Source: Vicugna vicugna
Taxonomy: Eukaryota
Direction: 5' to 3'
NCBI GenBank assembly: GCA_013265495.1
Contig: MU058213.1
Span: 6,836,066 to 6,900,065, forward strand
DNA: 64,000 bases
A program made the position numbers and the translations under genes. Positions 1 to 64,000 of this stretch are shown here, piece by piece (within the stretch, counting starts at the first letter, position 1; the number at the start of each line of letters is the position of its first letter). Under the pieces are notes generated by a model that was given only the letters and a program-made list of their open reading frames with translations, searched no databases and had not been told where the DNA came from.

Positions 1-624
1 GCACCATTGGCACAAACAAGGTCTTTCAAGAACATATTTTGGTCAGAAGACCTGAGTTTGAGTCCTAGTTTTGACACCTTTTACCTAAATGGTTCTGAGC
101 AGGGCTCCCCAGCTCTGTTACCCTTCTCTCAGAGGTGAATAAGGTGCCCTCAATGGCTTAGGGATCAAGTGGGGCAGAGCAGATGAAAGCGTTCTGAAGT
201 GCTGTGCAAACTTAAGTCCTATCACCGTCCATGATGGAAAGTAAAGTAAAAATTGCTATTAAAAAATGGTCCCACCTCAGAGGAATTTAGTCTTAAGCTC
301 TTCAGGACAGACAGCAGACTCGCAGAGGGGAGGTCTGTTTTTCATGCTAGTTGTTAACACCCCAGTTTTCACCGTCTGCCCTCCTGTTGGCAGTGGAAAA
401 GGGGTGCTAAGGTGAAGGAAACTGTTGCTCCTTTTTTCCATATTCTCCCAAAGTGGGCTTTTTCACAGATTTTAAGATAGGATGTTGACAAAGTGTTATT
501 ACAGTTGCTGAAAGGATATGAGAGGAAAGAGTGTGACAGTCTTTTGGGGACACTTTTAGTCTTCTTTGCCCTACCAACCAATGGTAGAAGCTACTTCCCT
601 GCCACTTGAAAAAATTTAATGAAT

Positions 625-810
625 GACTATGTAGTGTTTACCATGTGCCAGGTACTGTTCTAAGTTCTTTACAAATAATAGCTCATTTAATTTAATCCTA
701 ATAACAGCCTTACGAATAGGTGCTTTTTACTATGCCCATTTTACAGATGGGGCTATCGAAGCACAGGTGCCTCACTAATTTGTCCAAGGTTACTTAGCTA
801 GGAAGGAGTA
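625..810 (-). mobile_element. MIR SINE fragment
   Basis: Contains the reverse MIR core 'cccattttacagatgggg...gcacag...tgtccaaggttac' and the 3' part 'ccatgtgccaggtactgttctaag'. Confidence 0.85.
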
Positions 811-1518
811 TCAATGCCCAATAGACTCTCAATGAAAGCTGGTTTAATGGAAGGATACTTGTTACTGAAGGCAGCAGTTCACAAGATTTCCCAGACTCAA
901 GGGCTACGGCAAGCACACCGAGGTCTGCAGACGGAGGAGGAGGGTTACCCTCTGCTGGTTTTAGGCTATCTCAGACACAAGGTGATTTTTGCAGCTGCCA
1001 ATCCAGTAATTCTTTTATTACTTCCCTTAGCCCTCCTAGCTTTGCTGTGAGTTATGATTCACCAAATTGTATTTTCTTCCTAAACAAACTTCTATTTAAC
1101 TTATGTATGTGGAGTGGGAGGTGGGGAAGAGACCACCTTCAATAGAATCAAAAAAAAAACCAAAAACCAAAAAACCCCAATCTTCTATGCTAGCTCACAA
1201 CAATTTTTGACCTTTGATCTCAGTCAGATCAGGTAACAAAAAAGTCACAATGGAACCCTGCTGCTCACCTACCCCTACCCACCAAAAAAGATGGACCTTA
1301 AGGTTTACCCAACCAATCTGGATCCATCCACAATTAACTCGTATCTTTTGGGAATAAAGGCAACCAACTCAGTATGAAATCTAAGCAGGAACGTGTTTGT
1401 GTAGTCAGAAGAAAACTGCCAGTCTACATGTCTTTTTCTTCCTTCCCAGTCTCTGTCAGCTCATAACACGAATCAGAAGGAGGGAAGAAGTACCATTTTG
1501 TACCTCCGATGGGATTTT

Positions 1519-1601
1519 AGAAGAAGAAAAAAAAGAAAGAAAGAAAAGAAGGAAAGGAGGAAGGGAGGGAAAAGGGAAGGGAAGGAAGAAGGAAGGAGAA
1601 C
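1519..1601 (+). repeat. Purine-only (GA-rich) low-complexity tract
   Basis: About 80 nt of almost pure A/G (agaagaagaaaaaaaagaaag...ggaaggagaa). Confidence 0.9.
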
Positions 1602-2974
1602 ACTGATGTAACTTTAGATTTCAGTAAATGTAATTTTGTTTGTTGGTGGTGGAACCAAATGCTGAAAGGGTCAATATTTGGAGTTTTCTGTTAATGGTCA
1701 AACTTATTTAGTAATACTTCCTAAAAATATGCTTGGGTACTCGCATATCTTTTTCAATCTACCAGGAGGCTGGCATTTATATATACTTAAAAATGTGCAT
1801 TTTAAGAAGGTACTATGTCTTTGTGTTTACAGCTCTCGGCCTCCCTCCTGACCACCAGCTTCAGTTACAAGGGACTCCTAGGAAACAGTGTGTTTTCATA
1901 CTTGGGTACTGGTCTCCCAGTTTGCTGTGTGTTCAGTCTCTCAGCCTCTCCCCAACAGAGCTGTGTTTTCTGTATGTGACTGGGCTGGGCTGAGAACGCT
2001 AGTGAAGTTCACTCAAGCCTCTTGGTCAACTCACTCTGGTTTGGTGCTTTGACTTGTCAAACAAGATCAATTGTGTTTATACTCTGTGTTTCTGGCCTCT
2101 CTGCACTGCACATGTCTGCTCCCCCCCCCCCGACTGCAAGAGGTCCTGGGGCTACTCCTCCCATGATCACACTTAGTCCTAGAGTCCCTCCAGCCCACGT
2201 CCTTGTTAAAGACGGGTCCAGTGGCAAAGGTCAGGGTCCTTTTTGCACCTTCTTCCCTTATTTGGTTCTATTTCCATCTGAGTTTCAAAATGCCCATCCA
2301 TGCAGGGCTCAGCCAGTCAACTGCCATCCTCTGGGACTGGTGGCTGTGAAGGTCCATATTCCTTGGCACAGCACGTGGCAAAGGAACAAAGGGAGAAGAT
2401 GCTTTTTAGATGCTAAATAACCTATTAAGGCGATATTCTTATTGTGCCTACATTTACCAACTTCCTTACAGCAAAAATACAATAAAACCTACTACACGTT
2501 GGAGAAAAACTGTTCTGTGATGGTTTCTGCTGCAATTCATTATGCCTGCTTTGCAGAGCGATATTGGGGCACCCTTGCCCCCACCAACTCGGTAACTAGA
2601 AATTCATATGTTGTTGGGCAGGCTGACTCCCAGGACCCTCCCTGAATCTTATAAAAAGTATCTTGTTTTGGAATCAATTCACTTGGTAAGGCAGTAAAAA
2701 AATTTTTTTTAAATTGTTCAAAGCATCATGTGTGTCCTACATGGCTTGTGTTACATGCCACTCATCAGCATAAAAGGGCCTAAACGGATAGATGTAGAAA
2801 GATATTCTTACAAATTACCAAGTTTGGTACTATCTCCTCCCAATAAAATAACGTAGTTTTCCTAAGGGATAGATTAAGATCATGGAATCCAAGATTTAAA
2901 GAGGAGGCATTGAGCAAGACAGTGAAACCCTCTGAGCCTTGGTTTCTTCCTCTAAAAAGTGAGTTATATTAAAC

Positions 2975-3423
2975 ATGTTGAGCTGGTTATTCACCTATCC
3001 TCTCAGCTCCAAATTCAGCTTGTTTTACCTCATTCTGAAATTTGTATTTCCCGAACTCCTTTGCCAGCTGCTTCCTGTGAGTCTCTGCAGACAGGAGGTC
3101 CTAGAGGAACGCTGGAAGGAGGGGGGGGGAGAAGGAACCTCCCTCCTGGCTGCCAGCATTAGCTGGGCAGCACCCCCTTCGCAGGTCCGGGCCTCAGCTC
3201 TCCAGGACCCCTCCTTCACACCCCTAGGCTCTGCCACCTCCCACCCCTTCCTTTCCCAGGGACAGCCGCTTCCTGCAGTTACTACCTTGATGTTTTCCCA
3301 GTGTTCCCTTTTTTGTATGCTCTCAGCCTACCATCACCCATGTAACTGACTCCCTGTATTAAATTTCCTCTTTCTGAAATACGTAGTGTGCTTTCTGTTT
3401 TCCAGACTGAATCCTGAGTAATA
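2975..3423 (+). mobile_element. ERVL solo LTR, LTR33-like
   Basis: The 3' end 'ccctgtattaaatttcctctttctgaaatacgtagtgtgctttctgttttccagactgaatcctgagtaata' matches the LTR33 terminus as I recall it. Confidence 0.7.
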
Positions 3424-3689
3424 GTGGGTTTATGATTCTGGGTCATTTCGCCCATTAGCTCCATGGAAGTCTGTATTCCTTCACTCGCCCCGTACCCTGG
3501 ACACTGTGCTAGGAGTTGGGCAACAGGGAGATGGTTACACATGTGTGCCCGGCAAGCCCTGATCTCCAGAGACTTGCCAGCCAGGGGAGAAGACACACAA
3601 GGAGATGGTGCCAATGTAAGAGAAGAGGTTCTGAGAACGTCCTGAGAAGGAGGTGGAGAAAGAGGAGGAACAGAAAGCCTTGAGAGAAT

Positions 3690-4080
3690 TGAGGGTTTAA
3701 GACTGGGTGAAGGCAAAGAGCTCAGACTCAAGTTTACCACCATAAGGACGTCAGGTGGCATATCTGGCAGACAGATGAGGGGGTCACTCAGTGGAAAAAG
3801 AGGCGAGATGGTAGAGACCAGAAGGAGGCCAGCTGGGGTGAAGACAGAAGATGGAAGGTTCTGGGGCCCCAGGTGAAGGGTGTATGGGGCTACTGGAGAC
3901 TTCAGGAGATTCATGAGGAAGGAGGCTGACACTGAAGTGGCCTCGGCATGAAGGCAACAAGTAATGAGCAATATAAAAGGAAGAAGATGGACACGGAATA
4001 CTTTTCAAGGCTGCCAGCTGGGTCTTTCACAGTTTCTCTCACCCAATAAGAGCCCTCAAGTGTTGGAAGCTGCCTGGGTT
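3690..4080. mobile_element. Degenerate L2 LINE-like fragment(s)
   Basis: Purine-rich L2-like text ('gacgtcaggtggcatatctggcagacag', 'gaggccagctggggtgaagac'). Confidence 0.4.
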
Positions 4081-4086
4081 TCTGTA

Positions 4087-5533
4087 CTTTTTTTTTTTTA
4101 ACTTTTTTTTTTAGTTGAGTTATAGTCATTTTACAGTGTTGTGTCAAATTCCAGTGTAGAACACAATTTTTCAGTTATACAAGAACATACATATATTCAT
4201 TGTCGCATTCTTTTTCCCTGTGAGCTACCACAAGATCTTGTATATATTTCCCTGTGCTATACAGTATAATCTTGTTTATCTATTTTGCATATGCCTGTCA
4301 GTATCTACAAATTTTGAACTCCCAGTCTGTCCCTTCCCAACCCCCTCCCCATTGGCAACCACAAGTTTGTATTCTATGTCTATGGGTCTGTTTCTGTTTT
4401 CTATTTCTGTTTTCTCTTTAGATTCCACATATAAGTGATCTCATATGGTATTTTCCTTTCTCTTTCTGGCTTCACTTAGAATGACATTCTCCAGGGACAT
4501 CCATGTTGCTGCAAATGGTGTTATGTTATCAGTTTTTATGGCTGAATAGTATTCCATTGTATAAATATACCACCTCTTTATCCAGTCATCTGTCAATGGA
4601 CATTTAAGCTGTTTCCAGGTCTTGGGTATTGTAAATAGTGCTGCTATGAACACTGGGGTGCAGGTGTCTTTTTGAAGTAGGGTTCCTTCTTGGATATATG
4701 CCCAGGAGCGGGATTCCTGGGTCATATGGTAAGTCTATTCCTAGTCTTTTGAGGAATTTCCATACTGTTTTCCACAGTGGCTGTACCAAACTGCATTCCC
4801 ACCAGCAGTGTAGGAGGGTTCCCTTTTCTCCACAGCCTCTCCAGCATTTGTCATTTGTGTACTTTTGAATGATGGCCATTCTGACTGGTGTAAGGTGATA
4901 CCTCATTGTAGTTTTGATTTGCATTTCTCTGATAATTAGTGACACTGAGCATTTTTTCATGTGCCTATTGATCATTTGTATGTCTTCCTTGGAAAATTGC
5001 TTGTTTAGGTCTCCTGCCCATTTTTGGATTGGGTTGTTTGTTTTTTTCTTATTAAGTTGTATAAGCTGCCTATATATTCTGGAGATCAAGCCTTTGTCGG
5101 TTTCATCTTTTGCAAAACTTTTCTCCCATTCCATAGGTTGTTGTTGTTTTACTTCTGGTTTCCCTTGCTGTGCAGAAGCTCGTAAGTTTAATTAGGTCCC
5201 ATTTGTTTTTTCTTCCTTTTATTTTTATTGCTTGGGTAGGCTGCCCTAGGAGAACATTTTTGAGATGTATGTGAGATAATGTTTTGTCTATGTTTTCTTC
5301 TAGGAGGTTTACTGTGTCTTGTCTTATGTTTAAGTCTTTGATTTTGGTGTATGGTGTAAGGGAGTATTCTAGCTTCATTGATTTACATGCTGCTGTCCAG
5401 TTTCCCCAACACCATTTGCTGAATTGTATATTCTTGTATATTCTTGCCTCCTTTGTCGAAGATTAGTTGGCCAAAAGTTTGTGGGTTCATTTCTGGGCTG
5501 TCTATTCTGTTCCATTGGTCCATATGTCTGTTT
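4087..5533 (-). mobile_element. 5'-truncated L1 (relatively young): ORF2 C-terminus, 3' UTR and poly(A); frameshifted
   Basis: Poly-T starts at about 4087. Minus-strand ORFs 5103-5378, 4604-5134 and 4441-4725 encode L1 ORF2 C-terminal motifs ([52 protein letters not shown]). Confidence 0.97.
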
Positions 5534-5916
5534 TGATTCACAGTGTTATTCTCCTTCACTTCTCACATCCACTCTGTGAGGTAATCCTCACTGTACCAAT
5601 GGGAAAACTAACATCTAAGTTTTCTGGTAAGCACCCAAGTAAGATTCAAATCGAGGTCCTAACTGACTTTAAATCCAGTACTCTGGCCAATCTACTCTGC
5701 TGCCATTGTAACATATGGCTTGTCCCTCAAAATATATTTATTAATAGGATACCATGGGAGCCACTGTGACAAACAGAAGGAGATGATGGTGAAATAGAGA
5801 AAAGAACAGATTTGAAAGACATCTCCAATAAATCAGAGGACATGGTGACTGACTACGCAGTGAGAGGGGGCGGTGCTGGGCAGAAGAGGTAAGAATCAAA
5901 AGAATCAAAGGGCATT

Positions 5917-6230
5917 TCAATTAGTCAGGATTCCTTGGGTTACAAGTAAAAGAAACCCAATTCGACCTGATAGTATTAAAAGCCCAGGAAGGAGCATGAT
6001 TGTTTCTTTGAGTTATCAGCCCGTCCCTAAACCAGTCACTGTAGCTGAGGAGATACAGTACTCTGATTGGCTTGATATGGATCCTGTCCCATCTCCAGGA
6101 CCCAGAGAGGTAGGTCCACAACATAGGATTCCTATAAAATGCTCACTTTACGTGACTGTAAAGATTCAAGCCCTGTTAACTAGTAATGAGGTTCCACTGA
6201 TGAAAACAGGGATGGTTAAGAGCAAATAAC
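5917..6230 (-). mobile_element. MaLR LTR (old MLT1, J/K/L group) fragment
   Basis: The start 'ttagtcaggattccttgggttacaagtaaaagaaacccaattc' and the motif 'tactctgattggctt' are typical of reverse-oriented old MLT1. Confidence 0.65.
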
Positions 6231-6584
6231 TTTGGGAGGAAGATGTTGAGTTTGGATAAGGATCTGCTAAGCTTGCACCAGCTCCAACAATGGTGCAGCC
6301 TAACCTTGAAAATGTCCAGTCATAACCCAAAATCACACTCACGTTTCTTCAAAAAGCTTAAATCTTTTTTAATTTAAAGGTAAAAGTGAATTCTGGGAAT
6401 TCTGGACAATCCACTGGCATCTAAGTTTAGTGAAAGGGACCCAACAAATGACTAAAGTTCTAAAACCTATATACAAAGTAGGATGAGATTTTTTTGTGAA
6501 TGTGCCCTTTATTGGTTCAGGTAATGCCATTTTTATCTCTTCTTTATAAATTTCATGGTTTTGCAGCATTCTGAGCTAAAATGG

Positions 6585-6918
6585 GGGTTTGCAAATTACA
6601 GTCCCTGAGTCCCTGAGCCAAAACCAGCCTGCCACCTTTTTGTATAGCTCATGAGCTAAAAACAGTTTTTATGTTTTAAATACTTGGGGAAAAAAATCAA
6701 AAGATTAATAATGTTTCATGACACATGAAAATTACAGAAAACTCAAATTTCAGTGCCCTTAAATCAAGTTTTATTGGACTACAGCCAGAGTTATTCATTT
6801 CCACATTGTATCTGCTTTTGCATTACTACAGCAGAATTAAGTTGCAATGGAGACCACATGGCTCACAAAGCCAAAATTATTTATTATCTGGCTCTTAAAG
6901 AAAAGTATGCGAATCTCA
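6585..6918. mobile_element. MER58 (hAT-Charlie non-autonomous DNA transposon)
   Basis: Shows 'ggggtttgcaaattacagtcc...gccaaaaccagcctgccacc' and 'gagaccacatggctcacaaagccaaaattatttattatctggctctt'. Confidence 0.85.
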
Positions 6919-6940
6919 GAGCTAAAAACTAGGAGTGCCA

Positions 6941-7105
6941 GGGGTAGGGGTATAGCTCAGTGGTACAGCACGTGCTTAACATGCCCCAGATCCTGGGTTC
7001 AATCCCCAGCATCTCCATTAACAACAACAACAACAACAATTTTTTTTAAATGTTCACCACAATAGTTCAAATATAAAAAAAAATTATTAAAATAAACAAA
7101 AACAA
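6941..7105 (+). mobile_element. tRNA-Ala-derived SINE (camelid Vic-1 type)
   Basis: The head 'ggggtatagctcagtggtacagcacgtgcttaacatg...cctgggttcaatccccagcatctcca' resembles tRNA-Ala-AGC with A and B boxes. It has an A-rich tail and a TSD (aaaaactaggagtgcc / aaaaacctggagtgcc). Confidence 0.92.
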
Positions 7106-7599
7106 AAACCTGGAGTGCCGATTGGCCTGGGAGCTTTTTGCTGTCGTGTTTACCTTTATTGGGTGGTAAAGGAGCCACAAATTTGAAAAAGGTCAAGATG
7201 AAGTCTAGATTTTCATTAAGTAATAATCCATTTGATTGTGAATTTGGGGGCTATTAGTAACTTATTCAAAGCTTGTAACAGAACATGGAACAAACATGAA
7301 AAGTCTGTCACAACCCTCAATACGTGCTTGTATTTCTCTAGTTGCTCACAGTATAGTCTCATATATTTTTACAGGCTATGCAGTTCACAAAGTACTGTCA
7401 GACACACCAAATGTAATAGACCAAATAGTTAGCTTGTGGTAAGGAAGGCCTGACTTCTCCTGGATATAACATGTGATAGGGATTAGGTGATTAAAATATT
7501 TCATAATAAGGTAGCCAAAAAAAAAAAAAAAAAACCCCAAATGAACACATTTAGGAACCATAGTACTTATGCCTCGTAGGCACATTCCAAGTGGAATGG

Positions 7600-8089
7600 A
7601 GACAAGCCTGTTGCCTTCCCAGCCATCTAATCTCCCTTTTCCAGAACTTCTAGTTTCAGTTTGGGAACACATGACGTCCTAAGAAACCTGCTTCTACCAA
7701 ATAACCTACACTAAGCCCATCAGGGCATTCCCAGGCACAGTGACTGGTGAGGGATGGGCATGTGACCTTAGTTGGTCCAATCAGAGTGATTCTCAGAATT
7801 TTGATGGAGTGGTTCTTTTCTGCTGAAATTTAATAAGAAATGGCTAGGAGCTGCTGCCTGCCATTTTTAGAACCCCGGAGAGACCACCTTAAGATGGCCC
7901 TGCAGAAGGAAGGGTGGAGAGACAGAAAGAACAGTCTTTGGGACATTACTGAGTCACTCTACAGAGCACAGCCTCATGCTGCTCCTGCCCTGGACCTTGG
8001 CAGTGTCATGAACCTGTAAGCGCCCTTTAAAATTGAAGTCAGTTTGAATCAGGTTTCCCTTGACTTGTGACTAAAATATACCAAGTAAC
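7600..8089 (+). mobile_element. MaLR LTR (old MLT1)
   Basis: Contains 'gggatgggcatgtgaccttagttggtccaatcagagtg' and the terminus 'tttgaatcaggtttcccttgacttgtgactaaa...taaca'. Confidence 0.7.
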
Positions 8090-8139
8090 AAAGATTCTTT
8101 CATTCCTTCATTTATTCATTCGTTCATTCACAAAACATG

Positions 8140-8949
8140 ATGTGTGTATTTTTTCTTGACATCAAATAGTGTGTCTTTCCTAAACAACCACAACCAATTC
8201 TTTAATCCTCCAATACCAACTATGTATCCTATAACTCAATTTAATTCTCAAACTAGCTGCCCAGAGTTAGCACAGACCCCATAGATCAAGGGTTCAATCC
8301 CACAAGACTGCCACCACTTCACACACCAGCTGCAAATGGAGTCCCTGAGCTATCTGCGCTTTAGCTTGGCTGACTGCAAATTCAGGAGTTTCCAGAGCAA
8401 CACCTTTCATGATTGGTTATTTGCTAGAACGACTCACCAGTTTATTACAAAGGATAAAACTCAGGAACAGCCAAATAGAAGAGATGCATAGGGCAAAGCA
8501 TTTGGAGGTGGGGAGTAGGACATAGAGTTTCCGTGCCCTTTCTGAGTGTGCCACCTTCTCAGCACATCAATATTTTCACCACCCTGGAAGCTCCCTGAAC
8601 CCCATCATTTAGAGGTTTTAATGGAGGTCTTATTACATAGGCACAACTGATTAAATCATTGGCCATTAGTGGCTGAATTCAATCTCCAGCCCTCTCCCCT
8701 CTCCAGAGATGGAGCTGAAAGCTCTAACCCTTAACCACATAGTAAGTTTTTCGAATGAACAGCCCCCATCCAGACGCTATGTAGGGCTTTCCTCTGTCGG
8801 TCATCTCATTAGCATATAAAATAAGCTCTATAATATAAATATAATATATATAATATAAAATGATAAAAATGATAAATTCCAAGGGTTTTAGGAGCTCTGT
8901 GCCAAGAACCTGGGACAAAACCTAAATATTTATTCTTAATTTTACCACA
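8140..8949 (-). mobile_element. MER21-type solo LTR
   Basis: The reverse complement begins 'tgtggtaaaattaagaataaatatttaggttttgtcccaggttcttggcacagagctcctaaaacccttgg', as in MER21B/C. Confidence 0.85.
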
Positions 8950-9944
8950 ATTATACATACTTACACTGGTCAGATATTATGCTCAGTCCTGGAAGATACT
9001 CAGTGTATGCCTTCAAGGATTTCCTTGGGTCGTGAGGCAGAAGTGGGGGTTGGGAGCAGTACACGGAGACGATAAACGGAGCTTAAAGCAATGAGCCATA
9101 AACAGTATCTATCAGAACAATGGGTGTCCTAGATATTTTCAGTCATCTCCAACAGTGATGAGACTAACACAGAGAAGACATTATCCCTGGTCTACGTCAC
9201 ACTTTGTATCCTTTTTCTCAGGTGATCCTCCAAGTGTCATTAATTAATAATAAATTAATCACACCAAATCACTCCAACAAAAGATTCCTCCCTTGAGGTC
9301 CCAGTGGTTTCCCTTCAATGCTCAACTCATCACGTTATTTATTTTACAGGTTTTGAGACAAGCCCACATGTTATTTTCCCAGTCCATCTAGGGATTTCTT
9401 TACAGGTATATTATGACTTACAAAAAAATTCCCACGGTTCCTCCATACATTTTTCCTTTTTTCCTTTTTCTACCCATTCAGGTCTTTTTTTGTGCATCCC
9501 TCAGTAGGTTTTAAAGTTTCTTCACATTCATATATATTTGGCATATTTTTAATGTTTAAGCCCAAGGTTTTTTTTTTAAGTTTTAAAAAAGATTTTTTTC
9601 AAAAAATTTTGTGTTACTGTAAATGGAATTTTCCATTTACACCTATTACCTGTTTTATATTACTAGAGTACCCTTTACTAGCGAATGCAGTCTCTGCCTT
9701 CCAGGAAGTCTTCAGCTCTGTCATTCCAAGAAGGTTTGTTAGCTCATCTTTGCCAGCAGCCCCTGGGATATGTGGGACTTTGAAAATGCCAGTTCCCAGC
9801 TCTCACGGCTGCAGTGACTTACATGCCAACCTGGAAAGAACTCAAACGTCAGAGCATGTGCGTCAGCTCAGTGGCTGATTAGGCTACCCAGGAGACAAGA
9901 GAGACTGGAGTCATATCATTTCAATAATGATAATGGCAAAGAAC

Positions 9945-10165
9945 GTGTGGCTTAGTTAAAGAAGTCTTGGAATCAGATGGATGCAAATTTACTTATAGAC
10001 TGTCACCGTGGCCCAACTACCAAGCATCTTGGTGTCTCAGTTTCTTTCCCTTGAAAAGAGAGGTACGAGTTTCTTCTTGGCTGAGATGTACACAGTAAAT
10101 AAGCCAATGTCTGTATGGTACTTGGCCCGTGGTTGGTGTGTGATAAATGACTGCCTTATTTATTT
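9945..10165 (+). mobile_element. MIR fragment
   Basis: Contains 'ttagttaaagaagtcttggaatcagatgg...tgtctcagtttctttccc'. Confidence 0.6.
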
Positions 10166-11639
10166 CTAATAGATACCAGAGTATAGTATTTTTGGTTGTT
10201 TTGAATTTTGAAATTTTGAAAGCACGATACATGTTTAGCAATCCTAGACTGTCTGAATGCTGGGTCAGTGTTTGACTCAAGCACTTACTATGTGCAAGAA
10301 GCCCCTTAGGGCACAAAGGTCATGCCAAGATGTAGTTCCTCACCTCAAGGAGCTCACAGGCCAGGCCATAGAACACTGATATCAGAACAAAGGATGAACA
10401 TGACAGTTCAACACAGCAATAGGAAAAGTTAAAAAGTAAAATCCAGGATGCATTACCACACATATGAAACCAAGCGTTACATAACCAAGAAGAAAGAGCA
10501 GTTGCAAGTCAAAATACTTCAGGCAATTTTAAGTTTTCATCCCAATTTGGAACTTACAGCATTCTCCCCTTTTTTTAAGGTGAAAAAAGAGCTATTTGGA
10601 TTTACTGACATCCTGTTCCCTAATGATTGGTCTTTCGGATTCAAAAGTTCTATCAACACTCTGATGTTATGTCTCAGGGATGGAAAATCAAGAGGAAATG
10701 CTCCACACAAAACAAACCTCAGATGTCCTGAAACAACCCTTCTTTCCCAGATTTGATTCTTATTTTTCAGTTCCAAAAACAACACACAAGGCCTTCAAAG
10801 GTACAAACTACCTCATGTTTATGCATGTGACCCTGGAGAAGTGAGGCTTTTGGATGCCTTTGATTCAACGAATCGGCTGAAGAAAACATCTACCCAAAGT
10901 TACTTACAGAAGATCCAGTTCTCCCTGCCCCCACCTCACCTCCAACCTACAGAAACCTCCATCCTGCATCAATTTACAATGGAGCACTTGACATGACTTT
11001 ATTGGTATATCTTTCTTATGCATTTGACCAATCAAAATGATAATTTAGACAAACTGGGGATGGCAGAGTGCATTATCCAGCCATAGCTCATTATTATGCA
11101 AAAAATCAGATATTCACAGCAACTGTCTCATCTATTTATTGTTTGGCTACTCATCTGGAAATTTTAATACTTTCTTCAGGGGCAGGGACTGGCAATAAAA
11201 AAATAGAACTATATATCAAACCTTTAACTTCCAGCCATCATTGTGTGCGATAATACAGATGGAGTAGCTATCAGCAAGCTTTACTGTGTTGGTTTATTTC
11301 CTTCAACAGAGAATGTGGATTTAAACGGGATAAAGCAACAAAGTCGACTGAAGGCTGGAGGGCCCCTTGGAACCTTCCGGTTACTTTGCAAGCAGAGACA
11401 ACTGGCTATAGTCTGCTTCCCTAGGAACTGGTGCCTAGGGCTGCCAACAGCTGCCTGAAAGATGAGAAGAATGAGTGTGAGAAGGAACGGGAGTTGTTCG
11501 GCATGAGGCGTAAGGCTACGGCATCTCAGAAAGGACGTCCCCCATTGTCCTTCATATGGCAGTGTTTCTACGGGCTACATTTCCCTCCTCCCAAACATAA
11601 ATGCAAGCGCTGGTTTTAGTTAGTTCACAATCAACAACA

Positions 11640-11800
11640 TATTTAATGTTCATCACCAGCCTGTGAGGTATGTACTGGTGTTACCCCATTTTACAGATGA
11701 GGAAGTGAGGCACAAAGTGGGCGCATGGTTTGCCCAGCTAGCAGGCAATGAAAGCGGGATTTAAACGAAGGCTGCCTGGCTCCAGAATTTGTGCTCTACA
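11640..11800 (-). mobile_element. MIR fragment
   Basis: Contains the core 'ccccattttacagatgaggaagtgaggcac'. Confidence 0.85.
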
Positions 11801-11899
11801 TGCCAGATGCACAGATGTGTAGTGGCTTCTCTAATTCTGCTTTCTACGGTTTGCACCAGAAGAGTGAATTGATGGGGAACAAATTACAGTCTACCTCCA

Positions 11900-12025
11900 A
11901 GGGAATTATATGAACTACTTGTTTAAAGACCAGATTCTCAGACCCAGATCAACTAATTTAGTAACTTGCATTTTTTAACAAGTTCCCTAAATGGTTCTTA
12001 ATCACATCAAAGTTTGAGAACCACA
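11900..12025. mobile_element. MER5-type DNA transposon fragment
   Basis: Contains 'cttgcattttttaacaagttccctaaatggttcttaatcacatcaaagtttgagaaccac'. Confidence 0.7.
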
Positions 12026-12029
12026 AGAG

Positions 12030-12260
12030 ATTTTCTGGGCTGAGAGTCAGATAATAATCTGGCTTTGGGTCCCCATTCCCCTGTTGATGAGCTTTTTAAC
12101 TTTCGAGAAATCATCTGAGCTTTCTGGGCCTAGGTCTCCTCATCTGTAAAAGGAGGGCAAAATCTATCTGTCCCACATACCATGCCAAGCTGTTTGTAAG
12201 AATGAGATGGGATAAAGCACGTGAAAGAAATCAGCAACCTGAAAAGATTTCTAAATATGA
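12030..12260 (+). mobile_element. MIR fragment
   Basis: Contains 'ctgggcctaggtctcctcatctgtaaaaggaggg...gtaagaatgagatgggataa'. Confidence 0.75.
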
Positions 12261-13522
12261 GCTATTATTATTGATCTCTCATCACTGCATGTGTGCAGGA
12301 CTTTTCTTCCTGCTAAAACTATTAGCTCTTTGAGGGGGTAGGTGTTGTGACCACTTTTCTGCCCCATAGTAACTTGTACCATGTCAAGCATGTTGTAGCT
12401 ACCCAATGAACACTGGCTTGGTTCAATACGTTTTTTAAAATATGTAAGCAGATCCACAAAATCAGCACAACCTACTCTTTGCAATTTTAGGAGCCAACAT
12501 ATTTGTACGCTATGTTTCCAAACTCCTTAGAATTTTGTTATGTACACTATCACATTTGATTCTCACAAGACTTGTGGTAAAGAGGGGAGTTAATGGTGAC
12601 AGCTCCATTTTACTGGAAAAGAGGAAGCTTGGGTTAAATAATGTGCCCAAGGGCATCCAGGTAGTAATCAGATAACAATTTCCACAGTTTACTGCAACAC
12701 CAATACAACACACTCAAATGACTTGCAGTTGGAAAAACTCTACCAAAAGAGATGAAAAGTGCCAAATTTTAGAAGGAGAGCCACTACCCATGAGGAATAC
12801 TATCAAGAGAAAAAACATTGGTGGTAGGGGAAAAGATGTTTTACTTGCCTATGGAACACCCTGATTTCCAACAGGCAGGAAACTTTGCCCATTTGGTAAG
12901 AACAAGGCGCAAAGGGCAGGGAGATTATCTGAGAAGTTACAAAATTCTTCCCCTGATGACTCATGAATGAGAATAGCATCCATTTTCCCTCCCATTTAAA
13001 GAATCAGTACAACTCTGGAAAAACCAAGACTCTACAAAAAGAGTAAGAGCAATCCAAGCAGTCTGCTTGCAAAATATTTTCACTTTTGCAGTCACAGTTG
13101 CCAGGGAAGGAAAGAGGACATGAGACCGTATCTTGGTTTCAACATCTTCCACTTTTGAAGTGCATTCCTTTTGGGCTCAGTTAGACTCCCTTCATCATCA
13201 AATAGTTTTCCAAAGGCAATAATGAATAAGTTTCATCTGCCAAACTGGCCCAAATGCATTTCACATTCTAATACTCTTAAATTTTCTGGTAATAAAGTCT
13301 CTTTGAGTGGTATAATACATTGAGATTTATTTGAGAATACTCATTGATAGAATGATGCTTGCTTACTTTTTACTTTGTCCAATAGTTTTCAGACATCCTT
13401 GTAAAATGGATAGTTGAAGCTCAGCTTTGATACTGAGCATGTCACAGCCACCAGAGAGATCCTTTTAAAACGTCAGTCAGGTCATGTCACTCTTTAACTC
13501 TAAACTCTAAAACCTTCTAAAA

Positions 13523-14920
13523 GATTTTTGTTGAAATTGAGAATCTGGTTATAAATTTATATGGGAATGCTAAAGATCTAGATGGGACAAAACAATTTTT
13601 AAAAAGAATAACTGAATTGGAAGACCTACCACTAGGCAACATTAATTAAGACTCTGTGGTATTGGCATAAAAATAGATATAAACCAGAAATAGATCTGCA
13701 CATATATGGTCAATTGATTTTCAACACTGGTGCCCAGGGAATTCAATGGGTAAAGGATAGTCTTTTCATAAATGAAGCTAGAATAAGTGAACATTTATAA
13801 GGATAAAAACCCCAACCTTTATCTTATACCATTCACAAAGTTTGACTCAAGTTGGATCATAGACCTAAATGTAAAGCCTAGAAGTATAAAACTTTTATAA
13901 TAAATAATAGGAAAAAAATCTTTGTGACCTTGGGTTAGACAAGGATTTCTTAAAGGGGACATCATAAAAGAAAAAACTGAAACACTCGAATTAAGACAAA
14001 TGAGAAGATACAAGGCATATATCTGATAAAGGACGTGTATCAAACATCCATAAAGAACTTTTACAACTCAGTGATAAGAAGATCAAAAAAACAGGCAAAG
14101 ATTTGAACAGAGACTTTACCAAAGAAGAGATATGCATGGCAAATAAGCATTTGAAAAGATATGTGCTCAAAAATACTACTCACTAGGAAAACACAAATGA
14201 AAAGCCACCTATTAGAATGACTAAAATTTAAAACCCAACAACACTAAGTGTTGATGAGGATGCAGGATAACTGGAACTCTCATACACTGTTGATGGGAAA
14301 ACAAGTGGACATTCACTTTAGAAAATAGTTTGATAATTTCCTTATAAAGGTAAACATGCCCTTACCACATGACTCAGCAATTCCATTCGCAGGGATTTAC
14401 CCAAGAGAAATAAAACCTCTGCCTAAAGTCCTATACATGAGTGTTTATGGCAGTTTTATTTATAATGGCCCCAAACTGGAAACGATCCAAATGTTCTTCA
14501 ATTGGTAAATAGAAAACAAACAGGTATGCCCATACAACAGAGTGCTTCTTAGCAATAAAAAGAATGAACTACTGACACGTGCAACAAATTGAATGGGTCT
14601 CAGAAGCGATATTCTAAGTAAAAGAAACCAGATACAAAGGTGACCTGCTGTATGAATTTATATTCATACAAATTCCCAATTATATAAATTTCTGGAAAAA
14701 GCAAACATACAGGAACTGAAATCAGACCAGTGGTTGCCAGAGGCAAGGAAACAGGGAAAGAAACTGACTCCAAAGGGATGTGAGGGATTTTTTGGAGGTG
14801 ATTAAATTGTTTTTTATCTTGATTGTGGTGGTGCTTGTTCAACTGCATCCATTGTTAAGCCATTAAATTGTACACTTAAAACTGGGGAATTTTACTCTAC
14901 GTAAATGACACTCACTGAAG
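13523..14920 (+). mobile_element. Old L1M (L1MC/L1MD-type) ORF2 3' region and 3' UTR, inserted into an L2
   Basis: Decayed L1 text ('catatatggtcaattgattttcaac', 'ctcagcaattccattcgcagggatttacccaagagaaat', 'aattgtacacttaaaactgggg'). L2-like sequence flanks both sides (13420-13520 and 14940-15200). Confidence 0.9.
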
Positions 14921-15851
14921 ATGACCCCTCCCCCAAAAAAGTCCCTCCCATGGCTTCCTATTTTCCTCAGAGTAAATGACTGTAAGCCATCAGGCCCTCC
15001 ATGGTATGACCCTCCCCTCCTCTTCGGACCTTGTCTCTTCTCACTTCCCTCCTGCTGACTATGCTCTAGTTATAACAGCCTCCTGGCCATGAGGCCTTCT
15101 ATGAGCACGCCAGGCACATGCCTTCTCTAAGGCATTACACCAGCTCCCTCCACCTCCTTTATGTCTGTGGTTAAACTTCTGAAATCTCTCAATGAATGTT
15201 GTTTGAATGGGCCTCAGTTTTCTCATTTGTAAACTGGCCAAGCTGAATCAAAAAATCTGAGAGCTTTCTGGTCTAACATTCTGCAGTTCTGAGATTCGGG
15301 TTTTAGGATGCAAAAATCCCCATAGATGATAACAGAATTATATAGGAAGGCATTAAATGATAAATGACAGGTAAGTAGAACAGCGTTCTGGAATGTTCTG
15401 AGGGTGAACCATCACTTCCAGCTGTTAGAGGTGAGAGGTTTAAAAGAAGAAATGGCCCCTAAAGATTGGATAGGATTTCTTTACATGAAAACAATTACCT
15501 GGACAATTGGAAATATTGTTCTAGCTTCTACTTACTTGTACAATTTAAACATATTCCTCTGCTTTGAAAACATTCTAGAAAACTGCCACACCACCAATAG
15601 GTCAGAATCTCTCCTGCATGTCCATGGTGCCATTTTCTTACTTGCTGGCCTGCTGGGGTTTATTGGCAATTAATTGGCTAAGATACACATTCCATCAATG
15701 CCATGCCAGATACCAGGAAAACTGACATCTCTCCCTTGTTGTAATATGTCTGTTCAGATACCTTTTGTACTATATTCTGATTTCCTGGAGGGCAAGGTTT
15801 GAGTCTCCATCAGCTTGGAATTCACAAAGATGGAGAGTGACAGGCTCAAAG

Positions 15852-16427
15852 TGAGACAGGAGGGAAGGGGGCAGGGCACAACCATTTAAAAAATGAAACA
15901 GCAATTGAGGATAGGACATCAATTGGTTAGATCCAACTCAGCCCAAAATGATGGAAAATTCAACTTCCAGCAGACCTTCAGCCTCATCACTGTAATACAT
16001 CAGAATGCTAACTGACATGCCCACAGGCACCATGACAGTTCCTAGGCTGACTGTCAAAGGCCAAAAAGTGCGTGTGGGCCCAATTCCTGGAAATCCCCAC
16101 CCTCTCCCCAAAACAGTTGGAAAAACCCTCCCACTTGTTAGCATATGAAATTACGGAGCCCATAAAAAAACTAACCGCTCCCACACTTCACTGCCTCTCT
16201 TGCCTTCTAAGGAGGCCCGCACTCTGTCTCTGGAGGGTGTCTCCTTGAATAAATCTACTTTCCCTTTCCTATGGAATGTACACCTCCTAGGGCTGCTCTC
16301 CCTTTGAGACTGACCGCACTCCATTTATGGAGTGTGTATCTCTCTCTAAGTAAACTTCTTTTCCCTTTCCTATGCCTCACTCTTGAATTCTTTCCTGTGT
16401 AAGACAAGAACCTATTCTCTGGCAACA
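15852..16427 (+). mobile_element. ERV1-class solo LTR, intact
   Basis: Has TG...CA ends (tgagacagg...ggcaaca), a 4-bp TSD aaag at 15848-15851 and 16428-16431, a TATA-like cataaaa at about 16161, and AATAAA at about 16248. Confidence 0.88.
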
Positions 16428-16807
16428 AAAGAATGCAGGTTCTTCAGAATTTTGAGCATTCTGCTTGTATTAATGTGCACATCAGGGAAGAACAATTAGC
16501 AAGGTCATTAATCATGAGTCTATTTAATTGTAAAAACAAATTGGCTGTTAAGGTAAGGCAAGCCTTATTTCTTTAATCAGAGGTTACAACCTGAACATGT
16601 TGGGGAAATTTGAGATGCTGATATGAAAGACAAAATGGATGAAGTTCAAACACAAAGCTGAAATCCCAAGGTCTTCTCAGTTACTGTTGTTTACCCATGG
16701 TCTTTAATCAAGACTCTTTTATCTAGACAAGCTTTACAAGAGAAATATAGTCAGACTATTAGGCTGTGGTTTGGACTACTCTCTTTCTAAACAGACTTTT
16801 ACTCTTC

Positions 16808-16824
16808 TTATGGACTGAACGTGT

Positions 16825-16857
<33 letters not shown>

Positions 16858-17250
16858 CTCTACCCCGCCCACTACCATTTGTATGGTGAAGCCCTAACCT
16901 CCTGTACATCTGTATTTGGAGGTGAAACCTCTAAGGAAGTGATTAAGGTTAAATGGCCCATAAGAGTGGGGACCTGATCCAAGAAGATTAGTGTCCTTAT
17001 AAGAAGAGACATCAGAGAGCTTGTTCTGTCTCTCTCTCACTCCACACACATGCCCTGAAGAAAGGCCAAGTGAACACACAGCAAGAAGATGGCTATCTAC
17101 AGGCCGGGAAGGGAGGTCTCACCAGAAACCAAATTGGCTGACCCTTTGATCGTGGACCCCTAGCTTCCAGAACTGTGAAAAAATAAATGGTTGTTGTTTA
17201 AGCCAACCTGCCTGTGGTATTTGTCATAGCAGCTCAAGTAGACTAAAGCA
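16808..17250 (+). mobile_element. MaLR solo LTR (MLT1A/B group) with an inserted (CA)n
   Basis: Contains 'tatggactgaacgtg', 'gattagtgtccttataagaagagac', 'cttccagaactgtgaaaaaataaat' and the end 'gactaaagca'. The (CA)n lies at about 16827-16855. Confidence 0.9.
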
Positions 17251-18196
17251 ATTCTCTTTGCTCTACAGTGTACTTGGTGACAAGTTAGCCTAATCTCATT
17301 CTCTGCTCTATGGATTCAGAACTTCCTCTGTCCCAAGATATGAATTAGCACAAGGCTTTCCAGAAATCGCTCATTCCCAGACTGACCTGCTCTCTCCTAA
17401 AACTTTCCCTGCTACATTTCAACTAGTACATGAAATTGAGAATTTCTCTTTTTGCTCTATATTATCTAGTGGCCAATGATTTTCATTTTCCATAGCCAAC
17501 ATTAAATTTGAAAATCCTATTTTCTAGTAATTTTTATATGATGGAAAATTTAGAACAACCCAGTGGAGAGTGTAGGTATCACCTCTGTATACGTGTTTCT
17601 AAGGAGAGGTGGAAGCAGCAGACTGCATTAAAAAAATCCACATTTCCAAACATGCCTTAATATCCTCAGTCTTTGGAGATGTTTATGTGTATTGCTATGG
17701 TAGACTTTCTGGCGTTGTGCAGAATGAATCCAAATTCCTCAGTTCGTTGTACTGAGGACCCCATGGCTAACTCATATCCCTGCACTCATTCAAACTAGCT
17801 CAGAAAGTTACCAAAGCTAGTATCACCCATCTCTTCAACCCCAGGATGCCCAAGGCATTTTTGCTCTAGATGTTGCCTTGTACCACAATGCAAGTGCCAT
17901 TCTGAGCCCCCGCACTCTGAGCTAGGAGCCAGGAGTGCTCTTTAATCTGTTCTGAAGGCTGATTTCTCAGTTATGACAACAATGTGCTTTCCCACTGTGT
18001 TCCTTTCTTACTTTGGAAGCCAAGGCAACATAGCATGGTGGAAAGACAGGAGTTTTAGAGTTAGAGTTAGATGTTCAACTTTATGGCTTACCCTTCTCTC
18101 CAGGGTCAGCTTTCTTGCAAAATGGAGAAACTAACGCCTAGGCTTGCTGTGCTGTTAACTACAACACTAAGACATGTCTCTGAACATTTAAGTTAG

Positions 18197-18806
18197 TGTA
18201 TCACCCAGAATTTGTCAGAAAAGCAGAACCACTGTAAGAGATAGAGGATAAAGTATTAATTATGCAATTAAAAGTGCAAGTAGAGAAGTCTATGCAAGGT
18301 GTGGCCTCTATGGCTGGTGGTGGATATGGATTTGGCACATGCAACTGGTTTGGCCACTGGGAAAGAAGACTTGACAATGAAGAGGAGAACAGGACAAGCA
18401 AGAACCCAGGAAGATGTGCTGAAACCTGCCTCCAACCTCAATGACCTGGATGACTTGCAAGAAAAACCTATCATGTCTTGCCACAGAGCTGTACACAGAG
18501 CTGGTCTAAGACTTAGAAAGCCTGAGGGAGGAAACCTGGTGGGAGCCACAGGAGCTGTGGGCTCAGGTACAACCCACACCCACAAAGTGAGCTGACAGAT
18601 CAGTGCCAACCTCTCAAGTTACTGCAGTGCCTGATACCCTAAACCAACTTTCAAAGCCTAAAAGTTAATACTATTTCATTTGTGCCTTCAGACTCTCATG
18701 CAGATTTCTTTTGTGGCTAATCCTAACCTGGAACCCTAGAGGGAAAGGAATCCTGGGAAAATCAGCTTCTATTTAGCTAAGTGTACACAGTGCAAAGCCA
18801 CTATCA
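18197..18806 (-). mobile_element. ERVL solo LTR (LTR41/LTR52-like)
   Basis: The reverse complement begins 'tgatagtggctttgcactgtgtacacttagctaaatagaagctgattttcccaggattcctttccctctagggttccaggttagg' and ends '...tgataca'. Confidence 0.65.
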
Positions 18807-19721
18807 TAAGGATTTCCATAATTTTTTAGAGAAGCAGAAATGGATTTATTACAAGCAGCACTTTGGCTAAATCTGTGTATTTGGGGAAGAGAGACAATAA
18901 GGAGCATAGATATCCTTGGCTCTACTGGTTTGTAAATAGTATATTGCTTATTCCAAGTAGCATCTTGGTCATTTTCCTGATGCCCCTGAGATACTGCTAG
19001 AAGATAAAAAACTTGAGCTTACAGGGACCAATTGTTACTCTTTCTGGACAAATGAGCTAAGTAAAGAATCTTTCAGGAAAGTTCCTGAACCAAACTTATT
19101 CCCATCTAGATACAGCATGAATTACACTGTATAAACTCAGTTCCATGCAGTGAAAACTGTGGCCAATATAGCAAATTGTCAACAGTACATTATATCTATT
19201 CAACAAATGTTCATTTAATGATGGGAAAAAGGACAGAGGATTAATGCTTCCTTCTAGTTATTAACACCTAACCATATTCAAACCCCAAATTTGTGCATTA
19301 ATAGAACATTTATTTTTGGGGGTTTTTTTCTTGAAGGAAAAATGTTCACTGTAAAATATGCAACATGTAAGTTGTTCCATCACATGATAGGCAGTTAAGG
19401 AAGATATTGTTGGAAATCAGCCTGCATCATGTAGAAAAACGGGCATAAAGACAAAATAATTAAAATGTACAAAATAATTAAAATCTACTAGTACACAATC
19501 TCCACTGACCTGTCAATATGCTTTATAATGTCACCTTCAAAACCTGTAAACACATTAAAATTTATTTAATTTTTTGAAGGTGTAATACTTTAAAAAATTA
19601 GGTTAAAATAAAAGTATGCAGTAAAATTTCTTCCCATGTCATCCCCTATCAGCTCACGTTCTTCTTGCTGCCCCCTAAACAGATGACCGTTGTTGTTTGT
19701 GCTTCCGTATCCTTCCATTCC

Positions 19722-19988
19722 TTTTTAAAACTGAAGTATAGTTGATTCACAGTGTTGTGTTAATATCTGGTGTACAGCATAGTGATTCAGTTGTACATAT
19801 GTTTTTTTCATATTCTTTTTCATTATAGGCTATTACAAGATATTGAATATAGTTCCCTGTGCTGTACAGTAGGACCTTGTTGTTTCTCTATTTTATATGT
19901 TGTAGTCAGTATCTGCAAATTCCTAACTCCCAATTTATCCCTCTTTATTCTCCTTCCTGCTGGTAACCATATGGTTGTTTTCTGTTTC
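19722..19988 (-). mobile_element. Cetartiodactyl-type L1 3' end, nested in an older L1M
   Basis: Contains 'tgaagtatagttgattcacagtgttgtgtt...ttacaagatattgaatatagttccctgtgctgtacagtagg'. Confidence 0.9.
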
Positions 19989-20199
19989 CATACACTCTTA
20001 CACATACACAAGCAAATACAAACATAACTGCCTGACCCCCAACCTTTGTTACACAAATGGTAGAACAGCCTACATACTGGTTTTGTTCGTTTGTTTGTTT
20101 TTGCTTACTACATCTTAGACTTCTTTCCATATCAGCACGTAAAGTTTCCTCAGCCTTTCATTTAGCCGCTTAGTATTCCACTGTATGTCTATATTGTAA

Positions 20200-20335
20200 T
20201 TTTTTTTCACTTTGTTTTTCGGGGAGGGGAGGTAATTAGGTTTATTATTTTTTTTAAATGGACATACTGGCGATTGAACCCAGGACCTCACGCATGCTAG
20301 GCATGCACTCCACCACTGAGCTGTACCCTCCCACC
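20200..20335 (-). mobile_element. tRNA-Ala-derived SINE (Vic-1 type)
   Basis: Reverse tRNA-Ala head ('ttgaacccaggacctcacgcatgctaggcatgcactccaccactgagctgtaccc') with a 'ggaggtaattaggttt' tail. TSD-like attgtaattt / atagtaattt. Confidence 0.92.
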
Positions 20336-21544
20336 TCCACATAGTAATTTACACTTTAAAATTTTCAATTCTCTTGGAGCTTGATTTTGGCTTCTCCCTC
20401 CATCTCTTCTGGAAATAACAGCCATTCAGCAACTGGCAGTTCTTCCAAGAGAAGCCACACAATGATGCCGACTTCAGGATTTGGGCAGTTCCGGTATTTT
20501 CTCCATTGCACAGAGCCAACAGACACACGTGCTCTCATCAGCAAGCTGCCTCCTGCCCCCTCAGCCAAGCTTTAGAGGTCAGTGAATGTGACCAACAAGC
20601 CGTGCTTCACTCCCGGAGTTGGAGCTTTAAGCCTGGGTGCCCTGGCGCCCCACTGTGAACAGCCAGTGCCACAGGAACAGCCTCTCCATTTGCCCAGGGC
20701 GGGGCCCGCCCCCAGCAGCTCCTCTTCCAAGGTAAAGCTCCCTCTGTGGTCATAATGCAGTCCTGAATCCATATGCTTGGTTTAGTTCTTCCTAATTACA
20801 TCCATTGATGTTGAGAAACACTCAGACCAAGAAAGAGACCAGAGGGACTGTGGGCACTTGTAGCTGCCAAACAGGCAGGTTTTATACCACGGCCGCTGGG
20901 AGATGCACGAAGGCCAGATGGTATGTCGCAACATATGTTCCCTAGCAGGACAGCACGAAGACATTCTGCATTTGGAAAGCCTGCGGCAGAAAATGCCACC
21001 CGGGAAGCCGTGAGAAGCACAAAAGGATCAAAGCATGAGTCCTGGAGTCACTCCAGGGGCGTGGGTGGCCCCAGGTGGCTGCCTCCAGGTCACCTCTGCA
21101 GCCTGAGTGTGCCCTTCCCGGGGCAAGGGTCTTTCCTCCAGAGAGGCGCTCTTGCTGTCTGGAGTGCACCCTTTCCTGGAAGCAGACATGCACCGACCCT
21201 CTGTGTTGGACAAGTCATTTCTGAGGGATCCACGCGGTCAGAAAGGATTGACACTTTCCTTGCAGCTTCTACATAAGTCCATAAAAGTCACATTTGGGTC
21301 ATTAAGAATTCATCTCATGCCTTTTGAAAGGGTCATGTGTAACAGCAGTTTGTTTTCTCAACCGAAGTGAGTATGTGTGTATATGTGTGTATGGCACAGC
21401 TTCATATGCCCCTGGGATCACAGTGTTAGGGTCACTTCCATTCTTACATTCTACCAGTTTTGGAAACCTCCTGGATTCATTTTGAAAATTTGGCAATAAA
21501 ATCCTCTTGCTTGGAGGTCTAGGATGCACTTACCTTACTCATAC

Positions 21545-21760
21545 TAAGAACAGCAAGAGCTAACAGTTACTCATTACTGACTAAGCCCTTTACCTGCATT
21601 ATCTCATTTAATCTCCATCAACAACTCTGTAATGTAAGTCCTATTACTATCTAAGTTTTACACACGAGGAAACTGAGTTAGACTAGCTAAGCGACTTGTC
21701 CAAGGTCACACAGCACATCCAAAGGAGAACTGGGTCGTCTGTCTCCAGGGTCACCATGGT
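21545..21760 (-). mobile_element. MIR fragment
   Basis: Contains 'attatctcatttaatc...gaggaaactgag...gacttgtccaaggtcacacagc'. Confidence 0.85.
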
Positions 21761-23294
21761 CATCACAAAAATATCACTCTGGAGTCTAGCTTTTGTCATA
21801 GATTGTTTAACTAGTTGTGGGGCTCCCTTTACTTGCTGAGAGTCAGGGGAGAGAAAAATCTCCCTTTGGGTTTAGCCAACTAGCAATGACAGACGACCCG
21901 CCTTTAAATTACATTCTACCTATTCATATCAGCCATCTTCTCTTTCTTCTGCCTTTTTGGTCCAAAACCTCAAATGGAAAACAGGAGTTAAGCATTTTAG
22001 AATAACTCCCATTTCAAAAGTATATTTGTACCATAGTTAGAGGTCTTCAGACTCTCTGTGAAGCCCTCCCGGCTCCACTGGGAAGTCTTGGCTTCCTGCT
22101 CTGAACTTGGCTGTCTACCTAAGCAAGCACGTTCCCGGGCATTACAGTGGCTTGTCTGTGACTCCTTTTTCCCATGAGCTATTGGAGAGCAGGAACTGTG
22201 TGACATCCATCTTTGTATCGCCTACATCTGTCACGTAGCTGTGGCTCAGTAAAGAACTGAACGGTATTGATCCTAACAGCTTCAGGGCAGTGATGAGATC
22301 AATCTCCTAGCCTCTCCCATTGTCACTGCACATGCAAATGAAGTTCCTAAGAGGCTGGGTGAGCCCCTCCAAGTTCTATCAAATCCCTCTTTCTAGGATT
22401 TGTTCGTTCTGTTTGGAAGGCAGGATTCCTTTGTGGGGCTTGAAACAGCCGATCCAAACCATGTCTCCCTAATGGGCTCTCAGAATAAGGGAATTTGGAG
22501 TCCCAAAGAACTCCATCAGTGGTAAAATACAAAATTTGACACCACTGTGGTCTTCACTTTCCATATCTTTCTCTATTGTAGCTATAAAGTGAAGGTCAAA
22601 AAAGAGTGGGACTTCCATTTTTAAATGTAATGATCTGATAGTAAGAGCTAGGCTTTGCTGATAAAACACCCTATATTCTTGATCTTTTTCATCAAAATAA
22701 AGATCAGTTGTATCCCAGAGGTCGGTGGCTTTTGTACAAATTTCAGTTCAAATTAGGGCCTGGTGAAAAATTTACAGGCACCTTTGGAGCAATTCTGAAG
22801 TGAGAATTTCAGGTATATCCGACTGTTTTCCAGAGTGAGTAACTTTTCTCTGGTGTCATTTACAAAGCATCATTCTCAACGATCTTCTCAGAAATTAAAA
22901 TGATTTAAACAGTCTACGTATGTCACGTCATCAGGAAAGTCTTGCAGGAGCTTGTCTATTCAGAGAATTTCTAATAGAGAAAAATCTCAGGGTTGATGAA
23001 ATCATCTTATATGATCATCCTCTTCCCATTACTCAAGAGCTGATGCTCAGCCTGAAAAACTCTCACATTCACACTTCAGGATCCAACTTACATGCCACCT
23101 CCCCTGAGAAGCCTTCCCTGACTCCACCAGACAGACTTGGATGCCCTCTCCCTTGTGTTTCCAGAGAAGTCTCCATGTTCACCTCCAACATCACTTACCA
23201 CACTGCACTGTGATGTTTGTCTCTCCAAGGGGACTTATGAACTCTCTTATTGTTTTTCATTTTTTCAATTAAAAAGTAGCACATGCTCATGACA

Positions 23295-23334
23295 GAAGGA
23301 GGAAGAGGTGGAGGTGGAAGAAGAGGAAGAGGAA

Positions 23335-23367
<33 letters not shown>

Positions 23368-23382
23368 GAGGAAGAACAGGAG
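23295..23382 (+). repeat. Compound trinucleotide repeat (GAR)n-(CAG)n
   Basis: Reads gaaggaggaagaggtggag...gagcagcagcagcagcagcaacagcagcagcaggaggaagaacaggag. Confidence 0.9.
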
Positions 23383-24289
23383 TAAAAGACTAAGTAGTTT
23401 TTGCTCCCAGGGCAGAGCCCCAGTACTTCCCAGAAGCTAACTCTCACAACAGTTTTTTGTGCATCTTCCCAATTTTGTCTATGTAACTAATACGCAAATG
23501 TTCCTTTTTCTTTTTTAGAAAACACGAATAGAGCACTTCTCAGTCCCCATCATATTCTGGCACCAGGCACTGTGCTAGGAGTACAGTTATCATCAAGGTT
23601 CCAGGTACGCAGATAGTCCTTTGGGTGTTTGACTCTCTCCCTTCCTCCATCTGCTACGCACCACTCCTGCCCCCTCACCTTAGACATTAGGGAGGTAAAA
23701 CTCAGAGCCGCCAATTTTACTACCTAGAAGCAGAAGCTCAGTAAAGAGACTAGAGAAGATTAATATTCATAGCTGAAGTGCACATGGGTTTCAATTTCCT
23801 CCACTGCTCCATCCACTAATGCTCCCAGATAATAGAGGACTAATTGTATCTTTGAAAATCAGACTCATAATATAGATTATTTACTGTACACTCTCTAACA
23901 TAAAGATCACAAAGTAAAGAGTGCCCCTGGCTTAGCAGCACATGTTAGTAAGGACACTGTTAATAGGACTTTTATTATTTATAGTTTATGGACTGTGGTG
24001 CTATGCTGGTTGATTCCGTCATTTCAATCTTTTGCTTTGTTTTGCCTTCTTTTTTTTCTACCTTAGTATCCCCAGCAGAATCATAACTTTTCACAGAGGC
24101 ATCTAATTTCTTAACCTCGAAGCAGAAGAGAAACATTTTTCAAATTTTCCGCTGATAGTCAAAGGGGCGGAGGGGGGAGGGTTCCTGAATGTATATACTT
24201 AGATGAATTAAACTCAGACCTTCTCGGGTTGGACGTGTGAGCTGCCCAGACAAAGATGAAGGTTAACATAGTTTAAAGATGAAATATAG

Positions 24290-25290
24290 ACCATCCTGCA
24301 CAAAACCACTGTGTTGCAGTTTAATTAAAAGAATTCATTAAAGTGGCGCCCCATCCAGGGTAATTAGTATGCGTAATTTATGCGTTGCCTAATACACAAG
24401 GGCAGTAGCCTGAATAATAAACTCAAGTTAACCTTAAGTGGAAGAGATTGAATGGTCAGATGTTTATTTAGCTCAGGTTTGCTCACAAGTTAAGGTTAAA
24501 GAGGTGAAATTCAGTTGCAGTTAATTAATTAATTTCTCAGATTTTTCGTCATGAAAATCCAACTGGGTAAAAGTTTGGTAAGACAGACAGCACTATTTTT
24601 ACTCATCAGCTATTTTCTGACATGGCCTCTAGGAAGTTAACCATTTGAAAGAACAAATTTAAGGCAACTGCAAAAGAAAGAGAAAATGAGACCACACACA
24701 CACACACACAAAGGGTGAGCCAGTCTGGGGTTTGTGCCAACAAAAGATAAAACCAGGTCACATTTAAAGAGGGTGTCACTAACATTATCAAAACGTTGGG
24801 CCTGATCAGGACAAGGGTGTACAGTTTTTTCCAATAATGGGCCACATGTTTAGGAATTCATAAACGTATTTGAGCTTTGTGAATTTCTATTGACAGGCAT
24901 GGTGAGAGTCCAGGCCTGATGTGTACATAACGTCACAAATACAAGCCAGTGCTTTGCAATTTCTGTTTATTCCTAGAAATCTTTCATCATGCCCCAATTC
25001 TGTGATGTAATTTTTGTGGAATTAAACTTGAAGAGTTCAGAATCATGCAATTAATTGTATTCAGCTTCAATTACAATGACTTATTAATCAAGTCCTTTGG
25101 CAAGACACCTGGCACCTCACCAGTGGTTGTGATGGGAAGTGACGAGGCCTGAGGAATCTATTGGTTCATGTGAGCAAGCTAATTAGCTGAATTGTTATTG
25201 ATTGATTGCTTTATTGGTGGCTGCGTGTAGGTAGGTATTCTGAGGTTTAGGAGCTGGGATAAGTCAGGAAAGATGTAAATTAATTTGTTT
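24290..25290. promoter_or_regulatory. Putative developmental enhancer / conserved non-coding element
   Basis: Repeat-free block with a high density of TAATTA and POU-like motifs. Inferred from motif content only. Confidence 0.45.
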
Positions 25291-25529
25291 CTTGCACTGG
25301 AAAGACCAAGGACTGTAATAAAATCAACGAAATCTATCAGTCATCTGATATGTATTGAGCCCCAATTACGTGCAAGGCGCTGGGGCCAGTCTCTGGGCTT
25401 TCATATTGAAAACTGAGCATATGACAGAGGTGTCCTCCCCACAACTCCCAGCCCTGACCCCCCAGGATCAGTGGTCTAGTAGGATGCTAAGACAGAAGCA
25501 TAAGTGAATATAACCAGTCAGAACCAGCC

Positions 25530-25975
25530 ACACATAACAGCTGGTTTTAGAATTACATGAGGACTAAGTAATGGACTTCCTTGACTTGAGAGCATTTCTC
25601 CCTTTGTGGAACTGTCTTTCCTCCATTGCATATTATTCCAGTTGGCTGCTAACCATGCCCGCCCACCTGCCCACATGGTGGGCATATGGCCCAAACTAAG
25701 TCAAACAGATTGTCTCTTCTGTAAATTCGGATTCTGAATGGCAAGAAAAGCACGAGGAAGAAAGAGAGATGACACCGAGTCATCCAATGACCATGCCCAG
25801 GGGCTGCTGAGATCCCTGGGGTTGCCATGGTTCCTTCCCAGAAAGTGTTTTATCAGCTCTTCCATTTTGTGACCTCACGTGGAAAAACCCTACCTGTTCT
25901 TTGTCAGCCAGTTAGTTTTGGAGGCATGAAAGCAAAAGGAACAATCCTGTATTTCAGAGACAGAAGAGCTTATTT
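25530..25975 (+). mobile_element. MaLR LTR (old MLT1K/L group)
   Basis: Contains 'ggtgggcatatggcccaaactaagtcaaacaga' and a terminus-like 'tttgtcagccagttagtttt...gcaaaaggaacaatcctg'. Confidence 0.5.
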
Positions 25976-26094
25976 CTAGTTGGAGCAGTACTGAGGAACA
26001 GTACAGAGAGAGGATGGAGTACACTGGATTCTGATCCGGCTTGCCAAATAACTCGCTGTCTACTAAGTACTGCATGTACAAAGTATGCAGCCCT

Positions 26095-26435
26095 GCAGGA
26101 TACACAACAAACATCCCTGTTTAATAGATGGGGAAACTGAGGCTCAGGAAGGCTCTACTACTTAACCCAAAGCATATTGCTAGCAAGTAGCTAAGCTGAG
26201 ACTTGAATCTAGGACTTCCTGACCCCAAAGACTGTTTCTTCTTGCACACCAAGCAGTACTCCAGCTTGTGGCCTTGGGCAAATCACTTAGCCTCTGTGTA
26301 CTTTGGGTTCCCTAGTAGTAAAGCTTGGATGGTAACAGCTGCCCTGGGTCCCCTGCAGGGCTGTTGTGAGGATCAAAGGGGAGGATGCCTGTGAAAGCAC
26401 TTTGAAGCCTGTCACACTATCCAAATACTTGTAAA
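26095..26435. mobile_element. Two MIR fragments in opposite orientations
   Basis: A minus core 'agatggggaaactgaggctcag' is followed by a plus core 'gtggccttgggcaaatcacttagcctctgtg...gggctgttgtgaggatcaaa'. Confidence 0.8.
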
Positions 26436-28246
26436 GGCTTCCTATTGTCAGGAGGAACTCCAACTAGGATGGGCCTGATAGTGAGAGGTGACAAGGAAGA
26501 GGCTGGGAGAGGGTGTGATTACAGGAACGAGGCCCTGGGGGAGAACTGGGGAAGTCTGGGGAGACAAAGAGCCCAGGAGAGCTTGGGGTCAGCAGGTGCA
26601 GGGCAGCAGAGTTTGATCTGGCAATCCAGAACTCTTAAGACTGCGGCCTGGGGAGCTCGAAGTTTGAAATGGATGGTTTCAAGACCGATTAAAGGAAGTG
26701 GAACTCTGAGATAGTGAGTAAAGGAAAAGTCTTATCTTCAAGAGGCTGAGGTGTTTTCACACGCATCATCTTATCAAATCCTCACTGCAGCCCCAGGAGC
26801 TCTGTGTCATCCCCACTTCTCAACTGAGACTCTGAAGCTCAGCAGAGTTAAGAAATCCGCCTAACGTCAGAGCAGAAAGGACAGGAACAGATTCTAAACC
26901 CTAGCCTTTCCACATAATCTGTAGCTTCCTCTAATTCTCCTACCCACCTCCTCCCTTCTTTCTCTCCTCACCCACAGCTCATTAGCTGGAAAGAAAATGT
27001 AGAGGTCCTATTCTCACTGAATGAATATGCTGTGTGACCTTCGATTAATCACTCAACTTCTCTGAATTTTAGATTCCCTTATTTGTACAGTGATCTGGTT
27101 GAACTCTAAAATACTCCATGAGTTATCTTCCTTGAGTCTATGTTTAAGAAAAACTCTTTGATTTGCATACATCTCTACCCTTGAAGACCCAGCCCCCATG
27201 CTCGAGTGCATCCCAAAGCACAGGTGGTACAGTTTCATGGAGCTGACTGAAACACTCAGACAAAGGAAAATGAGCTTCTGGTAGGTTTTGCAATAGTTGA
27301 AAATCAGCCATAGTATGATACATAGTAAGATCATGGTTTTAATGATCAAATCATACCTTAGTATGGGGTGACCCAACTCTGCTTCCCTAGGAGGAACAAA
27401 AGAAGTCCTGTTCCCAGTCTGATGTTCTCCACCCAGGAGGATACCACCCTTCTAGTTTTACCGTGTGCCCCTTTGCCCTGTTGCCCACTTGACCAAGAGA
27501 CTGGACCACAGTCACCCCAAGAATAACAAAGGTCAAATAGGAATGAACATAATTACCCAGAATTGGAGGTAATTAGCTCACATCCAATAGCAATAGCTCG
27601 TAGTAAGCAACGGCACGGCTGCCCTTGGCAACACTACTGCAGGGAGAGCGACCTCACCCCCGTTCTAAAATCACAGAAACAAAAAGCACTATCACCTTGA
27701 GAGCTTCACGTTAAGCAAGTCCACAAAGTTTCAGCTTAAGAAAATGATCTATCTCACTGAAAGGGTTGTTTTTGGCATTTGGTTTGTAATTTTGTTTCTT
27801 TCACAGAAGATTGTAAACTCTGTGCCAGCAGGACCCTTTTTTGTTCACTAGAGTAGTGCCTGGCCCATAGGAGACAGTAAATATTTCTTGAATAAATTCA
27901 CTCGTACAAACTTGTTAAAACAATTAGAGGTGTGCAAACTTTACAAGGAGGTAGGGAGTTAAGGAAAGCATCCTGTTTGGCCTGCTTAGTGGTATACACC
28001 ATCACAACTGGCAACAGCCACATCAGTGTGACACACACATTGATCGGCTTTGGGTTTAGACAAATAGCTGCCCATCCAGCTCCTTCTCTAACTGTCCAGC
28101 TTTGCACAAATCACTGAATCTCAATGAGCTTGTTTCTTTGTGTAAAATGTAGGTAACACGTAGGACTGTTTTGAGATTGTGTCTTTGAAAGTACCTAACG
28201 AAATGCCTGGCGCCCTAACAATAGGGACTGATTCTCTTGCTGTCCC

Positions 28247-31200
28247 TAGTTGTGCTCCAGGAAGGCAGCCACTAGACACCTGTGGCTACTGAGCACTTGA
28301 ATGCAGCTTCTGCAATAATAAAACCGAAATTTTCATTGCACTGAATTTTCATTAATATAGATTTAAAGGTAAAAACTGAAGCAGTGTAAAAACTTAAGCA
28401 AAACGGTAGGAATACACTTCACTTTCATTATTGCATCGCATAAGATATAGTATTACACAGCAGTGTGTGTATCAGGCACTAGCATCATTTCTAGTACTGC
28501 ACATAAACGTTGTCACTGATCCAGCCAGTGGACATACTGATTCACTCAAGTGTTTTTTTTTGGTCTCTGCACTAAAGAAACATGATAATTTGCTTATTTG
28601 AATATAAAATGCAGACAGCTCAAGTTACAGTGATACCTATGTAACTCATTATTGGTAATTACATTGAAATCCTTATTTTAATTATAATGTAATTAAATTA
28701 TGATATCAGTTTAAAAAAAGTAAGTATGGACAGATTTTTTAATTAAAAATAGACATCCAGTTGCAAAACAAATGGGTCATGGGTGTGAAATGTACAGTGC
28801 AAGGAATATAGTCAATAACTGTGTAATATCTTTCTATGGTGACATATTGTAACCAGACTTATGATAGTGATTAATTTGAAATGTGTAGAAATATCAAATC
28901 ACTATGTTGTGTAACACAAACTAACATAGTGTTGTAGGTCAATTATACTTGAGAAACAAATAAACTCATAGAAAAAGCAATCAGATTTTGGTTACCAGGA
29001 GTAGGGGTGGGGCTGGGGGAAGGGAGAATTGGATAAAGGGAGTCAAAAGATACAAACTTCCAGTTACAGGTAAGTAAGTCCTAGGGGTGTAATGTACAAT
29101 ATGAGAAATACTAATGAACACTGCTGTGTGTTATATATGAATATTGTTAAGAGTAAAGCTTGAGTTCTCATCACCAGAAAAAGAAATTTTTCCATTTCTT
29201 TAATTTAATTTTAGTATGAGATGATGGCTGTTCACTAAACTCGCTGTGATCATCACTTTGCGACATACGTAAATCCAGTCATTATCTGTACACATTAAAT
29301 TAAGTGCTGCATATCAACTATATCTCAATAAAACTGGAAGAAAAAAGAAATAAAATGCAAAATGAAGGCATACTCCTGATGTGGAAGGGATTGGAGGTGC
29401 AGAAGCTAGTACGGTGAGTAGAACACTAAAAAATAGAGGAGCCTGGAAGAAAGTATGTTCCAAATTTCACCACACGTGGCAAGTGCAGTTGGCTGGTACC
29501 GGGCAAAATGAAAAAATCTGTTAGGTAAAAAAATGTTAAGCAGAAAATAAAGTAGGCAATACTGAGAGCCATTTAAAGCAAACAGACAATACATTTGGTG
29601 TTTCCTCTCAACAGCAAAAAAAGAATTGAAGAAATTAGTTATATGAAATCAATTAAATGTCCAACCCAAATTTCTCAAATAATTTTTAACAAGATCTGAG
29701 CTTGTAACTTGGGCCAACTGCAAAGTGACTTGAATTCTTTCATAGAAAAAGAAAATCATTTTTAGATGGAGCAGTGGTAAAAGCAATTGTTTCAGCTATG
29801 CAAATTTTTAGCAAACTGTGAGGAAAAGGCAAAAAAAGTTTTACAAAAAGTGAAAATTTTCAACTAAGTTGCCAAACAAATGCCTATAGAATATGACCTT
29901 CTAACAATGCCAAAGATGAATTGATTCAAAATTTGAAAAATTGCATATACTTTTTTTTTCAGTTTTAAATAAGTTAGATAATGTAAGAGGCATTATGCAG
30001 TCAATACCTTGGACATACTTTTGTTTCAAAGAACTTTCAAATTTACTTAAAATGTTGTCTATTTATGACCTAAAAAAATGAAACTCAAAGTGGAGACAGT
30101 TTTGGATGTTTTACACATGTCAAAGAAGAGTCTCAGCTAGATAAGAAAAAAAGTAGTTTCTATCAAGACAGATAATGGCCCAGCCATGTGAGGTCAAAAA
30201 TTCAGATTTATCAGAATTTTAAAACAAGGGACTAAATGTCTTCCTTTGCTTCATTACAGTAAGAAGGTGATGAAACTGACAATGCATTAAATAACTGTGT
30301 GTTCTTCACCAATACTCATTACTTGAGCTGTAGATGAATTTTATAAAGACATACAGTACTGGTAATTCCAGTTCAATAATTTCTTTTGAAAAAAAGGAAT
30401 GCTTCCCACATTCAACAATTAAAGGAAAAAAAAGGCAGTGTGATTAGTCTTAACTATATCATATTGCATATGAATGATCTAAACTTAAGTTCTAGAGAAA
30501 GCAGAGAGAATTTGTATTAAAATTGAAATTTTTCACACAGCAAATTGATGTTTTTATATCTTTTAAAAAACAAATGAAGATGCCTGTTTTAACTGTAATC
30601 AACAGTGTTAGGTAAATTGACTGCAAAAACTAAGAAAAATGTGATCATCACTTTGTTAATATTGATACATTCAGAACTGCCTTTCAATTTATGCAATACT
30701 CCTTTGATTTCAATGTTAATGATACTGAGTTGATATTAGAGTTAGTGAATTTACTTAACTTGGACAGATAGAGTTTTAAAATTGATAAGCTTTTGCTTCA
30801 AAGTCACATCAATTCTTTGAAGCAAAAAGATGAACCAGTTTTATAAATATGAATGTGAACATTAAAGGAAAACATTTTTTTGGTACTCAGTTCAGTTGTG
30901 GGAAAAATTTTAAGTATGTTTGGGACAACTTGGGTATGTGAATTTCTTAACAGAACATTTTATGAACTCTAGACACAGATCAAGTATCTCTGGTAAAAGT
31001 TTAGCATCTGAATTGAGATGTGTCTGTGTATGAAAAACACACTGGATTTCAAAGACTTACTATGAAAAAAAGAATGAAAACATATCATTAATAATTTTTA
31101 TATTTATCATATGTTGAAAAGATCATAGTTTGGGTATACTGGATTAAACAAACTACACCATTAAAATTCTTTTATTTCCTCTTTACTTATTTTAATGTGG

Positions 31201-31258
31201 CTTTCAAAACAGTGAAATTACATACGTGGCTTGAATTAGATTTAAACCGGTCAGCGGG
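28247..31258 (+). mobile_element. Charlie5 hAT DNA transposon, near full length, with decayed transposase
   Basis: MER3/MER33-type ends ('gcagccactagacacctgtggctactgagcacttgaa'; 'gaattgagatgtg...aatgtggct...catacgtggct'). 30901-30942 translates GKILSMFGTTWVCE, followed by NSRHRSSISGKSLASELR, resembling the hAT dimerisation domain. Confidence 0.85.
28750..29355 (+). mobile_element. L1MA9-type 3' UTR inserted into Charlie5
   Basis: Contains 'aaatgtacagtgcaaggaatatagtcaataac', 'caaaagatacaaacttccagttac' and 'tcaactatatctcaataaaactgg', then an A tail. Confidence 0.88.
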
Positions 31259-31439
31259 AAAGCGCAGGTACAAACACTATGCCACATCCAGGGTTAACCG
31301 TCCCTCAACCAACGGTTCCCAGATTTGTCCTTTATACTGATCTGAGTCTGCAGTTCCCTGTGTAAAATGGACAGGTCCCTTCTCCCCCAGTCTGGCCCTG
31401 TTCCCGTTTCCCCATCTGCTTTTAAAAAATGAGTATACT

Positions 31440-32414
31440 GTAATTCTTTTATTTTCAGATTTTGGTTTTGTTTTCATCAAAATTAGATTTGTACATAACT
31501 TACAGAATCACACAATTTCTCTGAGACTTATTACCAAAAAAATAGCATTCTCCCATACTTCACCCACCTCATCTCTTTCTCAAAAGCAACCACTTGCAAT
31601 TATTTTAGCTGTTTCTTTTGTTGTTCATCTCCATATAGCTAAGTAACATGCTTATATTTCCTACTTCTTCAAGTTTCAGTTTTAGGGATTATCTATAGAA
31701 GATGAGAATTTCGCTCTTACTCACCATCTCCCATTCTTTTACCACACACACGCCACCACCACCACCCCACACATACACACAAGCTCTGTCCCATGGCCCT
31801 GTCAATATTATCACAACATACTTTTGTTTAGGTCAGTACTCAGTGTTTGCATTGCGATGACAATGGTGATGGTATTCATAGCTGAGTCAGGTACATACAG
31901 GATTCTAACCTTTTTCTTTTTTGCACAATTTTTTGTTCTCCCTAAAGCAACGATTTTCTTTTTTGTTTGATTTTCTACGTATTTCTAATTCCCCAGTTTC
32001 TCCCTCACTAGTCTAAATCTGTTCCCTACGTAATCAGACATGTGGGGGTGTTCTACTTTTTCCTTTGCTTGGACTGATCGCTCTTGGCATTTTCTGACCT
32101 GCTACCGTAGACCTGTTTCACACTCTTTTCCTAGGATCGAATTTCATCAACTATTAAAAATGCCTTTGACCTCTCTCTTCCTGGATCCTGTGTCTTTATG
32201 CCCTTATTCCTGTGGAACACACTATCCAATGGCTTCCTGGGAAAACGTGCATGGGACATGATTTTTTTGAGCCCCTGAAGGTTGGAAAATATCCTTGGTT
32301 TACCCTCTTTCTTTATTGATAGTTTGCTTAGGTATAAAAATCTACATGGGAAAATATATTCACTTAAAAATTTGCAGATATTGTTCCACTGTCTTCTAGT
32401 TTCTGGTGGTGCTG
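31440..32414 (-). mobile_element. Old L1M/HAL1-like degraded LINE
   Basis: T-rich decayed LINE text ('gatagtttgcttaggtataaaaatctacatgggaaa', 'gatattgttccactgtcttctag'). Confidence 0.55.
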
Positions 32415-32419
32415 TGATG

Positions 32420-32420
<1 letters not shown>

Positions 32421-32457
<37 letters not shown>

Positions 32458-33195
32458 TTTAGATTCCTCGTATAAGTGATATCATGTGGTATCTGTCTTT
32501 CTCTTTCTGGTTTACTTCACTCAGAATGATGATCTCCAGGTTCATCTTTGTTGCTGCAAAAGGTGTTACTTTATTCTTTTTATGGCTGAGTAGTATATAT
32601 GTACCACATCTTCTCTATCCAGTCATCTGCTGATGGACATTTGGTTGTTCCCATGTCTTGGCTACTGTAAACAGTGCTGCTATGAACACAGTGGTACATG
32701 TGTCTTTTTGAATTTTATTTTTCTCTGGAAATACACCCAGGAGTAGAATTGCTGGATCACATGGCAAGTCTTTTTTCAGTTTTTTAAGGAACCTCCATAC
32801 TGTCCTCCATAGTGGCTGCACTGATCTATACTCCCACCAATAGTGTAGGAGGGTTCCCTTTTCTCCACACCCTCTCCAGCATCTATTGTTTGTAGACTTT
32901 TGAATCATGGCCATTCTGGCCAGTGTGAGGTAATATCTCATTGTAGTTTTCATCTGTATTTCTCTGACAATTAGCAATGCAGACCATTTTTTCATGTGCC
33001 TATAGGCCACTGGTATGTCTTCATTGAAGAATTGCTTTTTTAATTCTTCTGCCCATTTTTGGATTGGGTTGCTTGTTTCTTTGATACTAAGGTGTATGAG
33101 CTGTTTATATATTTGGAAATTAGTCCCTTGTTAGTCACATCATTTGTAAATATTTTTTCCTATTCTGTAGGTTATCTTTTCGTTTTGTTGATGGT
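32421..33195 (-). mobile_element. L1 ORF2 C-terminal fragment with (AAT)n tail
   Basis: ORF 32615-33010 contains TTMRYYLTLARMA and [16 protein letters not shown]. (TTA)n at 32421-32456. Confidence 0.95.
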
Positions 33196-34269
33196 ACAGT
33201 TCCTGTAATTCTTATCAATTCAATTCTACAGAAAGAAACAGCCTTTAAAGTAATTCAGTCAATGTAACTAAACTTGTGTACCTATTTAAAGGGGTTTTGT
33301 TAACAAGGTACTCATCTTCAACAAAATGTCCTGTTTACTGGAGGGATGTACTCCTGTATTTATTTCCTCATGCAACAAATTTATATTTCCTGTCTTCCCT
33401 CTACCCCAGCTTTAAAACAAAAACACAGAACTATCTAAAATTGAGAAGAAACACGTGCATCATCAATATTTTTGTTAAAAAAACAAACAAACAGATAAGC
33501 TTTCTTTCTAAGCAAATGCCAAGCCCTACATGTTTACCAGAGTCCAACACTGGACTGAGTGGCCACTTACACCGGAGTCAAAGGCTGGCAAAACACCACA
33601 GCAGTTCAGGAGGAAAGCCACTGTGGAGGCAGATTTTTGACTTCTCAGCCTCTAACATCACAATTTCTAGGGAGAGAAGACTCCTTAATGACCAGCTAAG
33701 TCCCAAACCTCTCAAGTTCAGGGACCTTTCCACTTACAGAAATCAACACATTCTCCACTGTCCTCCCAAGTCGGGCAGCCTGTATTGATGCATCGGGGGC
33801 TCCTGGGTCATTTACACAAAATGATCTCTGTGACAGTCCACTCTTTCTTAGATGCCCCACCGTCCAGCTCCATGTTAGTCCTGGAGAACCTACATTTCTA
33901 TCCATCTCAGATTCCTGAAACCTTAGAAGTGAGAGTGACAGATCAAGAGCACCAAAGCCCAACGTGTTGCCAGAGACAGGCTTGGTTGGCTCATTTTCCA
34001 AATGAAATTTGGTTCCACTTTAAAAGTCAAGGCAGTCACAGAAATGCCACAGAAACTGAAGATGTAGCTTGTATTATAGAAATCCTTCTTCAAATTTAGA
34101 ATTTGGTCAAGTGCAGCTTAAAAAGCAAAATAGGCCAAGGCACACCAAAGAGCTTACCCATGATTATCTCCCGCCACATGAGTGGTTTTTAACTCAGGCG
34201 ATATGCTACATTCAGTCAAGTCCAAAAGAGAGGTGGCCTGTGTCTTACTGTATTAAGCATAGCATTTTC

Positions 34270-34447
34270 TTTTTCTTTTTTTAAATTGAAGTGTAGTCAG
34301 TTTACAATGTTGTATTAATTTCTGGTGTATAGCATAATAGTTCAGTCATATATATATATATATATATATATATGACTTCACATTCTCCTTCTTTATGGGT
34401 TACTACAAGATACTGAATATAGTTCCCTGCATTATACAGTAAAGTAC
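34270..34447 (-). mobile_element. Short L1 3' end with (TA)n
   Basis: Contains 'aattgaagtgtagtcagtttacaatgttg'. TSD agcattttc at 34261-34269 and 34448-34456. Confidence 0.9.
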
Positions 34448-34939
34448 AGCATTTTCAGTGTGTCCTTCATCTTGGCTTCAGTTCAGCGGGAACCTTCAAT
34501 TACACTTTACATTTTCTCATTCCCAGCTCTGCAGGAAGTTTGGTTTCAACAAACTATATACCACTGCCTCTGTTCCCTCAAAATGCACCTCACAAACCAT
34601 GGCTTCCAAAAAATCTCCCTCATATACTTTCTGAATCTTTTGATAAATCACTTTACATCAATTTCACAAGAGATGCTGAAGGGCTTACTATTCCCCTTTC
34701 TAGAGAATGAATATTGCACCCTTTGCTGGGACTTGATACACATTCAGTGCCTCAGACAGTGGCTACATGTGTTCTGTGAAGCCCTTCTGTGACCTCTCAT
34801 GCCTCACGGCCATCACCAATTCCATTTGGTCCTTTGCCTCTTTCCTTCAACACAGAAACATGGGGATGAATCCTGCCCCTAATGGAGGCAGAATCGGAGA
34901 AACTAAGTTGATTTTTCTCAGGTTTTCTGAGATTCTCTG

Positions 34940-35325
34940 ACGGTTTCTTAGGAGGTTACAGTAAAGATGCAGCCATCTGAAGGCGTGACTGGGGCTGGAG
35001 GACCTATGACTAAAATGGCACACCCAACATCCTAGTCTGGTGCTGGTTGTCAGGAGGAGGCCTCAGTTCTTTGTTACGTGGACCTGTCACATGACTGCTT
35101 GAGCCACGTGACAGGTCAACAATGTGGCAGTTGGTTTACCCCAGAGAGTGTGATCCAAGAAGCAATTCAGAAGCTGAAATATTGTGTATACTTTGATTCA
35201 GAGTCACACTCCATCAATTCTGCATGTCCTATTGGTTACACAGGTCAGCCCTATGCAGTGTCTGGGTTGGGGAATCACATAAGAGGTGAGGAACACTGGA
35301 GCCATCTTAGAGGTTGCCTACCACA
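34940..35325 (-). mobile_element. MaLR LTR (MLT1H-like) fragment
   Basis: Contains 'gcagccatctgaaggcgtgactggggctggagga', 'ctattggttacacaggtcagccct' and 'gccatcttagaggttgcctaccaca'. Confidence 0.75.
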
Positions 35326-36909
35326 AATACATGTACTAAAATTTAAATACTATTATGTGTGCTATTGGTAGCCAGTTTTTCTTCACTTACTAGTTCACTA
35401 TCACTGTTCCACATCAGTTGGTTTGACATCATCATTTTTAGCGGCTGCATAATATTCTGTCATATGGATATACTAAAATTTACTTAATTCCATAATTTTG
35501 AACATTTAATTATTTCTGATCTTTTATTTATCATATCACCAGTACAATGATGAGCATCCCTGTAGATTTATTCAAATACTACCTTGAGAATAAGTTTAAA
35601 GGGAGGAAATGCTGGTATCCAAGGTAATTTGTTCTCCTGTAAATCAGCGCAGAAAAGTGAATGCATATAACTCCCAGATACTTGGTTTCTTTAATTATCA
35701 TTTTATATAAGCTCAAAATGGATTTTTTAAAAATCAGCTTCTCTTAGATGTTTCAAATTAATTTTGGAATGTTAACAAGAATTTAAGGCAGACTAACCCA
35801 CACACACAAAGGCCCTTGGTTTTAGTTTTGGGGTGACACTTATTAAGCAACTTTTTATTAACTATTTACATGGAGATGTTACATCTAATTTGAACTTTTT
35901 TTATTATTATTACAAATGTACATCCAAGAGGTAGATTGTTCCACTGGTTTGGCTCTTTGCTATGACATTCTAATTCCTTACACACTGATTGAGAACATCC
36001 AGGTATACAAATTGATGTTCAAAGAAGCACTCCTTAGGGCTACTGTCAGCTTCTTGTCTCACTGATCAGATAGTAAGACAGTAAGAACTTTGATTTAGAT
36101 AAACTTTGAATTTATTATAGACCTAATGAACTTATTTTCCATCAATTCAGAAAAAAAGTGTACACAAGGTCTCAAAACATCAATCATTAGGTAAATTTTC
36201 AAAGACAGTGTTGTCACATGAGCTCAGACAAGAAGAAATCAAGCCTCTATCAGTCTGTTGCCATGTTTACTCACACATTTAACACTTGCCAAGGGGATCT
36301 GGGTCAATTTAAGAAACTGTAAATAAATATTGATACATCATAACAGACGCTATTACTCACATTCCAAGTAAACCAGAGATTCTAATTTAGTCACAATTTT
36401 GCAGTGGCATCATTCCATGGAGAAAATTAGATTTTTACATATCAGAGCAAATCACAAAGCCAAAATATCAACTTCATACATCAGGCAATTACTTGTGATG
36501 TTTATTTTGGGGGGGGATTTTCTATATATATTTACTTAGAAAGCTGCACGGGTCCTCCAAAATAAATAAGGGCTATAATTCTTGCCAAAAAATCCACAGT
36601 TCCAGAGAGCTACTCATCAATTTCCAGCAGCATTAATGAGGAAAGGCGCTGAGACAGTCATTCATACTGTCTTTATGATCAGAGTAACCTACAGGGCAAA
36701 TCAAGATTAAGCACAAGGACAAGACAAATGGTTTGGAAGACTCTCTCTCTTTTTTTTTATCACTCATTTGAAATCAACATTTACTACCTGAAGTTGGTGA
36801 GGAGCACCAGAACCTTCAGGGAAGAGCGAGAATTGGTACTGAAGATATCACTGAAATATTTTTTTAGGGTAAGAATGGATACAGAAGGATCTCCTGCTCC
36901 CACACACGG

Positions 36910-37083
36910 GGAGGAATATTCTCTTTGAGCTGGAAAGTTCTTTGTGGTGGGAACTGTACAGTGCACTGTAGAATGTTCTGTAGCATTCCAGGCAATCTCT
37001 GGCCAGCTGAGACCATCAACAATCTCTTCAGGAACCGTTAAGAGTTCCATGGAGGGGAAACTGCCTCCAGGTGACAAACACTG
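36910..37083. mobile_element. MER20-like DNA transposon fragment
   Basis: Contains 'gttctttgtggtgggaactgtacagtgcactgtagaatgttctgtagcattcc' and 'actgcctccaggtgacaaacactg'. Confidence 0.6.
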
Positions 37084-39883
37084 ACTGGACAGAAGGATCA
37101 TCTTCCCTCTTAAGAACACATTTCTCTCTTAGTGGCTTTCCCACGTATTATATCTTTCAAAGGGCATCAGGGCAGGGGACACCCTCAAGTTGGAAAACAT
37201 GCCAAAGACCCAGCTGAGCAGTCTGGATCCCATTGGTGGGATTTTCCCAGGATGTTTTTATTGCTCTTACCAAGTCCTGTAGGTAGAGGTCCATTTAAAA
37301 AAGCCAGCTGGCAGGATTCTGCTTAAGCAAAGTGGGCTCATTTGGATGGGTCCCTCTCAATTAGCCACGTGCTCTAAGCCTTTGCTCATTTTTCTTTTGC
37401 TCTAAGGCTTCATTTTAAAAAGGTACATTTCAAAATGATAAATTAAGGAGGATAAAATAACCTTAAGTAAAAATAACTTCTGCATTTCCCAGCGTGCAGG
37501 AGACGGCATCTACATTCTTCCAGGGTGGCCACTGGACATGACCTTGGGCAAGGGAAGTTAAGGGAATGTTAGCAGGACCCCAAATCAGTTTTCCTCCTAC
37601 ACAAGAGAAAGTACTTCAAAAGAGACCAAAAGGCTTACAAAACTTCTCTCTTTGCAATAGAGATGCCTTCCCAATCTGCTCACTGTTCTTTCCCCCTGTT
37701 CCCTACTGGCAAGCACAGAAAAGATTCCTAACAAATTAGAGAAGAAATTGGCACTAAATCATCTAAATGTAGCATTAAGCCTTTTAGTTTCCGTTGACCT
37801 AGTAGGTGGGCCTAATTCATAAAATTTCATAATCCACTTACTGTACATTTGACCCAATCGAGATAAGAATATTAACATAGGATAGTGAATTTAAATGCAT
37901 TTAATTTGGAATATTCGCATCCCCTGGCCTAACGCCACAACTCATTCTTGCCTTTTCCTTTCTCCTGATCCCCAAGGGCTCCCATTAATAACCAAGAGGC
38001 CTGAGAAGCCCCATTTGTGCCACTGCGGCGAAGTATCCAAGATCCCATCTCCCCACAAACCAGCTGGCAGAGCAGCAGACAGCCCAGACACATCAGGCTC
38101 CCCACACCCCAAGCATAGCTCTTCATAAGTGCACGCTAGCTAGGCACCCTGCCTTTGAAGTGCTCACTGGCCGCATCAGGGAAGGGCTAATTTCCCTCCA
38201 CCTGATCAAGAGAGTCTTATCCAGCCCCTGGCTGACTCCACCCCTCCGCCAGATTCTCATCAGCCAGAAGAAGGAGAAAAAACTTCTGACTTCATCTTCT
38301 GATCTAGCCAGATGGTTGATAAATAAATAACAGAGCAAAGAGGAAAAACATACTTGCTTTCCCTTAATAAAACACTGACAGTGTATGCTATGGTCAAAGG
38401 AAATAGACAACTGTCAAGAGCAGACAAGAATTCACAGCGCAGTGGAAGGAAAGCCTGCGGGGAGGCATTCCCTCTCTGAGCCTTGGGTTTTCACTGCACA
38501 GAAGACTGGAGGCCATTCGGAGGGCTTGAGAGCTCGGGGGATGGGCTGCAGGGCAACTCAGGGCACTAAGCCAAAGCGAAACACTTCCACCCTCTTGGGA
38601 TGACACTGGTTTAGTATCCCCTAGAGCAGTGACCACCTGTAAACAAAATTCAAAATGGGAAGGACCTTTGTTTGAATGTAATGACACCCTAACACCAGGT
38701 GGATGGACTTTTTTTAGACAGATGAAACTGTGAGCCACCCTTTCAGACATTTCTGCTTCCCTGAGGAAGTGATGACTGAGCTGCATGAAAAGAAAGAGCA
38801 GAAGTTTGCCAACAATGAAACAAACAAACAAACAAAAAACCAGATAGCATTTATAGGCCAAAAAATAATTCTCCACATCTTACTGCACTTAATCCCCACT
38901 CGTAGTTAAGCACATAGTTACTGAGCTCCAGTTACATGCCAGAAGAGAGGCAGGCTTTGGATCTCCCTTTTAAAAGAGAAAGACTGGGAGCCCAAAAGAT
39001 AAAGTACCTGGCAGAGAATCACACTAACTAGTAATTAGTCAGGACCTCAATTTTTGTATTTCCACAAATGTCTTAGTGGCATTATAACTAACGATTTACA
39101 TAATTTCACGTAAATACGAATAAAATAACCTTTCGCCATTTACCAATTTCTTCCCTTTTGGAGGGTGGCGGGCACTGTGGAGCAATGCTCATTCACTTAT
39201 GTTATAGTCTCTGGATTCTTCCAATCTCTTCAGCTTATACATGATGGGGCACCCGGGTCACAGTATCACATTTTACATATGCTACAGTTCAGAGCCGTCA
39301 CTAAGCCAGGCCTTTGTCCCAGGTGTCCAGGCTTGACTTCTTATTGCATGTATCAAAGCTCAAAGATCATCCTCAGTGAATCTTAGGGTAAAACTCAACA
39401 ATATGGTTGGTTTATTAGGCAAGTGGACTCTCTCGTCATGGAACCAGCATCCTGGAGGAATGTGGCTGTGCAGAGGTGATGAGGCAGAAGGCTCTGTATC
39501 AGAGCACCTGGTCTCATGGACTCACATGGTGGACAGACCATGTTCTCTTCTAAAGTAATCCCAACACCTCGCTGCCAAGGGAGAAATGTATGTCGGAGTC
39601 AAAGAATTCAGGGACATGATGGGTTTTTCTGACTGTTAACGAAGTCCTCACTGATTACACCACCTATTTGGCTACACTTGCTCCCTAGGTTATGGTCGGT
39701 CTTCCTCTCAGCTCCTTCTGGGAGGCACCAGCATCTCTGCCGCTTACCATTCTGAATTGAACTTAAACCTTGCCATGCCAGGGAGGAATCATTCATAGTT
39801 GAGGCATACTTTATATTTTCCTGAATTTTAAAGTTTATCTTCTTGAGGCTGGGCCTCCAGAGCAATCAGGTAAAAAGATAAAA

Positions 39884-40309
39884 GATTTGCTGTAACATGG
39901 ATGGAACTGGCGATCATCATTCTAAGTGAAGTAAGCCAAAAAGAGGAAGAAAAATACCATATGATTATCACTTATATGTGGAATCTTAAAAAAAGACACA
40001 AGTGAACTCATTTACAAAACAGAAACAGACTCATAGACATAGAAAACAAACTATGGTTACTGGCGGGGAAAGAGGGGTGGAGGGATAAATTGGGAGCTTG
40101 AGATTTGCAAATACTAACTGCTATATATAAAATGGATAAACAAGATCCTACTGTATAACACAGGGAGCTATATTCAATATCTTGTAGTAACTTATGGTAA
40201 AAAAGAATATGAAAATGAGTATATGTGCATGGATGACTGAAGCATTATGCTGTACACCAGAAATTGACACAACACTGTAAACTGACTATACTTCAATAAA
40301 AAATTTTTT
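39884..40309 (+). mobile_element. L1 3' end (end of ORF2 plus 3' UTR)
   Basis: Contains 'atttgctgtaacatggatggaactgg...gactatacttcaataaaaaa'. TSD-like aaaagataa on both sides. Confidence 0.93.
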
Positions 40310-40609
40310 AAAAGATAATGCAAAAAGAACCTAATCACTGGCAAATGAGATGATTAACATCAGTCTCAGAATCAATGACTGGCTTCATTTTTATGGGACC
40401 ATTTATGATCTAAAATAAAAAAGCAATGTACATGGATTCAAATTCAGGGCTAATTTTAGAACAAAATGGACACACAACAGAGTCCTTTAAAGAAGAAAAA
40501 AATAGAACAACTAAGGAATCAATTTCTTAATTTCTGGCCCTTAAGAAATTAGGAAAAGAAACAAAGAGGAAATACTGATGTATCTACAACTGAAAGAAAT
40601 AGTTAACCA

Positions 40610-40860
40610 GCTGCATTTTCAGTTGAAGAAACTGAAGCTCAGAGAAATTAAGTGATAAGTTCCTAGTCCCTGAACTTTTTAATTGCAAGGACCGTATCCT
40701 ATTTACCTACTTATCCATCATCCAGCCCCAAGTCTCCCACACAGTCGTTGCTCAATAAATGTTCCATGATTGACAGCATAAATTAGTAGAGCTGGGATTC
40801 AGACACAGATCTATCTGACTCTAAGTCTCAGGTTCTTGCTGGTCACCATGCCACTTCCAC
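40610..40860 (-). mobile_element. MIR interrupted by an L2 3' fragment
   Basis: A MIR core 'gaagaaactgaagctcagagaaattaagtga' is followed by an L2 tail 'gctcaataaatgtt', then MIR resumes 'tagagctgggattcagacacagatctatctgactc'. Confidence 0.65.
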
Positions 40861-40944
40861 AGCTACAGTAATGAGAAAAAAACACTGAAATTCAGCTAGA
40901 CTACAAATAAAAATTTAAAAAGCACTATCTTCAGATTTTCTCAA

Positions 40945-41310
40945 TTGAATTTTGTAAACATTTATTGAACACCACCGTGCACTTAGCCACACATCATGGG
41001 AGGCACCAAACACGTGGAAGGCATGGTGTCTATGTTGGGAGACTTTCCATTCTAGCTGACAAAAAAAATCCAGATTATTTATAGAGGAGTTGAGTAAGCA
41101 TTTGGAAAGAAATGCATAAGCACAAGGGAGGCAGCTGAACTACATAAAAGAATGTTGGATTGAGTAAAAGAGAGGAAGCAACTTTTGTGGAGTGAGGTAT
41201 GGGACAAGCGTTCAAGGAGGAGGTGGAATCTTGCAGGGAGGTGAGAGAGTACTGAAGCTGGAGAAAGATGTGAGTGATGGTGTGTGAGGAGGATGGTGAG
41301 ACCCTGGCCT
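40945..41310 (-). mobile_element. L2 LINE fragment
   Basis: Contains 'aaacatttattgaacacc', 'gactttccattctagctg' and 'ggaggaggtggaatcttg'. Confidence 0.6.
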
Positions 41311-43109
41311 GATGAGGTCAGATTCTTTTTAAGGGGTAACAGTTCTAAACCAGAAAGGGAGAACACAGCCTTGATGCCCTGAATCACAGCCCAAGATGCT
41401 TGGGTTCAACCCTTGTCTATTCTTGAGGGAGCATCAGGCATACTTTGAGATGATGACTATGGCTGCACCACGCCAACAGGAAATTCCCAATACAGTTTTC
41501 AGTAACTAAGAGACTAAGGAATACAACGTTTGGGGCAGTAGCCAAGGAAGAACCCATCAGAGACAAATTTCTTCAGAGAACTTCAGTTACTGCCACTCAT
41601 ATATGTTCGTCTTCTGGATACTTTTTTCTTGACTTACACACGTCTTGGTAACATGAAGACGGGATCATAGCTTATTATTTCAGAAACAGGAGAGAAAACA
41701 CGCTTTGCAAGAAACTCAGCCAATTTCTTCTACCTTTGGGGGTTCTTGGGGGTATTATCTCTTTAGCTAGTGCACAGTCCCGTAATTACAGAACGTTGGT
41801 ACTGGAAGAAAACAGAAAGCGTAGCTCAATCCCCATACTTAAAAGTGAAGGTGTCCTTGACCCAGAAATGTTAGATGCCCTTTCAAGGTCACACAGTTAA
41901 TTAGAAGCCATTGAGTTTTATTTCCATGGGCCAGGGTAACAAGTGCTCTGTGTTTTCCCATAAACCAAGTTCAGTTCAGTAAATAACGTTTGCCCTTAAT
42001 CAGAGATACAAGCCACCACACAATAACTCTGTTGTCACACATCTTCTCCCTCCCCTGGAGTTTGATTCCAATTTCCCCTTTTTATTTAGGGCTTGAGGAT
42101 TACACCTTACTCATTCCTGTGGACTCAGCACTTAGTGTCACGTCTGACACATCACAAGCACCAGTATGTTTTTGTGGAGTTGAGCTGAATTTGAATCACA
42201 GGTTTTCATCCCTTGCTCTTGGGGACTTTTATGACATATTTTTTTAAAATGAAAGAATCATCAGATCATTAAACTGGAAGCAACGAGAGATTAACCCTTT
42301 TCCTACAAGTGAAGACACTGAAGCCGAAGGTAAATGCTGAATTCCAAAGACAGCCCTTAAGCTGGGCCCCAAACCACTTTCTCCAGATGACATGAATTAC
42401 TTTTTGGTGAAAAATATCATCATTTTCAATATTCCTATGTGGGACAGATTCCAGAGTATCAACTCTTTCAGGGGGACAAAATTCTTCAGAGTATTTTTGT
42501 GCATCTGTACAAAACTCACGGCTAACAAAGAGCATAAGGAAAGTCTTTGATGACCAAATGATTAAGTGACAATTTTTGGGAAGAATTTTCCACTGAGTAT
42601 GGGCTTGGGCTCATTTTAGAAACATCCTATTAGGAGGAAAAACTGATCCGGAGAGAGGCAATGACCTCAAAGCTGGAAAAAGGCAAGACAACTGAGCCAC
42701 AGACTTAAAGGACAAGAAGGGAACCTCCTTGTCCAAATCAACTGCTCTACTGTGTGCCTCAATCAACAGCAACACCCTTACCCCTGCCCCCGTGCCCACT
42801 CCCTGTGAGCTCCTGACCTAGGAGAATGTGAGCATGGGACCGGCTTAGGCCAAACTGTCACTGGAACTGAGACACAACACTCCCCGGCTGAATATGGTCA
42901 GAGCATCCTCTCCTAACACAAAGGGTTGGCCATTAATCCTTCCCAAGTGGAAGATCAAATAGGGGCTGCCCTGCAACGCTCTGCTGGTTTCATTCAAGTT
43001 CTTGATGGCTGTGGCCCACCTGGGGGGAGAGCCATGGGCTCGGTGGTTCTCGGGGCCACCTGATCAATGGCAGGGCACTCGCAGGAAGTCTGGTCCTTGA
43101 CCAGGAGGG

Positions 43110-43472
43110 AATACTCGTTTGTCCGGGCTTAGCTACAAAATACTGGAGACTGAGAGGCTTCAACAACCGACATTTTCTCACAGTTCTGGAGGCCGGAAGT
43201 GTGAAGTCAAAGGGTCGGCAGGTTTGATTTCTCCCAGGGCCTCTGTCCTTAAATTGCAGAGAACCCCCATCTTCCCACGTCCGTGAGTGGACTTTTCTCT
43301 GTGATGTGTGTCTCTGTCTCTCCCTCTTCTTTTAAGGACACTTGTCCCACTGGATTATGGCTCCACCCTTACAACCTCGTTTAACCTGAATTATCTCTTT
43401 CAAGGTCTGATCTTCAATCCTGTCACACTGGGGTTAGGGCTTCAACAGATGAATCTGGGGGGCACAGAATCC
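43110..43472 (-). mobile_element. MaLR solo LTR (MLT1B/C group)
   Basis: Contains 'ttctcacagttctggaggccggaagt', 'ccacccttacaacctcgtttaacct' and 'ggggttagggcttcaacagatgaat'. Confidence 0.9.
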
Positions 43473-44538
43473 AGAAGAAAGGCAGCCTCTCTTCTCTCCA
43501 GTAATCAGGGTGTCTCCTCGGAAGATTACTTACTCTCTTTGGCATTTTCTCCAAGAGACATCTGAAGAATCTAGACAGCCATGAGGAAAAATCACCTGCT
43601 AATCAGGAACTTAGTTCTGAAAATGGCAATGAAAAGGGGGGGAAAAGACAAAGAAAGTCACATTGCCGACAGGAGGAAAAAAGCCTTTGTGCGACACTCT
43701 GCAAGGTCAGAGGCAAAACACGCAGACACACAGAGGAGAAGAGGCGGGCTCCCAAGTCCTCCCCACAGAAGAGGGCCACTTGCGCGGCAGGTGCTGCGAG
43801 CACGCCTTGTCGGCCTGATTTACACAGGTACACAGAGAATGGTCTGGAGGCTGCGGGCCTGCTCCGCCAAACGCCCATGTGTGCATGAAATTAGAATGTC
43901 AACATCTGATTCATGCTGCCAAGCTGTGACTGTGAAACAAATTATGTCAGTGGGTGGCAATTGCAATATTAGTCTAAGCAGATAACATTTAACTATAAAG
44001 AGACCCCCAGGCCCCCATCTTCCCGCCTTCCGTCCATTATTATTTTAATATCAACAGTGTGAGAACCTAGACGTGATAAAATCTTGAGAAAAAGGAAGAT
44101 GCTTTCTGTGCAGGCCTGGGCCCTGCAGGCAAGGGCTCGTGGTCGGTCAAGGAATACTGGCTCCTTACCCTCTCGTTGGAACTCAGGAGTCAGGTAATGC
44201 AGTGATGGTTTTGACAAACCACCACCACCCACTCAACTGAGTTCAAAGTGGTGGTGCCGTTTGTGGGGTAATCTAAGCCACAATTAAATAATCCTCCTCT
44301 TATAAAGGAAGCCTTTGATTCCGGGGCAGAAGCTAGGAGATTTGTCCTTAAATGCATGTCAGTGTAAAGGAAGTGGTCAAGAGCCTTGAAAGGCAGGGTC
44401 AGCAGATTCTCCCAACTCCCCTCCGGAATTCCATACAAAGTCATTTCGGGAGAGTGAGGTCCACAGAGACGCTGAGGTGCAACCTGTTAGTGTCTCCTCA
44501 ACTGATTTAAGCTGGTGCCTATTTAAAATTCATTTTAA

Positions 44539-44751
44539 TAACTAATATACATAAAATAGACAAACAACAAGTTTGTAGTGTATAGCACAGAGAACTATAT
44601 TCAATATCTTGTAGTAACTTATGGTGGAAAAGGAATACGAAAACGAATATATGTATGTACCTACATGACTCAAGTATTGTGCTATATATGAGAAATTGAT
44701 ACAACATTCTAAGCTGACTATACTTCAATAAAAATATAAAAATAAATAAAA
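44539..44751 (+). mobile_element. L1 3' UTR fragment
   Basis: Contains 'tatagcacagagaactatattcaatatcttgtag...gactatacttcaataaaa'. Confidence 0.92.
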
Positions 44752-45224
44752 GCTAGAAGAGGACACAAAAGTAAATAAATAAAAACAAGTAGTAAGTTAA
44801 TTAATTAATTAATTGATTGATTGATTTTTAAAAATCCACTTTAAATTAACATGCAGTTGGAAATTTGCTGAGGAATTTCATAGAAAAAGTCAGGGCTTTG
44901 TGCACATGTGTTTTTTCTTTTAACACTTTCTCCGTGAAGCTATGGCCTCCAACTTAAACGTGGCCTCCAAGGTAACAATTTTCCCATGAAATGAGGTGCA
45001 CATGGTGCACATCTATCTCCCCTTGAGGCCCCCTGCTTTAACTAACAATATGGCAAAACATGAATTTGAAGTTCTATTCCATTACAAACACCCATGTAGT
45101 TAAAGTTAATGCTTTGAAAAATCCCACTTGTAGCAGTGAAATGTTTATAGAAGCAGCATTCACTTAGCAGTTGACCCAGGCCAAGATGACTGGCCACAGG
45201 GCGAATGTGCAGAAAGAATAGGTT

Positions 45225-45657
45225 TCCATCATCCATATATGTACGTATATTCCTTTTCATAATCTTTTTCATTATAGGTTACTACAAGATATTGAATAGA
45301 GCTCCCTGTGCTATACAGTAGGATTCTGTTGTTTATCTGTTTTATGTATAGTAGTTAGTATCTGCAAATCTCAAACTCCCAATTTATCTCTTCCCACTCC
45401 CTTCGCCCCCCCAACCCCCTGCCTCCTCCCGCTCCCGGTAACTGCAAGTTTGCTTTCATGTCTGTGAGTCTCTTTCTGCTTTGTAGGTAAGTTCATTTGT
45501 GTCTTTTTGTTTTTTCTTTTTTTGGATCCCACATAAGTGATATCATATGGTATTTTTCTTTCTCTTTCTGGCTTACTTCACTTAGAATGATGATCTCCAG
45601 ATCCATCTATGTTTCTACAAATGACATTATTTTATTCTTTTTTTATGGATGAGTAGT
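45225..45657 (-). mobile_element. L1 fragment (ORF2 end and part of 3' UTR; terminal part missing)
   Basis: Contains 'ctacaagatattgaatagagctccctgtgctatacagtagg' and 'cttacttcacttagaatgatgatctccag'. Confidence 0.92.
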
Positions 45658-46480
45658 TAGAATTCAATTCTTTTAAATAGATTTCCTATTTGATTTTCAT
45701 CAAATAGGGCTGGCGGGAGAGTGAGGGGGAGAAAAAAACTTTAAAATTTACCAAAGATTCTTCTGACACTGATTTTCTATTACTCCCTTATACCAGACAG
45801 AAAGCAATGCCACGGCAATATGATCAGTAGCTTGATTTCTGAAATTATTTGCCTGATTGGCATATTTCTCAAGACAATATTATTGATCATACTCCTTTCA
45901 TAGCTGGACATAGTATGATATAAACTCACAAAGGTTCAAAACAGGTTTCTCAAAACCAGACGTAGTAGGGCAGGTAGCGACAACATTTCAACTTTGTCTC
46001 CACTCCACGGTTTCATGAAGGTGGGCACCAAACCCACCCTTCTGGCCTCTGCCTACACGTGAAATCCCTTGGCTGAAATACCCTGATTGTCCGAGGGGTT
46101 TGTGAAAAAGCAGCCTCAGTGAAGGGTCTCTGAAACAGATCACTGGACAAGGGGGAGGTCTAAGGAAAAATGCCTGTTTGACTCACCAGTCCAGTCTAGA
46201 GCATTAGCCAGGGCTACTGATGCAGACATGTGTCCTACAGTTGCCACTCCAGCAAGAATTTCCACTTTGAAATCTCCGTCATCCTGAAAACACCCCTGGG
46301 TAAGGCCATATTTCCTTTTCATTCAGATGATGTCAGAGTCTGCCACGTTCACTCTCAAACCCTAGTGTCTTCACAGCCATCTAACGTATCCTGCCGTTCA
46401 TTTCAAAACTATTCACAGACCAAAGAGGGTATTTTCTCTTTATGGGGCAATTGCAGGCTTATAACTTCTGCATCCCCTGA

Positions 46481-46592
46481 GAACCACAGAAGAAAGTTGG
46501 TATTATCGTCAGCAGTGAGCTGTCAGATGCATTTAATGCTTTATTAGGAGAAGTAGGGACAAAACTGCTCTTCTCACTCACTCCAGGACAGC
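46481..46592 (-). repeat. Left arm of a 112-bp long-range inverted repeat (partner 56438-56549)
   Basis: Its reverse complement aligns ungapped to 56438-56549 with 100/112 identities by manual count. Confidence 0.97.
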
Positions 46593-49469
46593 AAAGTAGA
46601 TTTGGGTTCTTCACAGTGCCTGGAATTAACCGTATTCCTTCAGCCAGAGATGTACAAATCAAGAGATCAGAGAATGGAATAAACAATATTTTTGATGTAC
46701 ACAGATTATCAACATGAGAGGAATGACCGTCTGGTCACCCGGGGGGCTTATTCAGTTAACACTTCCACCCCTTAAAGACAATGGTGTGCAATCAATGCAT
46801 ATAGGGCCTTTCAGGCCCGTTGCTAAGTGATACGCAGTGTCAACAGAAAAATGCCGGATGTACAGAGGACAGCTCCCGGCCCGAGAGAGATCAACACCCT
46901 CTGATGATATTTTAAACTTAATTCAGTTCCCGATGAAGATTGTGACAGGTTCCGTGGCTAGAGCAGAAAAGATGTTTGCACTTCAAAATCCGACTTCGTA
47001 AAGTTGCTCTGCTGTGTGCAAAGAGTGTTTAATTTGGTCACGAGTGAATCCTGGCCCAAACAGTAGTTGGTTCAAATAGGAAAAGGCACCCAGCAGGGGT
47101 ATCTTGAATATTCATTTCCTGCAAGGCACAGCGGTCATCTTACACTCTCGGCGTCAGTATCAGAGCTGATCATTTGTCTCAGATTGTCTATGCGTGCTCT
47201 CATTTTTTCATCTCTAAAATCTATTTTAGGAACAGCCCCCTGAAGCCATTTGCAACAGCTTCTTCAGAAATTCTAAAGAAAGGAAAGAAACTTGAATAGG
47301 ATCACATCACCCCATACAACCATGAAAACCTGTTTTGTGGGGCATTCTTGAAACCAGCCCAGAAGCTCTTGAGAGTTTTTGTATTTATTTACCCATTTCT
47401 TTCTCTCCCTTCTCCTTCCCTCAATGGATTTTTATATTCAAATGCAAAAGATTTTCATGTGCACTAAAGACCCATTTATGTATTGGTTTAGAAGATCAGG
47501 CCATGATGTTGAGAAATGCAACTTTTTCATAAACAGATGTTTACAAATTCAGTCTTTGTACCAGGAAAAGCACACTCACCACAAAGGGCCTATTTTCCGT
47601 ATTTGAACACAAAAATCCCTTGGAAAAAACCCTCATGTCTCTAAAGTCCAGGAACCGTTAACCTCAAATACCTCGCCCCTCAAAGCCACCTAACCTTTAA
47701 AGCATTTTCCTAACGAGACACTGGCCGATCCTGCCTGTCCTGGTCTCCCAGGCCTGGAGAGTTGTGTCCACAAGAGGGTGGTGACAGGTACAAGCAATTT
47801 ATTCAATTCAGGATGCTCCATTCTCCGAGCCCAACACAAGCTTTTTAAGAGCCCCAGTCACAGAATTTTCAGCGGGCAGGTTTGTCCTCTTTTGTCCTCG
47901 AGGGTTTGGTCTGTTTGTTAAGCCAGTAAGAGCCCCAGAGCACTCTGTTTGGTGGGCTACAAACTCCTAAAGCGGGAGTGTATCAACGCCAGTGGGGGAA
48001 GGGGAGGGGCTGGCTTCGTGACATTTTTCTTCCTGTCTCATCCCACGAAGCTAATTTTATAGGGTTGTTCCTGTCATGTTGAAGCTACAGGTAGTGAGGG
48101 GGAGACTGAAGGCAGATAAAACCACACAATAGCATTCCCAGGCCTTGCTTCCTCGCCTCACTGAGGGTGGTTTTCTCTCACAGAGGCATTAAAGCATTGT
48201 CAGGGACTGGAGAGGCAGAGCACAGAAACCAGCCCACAAGGGACCACAGTGGCGTTCAGACCACCTGCCACCATCCTCCTAGTCCAGCCCTCTCCCCCTA
48301 CCAGCACTCTGCAATAAAAACCATGCACATTTTTCCAGAGTTTTCAAAGATGGAAAGTGAGGATGTGAGCCCTGGGTTGGCAGAATGAACAAGCAAGGTA
48401 ACGAGGACTCAGCAGAGGCCAGAGGTATTTCTGGATTAATGATCACGTCTGACTCCCGATGGAGGCTCTGTCTCAGCGCTGGGGCAAGGACAAGTGACTG
48501 CTGAGTGCAAGGCAGAAAGAATTTTGCTTTCCAGAATGAGCTGTGGAGCCACCAATAAACATTTATTCATTGAGAGGCGCAAAATGATTATTGATTAATT
48601 GAAGCTGTTCATGGAGAATGATCACAAGTTCTCTACAAAGATGAGCAAGTAGGAATGGGCTAGCATGTCTTCCTTAAATTTCTAATAAAATGAGTTAGAC
48701 CCTAACCATAAATTTATTCCAATAAGCAAATGGCTTTCTCTGTCTCTTCTGAACGTATCCAAAGCATCACACAGGAATTGGTGACCATATTTCAGTCGTG
48801 TTCAGCCTCAGGAAACGGCTGAGCCCTGTGGGCTATTTTAGCACCAACCTTATAATGTGGATAATGCTCTAACTTGGGGCATATCCTGGATCTCTAAATT
48901 TCTGTGTAGGTAAAAGTACTTTTTGTACCATCGTTTGTGACAAAGATCCTAGTTACCGCAGTTGGTTTATCCTGTGTGACGATGATGCCACCTGGAAGGG
49001 AGATGGGTTTTCTGCTTTCCCCTGCAGTGGCAAGGGACTGTGCTAAGCCATTCTTTCTCCTTGTCCCTCTTGTGGCCAACAGGCTACACTGAGAAACAGG
49101 CCATGAAGGCAAAGACCTCAGCAGCTACGGCAACAGAACAAAAGTGATAAGGCCACACTAACAGGAGCCTATGACGTAAAAGCTTTGCTGGCATGAGTGT
49201 TGACCGGCTGACACATCTGCTTAAGCCCAGCAGTTTTAGCAGGTAAAATGCTAGAGCATGCCACGAAACAACACAGCCCGAAGGAAAACAGCCTTGAAAC
49301 AAGTGCAAAATAGAAATTCGATGTTCTTCTATGTAAATATAGAGCCATGAGCACGTACAAATTCATTAAGCTATGAACTAAGCTAGGTTGTCTATTTCCG
49401 GAATTTCCCACCGATACACTTAATATATGTTGGCTCTTTGATCTACTTTCTTTTACACAAGATCACTGC

Positions 49470-49652
49470 TGATCTATGGGTGTCAGCCTTGGTTGTACAT
49501 TAGAATCACATGGAGAACTTTTAAAACTCTGCAGATGCCTTGGCTCCACCCCCAGAATGCTTCAACTGGTCAGGAGTAGAGCCTGAGCAGTGACAGCTGT
49601 CAATGTCAATGGTTGTTAAGTTCCCCCTGGTGACCAGGGGTTGAGAGAGACA
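49470..49652. mobile_element. MER5A DNA transposon
   Basis: Contains 'cagccttggttgtacattagaatcacatggagaacttttaaaa...gatgccttggctccacccccaga'. Confidence 0.8.
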
Positions 49653-50194
49653 GTCACAGATGATTAAGTGGAGGTAGGTGCTGACAGAATAAGCAGAATT
49701 CATGGGAGGAAACCCTAAAAGGGGGAAAACACCATCCATTAATTTCCCCTTTTTCTGTGAATGGAAAAAACAAAAGATACCACTCAATCTCAGCAGTAGA
49801 ACGTCTTTGTTTAGCTCGAAAATTAACGTCTATGAAGCTAGTTGAGACCCATTGACTTAAAGTGACTGGAAAGAGATCCTCCAGAAACTGGAAGGCAGTT
49901 CCAGGCCTTTTGTAGGAAAAGTGCCCAAGATAGGAGTCAAAACACTGGGGAAAATTGGGGGAAGGGAGGAGATGGGGCATCAGGAAAGGCTTCCTGGAAG
50001 AGGAGGTTCTTGACATGAGTCCGGAGGGAAAGGCTTCACAGGGAGCAGCTGTGAATAGGCTGAAGGCAGCTGGTGAGGTACAAGCAGGGAATCCCTTTTC
50101 CAAAGTTTAGGGCTCTTTTCATGAGAAAGAGAAGGAGTATTCCACCTTTTCTTCCTTTTCTACCATTCTTCTCATCTGCTTGCCCACCAGGAAA

Positions 50195-50395
50195 AGTAAA
50201 AAGCTAACATTTACTATTTATTGTGTGCCAGACATTCCAAGAGCTTTCTACTGAAATCCTTTGTGCTTAAATCACTTAATAGTCAAAATAATTCTATGAG
50301 GTAGGTCTTGCAACTATTCCTTTTGTACAGAGGGGGAAACCAAGGCAGAGAGAAATGAAATAACTCACTCAAGATCCGATAGTTGCTAAATGGTC
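50195..50395 (-). mobile_element. MIR fragment
   Basis: Contains 'gctaacatttac...ctatgaggtaggt...ttttgtacagagggggaaaccaaggcagagaga'. Confidence 0.8.
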
Positions 50396-50597
50396 ATTGT
50401 ATTAAACTTTTTGCTCTTTCTGGTTCTTTCTGGTACAGTCATTGGCTGAAGCCACCTCTTCCACCAGCAGCCCAGAGCTCACTGGTGATAAATGTTACTG
50501 TCCAGGAGTTGACCATTTATCATCCAAAACCAGCTGCCCTCTGGAGGTGGCTGATCAAGGGTATCTCATAACAATTTTTTTCATTTCATTCTGAAAA

Positions 50598-50691
50598 ATT
50601 TTTTTTTCTTTTGTAATTGAAGTACTGGGGATTGAGCCCAGGACCTCGTGCACACTAAGCATGTCTCTACCACTGAGCTATACGCACCCCC
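50598..50691 (-). mobile_element. tRNA-Ala-derived SINE (Vic-1 type)
   Basis: Contains 'gtactggggattgagcccaggacctcgtgcacactaagcatgtctctaccactgagctatac', preceded by poly-T. Confidence 0.9.
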
Positions 50692-53411
50692 TGGAGTTGG
50701 AAAAAGATGGAAGACCCACCCAATTACAGTTCAGACAGCATGCTAGGAGGCCCAGTGTCTACCCAGGTTCCACTGAGCACTGGAGCTGCTAAGCCCACAG
50801 CCAAAGAAAGAGAACTCTGGTCCAGTAATTGTCTCTGACCACCCCATCTCACCCTGCCGAGGGTCAGACAGAGGCTCCCTTTTTCTTTTTTCTTTTTAAT
50901 TATAGAGGTGTAGATCATGCATTTTCTTCTCTCTTGAAACTCTCTAAAGCAGCAAGTTATTACAAATGTTGAATAGTGAGTGGCCTTACCTATGGAATCC
51001 AAAGAGCATTTCATCAGTGTTTTTAAGAATGTCCTAGCAAACTGGTATGGCAGAGGCCAACTAAATCTCTATTTTTTTCCCCTCTCATTCAAATCAGTTA
51101 ACACAACTTAACATATATCTACTGAGCACCAACTAGGCCTAGGGTTTCTAAACTGAGTAAAGAGATAACACCATGGCAGAAATTACTGTAACAAAAGGCA
51201 AAGTGAAAAGGATTGCAAGGAAAGTCTCAAAACGCCATGACCATTTGGAGGCAGATGAGAGCAAAGTGGGGATCCTGTAGGGCTGCCTGGAGGAGGCAGT
51301 GCCTAAAATGGACCCTAAATCTGAAGGATTTCAATCAAGAGGCCGGGGGAGGGGTTAAGGGCAGTTAATTCTGTTGAGAGGAGAGCTCCAAGGCCACTAC
51401 TGTCTCGGAGTGGAGGGCCTCGGGCTGCACATTCAGCCCGCAGAAGAACAAAGAAAAGGTTTGCTGCTGACTTCCCAAACTGCACAGGCGGCAGAGTCGG
51501 GGGGCAGGGAAGCTCGAAGGTCGTTTGTTCAAAGTAGCCAATTTACAGTTATGGTTACACTTGAGTCAATTAAAGTGTTTTATTAGCAGGAATTTGAATC
51601 TCTTACCTTCATTAACATTTAACAGTAAATGGGAGAAAAAAGGTAAATAAAATATTATCTGGCTTTTTAAAGGTCATTTCAGACTGAGCATTATAAAATG
51701 CGAGCTGGGGAAGGGCGGGGATGGCCCTTTGTGTGGATTTAGTACATGAGCCGGCTACCCGCGGACGTCTCTAGAGATAGCCCACAGCACCGGGAGCAGG
51801 ACACCTCGCGGCAGGTGAGGTGCTGGAGGTGCATTCATTACAGGCAGCACAACTGGGGCGGCAGGAGGGAAAAAGGGGACCTGACACGTGAGAATGAATT
51901 CTCCGCTTTAGATCTCAGACTGTAAATCACTGAGGGTATGCAGCCCTAAGTAATTACTCCCGTGCTCAACACCTGCTTTTTCACAACTCCAGGCGAGCAG
52001 TCCACATTGATTAAGAGACATACCTAATCCTTCCCCCAAAGGAAATAAACTCAAAGGAAGCCCTGGGCCTGGGTCTCAAGAGTCCACCGAGGGCCCCTGG
52101 GAAGGCCCCGCCACAGTCAGGAGGCAGGTCCTACCTGTGCCCCAGGCGCCCCGGAACTTCTCACGTCAAGGCCTGCTGTTACTGGAAGCCAGACACAGAA
52201 ACACGATCATTTGGCAAGGAGGGAAATGCTCAACCTGAAAAGAAACTTCTAAATTTCTTCATTTTTCCAAAGTGTCAAGCCAGAAGTGATGAGACAGCCA
52301 TCCAAAAGTGGCCCAGTGAAGAGTTCATCCCAACCCATGACCCTCAGGGAGGTTAAGACCTAAAGTGGGGATGCTCAGGTGTCATCTGATCCTGGGAGGG
52401 CAGCAGGAAGCCAAGATGATCCTACAGTTGCGGAAAGGCTTTTCTTGAGATTATTCCTCAGAATGGGTGAACAGAAGGAGCAGACCCACGCCCACCCCGC
52501 CACAGAGGATTTTGAGGTGTCCCTGATGGCTGTCCTCCTTGTCTGAGGTGAAAGCTGTACCTGGATATATAAACCCCAGCAAGTGAGCAGTTTCCCTATG
52601 GAGGTGGCTGTAGAAAGTGCAGTCTTCCTCGAATGAATACGGCTACTGGGTTAAAGCCCCTTCCTGGGCCGCCTTCGTCATCAGGATACTCGATTCTGCT
52701 GCACCCGGAAGTAGGAGGGAAATGAATTCACAACAAAATAAATATTTCCTAATTTTAAATAAATATTGCTAATCCCAGTGATGGCTTACAGAGCACAATG
52801 CAGCTATATCAACATAAAGGACAGAATTAGGAGTGGGGGAAGGATATTTACATACATGAAAATAAATCCAAAGTCTGATTTTAATGGGATAAAAACATCT
52901 AGTCTTGTTCTGTAAATGTCAGAGGTGGCTGCTCGCTGTCCCTCTAGCACCTCCCCAATTAGCAGCTGAGGAGATGGCCTTTCGTTTACCCAAATCCGAA
53001 GGTAAATATCATGGACTTCAGTGCAAAAATGAGGAGGACCTTTTCCTGTTGCATGTAACAAATTCATTTTGCATTTGATTTAGCAAAGACATACAGGAAA
53101 GGCTCCTGGTAAACCAACGCTCTAAATCGCCTTCCCCAGGAGCAATTTCAACCTCATTCCATTCCCTTTTCTTTTTGCAGAGTACACACAAGCAACTTCT
53201 CACCCACCCTAGAAGTATGGGGCTGTTATCAAGCCTGGAAGACCTTCAGTACAGAGGTGTGCAAGGCCACAGTCAAAGGCAGGCAGTGAGACTGTGACCA
53301 CTTTCAATGTCATTCAGAGAAGTTAACATCCTCTGTGATGCATGAGGATATAAAATGTCATGTTGGGTTCCTGATAACCACTGAAACAAGCATCCTTTAA
53401 AAAGTATATTG

Positions 53412-53735
53412 GTATCACTTATATGCAAAATCCCCAAAAAAGGATACAAATGAACTTATTTACAAAACAGGAAGAGACTCACAGACGTAGAAAACAAACT
53501 TACAGTCACCAAAGAGGAAAGGTTGGGGGAGGGATAAATTAGGAGTTGGGGATTAGCGAAGAGAAACTATTATATATAAAACAGATAAACAACAAAGTCC
53601 TAACGTTCAATATCTTGTAATAACCTATAATGAAAACCTATACACACACACACACACACATATCTATGTATAACCAAGTCACTGTGCTGTATACCAGAAA
53701 CTAACACAACAATGTAAATAAACTTCAATTAAAAG
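53412..53735 (+). mobile_element. L1 3' end with internal (CA)n
   Basis: Contains 'gtatcacttatatgc...gggataaattaggagttggggattagc'. TSD aaaaagtatattg / aaaaagtatactg. Confidence 0.92.
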
Positions 53736-54559
53736 AAAAAGTATACTGAACACACAGTAAAAGTCAGGCGGTGTGTTTTTGCCTTAGCAAAGGTCCCCAC
53801 AATTCAGTCCCACGAGAATGGTGTGTGGTAGGTGGTTTTCTCTCAAATGCAGAGAGAGAGCTGTCTGTTCTGGTCACTGTCACACCAGCCTATACCTTCT
53901 TTAATCAATCTCCCCTCTCTCAGAAAGAGAATTTGGAAGTAAGTAAGTGAGATGACCATTTATTCCCACCAATATGAAAAAGCTTTCTCACTCACTCTGG
54001 GTGCATACCACAGACTCACTGAAAGCCAGCACCAGCAGATACCTCAGAGACCTGGACACAGCCCCCAAGAGGCACTGGAAGGAGACAGAGGCCAGTGTAG
54101 CAGTGACTCAGGGAGTAATGTCCCTCAGTGCTGGACCTGTCGCATGCAGGGAAGAGTTAAACTGCCCCACAGAAAAACGATGACCAACCTCCTGCCCCCT
54201 TACTGACTAGGGAGGAAACCCAGGCCCATAGTGGGGCCCTGGACTGAAAGCTTTCAACTCCTAGTTTAGAGACGATAACTGTGTCCATAGTTGAGCAATA
54301 GAGAAGCAATACATTGAAATATACATATAAATGTAGGTACGTTAATGTTGCTTCTGCTTTTTCCTGCACAACCCGCTTCTGTTAACTAATCCTGGAAAGG
54401 CCCATGGCTGTTCCCTGCACCTCTGCCTTCATCTTGAGGCAAATAAAATGAATCCCTTGCAAGAATTCACACTTATCTTTTAGTGTCCTCCCAGGGCTCT
54501 TCCTTAGTATCTGAATTCAGCAGGAAACTTCAAGTAATTCCAAAGAAAGATGTTCTAAT

Positions 54560-54760
54560 TCAACCAAACATTTATTGGACACCTTGTATATGCCAGGCAT
54601 TGGGCTTGGTCAAAACATTATTTCATTTAACTGCAACTCAAAACTATAACTTAATGTACTAAGTCCATTTTACAGTTTCAAAAACTAAGGCTTTGAGTGG
54701 TTTATAAGTTGCTCAAGGCAATTAGTGACTTAGTGATTGACCTTGTGTCAGACCTTGGTG
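54560..54760 (-). mobile_element. MIR fragment
   Basis: Contains 'catttattggacacc...tgccaggcattgggct' and 'ccattttacagtttcaaaaactaaggct'. Confidence 0.7.
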
Positions 54761-54952
54761 TCTCATCAGTCATCACTGGGTTCCCTCCACATCTCTGGTC
54801 CATCACATCTTGGCATCAGCTGCCTCCTTCTCCAAGAATGTAAAGTCACAGAAAGGGCCTTTCAAAGTTTAAGATTTCATCAGGTGGGTGAGTTCTCAGG
54901 AGACAGAAGTCTCAAAGACTCACTGAGACAGAATTTGTAAAAACTCTGGCCA

Positions 54953-55056
54953 GCAGGAGTTACAGTTCAGTCGTAGAGTGCATGCTTGGCATGTATGAGG
55001 AACTGGGTTCAATTCTCACTAACTCCACTAACAAAACAAAAACAAAAACAAAAAAA
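54953..55056 (+). mobile_element. tRNA-Ala-derived SINE (Vic-1 type)
   Basis: Contains 'tacagttcagtcgtagagtgcatgcttggcatgtatgaggaactgggttcaattc' plus an (AAAAAC)n tail. TSD-like ctctggcca / ctctagcca. Confidence 0.88.
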
Positions 55057-56437
55057 TGCTCTAGCCACATTTCCACAAGAAAATGGCAGACTTGTGCATG
55101 TACACACGCGACTTCTTTGCCAAAAACACATCCAAGGGAGCTGAAAGCTCCTGAGAAAGCCTGTGCAACACACACACACACACACACACAGAATTGGTGA
55201 CCTGTGAAGGCATGCAATGGAATCAGAGCAGGGAATAAAAGAATAAACAAAACAAGAGCAGTGTGATTAACTTAATGATCTACTCCTGAGGTTAACATTT
55301 TAAAATGTTTATGGCACTTTAAAAATAGTCTGTGAAAAAGATCCCCAGCAAAGGTGATAAAATCTCTAAACCTCGCAAGAGGTGACGGAAGGTATGAGAA
55401 TTGGCAAGAGGAGGGAGAGATGAACTCTCCCCACTTGCTAAATGGGGAGTCCTCCTTAGGAATTTCGTAATTGCGTGCTCTGGCTGTTCATTAATTGTAA
55501 GGAGAGCATCCTGGCTCCTGCCCCCTTGCCTGCTGGGAGGGCATGACAGAATTACGGACTCATGTGAAGGATGGGCACTGACCAATGGCACCCATCAGAG
55601 TGCCAGACAGTGGGTCTGAGGCGCCAGGTCAGAGATGGCCACCCTGGACCCAGGCTGCATGCAATTAAAAAGTCTGTGTGGAGTCCAAACTGCCCCTCCC
55701 CATCTTATGCATGTCAGGAGACGCTCATTTGAAGCAAAATTCGTAACTGTTTTTCCCTTTCTCTTTAGTTTTAAAACCATCCGTAGAAGTCACATAGCTC
55801 GGCAAGATAAAGAATAAATATCCTATCATCTGGCTACTGTTTAAAGTTGCAAAGGTTTTCCATGACTGTGCTCTAGCCACATTTGTGCAGTGAGCATATG
55901 CACACACACACAAACACACACACAGAGGCAGAGCAAAGACTCTGATGAATGAAAATGTGAATCTGAGGCCAAATGAGGCATGAAACATACTGGCCAATAA
56001 ACAACACAAAAGAAGGTTATACGAAATTTTTTGCCCTAACCAGACTGGGAAGGATTTGAGTTAGAATATCCATCCGGAGAAGACTTTCAAGGAAGTTCCA
56101 TTTCCTTACAAGTACAGAGGACTGGTGTTCATTTACTGGTTATTACTCAGATGTAGAGAGGGAGAGGATCTTACTGGACTGTGTTTTTGAAGGTGAAACT
56201 CTGAGGGTTTATCATATCTAAAAACACATCACCGACCTATCATAAGAAAACTAAACCTGCCTCAAGTACTCCTGTAATCACAGCTCTTTTTTGAAAACAT
56301 CTCCTCCAGGAAGCCCTACGTGCCTAAAGTAGTTTTCAGTCCACAAAGTTCCTTCAAAACCATCTCATAAAGTGGAAAAGGCAGGTATTATTTGCTCCGT
56401 TTCCCCATTTCTCAGAAAGTTCAGGTGAGTTTCTCAA

Positions 56438-56549
56438 GCTGCCCTGGAGTGAGTGACAAGAGCAGTTTTGTCCCTACTTTTCCTGATAAAGCATTAAAAG
56501 CGTCTGACAGCTCACTGCGGACTATAGTGCAAACTTTCTTCTATGGTTC
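56438..56549 (+). repeat. Right arm of the 112-bp long-range inverted repeat (partner 46481-46592)
   Basis: Same alignment as the left arm. It is also visible in the ORF track as near-identical pseudo-peptides (CPGVSDKSSFVPTFPDKALKASDSSL vs CPGVSEKSSFVPTSPNKALNASDSSL). Confidence 0.97.
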
Positions 56550-56754
56550 AAGGTCAGGAGTTGGACAGTCCCACAAGGATCTGTACTCCTGCTTCAGTGC
56601 AGCCCTGCCCATCTGCTAGTCCTGAGGTTTCAAAGAGCCGCTGTGAAATGTGCACGGTTTGGCCCCTGTCGCTTCTGTGTTTGAAGGCAAAGCTGATTCC
56701 AGGAGGCTGCTTTTTCCAGCATTCACCATATCAACCATCCCCTTCCTAAGGGAG

Positions 56755-56950
56755 GCAGGACAGTGTGGCAGCTTAGAGCCGGACAGCCCTGGGTGCAAAT
56801 TCTGCCTCTGAGGCACCTGCTATAGGTGTGGAGTGTTCGGAGCCTTGAAGCACTGTTTCCTCTTCAGTATTATTGTGATGATAATTCCTGTCTTCCAAAG
56901 CCCTGGGCATAATAAAGGCTTTGGCCCACAGCAAGCATTACTATGATCTC
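56755..56950 (+). mobile_element. MIR fragment
   Basis: Contains 'gcttagagccggacagccctgggtgcaaattctgcctctg...ctgtttcctcttc'. Confidence 0.6.
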
Positions 56951-57486
56951 TCCTGCACATTACGCAAAGGTGAAGGCAGAAAAGCACATACTTTAAGGGC
57001 ATGAACAGAAGAGGTCAGGTCAAGCCCAGGGACCCTTGGAGGGGGGCTCCCAGCAGAGTCTCAAACAGAAGGACCCATGAACGTGGACTTTTCTGTGCAT
57101 GGAGGATATCAGAACAAAAAGAACAATGAGAATGAATGTCTCAGAGACTCCTCCACCCCACCCCCACCCACCACATGCACACACAGAAGCACCCAGGGTC
57201 AAAAGAAAACAGATTCTTTCAAGATTCCCAGACCAGTCTGAGCAAAGTGAAAAGGTTTCCAGCCCCTGTTGGATCTGAGAAATACCTGATCCCCACCAGG
57301 CTGAGGTCACCTGGAGCTCCTCGGGGGGCTCTCTGTCTGCACTAATTAGAGAAAGCAATATTGTTTGAAAGCATTCCCTTCATCTGTCTTCCAGCCTTGC
57401 TTTGCTCCCGGATTTGGGCGTTTGCAGGCCCAGGTCCAGTTCACACAGCCGGCCAGCCCTTCAAAGGCGGGGAATCCACACAAGCG

Positions 57487-57505
57487 CATCCAACAGGTGG
57501 CGATG
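57487..57505 (+). promoter_or_regulatory. Candidate CTCF site
   Basis: CATCCAACAGGTGGCGATG closely fits the CTCF core CC(A/G)(C/G)(C/T)AG(A/G)(G/T)GGC. It lies in a CpG-enriched patch. Confidence 0.5.
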
Positions 57506-58170
57506 AGAGACGTGCCTGGACTGTCCTGGCCGGTCCGCGCCGCACCTTCACTTTCATTATCTCCATCATTTGTCAAGCAAAGGCAGGCTGGTGAGCCTTC
57601 TACCTTCAAAAGAAAAACACTGCCTAGACAGTGAGGCTGCCGCTGCCATGACCTCCCCTTCACCTGCTAGACGCCTACAGGGACTCACGCCGTCAAAAGA
57701 CGAGTCGTCGTCAGACTTCTCTCACTGACATCCAGTGGCCCGAGGGAGAGCAAGAGAGATGAAGGGCCAGTCATTGGAGGGGTTATGAACCATGCCGGGA
57801 AACTGGCAAATGCAGAATTAACTTTCTAGGGTACGAACATACAGGCAGCACCAAGCCCCTCAGAAGCTTAAGAAAATATGCTCTCCGAGATGATGGAGTC
57901 CAAAATTCCCCACGAATCTGGCCACTGACGCCACTGGTTAATAACCTCACCTCTTTGAGAAGCTCAGGTCTTCCCCACAGACCCAGAAAATTCCTCTTCC
58001 TAGACTTTAGAAGGATCCCTAAGTTGAGCCAGGGACAAAATGAAGTTCTCACGGCAAGACAATAAGTACAGACCAGACGCAGTGACCAAAGACATACTCT
58101 TTGCATGAGAAAAGGGATGCGGTTCTGTCTGAGGCTCAGCTGATGGGTCTGGTGAACTAGAAAGAAGTTC

Positions 58171-58287
58171 TTTTTGATTCTTTTTGTTGTTGTTGTTAAT
58201 GAAGGTACTGAGGATTGAACTCAGGACCTTGTGCATGCTAAGCAAGCACTCTACCACTGAGCTATATACTCTGCCCTGCCTCTGCCC
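58171..58287 (-). mobile_element. tRNA-Ala-derived SINE (Vic-1 type)
   Basis: Contains 'ggtactgaggattgaactcaggaccttgtgcatgctaagcaagcactctaccactgagctata'. TSD agaaagaagttc. Confidence 0.93.
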
Positions 58288-58300
58288 CAGAAAGAAGTTC

Positions 58301-58505
58301 TTTTTTTTCTTTTTTTAATTGAAGTATAGTTGAATTATAGTGTTGTGATAGTTCCTAGTGTACAGCACAGTGATTCAGTTTATATATATATATTTTTTTT
58401 CGTATTCTTTTCCATTACAGGTTACCACAAGCTATTGAATATAATTCCCTGTGCCATATACAGTAGGATTTGTTGTTTATCTACTTTACACATAATAGTT
58501 TGCAT
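58301..58505 (-). mobile_element. Short L1 3' end
   Basis: Contains 'aattgaagtatagttgaattatagtgttg...ttccctgtgccatatacagtagg'. TSD cagaaagaagttc. Confidence 0.93.
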
Positions 58506-59279
58506 CAGAAAGAAGTTCCTGAGCAGAGCAGAGAGGAAGAGAGAAGGAAGAAGGCAGGGTAGGGTGGGGAGGGGAAGTGTTGTTCTGGTCTTTTTCTTCT
58601 GCTGGCGGGGAGAGGGCTGATCGGAAACTGGAAGGCAGATTTTCCAGTGCCATGGGCAACAGAAATTCTGCTGCCCTGGGTGTTCCTGAATAATGTGCAA
58701 GGACTTGAGCTTGAGTCCGGAGGTGGATCGCAGGGCAGAAGACTAAGATTTGAGTAGAGTTTAGCCCTCTTGTCTTCCTGGTGTTCCCCAGCTCTCTTCC
58801 AGAAGCTTTCTGGAGAATCTCTCGCAGCCACTCTGTTAACCCCAAGAGTCCCATCTCCAAGTCACCTCAACATCTGTCCCTCCCTAAGAGACAAAACTCC
58901 ATCCGGTTCCAAAATTGTTTCTATTCTCAGGTAACATGACTAAAGGCAGCAAAATGTGACCATCCTACAAGTACAGACGTTCCAGCATAGTTATTCTTGC
59001 CGGTCATCTGTATGTAGGGTTTTTTTCCCCCAACAGTTAAAATGTCACCCATTTTTAAAAGTGAGCTTGACAGTTCTGCTCACATAAATGACTGCTTCCC
59101 TCTTGACAAATACCATATCCCAACAGCTTGCTTCTGTGGGAATACAGGGGCTGATCTGCACGGGCATCTCCTCTGAAAAGCAGAGGGCAACATGACTTTG
59201 ATGCTAACTGGCACCGAGAAGCTCTCGGGGTGGTGGGGGTGGAGCACTGTAGTTAGGCATCTTGTTCCTTACAGGTTGG

Positions 59280-59705
59280 CCTCCAGCCTGAAGGAGGAAC
59301 ACAGGAAAGTGCAGAGATGTAAAGGCATGTTGTGCCTGGAAATACAGACGGGGCCATTTCTACTTAACAGGAGCCAGAGAAGGGCCGAGGGGAGCAGCAG
59401 CAAATGAAGTGAGAAAGGTAGGTTGAGTTCAGATCAGGAGGGCCTCCAAACATTTTCCTCCCATTAATGGGCACTGAGAGCCATTGAAGGTCTTTCCATA
59501 GGTTATACATGGGATTAGGACTTCTGTTCTGGTAATAGTGCATCGAGGCCCTGGAAAAAGGAGAAACTAGAGACAGAGGGACAAGACAATCCTTCCTTCA
59601 TGAAAGAAACATTGAAATATCGCTCTGCCAAGCACTGAGAGCATGGGAATAATGAAGGAAGTCAACACAATGACTCTCCTGGAGCTTGTAGTCCAGTGGG
59701 ATGAG
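59280..59705 (-). mobile_element. Degenerate L2 fragments
   Basis: Contains 'gggcactgagagccattgaagg' and 'ctcctggagcttgtagtccagtggg'. Confidence 0.5.
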
Positions 59706-61434
59706 GGGGCAGCACTAACAGTCCCAGCTCAATTTATGACATTTGCAGGAACATTTTCAACGTGAGGAACTTGAGATGTCCATGAAACAGCCACATGGGA
59801 AGGTACATGGAGGCCTGGAGTCAATATGCACCCCCACAAATTCAAACATAGAAGTAGAATTTTGAAAACTTGTTTGATCTGAAGAAAGTCTGCTTTCCTA
59901 ACACTATCTCTAGGGTTCTACTCAAAAGAGAACATTTCCCTTTCCTTGTCAAGCTGAGAAGCAAGCAGCTTGTCCAAGCATCAGTACAATTCAGTGGCCA
60001 AGCCCCAGGGTTAAACTGGGCCTGCGTGGCCAGGGTCTGCCTCCAAATGGCTGCATACAGAGCGAAGGGTGAGGAGCACAAGCCTCGGGCCTGAATTTCA
60101 GTTCCGGGACTCACTCACTGTAAACCACCTCCCCCCCACACACACACCATTTTTACATAGAAGTCGATTATTATTGTCCAACATTGTACAAAAGTCAGGG
60201 GAGATCGGATATACAAATGACCTGAAATGAACCTTCACTGGGTCTCCCTGTTCTATAAAGGAAACCTTGACCATCAAACCACTAGTCAGCTCTTCTGAAT
60301 CCCTTCTAGAGGCCAAAAGCCACTCTCCTACAAAAGCCAGGTCTGATTGATTAACATTTCTTCCAGTGGAATTTGCATATTTTATCCCAACCTCTATAAT
60401 TCAGCAAACCCTCCCTCTCATCCCATTCTGCTCTCCAAGAGTCTGCTAGTCCTTAACAAAAATAACAGATTTACTGCTTCACTTGCCACAATGCACACGT
60501 ATTTATTAGATCCTGCCTTAAAGCAAATTCAAACATTTTCTATGATCATTTTTTGCAAATGTCAGAGATCTGCCAATCCAACTTCAGGATGACTCTTGAC
60601 TCTTAACATACAGTCTACCACCCGGAGCCAGCTACTCATAAATTGTAGTATTTCAGTGCCTTCCAGGGACTCTATCTGACCTGCTAATTATCTGTCAAAA
60701 TGTAGGCATCAGGCACAAATCAAATAGGTGAAAAGAACTTGATCTAATCTCTGCTTTTTCTAGTTTTAGAGTCTCTGAATACCACATACATCAAGTCTCT
60801 GTCTTGCTCTGGGACAGCACATACCTTAATGCATTCCCCAAGTCATACAATTCTCTGCCAAGAATGGTTTCCTTTGCTGCTGAGATTAATAAGCCAATTC
60901 TCCTTCCTTGCCTGAGAAAGTCTGAACAGTGCAGAGCTGACCCAGCCCCTGTCTTTCCAGGGGGGATGTAATTGTGCCATGATATGAATGTCTCTTGAAC
61001 TTGAGCGTAGAACTCTTTGCCCACAGGAAGAAAATTCAGGCTTGGAGGGGACTTCTGACAAGGCTATCTGATTAGATTCGTCCTCTTCAGTGTGGACGAA
61101 TGTCTAAGCAGAAAGGAGTTACCCTGGCATTCAGCTCTTATGTCCCTTCCCAAATCCCTGAAAGAAGTCCTAACAATTGAAAAGGAAACCAATTTATATT
61201 ATGTTGGACACACCTACTCACAAATTATTCATTCGACCAAAATATCTATTTAGTATTTACTGTGTACCACACTGTGCTGACGGAGTGTAAACAAAGATCA
61301 TTGTATTGTACGGAACTAACATTAATTCCTGAGTCTCTTATATAACATCAATGGCCTTTATTTGAAGGGAGTTCTGTGTATACAACCAGTAGCCTCTTTT
61401 AGCAGGCAGTTCACCAATTTTTTTAAAAGGGTGC

Positions 61435-61580
61435 CTTCTCACACTGCCCTGGGAACTCTATGAGGACAGAGATTTTTGTCTATCCTATTCAGGCTGGATC
61501 TCTAGCAACTTGAATAGTGTCTGAAACATAGTAGGTGCTCAATAAATATTTATTATGTTTATTGAACAAATGAATGATGC
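61435..61580 (+). mobile_element. L2 3' end
   Basis: Contains 'actctatgaggacagagatttttgtct...acatagtaggtgctcaataaatattt...gaacaaatgaatga'. Confidence 0.85.
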
Positions 61581-63157
61581 CCCTGACAAACTGAGAGGAA
61601 GGCTATTATCATTCACATCCCTTAACCAAGTAAGTACTTGAGAAATACTAGCATTTTCTTCTAATCATCCAATTTAGGAGAATGATCACTTTGCAGTCAT
61701 TGGAAAAGATGTTGCCAATGAATTTTCAATGACATGAGCAAATACCTGTGATATCGAGCTGCGTGGAAAAGCAGGTTACGAAGCAATAGGTCCAGTCTAA
61801 GTCCATTTTTAAGCCAAAATATTTATAGAGGCTCTTTCTGCTTGATAAGCTGTAAGGTAGTTTTTCTTTTCCTTTTGTGTATTGTCTGTGTTATCAGAAG
61901 TCCCTACAATGAGTACATATTACTTTCCTAATTACATAAAAAACTATTACTCTAAAAGAAAGACTACAATCCAGATTTTTGACCTGATTTCATTTTCAGT
62001 TTGTAGTTTAAGTCTACTCAAGACCTGCCACCCAGCTAGAAAGGGCAAAAATTTGTTGCAGGAGAGAGGAGAGGAAAAGAAGGTTCCTCACCGAGACTGT
62101 CAAGAGAGGTGACCCTAAGTATCATCAGATAATAACCAATCAGTGGCTAGTGTCAAGGAGGTAATTGTGCCAGCTTTAACCCTGGAAGGTCACCTAGACA
62201 GATAGGAAAGGGGTGAACACAGGAAAGACAATGAACCAACAATGAAAAGGAGTCCTCTTGTAATCTAGGAGAATAATGCCACCAAAGTCCACTGAATGGT
62301 AATTAGCTATAGCTCACTGGGCTGCCAAAACAGACTTCTCCTCGACAAGACCAGGAATGGGAAACCAGCTTTCTTTTAAAAAAAAAATTGTTATTCCTTT
62401 TTCCCTCTCTTTCTCACCTAGGAAAAAAGGTTAACTAGGATTTCAAAGCCTAACCTAGCAGCAGCTTCTCTGGACTTTGGCAGCTGGTGGGTTTTGGTGC
62501 CTGGGTGCCAGTTACTTGCTCTGCCAGCAATGTGTTAGGATAATCACCCACTGAAGGATTTCAATACATTATCTTTCCCCAGAAGCCTTTGTCTAACAAG
62601 GTAATTTATGACCTGTTCAGGAATCTGGTCTTTACAAAACAATAAATTCACACTTGCGCTGGACTTCAAAGCTGCCATTAGGAGGCTCGGTAGCAGAAGG
62701 CGTCCCGCAGCTGAGAGCCACATCAACAGATAAGTGAGTTTTTAATGATCTCTTTCAGGCAGGCTGTGAAGGGGACAAAGCTGACAGTCACTGCAGCAGC
62801 GTTTGGCTATTCTTGCAAAATTTGACCCTAAAATTGGGTCCTCTTGACAATGTTAAAACCATTTCACCCACTGTCTACAGAATGTGGGATCTGTGGGACT
62901 GTGGGGAGGGTGGGGAGGAACTGGCATTCCCCATGTGGATGGCCAGCTGCTCCTGACCCTGGTAAGGATCTTGCTGGAATGCCAACGGAAGCCCAGTCTT
63001 CTAACCTGGCAGTTGGCTTAAGCCCCAGAAGTCTCTGGAAAGCACTGGGGGAGGAGGGAATTGGTGGTGGCAGGCTTTTCACCATCTTCAACTGTTTCAA
63101 CAGGTTCTTGAAGTTGAGGGCATCCTACCCACGCACAAACCCTGCAGAAAACGTAGG

Positions 63158-63343
63158 CCAGGTTTTTCAAAGTGTGGTCTGCGTCTTTCTTGCACAAGGA
63201 TCACTTGGGACGCCTGTTGTGAAAACACAAGCATCTAGGCCCCATTCTGAATCTGCTCTATCAACTGGCAGCAGGTGGGCCTAGGAACTGGAATCTTTAA
63301 CAAACAGCCCAGTGATCCTTACAGCAAATTTTGAGAAACACTG
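63158..63343. mobile_element. MER5B DNA transposon
   Basis: Contains 'ggtttttcaaagtgtggtctg...gggcctaggaactggaatctttaacaaac...tttgagaaacactg'. Confidence 0.8.
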
Positions 63344-63369
63344 GGTAGGATAAGATGAAAAGAGAAAGA

Positions 63370-63530
63370 CCAAACTAGGAGTTTAAGCCTGGGGGCCTTG
63401 GGATGAGCAAGATCTAGATTCAAATCTAGGAGGTACCATTTACTGGCTGTGTGACCTTGGATAAATGTCTTAACCTCTCTGAACTTTGGTTTACTCATAC
63501 ATGAAAAGGAAGGATTATCTCCTAGTTCTG
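63370..63530 (+). mobile_element. MIR fragment
   Basis: Contains 'tttactggctgtgtgaccttggataaatgtcttaacctctctgaactttggtttactcat'. Confidence 0.85.
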
Positions 63531-64000
63531 TAGCGAGGAGTAGCTTCTGGCTTTGAAAAGATGTGGCCTGGTTCCCCTTCAGACTTTGCATAGCTCTCTT
63601 TTGTGTGTCTAGACCTCCACTTACAGCTTCCCTGGAGTCGTCTGGCCAGACACAGTAAGCTGTCAGGTTCATCACTCCAAGCAGCTCCCTGTATTCCAGC
63701 TCCCATGAAAATATATGTCTTCTGTTTGAGACACAGAGTGTGTAATGCAGCTAGCTATATTGCTTTCCTTTCTTTTTCCATTTTTCAAGCAGTAGAACTT
63801 ATTTTTCAAATATCTTTCACAGAACTTTAATTTGTTAATCAGGTATTTTTTAAAAATAGAAGTTATAGTGTTACAGTGGGGAAGGCTTTACTGATTCACC
63901 CCCACCCCCCCCAGGAGCCTCAGATGGGAGGGGTGTCTGTCTGGGGGTGGGGAGCAGGGTGGGAAGTAGAGAGTGAGGAGTCACACTGGGTACACAGGAC

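Follow-up and report, generated by a model that had tools for sequence, protein, structure and literature searches.

The inverted repeat formed by positions 46481-46592 and 56438-56549 is best explained as a repair-mediated (templated) local duplication that has since decayed neutrally, a reading that we consider probable. The pair lies in a 64,000-nt window (the whole stretch of Vicugna vicugna DNA that was analysed). When the left arm (46481-46592, plus strand, likely the inserted or acceptor copy) was compared with the reverse complement of the right arm (56438-56549, minus strand, likely the template or donor copy), 100 of 112 positions were identical without a gap (BLAST E-value within the window, 5e-36). 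The spacer between them (46593-56437; 9,845 nt) contains an L1 3' end, a tRNA-derived SINE and MIR-like fragments, and a coding exon was not found in it. The match runs along the arms are 6, 11, 1, 1, 3, 3, 16, 2, 13, 4, 22, 14 and 4 nt, and the ungapped 112-bp repeat, its spacer and the perfect blocks of 14, 22, 13 and 16 nt described in the initial annotation were thus all borne out. At the outer end, the homology probably extends about 5 nt further, across a 4-nt indel.

The locus is not an assembly artefact, because 16 DNA-type rows from eight studies (one of them possibly the source) carry 0.90-0.92 of the words of the interval 46400-56399, a query that ends 38 nt before the right arm. 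Two RNA runs contained 0.38 of the interval words, which is about the genome share in their contigs (839 and 937 Mb; 41-46% of the assembly size), and two further runs contained 0.07; these shares carry no weight for or against transcription. An exact 22-mer of the locus gave no match in metagenome contigs, in a weak search from which records of the own genome may be left out.

The whole assembly (2.03 Gb) was searched for the left arm by itself and for either arm extended by about 200 nt of its flanks (E-value cut-off 10), and only the two arms were returned. This search skips very common words and its match counts are lower bounds; three repeat-derived control queries run in the same way gave 40-41 matches listed out of 261-3191 candidates, so that a family at 72-90% identity would have appeared. 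The two-copy status agrees with the earlier statement that no young repeat family was recognised and no third copy seen. At the gathering score, Rfam had four matches in the whole window, all of them heads of tRNA-like SINEs, and none in the arms.

The 12 mismatches consist of seven transitions and five transversions. The bias toward G-U wobbles noted earlier (five on the plus strand against two on the minus strand) was reproduced as a count and is not significant (binomial p=0.45), and pairing-preserving changes are not in excess. Under random mutation, the probability of a longest run of at least 22 nt is 0.63 and that of four runs of at least 13 nt is 0.15. The duplex energy (-178.4 and -170.0 kcal/mol for the two strands) was compared with that of 200 neutral simulations (-178.3 +/- 6.6 kcal/mol; better strand on average -182.5 kcal/mol). 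As G-U bias, perfect blocks and duplex energy all match random mutation, the decay of the arms looks neutral, although with 12 differences these tests have low power. Two repeat-derived inverted pairs stronger than the arms lie beside or across the left arm; for nearby L1 pairs the duplex energies are -434 and -225 kcal/mol. This is a useful caution for genome scans: any inverted copy at 11% neutral divergence will show perfect blocks, a slight preference for G-U and a strongly negative duplex energy.

A very decayed SINE-like sequence (56328-56536, minus strand), which we take to be a MIR, extends over most of the right arm and on across the inner flank; it was detected with a profile built from local copies. 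The profile match (56437-56365) scored 4.0 bits, a value reached by none of 200 shuffles, and its pairwise score of 74 was attained by two of 300 shuffles and by 17 pieces in a background of 600. In a profile search of 264 kb around the window, which also served as background sample, this element was missed at E-values up to 10. The right arm is thus probably, on weak to moderate support, part of a decayed MIR that continues beyond it. The earlier proposal that the arm begins inside such an element probably stands as to the MIR itself, with the correction that the MIR would span most of the arm and pass its edge. The profile had no match in the flanks of the left arm, in line with the earlier remark that they lack MIR-like sequence. 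Because MIR-like sequence runs through the right arm into its inner flank and is absent from the left flank, the right arm is likely to be the template, and this one-sided continuity favours the earlier suggestion that the left arm is a templated inverted copy. Both the MIR origin and the donor polarity are weakly indicated by these matches. Positions 56297-56315 may be L2-like, judging by their look; a search for seeds of an L2 profile gave one match.

The junctions may retain weak traces of the same event. A 5-nt microhomology (CCTGA, 46476-46480, plus strand) recurs in the outer flank of the right arm (56558-56554, minus strand) at an offset of 4 nt (P=0.014 among 20,000 random flank pairs with offsets up to 5, post hoc), and a possible templated filler of 7 nt (AAAGTAG, 46593-46599, plus strand) is also found in the donor arm (P=0.045 among 20,000 random positions, post hoc; weak). 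The 3' microhomology of 3 nt was not significant (P=0.18). No poly(A/T) tail was found at the printed junctions, and the longest direct repeat across the arms was 4 nt (left) and 5 nt (right); a short target-site duplication may have decayed. A DNA end broken near 46480 would have paired, by way of some 5 nt of microhomology, with a sequence 9.8 kb away on the opposite strand, and would then have copied roughly 112-117 nt, for the most part from the 5' portion of an old MIR. Rejoining with a few filler bases would fit synthesis-dependent strand annealing or polymerase-theta-type end joining. We infer that fixation took place roughly 26-41 My ago, with both copies mutating independently afterwards.

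Similar duplicates were found nearby. The 264 kb contain a second local duplicate (51 nt, direct, 84% identity, 1.46 kb apart, with two copies in the assembly) and a third (190 nt, inverted, 98% identity, 1.6 kb apart), whose partner is far closer than any other among the matches listed. A retrocopy of a spliced exon was also rejected: AG and GT do occur close to the ends of the right arm, but the homology of the left arm continues beyond the GT, the splice scores are low (2.8-3.1) and a tail is absent.

An unlikely alternative, missed in the initial annotation, is that the arms mark the two breakpoints of a 9.8-kb inversion. A staggered break at one end would have been filled in between its nicks, which would leave that segment at both breakpoints in opposite orientation and the spacer reversed with respect to the ancestral state. 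When one site has staggered breaks and the other is broken as well, an inverted duplicate is left at both breakpoints, and the shortest duplication on record is 46 bp (PMC1885836). Such an event would account for the fact that the arms are inverted and more than 5 kb apart, and it would also keep the junction shown to be old, where the MIR runs inward from the right arm. The evidence in that source comes from Drosophila, however (PMC1885836), and microhomology and filler fit an insertion equally well or better. When repeat continuity was examined across the joined flanks, neither the insertion joints nor the inversion joints had a match, and hence there is no positive sign of inversion.

The genomic setting bears on the functional readings. 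The arms lie 56-66 kb past a forkhead gene on the plus strand, which we take to be FOXB1, in keeping with gene order (the closest solved chains to its product are FOXA), and the nearest annexin exon was found 219 kb away; on one side the neighbouring gene stops 56 kb short of the arms, and on the other the distance is at least 200 kb. Pfam gave seven matches, all below cut-off, among 399 ORFs of the window (239 of at least 50 aa starting at or after 36000 and 160 of at least 60 aa before it, from 641 of at least 45 aa), a scan of these lengths in which very short or non-coding exons may be missed. A crude exon scorer, run over the 264 kb without a positive control, gave three candidates above 20, of which the one in the window (57397-57588) had no Pfam match. 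The premise that the arms are intronic is unsupported, because they are far from the flanking genes and no coding exon was found in the window by these searches. A duplicated coding exon was also rejected: frames are open in the left arm and one is stopped in the right arm, and for the ORFs at the two arms Pfam gave nothing above cut-off.

The FOXB1-like gene encodes a developmental transcription factor and has a large CpG-island domain, and the arms lie in the gene-poor interval 3' of it. That one or both copies of a duplicated MIR-derived element are putative distal enhancers of this gene would suit such a position but is very unlikely. Among the donors of repair-mediated duplications (RDs), 22 of 824 carried predicted binding sites and 82 of 824 conserved elements (PMC2671141), which lends the idea some precedent. 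Against it, the divergence of the arms looks neutral, and the literature on FOXB1 enhancers or lncRNAs, as surveyed from listings, makes no mention of the element.

It is likewise very doubtful that the pair acts as an RNA bridge on a candidate plus-strand transcript (FOXB1 read-through or lncRNA). Here the repair copy of the MIR head would, on a slim chance, have created a lineage-specific element downstream of FOXB1; its duplex, about 105/112 paired, might conceivably promote back-splicing, cause a MIR-derived microexon to be skipped or become a substrate for ADAR editing, and the switch to back-splicing or exon skipping, in itself a long shot, would come from the position of the duplex next to a microexon donor and a left acceptor. 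Toward the spacer, the left arm carries a 3' splice-site-like sequence (46567-46587, plus strand; AG at 46585-46586) that scores 6.7 (P=0.032 for a 61-nt stretch) and whose pyrimidine tract falls within the predicted duplex. In the antisense MIR-like sequence, a 9-nt microexon-like unit (56416-56424) is followed by a consensus 5' splice site (whole feature 56416-56430, plus strand) whose GT at 56425 lies 13 nt before the right arm, at its inner edge; acceptor and donor score 7.7 and 8.1 (post hoc), and the pair is unique in 264 kb on both strands. All these scores come from crude matrices, with thresholds derived from the present case. The inner-edge splice-like signals of both arms, which had gone unnoticed, are rarer than chance by this crude test.

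In favour of such a bridge, the donor at 56425 is the only plus-strand donor scoring at least 7.5 in 46400-56700, the acceptor-like site at 46587 brings the combined crude p to about 7e-4 for two strands, and none of 28 other inverted pairs within 20 kb reached both scores. The splice-like signals, the FOXB1-like gene and the non-significant G-U bias all share the plus strand. On the other side, an antisense MIR carries such signals by descent: the local consensus acceptor scores 7.0, and two of 64 local MIR copies reached the acceptor score of 7.7 and two of 64 the donor score. The best acceptor outside the duplex scores 0.8 (P=0.28), no plus-strand donor scoring above 3 was found in 46587-47100, mismatches lack a pairing-preserving excess, nearby L1 pairs fold more strongly, a host gene was not found and the splice test was post hoc with thresholds set on the case itself. 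Back-splicing of ciRS-7 is reported to require inverted MIRs (bioRxiv 10.1101/411231), which is a further point for the bridge. With no coding gene found over the arms, and with pattern and energy as under neutral decay, the maintained bridge of the initial annotation is unsupported, and the neutral inverted micro-duplication that it offered as the other choice is the better reading, backed by the two-copy status and the mismatch pattern.

That a low-copy transposable element, not recognised as such, inserted twice independently is extremely unlikely and already largely refuted, even if the lower-bound search counts and the probable MIR derivation of the arm would give the idea some room: the assembly has two matches, against hundreds to thousands of candidates for the repeat controls, independent MIR copies are far less alike than 89% ungapped identity, and target-site duplication and tail are absent.

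Most likely, then, the event was an ordinary old repair copy in a gene-poor stretch, decaying neutrally and probably without function. Read in this way it is of little importance, because short repair duplicates number hundreds per surveyed mammalian genome and two more lie within 150 kb. If the splice-site lead were true, a repair accident would have given rise to a functional long-range element in RNA, next to a regulator of development, and a true bridge would be a dated example of DNA repair inventing a long-range splicing element. An inverted spacer would represent a small mammalian staggered-break inversion and also a lineage marker.

Several known systems resemble the pair in part. In ciRS-7/CDR1as, as described in bioRxiv 10.1101/411231, inverted MIR-derived arms likewise contain splice-site-like sequences; those MIRs are independent of each other, are shared by human and mouse through conservation and lie on either side of an exon known to be expressed, whereas here one arm was probably copied later from the other, the loop measures 9.8 kb and the transcript is hypothetical. 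The conserved long-range RNA duplexes termed PCCRs share complementarity at less than 10,000 nt and a very low duplex energy, but both arms of a PCCR lie in conserved parts of introns of one protein-coding gene, and no such host gene was found in the ORFs of the window or its flanks. Unlike conserved PCCRs, the present pair has an estimated age that suggests a single lineage. In staggered-break inversions (Ranz et al. 2007, PMC1885836), short inverted duplicates also bracket a segment; these were described in Drosophila, and the present spacer has no sign of inversion.

The closest likeness is to RDs. The 112-nt arms are short, two-copy (two matches in 2.03 Gb, above the 50-bp minimum for an RD with a single other genomic place), non-tandem (9,845 nt apart, where more than 50 bp is required) and close together on one contig, with candidate microhomology and filler at the junctions and no poly(A/T) tail or target-site duplication found there. 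The 'doublets' of Thomas et al., as cited by Pace et al. 2009, are a likeness of the same order. According to Pace, Sen, Batzer and Feschotte (2009; PMC2671141), RDs have a median length of 147 bp, to which the present 112 nt come close, and are marked by microhomology, filler and the lack of a tail, their divergence tracked the neutral rate, and cow and dog have them as well (0.20-0.22 per Mb of TE DNA). One inverted case, at ACSBG2, is described, and among 1,136 human duplicons only 58 had a same-chromosome partner at a distance of more than 5 kb (PMC2671141). The present acceptor differs in that it does not interrupt a recognisable TE. Because its arms are 9.8 kb apart, past the confident 5-kb cut-off for a proximal donor, the pair falls in the 'distant' class and was filed as RD-like rather than as a proximal RD.

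In a BLAST comparison, the left arm (46481-46592, plus strand) matched the reverse complement of the right arm (56438-56549) at 100 of 112 positions without gaps (E-value 5e-36), and the two arms were separated by 9,845 nt, exactly as the initial annotation had described. The lengths of the perfect runs and the G-U counts were recomputed with the same values. When the whole 2.03-Gb assembly was queried with the left arm by itself, and also with either arm extended by its flanks, the two arms were the only matches, while three repeat-derived control queries had 40-41 listed matches each in the same search. Thus, the inverted pair was confirmed as real and, within the sensitivity that this search offers, as two-copy. 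No Rfam family matched either arm. The interval 46400-56399 was present in 16 DNA-type rows of eight studies, one of them possibly the source data. No report on this element was found in the literature covered, which excludes most subscription journals.

A SINE profile was trained on 64 local copies, with the neighbourhoods of both arms left out, and we take its consensus to be MIR. In the right arm's inner flank, the profile matched 56437-56365 (minus strand) at 4.0 bits, a score equalled by none of 200 shuffles; this match was not reported in a profile search of 264 kb (the window and its surrounding DNA) at E≤10. A pairwise alignment with the consensus extended from about 56536 to 56328, spanning most of the right arm and crossing its inner edge, and scores as good were obtained by 17 of 600 pieces of background DNA and by 2 of 300 shuffles. 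On the left-arm side, the alignment score was at background level (129/600). Because MIR-like sequence crosses the inner edge of the right arm and the left side is at background, the right arm is probably the original. The alignments suggest, weakly to moderately, that this arm probably represents the 5' portion of a MIR, now decayed but still in place. The divergence between the arms was 0.116 (K2P; JC interval 0.059-0.205). At a yearly rate per site of 2.2e-9 (as in PMC2671141) or 1.4e-9 (from 7e-9 per 5-year generation; PMC7331169), the age of the copy comes to 26-41 My (bounds 13-73 My). As camel and cattle diverged 55-60 My ago (PMC3514880), the inverted copy is probably lineage-specific, with an upper age bound that overlaps this split.

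The junctions were also analyzed. CCTGA is common to both outer flanks with a 4-nt offset (P=0.014), the inner ends share a microhomology of 3 nt (P=0.18), and the 7 nt right after the left copy recur in the donor arm (P=0.045). Neither a target-site duplication (the longest direct repeat was 4 nt) nor a tail was found at the junctions. The best explanation, which we hold with good confidence, is a neutral inverted copy like those made by repair-mediated duplication (RD), and such a duplication would have been followed by neutral decay. A 9.8-kb inversion in which one end was broken in a staggered way, with an inverted duplicate left at both ends, is an unlikely alternative. It would leave the same picture (PMC1885836) and would likewise keep the MIR junction on the right arm's inward side. 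No repeat was found to bridge either of the two ancestral joints that could be postulated.

The differences between the arms consist of seven transitions and five transversions, and the G-U split of 5:2 gave p=0.45. When the 12 mismatches were placed at random in 20,000 trials, a run of at least 22 nt was present in 63 % and four runs of at least 13 nt in 15 %. The predicted duplex energy was -178.4 kcal/mol on the plus strand and -170.0 kcal/mol on the minus strand, and 200 neutral simulations gave -178.3 ± 6.6 kcal/mol, with a mean of -182.5 kcal/mol for the better strand. Nothing suggests selection for retained pairing, at the low power that 12 sites provide. L1 3'-end fragments in both orientations (39885-40303, 44536-44751, 45229-45657, 53413-53740 and 58298-58506) form several inverted pairs in the window, 0.6-9 kb apart, two of them with a predicted duplex stronger than that of the arms: 39885-40230/45239-45622 (-434 kcal/mol) and 45266-45508/53438-53636 (-225 kcal/mol). 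Because of these two pairs, the arm pair is not the strongest duplex the region would form if transcribed. Four further repeat pairs gave weaker duplexes (-85 to -121 kcal/mol).

An intact forkhead-box coding sequence is located on the plus strand of the surrounding DNA (pieces L011:9681 to L012:655), stops about 9.3 kb short of the window and lies inside a CpG-island domain that measures about 14 kb (L010:8000 to L012:2000). BNIP2-family exons are found 280 kb upstream of this gene, and minus-strand annexin exons start 219 kb past the right arm. From protein sequence and the BNIP2 - forkhead - annexin order, as in human 15q22, we take the two genes to be FOXB1-like and ANXA2. The arms, 56 and 66 kb beyond the FOXB1-like stop codon, sit between the convergent ends of two genes, outside any known intron. 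Among 399 window ORFs of at least 50-60 aa, no Pfam match was over the cut-off. The sole window candidate from a crude exon scorer (57397-57588, plus strand; score 25.7) has no Pfam match and is probably due to chance. Four Rfam tRNA matches (6946-7017, 20259-20328, 54956-55027 and 58200-58271) were rejected as tRNA genes. It is because they are similar to each other and to a fifth copy at about 50600-50690, as heads of a tRNA-derived SINE family.

Splice-site-like signals were scored post hoc, as one of about ten features examined, using crude matrices. A consensus donor on the plus strand (CAG/GTGAGT, GT at 56425), 13 nt ahead of the right arm, is the sole plus-strand donor scoring at least 7.5 within 46400-56700, and an acceptor-like site (AG at 46585-46586, score 6.7) is found at the left arm's inner end. 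Their crude joint probability was about 7e-4 for two strands, and none of 28 other inverted pairs within 20 kb reached both scores. The donor also closes a microexon-like unit in antisense MIR-like sequence (56395-56430 region, plus strand), in which an acceptor (7.7) is followed by 9 bases; no other such unit exists in the 264 kb, and the alignment indicates that a 20-nt deletion in the right-arm MIR copy brought acceptor and donor together. The left-arm site is followed 91 nt on by AATAAA (46678), with no donor above 3 in 46587-47100; this short terminal exon layout may be chance.

The donor and acceptor placement is the geometry of repeat-driven back-splicing, which inverted MIRs drive at ciRS-7 (bioRxiv 10.1101/411231). 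The RNA bridge earlier proposed for the arms would nevertheless be very improbable. Besides the post hoc nature of the test, antisense MIR inherits such sites: an acceptor in the local consensus scores 7.0, and the acceptor score of 7.7 and the donor score are each reached by 2 of 64 copies. FGB provides a documented case of an antisense MIR that became exonised (PMC4615370). In addition, the duplex would bury the pyrimidine tract of the left acceptor, outside the duplex no acceptor scores higher than 0.8, and the locus has no known host transcript. Unlike the conserved complementary pairs of PMC8052449, the arms lack a known host intron. Two RNA runs contained 0.38 of the 46400-56399 words, which is close to the fraction of the genome that their contigs cover. 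An enhancer duplicate is similarly hard to credit. An unrecognised TE, given two copies in the assembly, is least credible.

An all-against-all comparison of the 264 kb gave 10 locally two-copy pairs, including the arms. Among three other pairs less than 5 kb apart, one was two-copy assembly-wide and two were dispersed repeats; the remaining six (12-143 kb apart, 66-78 % identity) were two-copy within the 264 kb. The close pair that is two-copy assembly-wide is a 51-nt direct duplicate with 84 % identity (L003:5381-5431; G000:C1645:6742958-6743008, on the contig of the arms), with its other copy about 1.46 kb downstream; it is a typical doublet or proximal RD. An inverted duplicate of 190 nt with 98 % identity (L008:8406-8595 / L009:196-383, 1.6 kb apart, some 40 kb ahead of the window) consists of a tRNA-derived SINE and tail, and its partner is far nearer than other assembly matches. 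This inverted copy is young and local and may still be polymorphic; a 15-nt match at its edge hints at junction homology. Local duplicates in the 264 kb number three with the arms included, two of them inverted, and 12 partly overlapping inverted BLAST pairs were at least 60 nt long and at most 10 kb apart.

RDs are described with a mean length of 162 bp (median 147 bp) and with junctions that have microhomology of 2-9 nt, filler of 1-68 nt and no poly(A/T); 824 were counted in human and 202 in cow, and 58 of 1,136 human duplicons were intrachromosomal beyond 5 kb (PMC2671141). The arms resemble these RDs or doublets in copy number, non-tandem arrangement and lack of a tail. However, they are 9.8 kb apart, beyond the 5-kb cut-off of that paper, and were therefore labelled RD-like and not proximal RD.
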